Assembly: GCA_951406725.2 (NCBI GenBank)
Contig: OX597824.1
Coordinates: forward strand, 85,126,001 to 85,190,000
DNA length: 64,000 nucleotides
Direction: 5' to 3'
Source of the DNA: Octopus vulgaris
Taxonomy: Eukaryota
Part shown: positions 1 through 64,000 of the stretch, piece by piece
Layout: every line of letters begins with the position of its first letter
Position numbering within the stretch: position 1 is the stretch's first letter
Program-made: the position numbers and the translations under genes
The notes under the pieces: generated by a model
What the model saw: the letters and a program-made list of their open reading frames with translations, nothing else
What the model was told of the DNA's origin: nothing
Database searches by the model: none

Positions 1-228
1 ATTTCGTTTTTCCCCTTGTATTATTATAATTGTAATAATGGTTTCTTTTATTGGTCACAAATATCATTGTTATTGTGATAATATTGTTTTAATAATAATG
101 TTTTTATAATAAATTGTACTACTATTATTATTCATTTTATTCTTATTCTTATTATTACCATTATTCTTGTTATGGCAATTTAATTTGTTTTTAAATGAAA
201 GAGCAATTTTGTCTTTCAGCATAATAAC

Positions 229-269
<41 letters not shown>

Positions 270-613
270 CACATATTTCATATACATAATCTAAATATAA
301 CACGCGCGCACACACGCACACATACAAACACACATACACACACGCACATATATATATATATATATTAATATTTGAAAATGACAAAAGAACATGAATTACA
401 TAATTAAATATATTACCTTACAGCTGTTTCAGGAGAGATGACAGAACAATACTAAGTAATGAGCATTGCTCTATTCACTCCACATTCTCACAGTCAGAAT
501 GATGGTATTCATTTTGAAAAGCTTCTATACACCCCCACCCCTATACTCACATGCATACATACACATATTTTTGGGTGTTTGTCTGTATATAATATATATA
601 TATATATGTGTAC

Positions 614-644
<31 letters not shown>

Positions 645-689
645 ATATATATCTATCTCTCTCTCTATATATATATCTATATCTACCTA

Positions 690-749
<60 letters not shown>

Positions 750-820
750 CATATGAATATCTATATATATATATCTATATCTACCTATCTACCTACCTTC
801 CTACCTACCTACCTACCTAC

Positions 821-879
<59 letters not shown>

Positions 880-915
880 CTATGTCTACCTACCTACCTA
901 CCTACCTGTCTATCC

Positions 916-1005
<90 letters not shown>

Positions 1006-1019
1006 ATATATATATATCT

Positions 1020-1050
<31 letters not shown>

Positions 1051-1459
1051 GTCTTTCTCTATTAAGCATATTCTAGTTCCGTGGAAATGACGTTAATAAA
1101 GCACTACTCATTACTTCGCATTGTCTTCTCATCCGAAATCGCTGTAAGCTAATATATTTAATTATGTAATTTAGATTCTTTTATAGTTTATTATTAGTTC
1201 TTTATTCTCTACTTCTATTGCTGTTTTCATGCGAGACCAGTTGATATCATAAATTGACATCACCTCATTGTGATACGTTGCTATCTCACAGTCGATGCTT
1301 GCGGACACCCGTGATTGTAAGTAGATTTAATTCTAAGGAACGAGTGTTTGTCATGCTGTGGCAAAGCAGAAATATGAGGTTTATAATAAATGATATATCA
1401 ACTGTTGTATTCACAGCTAATATATTATGTATATTCACAGTATATACGTATACTTATGA

Positions 1460-1502
<43 letters not shown>

Positions 1503-1539
1503 CATGTATTAAGTGATATATAACAACGAAAGTGTATGC

Positions 1540-1690
<151 letters not shown>

Positions 1691-1991
1691 TTATAAAGGA
1701 TTGAGGTAACTCCTCCAGAAGATATAGAGTCAAAATTAAAAGAAGAGTGCCATTGTTTTCTAGTGAACGATATTTCGACATCTTGTGTGTCTTCAACATG
1801 TCCAAAAAATAATTTCGTCAATCTACTTCATTTTCGTTATTTTATAAAGGATTAGAGGTAACTCTTCCAGAAGATATAGAGTCAAAATTAGATAACAATA
1901 GCACTCTTCTTTTAATTTTGATTCTATGTCTTCTGGAGGAGTTACCCCAATCCTTTATATATTATTATATATTATTATTATTATTATTTTT

Positions 1992-2071
<80 letters not shown>

Positions 2072-2222
2072 ACACAAGATAAGAATGGCACTCTTTTAAT
2101 TTTGACTCTATATCTTCTGGAAGAGTTACCTCAATCCTTTATATATTAACCAAAATAAAGTATTGACAAAATTATTTTTTGAACCTGTTGAAGACAGACA
2201 AGATGTCGAAATATCGTTCACT
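1691..2222. mobile_element. Tandem + inverted ~150-bp Penelope-like non-autonomous repeat with hammerhead-like motifs
   Basis: Segment ttataaaggattgaggtaactc..gtcaaaatta occurs at ~1691 and ~1842, and as reverse complement at ~1901-1960 and ~2089-2144. HHR-like motifs at 1764..1804 (-) and 2180..2220 (+). Confidence 0.7.
2180..2220 (+). ncRNA. Minimal hammerhead-like motif (core variant CUGUUGA)
   Basis: TGAAC CTGTTGA A GACA-GACAAGA-TGTC GAAA T ATC GTTCA: stem I TGAAC/GTTCA, stem II GACA/TGTC, NUH=AUC; A6U deviation from consensus. Confidence 0.55.
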
Positions 2223-2280
2223 CGATATTATCATTATTATTGTTATTATCATTATTATTATCATTATCATTATCATTATC

Positions 2281-2354
<74 letters not shown>

Positions 2355-3301
2355 CATCATCATCATTATTGTTATTATTATTATTATTATTGCTCAAATT
2401 CTGCCGAGGTCGACTTTACCTTTCATCCTTTCGGAGGTCGATAAAATAAGTAACAGTTGAGCACTGGGGTCGATGTAATCGACTCATCCCGCCCCCGCCC
2501 CCAAGCTGCTCTTGTGGCAAAAAACTGAAATAGTAATAATAAAAATAATTATAATTAAGGCGGTGAGCTGTTAGAATCGTTAGCTTGCATCGATCCCAGT
2601 GCGTGACTGGTACTTAATTTATCGACCCCGAAAGGATGAAAGGCAAAGTCGACCTCGGCGGATTTTGAACTCAGAACGTAACGGCAGACGAAATACCGGT
2701 AAGCATTTCGCCCAGCGCGCTAACGTTTCTGCCAGCTCACCACCTCTTATATAAGCTTGTATATATATATAAGCTTGTATATATATAAGCTTGTATATAT
2801 AGTATACATATATCCACACGCGTACACACAAACCCCACACCACACGATGATCAGTAGTGCTCCCGGTAGGACGATTCTGTCATCATCTCAGATATTGCAT
2901 ATCTACAACTACCTTATCCAAAGTTGCCCGGTTGATCAAAGAAATGCATTATAATTTATAACAGATTTGGCTGGCATTTCTCGAAGACTAAGTGACCACA
3001 TACATGCTTGCACTTGTTACTACGATGCTCTGGCTACATTGTAAAATATAGAAAGCTTCTAATTATCGATTTGAATATAAAGGTTGTTCTGGGTACATTA
3101 TAAAATATGAAACAAACAGAATCGGAGATCAACACGAGAATTTTCTCACGTCACTTATTGAACGATTCAGAATTACTGTTAATGCACAGCTTCCCGCTTC
3201 ATCTTCCCTCAAACGCACCTGCGCACACACACACGGACATAAACACATATACACATACATACGCATACACACACATGCACACACTCATATACGTATATAC
3301 G

Positions 3302-3333
<32 letters not shown>

Positions 3334-3560
3334 GGCATACATATGGTGAAAGATAGAGATATGTATCTGTATATATATGTGTATGTGTATATGTACACAC
3401 ACATACATATATATACACGCACATGCAGACATCTATACGTACAAGTATAAAATTGTCATTATATTACATAGCTATATAGAATATACATTTACGCGCACAC
3501 ACACACATATATACATACAATATATATATATATATATATATATACACGGACGTATGTATG

Positions 3561-3612
<52 letters not shown>

Positions 3613-5559
3613 TATATATATATATATGCATATATTAAGGAAAAGCTCTCGGTATAATGCATAAATGCTGCAGAGAAAAAAGACAATTTACGCGCACGTG
3701 TTTCGATTTGGTTTCATTAACATTGCATTGTCCTTTACTATTAAAATGAATAAATTAAACTCCATCAATGAATGCAGAGATGGTGGTGGTGGTGGTGGTG
3801 GGGGCGTGATACATCTGATTAAGATCAACTAATTGCCCCCAATCAAATCCTTTGACCTTGTGAATATGTTACTATATTCGAAAATTTTGATTAGTAAAAT
3901 AGAGAGCTTCGGGTGGCGCAATCAGTAGAGTGCCGGACAAAATACCCGTTAATATGATTTAGGTTATAAATTTACTGCTTGTCAGAAATTATCTTAGTTT
4001 TTTTTTGTCCTTTCTGGGGTGGTTAAAATAAACAATAATATACTGGAATTAATTAAATTGATTCTACTTCCCCCACCCAAATCTACTGATACCCTTATTA
4101 ATTAAAGTTTTGAGATTTAAGGCCCAAGAAACCGAAAGGCATCTGGCGCTCTCGCTAACCACTGCTGGGATGAATTTTCGTCTCTTTCTGATATTTATCC
4201 TTTTTTTTAACACAACCTGTCCATAATAGTTGTTATCTCACGACAAATACTGCAGTAACTGATCTCCTGACAGTGTATTTACATTAAGTATGATACATAG
4301 TTAGCTAACAAATCTCAGATCTTAAGGTTTAGATTAGAGGCGACGAACCATTTTAGTACTAAGGATAAACTGCAAGTGAGTTAGGACATGTGCAGGCATA
4401 TCTGTGCTGAGGCAAATATAATAAAATAATGAATCTTTAACCTTATAAGTTCTGTAGTATGCAACTTATAGATTGTTTTGGTCTTAAGACTTAAACTGCT
4501 CCAGTTTTTGATATGGGATTTTAGAAACTTCACAGATGGGCGGTTTCGATTATGAATGCGGGCGAAAAATTCTGGCTTTGACAAAGGCTTCCTCCAGAAT
4601 GCAATGTGATGATAATTTTCTGTAACTCCACTGTATAGGTCTCAGTATCAACATGTCATTCTCTTGGGCGGAGATTTTGTTGTCTTTAGCAGTTTTTTTT
4701 TTATTTATGAAAGTTGATATAACATTCTCTCGTATTTTTCTAAGGTCTCTCGTCAATTCTCTTGCTAAATTCTGCTTCTTCAAGGTCGATTTTGTCCTTG
4801 ATACCTCCAGGGTCAATAAAATATATACCATTACTAGTACCAGTCAAATACTAGTGTTGGTTAAAGTAACTACACACCGTCTCCTAATATTGGCCATAAG
4901 CCAATTTATTAAAAAAATTTTACGATAAGCAATCATTTTTTTGCAGTGACTAAAACCAAACACGATGATGAATCAACTTACAAGTAAATGTAACTATCGT
5001 TTCAGTAAAGAAAGAAAAACTAAAATATATATATATATATAGATACAGTAGTATAATTCACTCAGAGATTGAACCAGATATAGCATGATTCATAGGATGA
5101 ATTTTTCATAAAATAAAAAAAAACAAAAACAAAAAAAGAAACTCTAAATAACTCCCAGTCATATGATATGGAAGGAGAGAGAATATAGTAAAAGTGTGCT
5201 GGCGTTCGTTAAAAACTTCATCTGCGTCGATCGAAGGTGCATTTTTCATGAGGAAAAGCGTTGGCTGAGCGTCCATTTTGAATCATTAGCGAAGTGACGT
5301 CAAAGATGGCAGCAGTGAGCAGAGGATTTATGGTTTCGTTCATTTCCGATGCTTCACCTGAGCAAGGAACGGTTCTACCGTTTCTCAAATTACAAATATG
5401 GTTTTCATTTTCACTTAAAATTCATTTGAATGGAGATAATGATGAGCTCAGTAATATCGCTAAAGTAGTTGTGCGGACCGGTTTCCGATCCGCTCCGGAC
5501 TGTACACTGAAACGCATTACTGTAACAAAATACCAGTTCGCCCTGGCGTCTATACTTAC

Positions 5560-40135
<34,576 letters not shown>

Positions 40136-40353
40136 CTGGAAGATCAAACAGAAAAAAACGAATGAAGACTGTAGTGTATGTACCTTCGTATGTATGCACG
40201 TACGTACATACGTATGTATGTATGTGTGTATGTATGTGTGTATGTATGTATGTATGTATTATGTATGTATGTATGTATGTATGTATGTATGTATGTATGT
40301 TTGTATATATGCACATATATTTGCATTTATATATAAGTGCACATGTAATGCAA

Positions 40354-40480
<127 letters not shown>

Positions 40481-41031
40481 ACCTCTATCTTCCGCGCATG
40501 CGTGTATATATACGAGTGAGAGGACAAACGAAAGACGGGCACTCAACAAATTTATCGGGAGTTCATGTATGGATCAAAACAGTTTGATTGAAATTCGTTG
40601 GTACTCTTGAGTTTGATGCTAGTTGTCAGCCATTTTGAATGATAGAAATTAATTGTTATTAGCGTAAGGTGGGCTGCGATTAGTCGAGGAAGGTCACACG
40701 GTGTCGTGGTTTGACTTCAAGAGAAGATATGCCCAGCATATGCACTCGTTCAGATCCAGGGACAAAGAGAACTCTACTTCCCTGTTCCATTTTCTCTGGA
40801 GACTCCGTGATCTCAGAGATGAAATACCCAGCATCAAGTGGGCTATTACCGACAGAGCACCACCATATTCATCCGGCGCCCCCAACTGCTAGCTCTGTCT
40901 CCGCGAAAAACTGCATATTCTCCAGCAACCCGCAATATCCATCAGCAAGAAATACGAATTATCGTATTGCTGTCATCAGAGGTATGCTCTTCTGGCAAAT
41001 TTCAGGCCTCTGATTACTGACAACCCGGATA

Positions 41032-41485
41032 TACCTATTTGTTTACTACCCACAAGGGGCTAAACACAGAGGGGACAAACAAGGACAGACAAAGGGATTA
41101 AGTCGATTACATCGACCCCAGTGCTTAACTGGAACTTAATTTATCGACCCCGAAAGGATGAAAGGCAAAGTCGACCTCGGCGGAATTTGAACTCAGAACG
41201 TAACGGCAGACGAAATACGGCTATGCATTTCGCCCGGTGTGCTAACGTTTCTGCCAGCTCGCCACCTTATCCAACCCGTATATCCAACTCGGATATACCT
41301 ATTTCTTTATTACCCACAAGGGGCTAAACATAGAGGCGACAAACAAGGACAGACATAGGTATTAAGTCGATTACATCGACTCCAGTGCGTAACTGGTACT
41401 TAATTTATCGACCCCGAAAGGATGAAAGGTAAAGTCGACCTCGGCGGAATTTGAACTCACGACCTAACGGCAGACGAAATACCAT
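41032..41485 (-). mobile_element. Two family A SINE units inserted into the PLE
   Basis: Reverse complements of the 13843 family; flanking caacc(c/t)ggatata duplication. Confidence 0.8.
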
Positions 41486-42150
41486 CTTAGCTCCAGCTAC
41501 AGCTCTGCACCACCCGCACTTAGTCACCTTTACCAACCAACCCCATGAGCAGGATTACCATTTACCAATCCCCAACGTTTACTAACCCCCAACGAATACC
41601 ATTCCCCAAAGCTTATCAATTCCCAACGCTTCTTTTGCGCATTCATGCTCATGCACGCGCTAATGTACATGTGCACGCGTACATTTGTATTCATGCGTGC
41701 ATGTATGCGAATATACATATGTATAGATGAATGAATACGCATGCGTGTGTATGCGTGTATGAATGTGCATATGTACGTATGCGCAAGTATGTGTGTCCGT
41801 GCATGCGTGCTCGTCCAAGCATGTGTGTGTGCGTGCAGAAAACCGCGTGCGCGCCAATGTGTACATGCGTACGCTCGTATCAATACACACATGCACGCAA
41901 AACCATATGAGCGCATCTACGCACTCACATATTGCATATACTCCCTCCCAACAACCTGACCGATTTCCTAATCGCCACGTGGTCTATTTCCTGTCCTCCA
42001 CGCGGTCAGTTTCCTGTTCGCCATGCGGTATTTTCCGACTAACTGTTACCCATATACCAACATCAAACCACGACACCGTGTGACCTTCTTCGACCGATCG
42101 CAGCCCACCTTACGGTAATAACAATCAACTTCGGCCATTCAAATTCAGAA

Positions 42151-42192
42151 TGGCTGACGACTAGCACCACGCGTGAAACTGAAGAGTACCCA
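42151..42192 (+). ncRNA. Hammerhead-like motif in the PLE terminal repeat
   Basis: TGG CTGACGA CTAGC-ACCAC-GCGT GAAA CT-GAAG-AG TA CC; degenerate mirror copy at 40599..40633 (-). Confidence 0.55.
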
Positions 42193-42655
42193 CGAATTTG
42201 AATCAAACTGCTTTGATCCATGTGTGTGTGTGTGTATGTAAGACTTTATAACTTCAGGAAGATGGAACGAACACGCCTCAATCCAAATGAACAACAACTG
42301 CTTCATTACATAGCACTAGCTGCAGCGAATTTCACATATTATACTTATTATTATATAAATATGATCGAGCAATAGCTGGGTATATGCACATCATCAGGAG
42401 AGTGGCTATGAGAGCACTGCTGGATCATCTATAGTTTGCTATTGTTTTATGCTAATGCACAGAAACAGCTGCTGTGATTTGGATTAAGGCCTGTCCAGTC
42501 CATCTTCTAAACTAACAGATTTGCACATGTATATCTAGTAAAAGGAGTATTCCTGCAGTATGATAGCATGTAGCATATGGTAGCCGATAATACAAGAGGA
42601 GCTTTGAAATGTACGATATAGAGTTATTACTTTGACGATATACATACATACATAC

Positions 42656-42686
<31 letters not shown>

Positions 42687-42853
42687 CATATATACATGTA
42701 TATATATTATATATATATATATTTATATATACATATATAAATATGTACGTATGTATCTATTTGTATATCTATCTATCTATATATAAATATAAGTATATAT
42801 ATATACATATATATACATATATAATTTTTTCCGAATGAGATATATATATTTTA

Positions 42854-42928
<75 letters not shown>

Positions 42929-42936
42929 TACAAAAA

Positions 42937-42967
<31 letters not shown>

Positions 42968-43132
42968 CATATATTAGCGGAGCAAAAGTGTAAAGCAGTG
43001 TTTAGCTATGAGCGGAATTTAGGTTAGTTGAAACATGTTTGTTGCATATTTCAGCTGCTAAAGGCAAATACACAGCAGTTACCGGGGAGAAAAAATCTCT
43101 CTAATGGTAAAATCTCAGAAATCGATGATTCG

Positions 43133-43217
<85 letters not shown>

Positions 43218-43736
43218 ATAGATAAATAGATAGATAGATACACATATACAAACATAAGGAAACATGTTGGTTGGTTGGAATATTTCTTCGTGCCAACAGA
43301 TTGGCGTGATTTACAATTTATCACACTCATTAATCGGTGACAATGGGTGTTTCTCGTCAATTAAACGAAATCTGATTTTTACGTTTAGGGGGCAAATAAT
43401 CTCGTTTCCTAACACAGAACTATTAACAGACACTTTACGTTTGAAATGCACGTGAGCATGCACACTTGTCAGTTTCGAACGAAAGCAGAGGTAATGCACG
43501 AACGCACGCAGGCACGCGAGCGCACACAAACACAAACACACAATCACAAGACATTGGTTGCCCAGAATAAAATTATGAAAGACTGTTTCTAAATAATCTC
43601 ACAACCTTTAAGACTTGATAGTTGTTCAACAACACAAGCGTAAAAGTACAGTTCTATATTTAAGAGATGAGGAATTTCGTACATTATTTACATTATTTAC
43701 ATTTGACGGATATTTGTCCTCATCTTGTTTGTTGTT

Positions 43737-43782
43737 AACACAACATTTCGGCTGATATACCCTCCAGCCTTCTTCAGGTGTC
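43737..43782 (-). ncRNA. Minimal hammerhead ribozyme (CUGAAGA core)
   Basis: GACAC CTGAAGA A GGCTG-GAGGGTATAT-CAGCC GAAA T GTT GTGTT. Confidence 0.7.
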
Positions 43783-43829
43783 TTGGGAAAATTTCGAACC
43801 TGGGATCTCATTCCTAAGGTATTTTTCGA

Positions 43830-43909
<80 letters not shown>

Positions 43910-44050
43910 TCACTGCTTTTAATTGAACTCGGAATATAGGTGTTAGCCCGCGATCTTAACCACTATGCCATAGGCCCACGGGCATATAGCATAGTCGTTC
44001 AGATCGTGTGCTACTAACCCCATGATTCCGAGTTCAATTAAAAGCAGTGA

Positions 44051-44109
<59 letters not shown>

Positions 44110-44168
44110 TTAATAATAATATCGAAAAATACCTTAGGAATGAGATCCCAGGTTCGAAATTTCCCAAA

Positions 44169-44214
44169 GACACTTGATGAAGGCCGGAAGGTATATCAGT
44201 CGAAACGTTGTGTT
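44169..44214 (+). ncRNA. Minimal hammerhead ribozyme (degenerate mirror copy)
   Basis: GACAC TTGATGA A GGCCG-GAAGGTATAT-CAGTC GAAA C GTT GTGTT. Confidence 0.55.
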
Positions 44215-44311
44215 AACAACAAACAAGATGAGGACAAATATCCGTCAAGTGTAAAAGCAGTGTCCCATTTTCACATATTCAAATATATGTATGCATCTAT
44301 ATGCATATATA

Positions 44312-44368
<57 letters not shown>

Positions 44369-44474
44369 CACAACATACGTATAGAATAGTTTGCAAAGAT
44401 ACACACACATACATATTTGCATACATAATGCATGTGTATGAGTATGTGTATGCATTTGTATTACTGATTTGTTC

Positions 44475-44508
<34 letters not shown>

Positions 44509-44957
44509 AGAAGAATAATTGTTGGTGTGTATGTGTGCGTGTGCGAGTGTGAGTGCACGTGCCTACGTGCGTGAACTTGTGTACATGCACACGTGTACGT
44601 TTAAAATATAAGCGTGTGCATATGTGCATTAGTGCTTTGTGACAACAGAACAGGCCTATTTCAGCCAGTGGACATAATGTCCATTATAAGTCTATTTAAA
44701 CATAATCGATGCGATAGGCGAGTAACGGGAGATCGATAACTAAAGTACATTAATTAGATACGGTTTACATTGCTCGTTTTACGTTATGTACATTTTCTTT
44801 TTACATCCGGACAACTGCAACTGTTTGAGAGACAGACGAACATTGTCTATTGACTGTCGTCGGTTATGGCCAAGAGGATAGGGTAACAATTCCCGATATG
44901 TTTGACTTCGTGGAGCACGGGAAATCAGTCAGTTCCACTGACTGAATGCGTGCGCGC

Positions 44958-45006
<49 letters not shown>

Positions 45007-45202
45007 CGTACATATGTATATACATATATATATACATAAACACATATATATACATACATGCATACATATATACATACATATATACATACATACATGCACA
45101 CATACATACACACACACACACACACATATATATGTAAGTATATATATAAATATATACACATACATACATATATATATACATATACATATATATACATATA
45201 TG

Positions 45203-45234
<32 letters not shown>

Positions 45235-45244
45235 TACATACATG

Positions 45245-45323
<79 letters not shown>

Positions 45324-45488
45324 CAGCCCCTTCACTCTTATTCCGTCCTTGTTTTCTTTGTATTGTCTGTCTGGATGTTTTGCCTTTCTTGTCCCATTTT
45401 TGTATAGATATATAAATAAAAAAATTTGTTTCGTAATGCGATAAAAAAACCAAGGCTGTGTAGATTTTAAAACATTTACAAATAGAAG

Positions 45489-45536
45489 GTCTTACAGCTG
45501 TTTCTAGGATATTTATTATATCCCTTCATCGGAGAC
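45489..45536 (-). ncRNA. Minimal hammerhead ribozyme (CCGAUGA core)
   Basis: GTCT CCGATGA AG GGATAT-AATAA-ATATCC TA GAAA C-AGCT-G TA AGAC: stem I GTCT/AGAC, palindromic stem III ACAGCTGT, GUA triplet. Confidence 0.6.
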
Positions 45537-45753
45537 GGTGTGAGAAGATGGTTAAGCAATAGTTGATTTAGATAAGATACGAAATAGAGAGTGAGGTGGA
45601 GAAATGAAAATAGATGTGATATATGCAGGGATATTGTATTTGAAGATCCATTATTTGGACAGAATAGTATACATATAAGATTCCAATACCTTACGAGTAA
45701 AATCCAATAGTATTTAAAATTGGACATTTCAAGTATAGAGTTTATACACAGTG

Positions 45754-45796
<43 letters not shown>

Positions 45797-46209
45797 TGTA
45801 TATAATGTGCTGATGAAATAACTGAACTGAAACAGGAAGAAAAAATGACACCAAAAGTCTTTTGCAAACAGTCCACAAGAAAATGTGTACATAGGATTTG
45901 TTGTCTACAACAGAAGAAAATTCCCCACTATGGAAAATGAGTGGTTTCAGTAATGAGCAAGTGAAATACACGACCAATCTCAGAGAAAAGGTATTAAAGG
46001 CCTTTAATGAAGTAAACCTGCTTTATATGGAACCCTCCCCCAAATAAGAGCTATCTCATCGTTCAATATTAATGGTTTGTTTTCATTGACAAAGAAATGA
46101 TTGATATAAAGTGATGGATAGAGCATTCTGACTCTGTTTTAAATTCCCCACCCCCTCATATAAGTGTAGGTGCAATAAACCGGAAACTTCAGGTGCCCAC
46201 TATCAGCTA

Positions 46210-46470
46210 AGTGGCCCACCTACAGTTGGGGAAATTCAAATGACTATCAAGCGACTAGCCAACGGTAAAGACCCGGGATTGATGCAACCCCTGCTGAGAT
46301 CTATAAACATTTTGGACGCAAAATACATGAAAAAATACTCGACCTGTTTACTACAATGTGAGAGCAAGGGTTCATTCAAAGATGTCTGCATTGTGCACCT
46401 TTATAAAAGAAAAAAGGAAAATTCCAACAGTGTGACATCCATAGGGGTTTGTCATTCATGCCATTCGCTT
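46210..46470 (+). mobile_element. RTE-clade LINE reverse-transcriptase remnant
   Basis: PPTVGEIQMTIKRLANGKDPG/IDATPAEIYKH..FKDVCIVHLYKRK..CDIHRGLS matches RTE GKAPG.DGIPAE..KDA.IV.LYK.KG..C.NHRGIS. Confidence 0.75.
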
Positions 46471-47590
46471 GCGCCATGGATCGCATATCGTCCCTAACAA
46501 CCCACGTCCAGATTTCCACCCACCACATCCCGTTTCCTCTTATCTACGGCCCTACTGCTTCCTTCTATTACATATCATCATCTGTTTCTTTCGCTGCCTC
46601 TAATCTGACCCTGCTACCTCCGGCTTCTTCCCTCTTCGATCCACCCTTTCCTTTAAGCGTACCCGCAACCTCCGCAGCCTTCCTGGCCATAGTTTCTCCA
46701 TATCCACACCTCGTTTCTCTCCCAGATCCCTTCTCTGCTCACGTCCCGTTGTTGTGCCAGTCCTTTCCTGTCCAACACCACCTTTTCTGGATGCATCCAT
46801 TGCATTTTCCACACAAGGTACCTCTTCCTAGTATTCATACGCCCCCAAAAACCTAACAAATGCTCTCATGTATTTAATCCATCCTCAGACACCCATACAC
46901 TCACACACATGCATATTCCTATTATTCGCGATTTTACTCCTGTTTATCTGATTCAGTTCTTTGTATCATTAACAACGAGAGTGAATATATTCGCATTGCA
47001 GCGGAAAACAGCAAAAGATAATTCATAAGCTGCGAAGCGTTCTCCGTAATTTTCTTGCTGTCACCCTTTAGCATTTGTATTTATGTAAATACGACAGGAC
47101 ATCTGACAGTCACTTCTTCTTATAATTCCGAATTTTCTAAACGAACGACTATCGAGCCAGCAAGAGAGCCTCTACATAGTCTCTCTACCGACTAAAAGAA
47201 AGAAAAAAAAAACAATAAAAAACAGCAACCAACCAAACATAAAACTGCACCTCACTCTTCTCCGAAATAAACCTAGCATTTTGAAGAAAGAAGAATATAT
47301 TAGAGATTGGATAATATAATCCTAGATATGCTATACCCAAGAGACGGATCGATTGGTAATGATTAGAACGTCCTCGAGATTTATCTAGCTAAGACTAACC
47401 TGCGACTGTGTGGCAGGCAAGAATGTTGAACTCTTCAACGAAATGCTTGTATTCCCTTTTCAATAACGAGGTGGGAAAGATACCAAAAATAAATCTCTTC
47501 TGCTATTAATTGGTTATTCTAAGAAAGCTCAAGGAAACAATATTTAATAGAATGTGGAATGGATGCTTCTTAGAGTGGACACACACACAC

Positions 47591-47626
<36 letters not shown>

Positions 47627-47837
47627 TTTCTCTCTCTCTCCCTCACACACGCATACACATTTATGTGTGCGAACTTTTGATAAATATTCCATATTTCTTT
47701 ATGAGGTCCACTCTTCCCGCTGATTTCACATTCATGCAAGGTATGTGTGCAAATGAAATATATATATGCATATAAATACCAATCCATCCATCCATCCATC
47801 CATCCATCCATCCCTCCATCCATCCATCCATCCATCC

Positions 47838-47927
<90 letters not shown>

Positions 47928-47957
47928 TTATCCATCTCTCCATCTCTCCATCCATTC

Positions 47958-48029
<72 letters not shown>

Positions 48030-48054
48030 CTATCTATCTATCTATCTATCTGCC

Positions 48055-48102
<48 letters not shown>

Positions 48103-48261
48103 CATATATATAAACAAATAAATGGATTATACTGTATCACTAAAACCGTTTCATTAAGATATTTTGTAGGATTATAACAATACAGGAAGCACAGTAAGAA
48201 ATGCAAACCTTATAAGATAGAACAATACATAAGAGAACCAAGCAAATACTCGGTGCACCGA

Positions 48262-48313
<52 letters not shown>

Positions 48314-48324
48314 ATATAATATAC

Positions 48325-48542
48325 TTTTACTTGTTTCAGTCATTTGACTGGAGCCATGCTGGAGCACCAGCGCTTTTAGTCGAAGAAATCGATCCCTGGA
48401 CTTAATTTTTGTAAGCCCAGATAAATTATTCTATCGGTCTTTTCTGCCGAACCGCTATGTCACGGGAACGTAAACACACCAACATCGGTTGTCAAGCGAT
48501 GGACGTGGGGGGCAAACACAGACACAAAGGCATACACATAGG

Positions 48543-48584
<42 letters not shown>

Positions 48585-48728
48585 TATATATACGACGGGT
48601 TTCTTTCAGTTTCCGCCTACCAAATCTGAGGCTATAGTAGACGACACTTGACCAAGGTGTCATGCAGTGGGACTGAACCCGGAACCCTGTAGCTGAAAAG
48701 CAAGCTTCTTACCACACAGCCACGCCTA
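48325..48728 (-). mobile_element. tRNA-derived SINE family B
   Basis: Reverse complement of the 28121 family. Confidence 0.8.
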
Positions 48729-48936
48729 CATATATATGTATATGTGTATGCGTATATATATACTCTTTATCTTTATCTTTTACTAGTCTCAACTCGAAAG
48801 GTGTAACCATGCTGTTGCATCATATATATTTATATGTATGTCGCGTGTATGTGTGCATATATGTATGTGTATATACATATATATATATCCCTTACTATTT
48901 ACAAATACATACATACATACATACATACATTCATAC

Positions 48937-48987
<51 letters not shown>

Positions 48988-49197
48988 GTATTTATATGGT
49001 TGTGTTTGTCCTCCCACCATCGTTTGACAACCGACGTTGGTGTGTTTACGTCCGCGTTTCTTAGCGGTTCGGCAAAAGATACCGATATAATAAGTACTAG
49101 AGTTATAAAGAATAAGTCCTGGAGTCGATCTGTTCGACAATATATGGTGCTCCAGCATGGCCGCAAGCAAATGACTGAAACAAGTAAAAGAATAAAA

Positions 49198-49237
<40 letters not shown>

Positions 49238-49259
49238 GTGACCTTTCAAAATGTGACTT

Positions 49260-49441
49260 CGTGTGTACCGTTGGCGATTTTTTTCCCTCTGTCTTCCCTT
49301 CTCTAGATCTTTCCTTCTCCTATGTTTCCGACGAAGAGCTCCGCTCGAAACGTTAAACCCTCCTTTCCTGAGCGCACAATAATACTATATTTGTTCCACG
49401 TCCTCGCGTTGTTGTGTTTTTTTTTGTGCTTTCTTGTTTGG

Positions 49442-49445
<4 letters not shown>
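49260..49445 (+). mobile_element. Short Penelope-like repeat with hammerhead-like motif at 49324..49358
   Basis: GTTT CCGACGA A GAGC-TCC-GCTC GAAA C GTT AAAC; related motifs at 9478 (+), 21663 (-) and 55064 (-). Confidence 0.6.
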
Positions 49446-49520
<75 letters not shown>

Positions 49521-49539
49521 CTATCTATCTATCTATCTA

Positions 49540-49604
<65 letters not shown>

Positions 49605-49962
49605 TAAGTCATTCTGTACTCTCACTGATTAAATATCTCGCTTAGTTGAACTAAAACTGTTCTACCTAGATTCGTGTGTGTCTATCGGCTACAGTGCTTC
49701 GCAAACAATGCACCACAGAGATTTCAAAATATGATTTAATGCTTTAAAGAGTCCATGTTAATGGTTGGTGTGCAATGACCTTAAAAACTATGTTTGTAAT
49801 ATTACCAATAGTGTAATAAAAGCATATAGGTTTAATGTTGAGCAACATTTTTGGATGTTTAAACTTTGATATATAGATATATGATCATTGTTATTGAAGT
49901 TGATGCTATATCATCATCATCATCATCATCATTATTATTATTATTATTATTATTATCATCAT

Positions 49963-50345
49963 AAGGCGGCGAGCTGGCAGAATCATTAGCACGCTGGGCG
50001 AAATGCTTAGCGGTATTTCGTCTGCTGTTACGTTCTGAATTCAAATTCTGCTGAGGTCGACTTTGCCTTTCATCCTTTCGGGTCGATAAATGAAAAAAAA
50101 AACAATTTGAGTACTGGGGTCGAAACAATCCCTTCCCCCAAAATTTCAGGCCATGTACTTATTATAAGGCAGCGAGATGGCAGAATCGTTAGCGAGCATT
50201 TAATCGGTCTTTACGTTCTGAGTTCAAATTCCGTCGAGGTCGACTTTCCTTTCATCCTTTCAGGGTCGGTAAATTAAGTGAAATACTCAGGTCGATGTAA
50301 TCAGCTGTCCACCTTCCCCCAAATTTCCAGGCCTTGTGTCTATAG
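49963..50345 (+). mobile_element. Two family A SINE units (cccccaaaatttcaggcc tail variant)
   Basis: Heads at ~49964 and ~50168. Confidence 0.75.
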
Positions 50346-51641
50346 TTGAAAGGATACTCACAACCTCACGATCGTAAGCTCGACTCTCTAACCACTGAAC
50401 CATGCGCCTTCACTTCTATATTTTCTATTTATATGTTGTATAATTGCTACTCATTGTTTCTATTTGAGTAATACACGTTGGTATGAAGTTATAGCACCTT
50501 CTACCTGTTGAAATTTTGTGCACACTTAATATACATTATCTCGCATGGATGAACGAAGATTATACTAACGAAGTTCATGTACGTCTCCTAGGTATGTGTG
50601 AGCACGCGCATGTGTGTGTATGTGCTCTGAAACACACACACACACACACACACACACAACGTCTGTATGTGTGGTGAACAACTTTTCTTCCAAGCACGTT
50701 ATAGAAAACGTAGCTGGTCTCATGTTTGATCATTTTTATTAAGGATTTTTTCGTAGTTCTTTTCCTTTCTCATTTAGCTTGAAACAATAACATATTTTAG
50801 GACTGTCTATTTCTTAAGTGTCTCAGTTTAATTTCCTGAATAAGATAGCCACAGCAAACGCCTCTAACAAATCCATCCTCTTGACGATAAGACCGAGAAG
50901 GCTTAGAGAGTTTTTGATGGCCATATAAACTTCATTACTCCAAACACTTTGAATACCAATGCGATACAAAAACATGTTTCTAAAGCAACACGAAGTGGCT
51001 CAATTGCCTATCTTTTCTTTTTACCTTTTACTTATTTCAGTTATTGTACTGCGGCCATGCTTCAGAACTTCCTTGAAGAGTTTAGTCGAACAAACCAACC
51101 CCAGTACATATCGCTAAAGTCTAATACTTATTTTACTTGTTTCTTGGGACGAACCGCTAGCTTACGGGACACAAACAAACCAACACCAGTTACCAAGCGG
51201 TGGTAGGCACAAACACAAATACAACCACAAAGACACTCAGAGACATATATGACAGGTTTCCTCATAGTTTCCGTCCTTCAAATTCACTCACAAGGTACTG
51301 GTCGGCCCAGTGCTATAGTAGCAGACACTTGCCCAAGGTTACGGCGTAATGAGACTGAACACAAAGCCATGTTGTTGCAAAGCCAGTTTGATAACCTCAC
51401 AGCTATGGCTGCACATTCAGATACACGAAAGAAAACGGATCCAATAAAATAAAGACTTAAGATGTTTAGTAGTATGATCAGCTGATGAAACATATTTAAA
51501 AAAAGATTGAGAGTAAATAATTAAGTTCTAAGCAATTCAGTGTTGAAGTCTACGATACTTGCATTTCGACAAGTGTGATAAAAGCATATAGGTTTAATGT
51601 TGAGCTTTTATGGGAAACTGTATTATGGTAAGCAACGTGCG

Positions 51642-51720
<79 letters not shown>

Positions 51721-51779
51721 GGCGGTGCCCCAGCATGGCCACAGCTTATTAGCTGAAACGGGAAAAATCAAAAAATCAA

Positions 51780-51869
<90 letters not shown>

Positions 51870-52592
51870 TACATACATACATACATACGTATATATATGC
51901 ATGTATATATAAACATATAGATATAGATGCACACACATACATATATACATATATATATTACACACGTATATATTATATATATATATATACTTATACTTAT
52001 TTTACACACACACACACATGAGAGACTTGTTTTTCTCATTTAATCAATGAATTTAATTAATGGCGATGTAATTAAATACGACATGTTGTCTGGGAAATAT
52101 TACAGAGTGAGACGCGGGAGGCGTGAGAAAAGAAAGCGCGCACGTGAGGGGAAGAGCGAGATAAAGAGATAGATTGAGAGAGAGATACACTGAGAAAGAG
52201 AGATAGAGAGACAGAGACGTAGATAGATAGATAGATACAGATAGAGAGAGGGAGAGAAAGAAAGAGAGAGAGTTGAAGTTGCCAAGAGTAGACATCTGTG
52301 GTGAGGGGTGAGAGAGAAGGTGATGGTAACTAAAATAAGATGCCATAAGTGTATGTATGTATGTATGTATGTATGTATGTATGTATGTATGTATGTATGT
52401 ATGTATGTATGTATGTATGTATGTATGTATGTATGTATGTATGTATGTATGTATGTATGTATGTATGTATGTATGTGTATATATATATATATGGGTAGCC
52501 TTCGACTTTTTCTAACCAAAAAAGATTTTTCAACCTAATATTTACATGGTATTATTTATAGAATTATAGAAAAATTCCAAAATAGCATCGTA

Positions 52593-52671
<79 letters not shown>

Positions 52672-52679
52672 TACTTCTG

Positions 52680-53020
52680 TTGCTTGTTTCAGTCATTTGC
52701 CTGTGGCCATGCTGGAGCACCGCTTTAAGTGGTTTTCAGTCGCAGAAATCGACCCCAGGACTTATTCTTTATAAGCTTAGTACTTATTCTATCGAACTCT
52801 TTTGCCGAACCGCTAAATTTATGGGGACGTATATACACCAACATCGGTTGTGAAGTGATGGTTGGGGGGACAAACACAGGCACAAAGACACACACACATA
52901 AATATATACACGTATTTATACAAAGGGCTTCTTTCAGTTTCCGTCTACCAAATCCACTCACAAGGTTTTGGTCGGTTTTGGTGGTTGGGGAGGGTCCTAC
53001 CACGCAGCCACGCCTGCGCC
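52680..53020 (-). mobile_element. tRNA-derived SINE family B
   Basis: Reverse complement of the 28121 family, internally deleted. Confidence 0.75.
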
Positions 53021-53070
53021 GATATATTTATGTAATATATGTATATATATATATATATATTCTCAGTCTG

Positions 53071-53478
<408 letters not shown>

Positions 53479-53521
53479 CATACATACATACATACCCACA
53501 CAAACACACATATATATATAA

Positions 53522-53602
<81 letters not shown>

Positions 53603-54388
53603 TGAAGGTGAGTTATCTCGCCTGTCTATGACTCTGGTGTTTTAACACCCAGCGTTTTGGAAGAGTATATATTTTATCACCCCGAAAGCCGCCCACCGGC
53701 AAATACATGGAGCATATATCTTAATTATATGTGGTTTATTAAATTTATTATGCTAGAGCTGTTTCTATTTATATTTAAACACACACACACACGCACACAC
53801 ACATACACACACACACATATATATATATATAAGACAAGATATTAATAATGGCCATTACATATTTTACTTGGCCATTATGACCATTATTTATGCCTTGTCT
53901 TAGATATCACTCTCTGTGTAAAAACAAGTTTAACTGTAGGGCAGCACGGATTTACAATAAAGAATTGCGATGAGCCATAAACTACGACCTCGCGATAAGA
54001 ATACTGGGACTTCTTCATTAATCTAAGCAATATTGTTAGCCTGCTGTGCCAACAGAGAGCTTATGAAGTATTTTGTCCGGATAGATAATCCCTCACTATT
54101 AATTCTGTTTTATACACACACAGACACGTACACACACATACACGCACGCGCGCGCACACACAAACACACACGCACACATATATATGTACATACACATCCA
54201 TGTATATACAATATATGTATGTATATTTAAATTTGAGATATGAACTCTCTCATGCACCAAATAGCAGTTGCTAGAAAGCCTCCATGAAGTGAAACCAAGT
54301 AGCAACACCAAATGGCGGTGCCCCAGCATGGCCACAGCTCATAAGCTGAAACTAGAATCAATCAATCAATCAATCAAAGCAGTTCTAG

Positions 54389-54513
<125 letters not shown>

Positions 54514-54594
54514 GGATAATAATAATAATGATGATAATAATAATAATAGTAATAATAATAATGATAACAATTATGACAAGATATATATTTGTGT

Positions 54595-54678
<84 letters not shown>

Positions 54679-54732
54679 TTCGTTTTTGGATTTGGTTTGC
54701 AAGATTCTTTATATGAGTTCGTGTGTTGAAGC

Positions 54733-54924
54733 ATATTCTGTTGTGTCTGGGGAGAGTCATTCTCTTTTAGTGCCTTATTATTTAACACACTCACTGGTAA
54801 AATTTCCACTTATTTCTTATTTTTTATTTTCTAAAAATAAGAAATAAGTGGAAATTTTACCGGTGAGTGTGTTAAATAATAAGGCACTAAAAGAGAATGA
54901 CTCTCCCCAGACACAACAGAATAT
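54733..54924. repeat. Near-perfect inverted repeat (~90-bp arms) of a dispersed element
   Basis: atattctgttgtgtctggggagagtc..cttattt versus aaataagaaataag..gacacaacagaatat; single partial copy at 26190..26276. Confidence 0.85.
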
Positions 54925-55646
54925 ATATATATATATAGATAAACATTTATCACAAATGAAATATAAAAACAAAATTGAATATAAAAACAACAACGAAATT
55001 TCATGTGACATTCCTTGTTGACGCGTTCCTAGTTTATACAAAAAAGGAAAGCTATAGGGTAAAGTTTAACGTTTCGGGTATAGTCCTTTGTCAGACACTA
55101 CAGGAATATCCAGGGAGAGACAAAGAGTAGCGAAGAGGAGAGAAGAAAAGAGAGAAGAGGGCTGGGAAAGTAATACACGTGGGTTAAGTTCACATGTTCA
55201 ACCTCTGACTAACCTGAAGCGTGAGAGCCAAGTGTAGTTTTTAATGGCGAGTATGTATGTATGAGTGTGCGTATGCGTTATGCGTGAGAGTACGTGTGTA
55301 TGTATGAGCATATATTTTTGGGTATGTGTGTATTTTCGGTTAGTGAAATTAGCAGTGTATGTATGTGTGTGTGTGTGTGTGTGTATACGTGTTTGTGTGT
55401 GAGTGTATGTTTGTTTGTGTGAACGTGTACATGCGCGTGTGTGTGACTCATTATCTAGCATAGGTGAAATGTGTGTGTGTGTGTGTGTGTGTTGCCTGTG
55501 TGCCTCTGTGTGTGTATGTGTGTGCGTGTGTTTGTATGTGAGTGTATGTATGTACGTGTACATGTGCGCGTGTGTGTGTGTTTGTGTGTGAGTGTATGTA
55601 TGTGTACATGTGCGTGTGTGCAATTCAGTGTGTAGCATAGGTAAGG

Positions 55647-55683
<37 letters not shown>

Positions 55684-56474
55684 GTGTGTGTGTGCATGTG
55701 TATGTGTATGAAAGGGGAAAAAGAAAGAAAACAACCTGTTGAAGGTAATTAATGTAGATAGTTATATATTCATATAAATTGTTAAGTAGAACGAAATGTT
55801 GGGCGGTGATTGTAATCGGAGGAGGATGGCCTCCATTTCATCATGATGAGGAAAACAGAATGGCTTAATATATTTCTGCAACAAATACAAGAGATTAAGC
55901 TGTTGATATCTCTGTATATTATCGAAATTTTAACATTTCAGCAACTTTCACACTGTATAAATGTATCTAATAAAAATTCCTTTCTCCACCTTAAACATCC
56001 GACATGAGAGCGTACTGAGCTATAAATATTTCAGAAAACCTTGTTTGTCATGTGTCTGAGTAAACGCTTTGATGCTTCCTTCCAGAGGGATTTATCTTTC
56101 GTGTAGTTTATAGTGGAAGAGGGTTCGCCTACCTATGCATGTGAAGAGTGGCTCCGGCAGACTCGGCAGAAGAAATCTTCATGTTTTGGCCTCAGGAATG
56201 GTGGTTGCAACTATGCACAGTGGAGTGTAGAGAGCAAAATGAGACGAGTAAGACATGTTGGTCGTCTACTGCATCCGTCTCCATCCCAAGACGTCTTGAC
56301 CATGTCTTGCTACTGGATTAAAGATGGTCACGGACGAGAGAATAAAGCTGACTGCGCGAAATTCTTCACTTTCAACAAAGTCACCACGCAAGTCATCAGT
56401 CATCCTTAAGAATGACTAGATGGTCCTCGTCACTCGAACGGACGAATATAGAGGAGAGAGAAGCAGCCATTACC

Positions 56475-56888
56475 TATTTCTTTACTACCCACAAGGAGCT
56501 AAACACAGAAGGGACACACAAGGACAGACAAACGGTTTAAGTCGATTACGTCGACCCCAGTGCGTAACTGGTACTTATTTAATCGACCCCGAAAGGATGA
56601 AAGGCAAAGTCGATCTCGACGGAATTTGAACTCAGAACGTAGCAGCAGACAAAATACCTATTTCTTTACTACCCACAAGGGGCTAAACACAGAGGGGACA
56701 AACAAGGAAAGACAAACGGATTAAGTCGATTATATCGACCCCAGTGCGTAACTGGTACTTATTTAATCGACCCCGAAATGATGAAAGGCAAAGTCGACCT
56801 CGGCGGAATTTGAACTCAGAACGTGGCAGCAGTCGAAATACCGCTAAGCATTTCGCCCAGCGTGCTAACGATTCTGCCAGCTCGCCGC
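56475..56888 (-). mobile_element. SINE family A head-to-tail dimer with 17-bp TSD
   Basis: Flanked by agaagcagccattacct. Confidence 0.88.
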
Positions 56889-57879
56889 AGAAGCAGCCAT
56901 TACCTTTAAGTAACTTACAGAATGTAATAAAGCTTTTTCTCACCGTCAAACCACTCACAGGATGTACTAGTATGTTTATTTACCCAACAGCCAGCCTGAA
57001 TTTTCAGGTCATAACAATGATTGTACTCAAGCAAAGCCATGGCTTCTACATACCAAGTGGTTATACACATGACCCAACTCACCTTACAAGCTATACTAAT
57101 TAGTTTCAAGGAAACTTTATATAATCACTTGATCTGCTAAACATAAAAGCTAAATCTCCATAAAATTGCATCCTTTCATCTTAAAAAGAAAATTAAAAAA
57201 AGAAAGAAAAAAAACAATAGTTTGGAGGATATAGTTCTAGTGGATGAATGTTTGAAAAAATATATATCGTAAGCCTTCTCGATCAGAACTAAAGCTGAAA
57301 CGAAACAACCCAAACGAGTTCGTTTGCTTTCATTATATAGTAAAACTTCAGTTCTCCTACAGCAATACTGAAAATTCTATTCGTCTACAAGTCACACAAA
57401 ACTTAACAATAACAGCTTCATAACAATTTCATAACAAATTTCGGATCCCTCTAGCCAACGGAGAAACTTGTGTTTGCTTAACGTGCTAGAAATACAAATC
57501 AAATCTCCCTTGACTTATCCATCGTCTTACGAAAGAGAGGACACACTGGATAATGCAATCCAAGATATCTTGTTAAAAGGACAGGATGGCCTTACTTGAA
57601 GTGTCTTTGAGCCCTGATAAATCGATATTTCGTTAGCATGCGATGCTAACGAAATTAACTGATCTTTCAGTGAAATGTAGCCGTAGTCATGATAAACTTA
57701 CACAAGACATATTTCATGGCAATAAAATTTTCAGGTGACCCACAATCACCCACTGAGTTATGCGCTATTACTTTCAAATATCGAGTAAATAGCCAGAATT
57801 TAACACATTTTTTAATTCACTCTTTTTTGTATATCAAATTTCTAACATGTCAGCCAAGGCCTTGCTTTGGGTACATATA

Positions 57880-58141
57880 CAACGAAAACCGCTGAATGTA
57901 ATCACTTTGGGGACAAAGCTTTTCGATAACAATAATCAGCTGATGACATTAAGCAAATAATTTGTAATGTACCCATTTTGATAACAATAACCGATTGATA
58001 ATGTAATCCGACACTACTAGAAACAGCTTTCACTCTTTATTGACATATGAGTGATTGAGCAGAAAATTTAGAATCCACTAATTTTCATGACAATAATTGG
58101 CTTATAACATTATCCGTGATTATTATATGCGGCTTCCTCTG
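57880..58141. mobile_element. Old pogo/Tigger-type MITE
   Basis: TA|CAACGAAAACCGCTGAATGTAATCAC ... GTGATTATTATATGCGGCTTCCTCTG|TA imperfect TIRs with TA TSD. Confidence 0.55.
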
Positions 58142-58450
58142 TAATGACTGGCCAAAGATATGTTTCCTGCTTGAAAAATTAATAGGAGCTAAGATATTTG
58201 ATGAAGTAAACCAAGGAATTTTAACACCCGTTTCCTACTGCATTCTATATTCAATTAATTAATTAAAATATTTTGGCTAGCTACATCAAATACGCTAATC
58301 CTCACTTTGATAAATTGGTATAGATATCTCAGTCATCGAGTTCATAATTTTATACGTAAATAAGTGCCAAAGGTTTGAAAAACGATATCTTTGGTTAATA
58401 GAGCTGCTGTGAACGTGATTAGGTGGTTATAATATATAAGTCAGTTAGAA

Positions 58451-58665
58451 AGCGGAGAGCTGGTAGAATCGTTAACACGCCGGACAAAATGTTTAGCGGC
58501 ATTTCGTCCGTCTTTACGTTCTGAATTCAAATTCCGCTGACATCGACTTTGTCTTTCATCATTTCGGGACCGATAAAATAAGTACCAGTCGAGCACTTGT
58601 GTTCGATGTAATCCACTTACCTCCCCTCCGCATGCGCTGGCATTGCGCCAAAATTTGAAACCAAA
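58451..58665 (+). mobile_element. SINE family A (diverged)
   Basis: Head agcggagagctggtagaatcgttaac, core homologous. Confidence 0.7.
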
Positions 58666-58689
58666 CATGTTAGTGGTTTAGCTAGTTCT

Positions 58690-59035
58690 CTCCGTGCCAT
58701 GAGACACATAAGGCTGCAACACGATCTCTCCAACCGGCTCTGTTTTCTGCGATTGTTCTAGTCTCATTCCAGTTTTTCCGCCCTTCGTATCTTCTTTCCT
58801 TGTTAATGTCGCCAAGGGGTTTTAGGGCGCCTTGCTGCTCTTTTCCCCACTCAGGCTGTCACTTTAGTACCACCATGCAATCGCTTTCTCCGTCTTATCT
58901 GAGGATGTGTTCGATCCAGTTCAAGCGCCTGTGTCTTATTTCGTTCTTGATCCTGTTGATGTTCCTATTGTCGTCTCAATTGTGTCATTTTGGACTCTCT
59001 GCAGCCATTTGATGTCCAGTATTCTCCTTAAGCAT
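58690..59035 (-). mobile_element. RTE-type LINE 3' end remnant
   Basis: Minus translation CLRRILDIKWLQRVQN..EIRHRRLNWIEHILR..GRPKTPWR..NWNETRTIAENRAGWRDRVAALCVSWHGEN*. Confidence 0.75.
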
Positions 59036-60408
59036 GTGAATTGGGATATATTAGAGGTTTATAATTTGCTGTTTAGTAATTCGGAATTCGACACTCATAA
59101 AGAGAGATGTTTCATAGTCCGCCAAATAAATATCAGCTGCTGTTGTTGTTGAGTATAAATGAGATTAAAGGCGTTCTATTCATGATCACCAAGTCAACTT
59201 TTTAAAAGACATAATATATGATTCTTTGTAAGCATGGCTGCGTTGTAAAATGTTTATTGCCCAACCACTCGGTTTCGGGTTCAGTCCCACTGTGTGACAC
59301 TTCAGGCAAATGTCTTCTACTATAACCCCGAGCCGGCCAAAGCCTCGTGAGAAAATTTAGCACACAGAAACTGAAAGAAACCCATAGAATATGTATGTAC
59401 GTATACATTTATCAGAATGTATGTCTCTGTGTTTGCCTCTACAACTTGACAACAGTAGCTGGTTTGTTTACATCCCTGTAACTTAACAAGAACAGCTTCA
59501 TAACAATTTCATAACAAATTTCGGATCCCTCTAGCCAACAGTAAAACCTGTGTTTGCTTAACGTGCTAGAAATACAAATCAAATCTCCCTTGACTTGTCC
59601 ATCTTTTTAAGAAAGGCAAAAGGGACCGATAGACCAAACTTAAAAAAATAAAAGAAAAGTTCTGGGGTCAAATTATTCGAGTAAAACACTTCAAGGTGTT
59701 GCCCTAACATGGCCGCAGCCCAATGAATTAAACAAGTAAAAGAGAGAAAATACTTCCTTTGTAAGACAGTCGGGAGTAATTTGAGAATTTGAGGGACATT
59801 TAGCTGCTCTTTATTGCACGCCAATCAATCACGTTGAGGCCTCCGTCATTGGTTTGTAAATTAAATACCATTAATAAGCTCGAGACAATCGATAAACTAT
59901 CCACCCACCTTTTTCAAAATAAGTGCCCAACGCGTATCTACGAAAGAGCTTAGTCATTACAACAACAGTTAACTGAGAACAATTCACGCCATTTCCTGCA
60001 TAAGCTGGAGTGTTTAGTGAAAGCTAGTTTGGAGAGTATGTGTGTACTTTTATATCAATCAATTGTCTGGTCAGTAAGGAGGACACAACTTTCAAAATGC
60101 TACATCTATTAAAAAAGCACTTCCGCAGTATTAATTATGAACAGAGTTGGTCAGATAGAAGCATACCTAGTGGCAGAGTTCACTTCCGGTCAACAATGCT
60201 ATTTCGGGAAAGAGGTACTTTGTGATTTTCTTCGTCCATGTTAGTTTGTCAAATGTTAAACAAAAAAAATTATATTCCACTAAATAAAACAGAGCGAACC
60301 AATAGTATTTAATAGTGAGCGAAGCCGCCTACGATTAGATCCTCCTGCTCGTCGTCGTCACCATCATCATTGTCATCGTCACCGCCACCATATTTTCTTT
60401 AAAGCAAT

Positions 60409-60845
60409 ACTCTTTTACTCTTTTACTTGTTTCAGTCATTTGACTGCGGCCATGCTGGAGCACCGCCTTTAATCGAGCAACTCGACCCGGGACTTATTCT
60501 TTGTAAGCCCAGTGCTTATTCTATCGGTCTCTTTTGCTGAACCGCTAAGTGACGGGGACATAAACACACCAGCATCGGTTGTCAAGCGATGTTGGGGGCA
60601 CAAACACAGACATACAAACATACACGCATACACACACACATACACACACACATATATATATAAATATATATATACATATATACGACGGGCTTCTTTCAGT
60701 TTCCGTCTACCAAATCCACTCACAAGGCTTTGGTCGGCCCGAGGCTATAGTAGAAGACACTTGCTCAAGATGCCACGCAGTGGGACTGAACCCGGAACTA
60801 TGTTGTTGGTAAACAAGCTACTTACCACACAGCCACTCCTGCACC
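60409..60845 (-). mobile_element. tRNA-derived SINE family B, full length
   Basis: Reverse complement of 28121..28540. Confidence 0.85.
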
Positions 60846-61417
60846 TTTCAACCTTTTTCTTTCTCATTATTATCATCGTTTTTTATTATTTGAACCTTTT
60901 CCCTCATCCAGCCATTTTTCATTAGATTTAAAATTATAAAATGTATTTACAACATATCAGCCACATAATGAGTGGAAAACATCGTATGGCTGAGGTAACC
61001 TAAGTGACGATAAGAATCAGGAAAAAAACTAAAAACTAAACACAAAAGAAAAAAAACTAACAAACAAAGCAAAACAAAAACCAACAACGGTAAAGACTGA
61101 AAACTTCCAGATGCCCTTTGCGTATCAGTACCATCGAATAAATGGATATGTTAAACGAAGCTGTCTATACCTTAGCGCTGCATAGTCTGCTAGCGAAGTC
61201 TGAACTAAAAATTCCAGACTGTTGTGTTTCTATGAGAGGTCGTAATTTCCTGCTGGTTGAGCAATTATAGTTCATATGATTTTAAATATATATATTAGAA
61301 GGTTTGCAGGTGATGTACATGTATTATATATTAGAAGGAATAAGGTACTCAGAAATCTGGATGGTTTTATATTTACAGATTTTTATTAATATGTCAGATA
61401 TTTTTTTTATTATATGA

Positions 61418-61691
61418 CTAGCAGTATCGCCCGGCGTTGCTCGGGTTTGTAAGGGAAATAACTATATAAGCATTTTTAGAGAGTTATAGCCAAAAAATAG
61501 CAAAAAATGCATTAAAAATGGAAAAAAATGATGGTAAATTTTTTTTTAAATCGTTGACTCATCGTAGACATTTTTAGAGAGTTACTTCCCTTATATAATA
61601 TCAAAAAAATGCATTAAAATGGAAAAAAAAATGAAGGTAAATTTTTTTAATATCGTAGACTCATCGTAGACGCGCGCTAATACACAGAAGG
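61418..61691 (-). mobile_element. Non-autonomous Helitron, 3' part
   Basis: Reverse complement of 30370..30642, including hairpin and CTAG end; another Helitron-like 3' end at ~61880..61910. Confidence 0.75.
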
Positions 61692-61811
61692 TGGGTGGTG
61701 GCGATCCCTGCTGTACTCTTTCGCCGCAACTTTCTCTCACTCTTTCTTCTGTTGGCCTGCTCGCTTAGCCAGCGGGGTGGCGTCATTCAAAGGCTAAAAC
61801 AATGCGACCAG

Positions 61812-61871
<60 letters not shown>

Positions 61872-62426
61872 CATACATACTAGCAATGCACCCCGGCGTT
61901 GCCCGTGTGTTATGACCTATATATATACATTGTATTATTTGTTCCTTTCTTATGGGCAGAATCAGCACACGAGGAGTATGAAGCAAACAACTCTTCTTTA
62001 TAAACATGTTTTTCGGTCATTTTCTGATGAACAACACTGCAGTTTCCGTCTACCCAAATTCAGTCCCAAGTCTGTAGTTGGCCTAGGGCTATAGTAGGAA
62101 ACACTTGCCCAAGGTACCACGCAGTAGTTGATATGGTTGGGAAGTAAACCAGACAATCATTCTTGCACCTAATATGTGTTTGTGTTTACATTTGTTTACA
62201 TATGCTATATAGTTGATGTTGCATGCCCCTTTGACCCACAGATAGTTAAGAAGGAAGGCAAAAAGATAGATAAATTCTTATATACACAAGCTGACATATG
62301 ACCAACGCTGAACCCCTTATTCGCAAAATCACCGAACCTGGAACTTAACTATGGTCTATCTATAGCACTTATTCAGCATTACCTGACACCTTTGGGTCTC
62401 AATGACACCATTACCTCTTATAATCT

Positions 62427-62738
62427 AAATACAACTCTCTTAAGTACGAAATAACCCTGCTATGGAAAATGAAGAAGGTGAAGCTAGTGTCAATTATCGT
62501 TGGGTCCTTGGGAATAGTATCAGAAGGCATCAAAAGGAATATAAAGGTAAATTGGAATGGAGTTTTCAGTAGAAATGTTACAAAAGGTTTGCCTCTTTGG
62601 CACGACCAGAATAATCAGGAAAGTATTAGATAGCTGAAAAGAAGGGATAACATGGTACCGTAGGCTGCATGTAGCAAGCCCGCTACGCATGTAAGACCCT
62701 AGGAGCTCCAACAAAACCTGTGATAAAGAGAAATAATA
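62427..62738 (+). mobile_element. R4/Dong-type (restriction-like endonuclease) non-LTR retrotransposon 3' fragment
   Basis: KYNSLKYEITLLWKMKKVKLVSIIVGSLGIVSEGIKRNI/IGMEFSVEMLQKVCLFGTTRIIRKVLDS* (cf. KY.DL..E..LW..V.PIVVGALG..QK..LLGTARILR.VL), then short 3' UTR and aataata tail. Confidence 0.75.
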
Positions 62739-63116
62739 TACCAAATGTCAGAAATTACAGCAAATGTAACGGAAGAAGTAAAACCAAGTATGGCTTCGTG
62801 AGCAAAAGCGTGTTTTCTGGCTGGTAACAGTGGATTAGAATGGCGTTGTTGCTACTTATGGTGGTCAGCGTATTGATGGTAGAGGTAGTGGTGGTAGTGG
62901 TGACAGGTTCATGTGGGGGTGGGGTGGGGGTGGCAGAGGTGACAGTGTGAGTGAGGTGGTCGCAAAGGAAGATCTTGTTTGAAGAGTTGCTCCTTCTTGT
63001 CTGAATATTAATGACCAAGCACCACGAGGTTCGGCAGTAAAATTGTAATTAGAGACATTGGTGGCGGGAATAATCTTTAAATATGCCATGCAAATGTTTG
63101 ATATATATATATATGT

Positions 63117-63173
<57 letters not shown>

Positions 63174-63174
63174 C

Positions 63175-63205
<31 letters not shown>

Positions 63206-63583
63206 AATGTATGTATATATATTAGTCTTATGTGCGTCGTTTGTACGTCGGTATGTACTTGTATAAAATGTTCGATACACACGTTTCTCGAACACAGATA
63301 TACATATTTTTGATTTATGATGACGCGTGCGCGCACACACACACACGCACAAACACACACACTTACGTTACACTGATGCGTACACTGATATACACATGTA
63401 CACGCAGAAATACAAGAGAAGAGGTACGAGAAAAATGGAATAGAGTGAAACCGGATTCGAGATCTCTTTCTCTCTCTCTTCCTCTCGCTCTCTCTTTCTC
63501 TCTTCCTCTCGGTCTCTCTCTTTCTCTCTTTCTCTCGCTCTCTCTCTTTCTCTCATCCTCTCGCTCTTTCTCTCTCTCCCCCC

Positions 63584-63615
<32 letters not shown>

Positions 63616-63639
63616 GTTGTATGTATGTGTGTATATATA

Positions 63640-63691
<52 letters not shown>

Positions 63692-63850
63692 CATATATAT
63701 ATAAATATAGACATAACATAGATATAAATATTGATATAACGTATGTATATGCATGTGTGTGTGTGTTTGTGTGTGTGTGTGAGAGAGAGAGCGTAGGAGG
63801 AGTAGAGTAGGAGTGAAAGAAGGAGAGAGAGGGTTGAGAGAAAGTCAGAG

Positions 63851-63897
<47 letters not shown>

Positions 63898-64000
63898 ACG
63901 AGAGGCGGAGAGTGAGGGGAGAGACAGGGAGAGAGAATACAAGCGGGTGGGTGGATTGTTTCGTAAAATCGCATAACAGATCGTATATCAGATGGAGTAG

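Follow-up and report, generated by a model that had tools for sequence, protein, structure and literature searches.

Which enzyme inserted a repeat that joins a tRNA-like sequence to a hammerhead ribozyme in two inverted arms, and from what RNA it was copied, is the question raised by a locus of Octopus vulgaris. The repeat is positioned at 43648–~44245 of the window, which is the whole stretch of DNA analysed here, 64,000 nucleotides of contig OX597824.1 (positions 85,126,001–85,190,000). The initial annotation described it as a SINE-like element with a Pol III head, processed by its hammerhead and moved by the machinery of a Penelope-like element (PLE).

Organization of the fold-back and its position in the host gene

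The repeat is formed of two back-to-back inverted arms, 43648–43977 on the minus strand and 43980–~44245 on the plus strand, with a 2-nt centre between them. The bodies of the arms are 93.6% identical across 156 nt, which confirms the annotated fold-back with two outward-reading arms. From the centre outward, each arm contains a tRNA-like segment, an (AAT)n run, and a body with a hammerhead, as delimited from the sequence, the comparison of the arms, and the family majority. In the left arm, the tRNA-like segment is located at 43903–43977, the (AAT)n run at 43831–43902, and the 183-nt body, with a candidate ATG at 43811–43809, at 43648–43830, all on the minus strand. The annotated A box of this arm, TGGCATAGTGG, is present and intact at 43960–43970, and the B box is at 43919–43929. 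The right arm, on the plus strand, has a tRNA-like segment at 43980–44056, with a degenerate A box at 43987–43997 and a B box at 44031–44041, followed by the (AAT)n run at 44057–44120 and the body at 44121–44245, with a candidate ATG at 44140. The B box is damaged in both arms (AGTTCAATTAA, compared to AGTTCGATTCC in the family). The centre is a palindrome, GCCC-AC-GGGC, at 43974–43983; its AC belongs to the native upstream region of the parent PLE, and the palindrome may correspond to the 5′ end of a short RNA.

The fold-back is a single insertion, bounded by a 13-bp target-site duplication (TSD) with copies at 43635–43647 and 44246–44258 (plus strand) that are identical at 11/13 positions. 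Since the second copy occupies 44246–44258, the right end of the element is at ~44245. This copy in part resembles the element sequence, and the microhomology blurs the end up to 44255, where the annotation had placed it. The terminal ~35–55 nt, called the tail, are present only in the left arm (43648–43679, minus strand; the inner boundary is approximate). An AT-rich tail had been assigned to each arm. However, the right arm ends without it, and the tail of the left arm is coding sequence of the parent ORF, with which it is continuous in full-length copies.

The variant AATTAAAAGC is common to both arms and the variant GATTACAAGC is present in the copy at 11730, as had been noted, and the sharing between the arms had been taken as evidence of one template. 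Four non-CpG changes from the family majority occur in both arms, and three of them are inside a tract of 74 sites without a single difference between the arms, compared to 19 differences in ~130 sites elsewhere (P about 1e-5). The change at head position 25 is shared outside the identical tract, and the arms differ at position N7 of the hammerhead. From these differences, conversion between the arms after insertion looks like an explanation of the identical tract that is as good as a diverged template. Sharing of the AATTAAAAGC type is therefore weak proof of one template, although the origin of the arms in a single event is supported by variant sharing and by the 117 insertions described below.

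A second, shortened two-armed copy is present at 11612–11845. As seen from the sequence and the comparison of its arms, a minus-strand AAY run and the 3′ part of the tRNA segment (11729–11772) are joined to a plus-strand body end with the tail (11777–11845). Guanylate cyclase exons are located on the minus strand of the window at 5464–30220, among them those of the HNOBA (29990–30220) and the catalytic domain (26001–26240), and more exon-like pieces of the same gene were found near 27700–27960, 12010–12130, and 5470–5620. An HNOB exon is positioned on the minus strand of the same contig at 85234645–85235130, 44 kb past the window end. The fold-back lies between the HNOB exon and the HNOBA and guanylate cyclase exons, all on the minus strand, and therefore most probably sits in an intron of a soluble guanylate cyclase gene, in line with the initial annotation. 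By sequence, both copies in the window appear to be intronic in this gene. Another abundant dispersed repeat is present at 12324–12683, 24787–25146, and 56537–56888, in both orientations and with copies that are 86–89% alike. Short perfect or near-perfect hairpins at 23091–23202 and 54781–54876 are microsatellite-derived, with a ~96-nt inverted repeat, and give spurious miRNA matches.

The parent Penelope-like element and its insertions

Among 30 loci selected by the head, 29 run on into the body, and ten have a common sequence upstream of the tRNA-like segment that translates, as read by eye, as a GIY-YIG-type C-terminus. In 28/30 loci chosen by the endonuclease sequence, the tRNA-like segment begins 29 nt past the stop codon of an RT–GIY-YIG ORF. 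The RT upstream of the unit matches RVT_1 of Pfam with an E-value of 4e-6, under the curated cut-off, and its region matches that of a co-resident PLE (tblastn 1.6e-34). Protein relatives of the parent element have identities of 55–73%. The 55-aa endonuclease piece alone has no Pfam match, and GIY-YIG was assigned by motif and relatives; the PDB contains no close structure. At locus L394, the tail runs in frame into a PLE N-terminal domain that is 40% identical over 208 aa to the full-length protein P0023, and the motif PKRCVNN, encoded by the hammerhead stretch, is common to this frame and P0023. The unit, consisting of the tRNA-like segment, (AAY)n, hammerhead, and tail, lies after the stop codon of the RT–GIY-YIG ORF, and tandem copies have it in frame ahead of the ORF as well, so that the hammerhead and tail encode the ORF start. 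Because it follows the ORF stop and its tail continues into the PLE N-terminus, the repeat unit is the pLTR of a PLE.

The PLE machinery proposed initially thus has an autonomous-type partner that shares not only the tail and hammerhead but the whole unit. The 3′ part of the unit consists of coding sequence of the PLE and has the insertion anatomy of a PLE instead of a LINE-like end, and the tRNA-like segment is part of the PLE itself, which does not support an independent SINE that borrowed a PLE end. Judged by the linked ORF, with its PLE-type RT and C-terminal GIY-YIG, the unit belongs among the pLTRs of EN+ PLEs. There is no Cys (zinc-finger-like) linker between RT and EN in the parent translations, unlike in a co-resident family of 781 aa, which suggests that the parent belongs to the Penelope/Poseidon clade. 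The column-majority of the coding region does not have a single open frame, the longest being 463 aa. The tail hairpin, a plain Watson–Crick stem in coding sequence, was rejected as a SECIS element. The young 781-aa GIY-YIG family (L061–L073) was rejected as the partner, since it has no DNA similarity to the unit and different ends. Its copies (for example, C16:20835500–20841000) have an intact RT–GIY-YIG frame with a Neptune-like Cys linker, a ~1-kb 3′ region with repeated TGACGTC- and CCAAT-like words, an optional ~37-nt tail, the same inverted arm, and a hammerhead-like motif with the core UUGAUAA instead of CUGANGA.

The left-body sequence gave 2,024 candidates in a DNA search of the 2.8-Gb genome. 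Exact 22-mers occur 537 times for the ORF end, 4,931 times for the tRNA segment, 9,970 times just past the hammerhead, and 5,740 times for the tail; reversed 22-mer controls do not occur at all, so the unit counts are not due to chance. The counts drop from 4,931 to 537 across ~85 nt between the tRNA segment and the ORF end, and short copies outnumber ORF-linked ones ~9 to 1. Non-CpG divergence from the family majority is ~4–5% (3.8–4.7% in short and 4.4–5.1% in ORF-linked copies).

The anatomy of the insertions was determined from 117 non-redundant, pattern-selected insertions of contig C1. As anticipated in the initial annotation, copies are often inverted dimers: 74 are divergent (head-to-head) pairs, 41 have a single orientation, and two are of other types. 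The body is present at both outer ends of 55/74 pairs, of which 47 have exactly one tail, three have none, one has two, and four have other ends; 19/74 pairs are unscorable for the tail. Contrary to the expected absence of TSDs, the flanks share at least 8 nt in 35/47 one-tailed pairs, compared to 2.4% of shuffled pairs, with a TSD mode of 12 bp. The 3′ ends are bimodal, at body positions ~136–155 and 180–183. A 9-nt duplication polymorphism at body positions 143–154, in the inner start-site cluster, keeps the reading frame. Diagnostic sites agree between arms in 138/161 comparisons, compared to 68% for random pairs, and private non-CpG variants are shared by arm pairs 3.5 times more often than by random pairs (25/6,822 sites compared to 0.10%). 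The tail-less arm extends further 5′ in 20/47 pairs and the tailed arm in 14/47, so neither arm was simply copied from the other. The insertions thus agree with those of Pen2a_Av and with the two internal start sites of PAc, and the fold-back almost certainly represents standard PLE anatomy, a pattern that has already been described.

Head-to-tail tandems of the retrozyme type are not characteristic of these loci, since 115/117 insertions are divergent or of a single orientation and none form arrays. Rare tandem derivatives (L414, L416, L420, L433, L434, L436, L410, and L415), in which a pLTR and about 230–265 nt of ORF are followed directly by another pLTR, are possibly a retrozyme-like subfamily. 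L416 and L433 have one common junction, with the second unit starting exactly at position −6, and L414 and L420 are joined at the hammerhead cut region.

The tRNA-like head, the hammerhead, and the origin of short copies

In the tRNA-like segment of the family majority, the A box is identical to the consensus given in the available text of PMC8969392 and the B box matches it at 10/11 positions, with a spacer of 33 nt between them. ARAGORN with relaxed settings called 22/102 heads as tRNA and 0/102 shuffled ones, which, together with the boxes, supports the annotated tRNA derivation; with default settings, it called 0/102 heads and no tRNA within the 64-kb window. A head identical to the majority folds no better than shuffles (z +0.78), indicating that the A and B boxes were kept while the cloverleaf was lost. 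There was no clear source among ten tRNA isotypes sampled (best match 49/73), and Rfam scans recognized neither a tRNA nor a hammerhead, the matches being microsatellite noise or due to chance. No tRNA-like segment was found up to 600 nt downstream of 54 distant metagenome PLE stretches, many of which are incomplete. A "tRNA-Ser(ACT)" in L086 was rejected as a decayed tRNA-Cys copy; at this locus (L086:138–2854), tRNA-Cys genes and decayed copies are arrayed in tandem.

The 5′ ends of the copies cluster at the start of the tRNA-like segment. Copies were selected by a motif in the 3′ half of the segment, and of the first 100 exact matches listed, 68 have ends at −7 to +7, 21 inside the head, two at about −14, which are probably inverted-arm artefacts, and nine clearly further upstream. 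Only about 2.6 ends at −7 to +7 are expected from the ORF truncation rate of 40 ORF-linked copies. The pile-up points to short transcripts, putatively made by Pol III, with a distance of 13–14 nt from the inferred start to the A box.

In the family majority, the minimal hammerhead core is complete, stems I and II are 5 bp each, an extra base follows A9, and stem III is palindromic. The initial annotation's hammerhead is thus conserved in the consensus, and agrees with the description of minimal type I PLE hammerheads (PMC4209133): helix I of 4–5 bp, an extra base between positions 9 and 10.1, G10.1–C11.1, and palindromic 15.2–16.2. In the left arm (43737–43782, minus strand; predicted cut after GUU at 43742/43741), the core is intact and a C to T change in the stem III palindrome has removed a CpG. 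Stems I and II are both formed in its minimum-energy fold, which, with a z of −0.98, is nonetheless no more stable than shuffles. The right-arm hammerhead (44169–44214, plus strand) has C3 changed to U and three stem II or loop changes relative to the family majority; comparison and folding predict that it is probably inactive. The sequence written in the annotation therefore holds for the left arm and differs in the right, and neither arm keeps the exact family ribozyme. Position N7, at which the hammerhead tolerates change, is the one non-CpG polymorphic core position of the family (171 T and 43 A of 217). This confinement of the variation may hint at selection on the hammerhead in source copies. 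GUU is a weak cleavage triplet. Most copies span the predicted cut site, and body-internal 5′ ends at positions 87–94 are in weak excess (16/118 compared to 9.1 expected, P 0.019, in a post hoc comparison of mixed samples with a palindrome nearby). By this measure, hammerhead cleavage is apparently unneeded for most copies, which does not bear out the ribozyme-processed element of the initial annotation.

The hairpin consists of two Penelope/Poseidon-type pLTR copies inserted together head to head, and they were probably copied from a short RNA for which Pol III is predicted to start at the built-in tRNA-type promoter. Transcription would begin about 6 nt upstream of the tRNA-like segment. The PLE protein would nick both target strands ~12 bp apart, and two cDNAs would be primed at two internal sites on uncleaved RNA, one with and one without the tail. 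Because these sites are internal, a ragged Pol III 3′ end would be harmless. The two cDNA ends would then anneal via the palindromic RNA 5′ end and create the fold-back. Short RNAs would be pasted by the parent's own enzyme far more often than the whole element, as a SINE-like by-product inside the parent. The sources are probably mostly PLE copies and not a separate SINE lineage, because short copies share variants with ORF-linked ones. Counting against a Pol III start are the damaged B box in both arms at 43648–~44245, the stable junction palindrome, which could trigger the fold-back by itself, and a TATAA, which is placed so as to fit Pol II as well.

The palindrome underlies a rather improbable alternative, in which all copies stem from long PLE transcripts, cDNA synthesis stops or snaps back at GCCC-AC-GGGC, and the tRNA segment is a passive relic without any short RNA. 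Within the 1.4 kb at the 3′ end, the junction ranks second in stability among 16-nt hairpins, with only one other 16-nt window equally stable, self-priming of PLEs at junction palindromes has been proposed in the available text of PMC3846280, and the two classes of copies, short and ORF-linked, have variants in common and are similarly divergent. However, in ORF-linked insertions from 100 ORF-selected loci, 16/18 partner arms that cross the tRNA-like segment continue upstream, compared to 14% (11/79) in main-arm sampling, which speaks against stalling on a long RNA, although the test is biased toward insertions with the ORF on both arms. Many ends at −7 to +7 occur without a fold-back, also in single-orientation copies, and the boxes and their spacing were kept even though the stems were lost. 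Cleavage of the long PLE RNA by RNase P at the tRNA 5′ end, which would free a short template, agrees with the clustering of 5′ ends at the tRNA start but is very improbable, since the native bases −4 to −1 are kept at 25/35 fold-back centres, as they are at 63/79 native junctions, and the segment does not fold as a cloverleaf.

The perfectly matching A box, the nearly perfect B box, their spacing of 33 nt, and the short distance from the start to the A box also make it improbable, more so than the stall, that the tRNA boxes are incidental and that the short RNA is made by Pol II from a TATA or internal pLTR promoter, as in the D. virilis Penelope, which has a LINE-like internal promoter according to the available text of PMC2377424. 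Such transcription would account for short copies without private variants, and the TATAA overlaps the stop codon 24–28 nt upstream of the inferred start. However, TATA-like words are common in the AT-rich host genome, and the element majority is free of TTTT. The self-propagating SINE lineage of the initial annotation, with short copies as sources and PLE enzymes acting in trans, has a still lower probability. It would fit the excess of short copies, the private variants shared by arm pairs, and the change at head 25 beyond the identical tract. However, arm-to-arm conversion can yield shared variants, the tRNA is integral to the PLE, and, in a small sample, short and ORF-linked copies have the same haplotypes, with no variant diagnostic of short copies.

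The Pol III reading can be extended to the whole autonomous element, which we regard as unlikely. Transcription from the tRNA promoter of the upstream pLTR would then cross a 2.5-kb ORF free of terminators, and the RNA would lack a cap and be translated with the (AAY)n stretch as its leader. The promoter of the downstream pLTR would shed the SINE. The sense strand of the 2.5-kb majority has zero TTTT, and real copies have 51 in 131 kb (0.39 per kb), compared to nine in 2.3 kb (3.8 per kb) in the co-resident 781-aa PLE of the same T content and 1.0–4.6 per kb in five other PLE pieces. The probability of this absence depends on the null: 0.02 for shuffling, 0.13 and 0.33 for Markov models, and 0.04 and 0.20 for synonymous recoding of 1.4 kb. 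TTTT is also absent from 8/54 distant PLE stretches, one of them 2.1 kb long without a tRNA nearby. Because the column-majority lacks a single open frame, its T-run counts may carry small errors, but the real copies agree. The depletion is only suggestive of Pol III transcription of the whole element. If true, Pol III would transcribe a retrotransposon that codes for protein, and SINEs could be born directly from within a Penelope element.

Relation to known elements and significance

SINEs are by definition Pol III parasites of LINEs. The short octopus copies resemble them in the tRNA-derived head with A and B boxes near a defined 5′ end and in their TSDs. Canonical tRNA SINEs, as covered by the available text of PMC8969392, have a length of 80–500 nt, boxes 10–15 nt from the 5′ end, and TSDs; the octopus copies differ in being moved by a PLE and not a LINE, in having PLE coding sequence in place of a LINE-like, poly(A), or simple-repeat 3′ end, and in having their head inside the autonomous partner. 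The parent shares with the PLEs Pen2a_Av of Adineta vaga, an EN+ PLE with pLTR insertions (PMC3846280), and PAc of Anolis, for which two internal start sites were shown (PMC11167929), an ORF of RT with C-terminal GIY-YIG, the ORF start and hammerhead in the pLTR, an inverted 5′-truncated arm, a one-sided tail of 30–40 nt, a TSD of ~9–14 bp, and uncleaved RNA as the main substrate, as far as the available texts of these papers and of a general account of PLE anatomy (PMC8557442) describe them. Unlike in these PLEs, the octopus pLTR opens with a tRNA-derived segment containing A and B boxes, and this is the exact starting point of most copies. The word tRNA is absent from PMC3846280 and PMC4209133.

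Sm-alpha and Sj-alpha of Schistosoma similarly combine a tRNA-derived Pol III promoter with a type I hammerhead in tens of thousands of copies (PMC2770079, PMC6765202, and PMC8490949). According to the available parts of these reports, however, they are tandem, are cut by an active canonical hammerhead into units that carry the promoter at their 3′ ends, and are not assigned a named partner, whereas the octopus family has a minimal hammerhead, dispersed head-to-head pairs starting at the tRNA, and a partner PLE with which it has the whole unit in common. Non-LTR retrozymes and non-autonomous PLEs are likewise short pLTR-derived hammerhead elements ascribed to PLE enzymes (PMC7229834; bioRxiv 10.64898/2026.07.22.740005; MRC1 in PMC8557442; PMC6685494). 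They are tandem, are thought to pass through circles, and have no Pol III promoter mentioned in the available texts, whereas the octopus family has mostly inverted pairs with a fixed 5′ end. Neither a tRNA-type promoter in a pLTR nor a PLE-driven SINE was described in the full-text literature searched, which included few subscription papers; Repbase and Dfam were outside the search, so the family may have an entry there.

The fold-back shape, the combination of tRNA promoter and hammerhead in Sm-alpha, and non-autonomous PLEs were thus known already, and what is new is a tRNA-type promoter inside a pLTR with a SINE-like short class. tRNA SINEs of octopus were reportedly described by Ohshima and Okada in 1994. 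The SINE-like class is seated in, and pasted by, a PLE, a partner established by sequence continuity and not by guesswork. It suggests a possible route of origin for hammerhead-bearing SINE-like repeats such as Sm-alpha. With its thousands of natural insertions, the family also allows the two-site initiation model of PLE transposition to be tested, with one tail per pair, 12-bp TSDs, and both arms RNA-templated. In the octopus, thousands of such intronic hairpins would supply double-stranded RNA.
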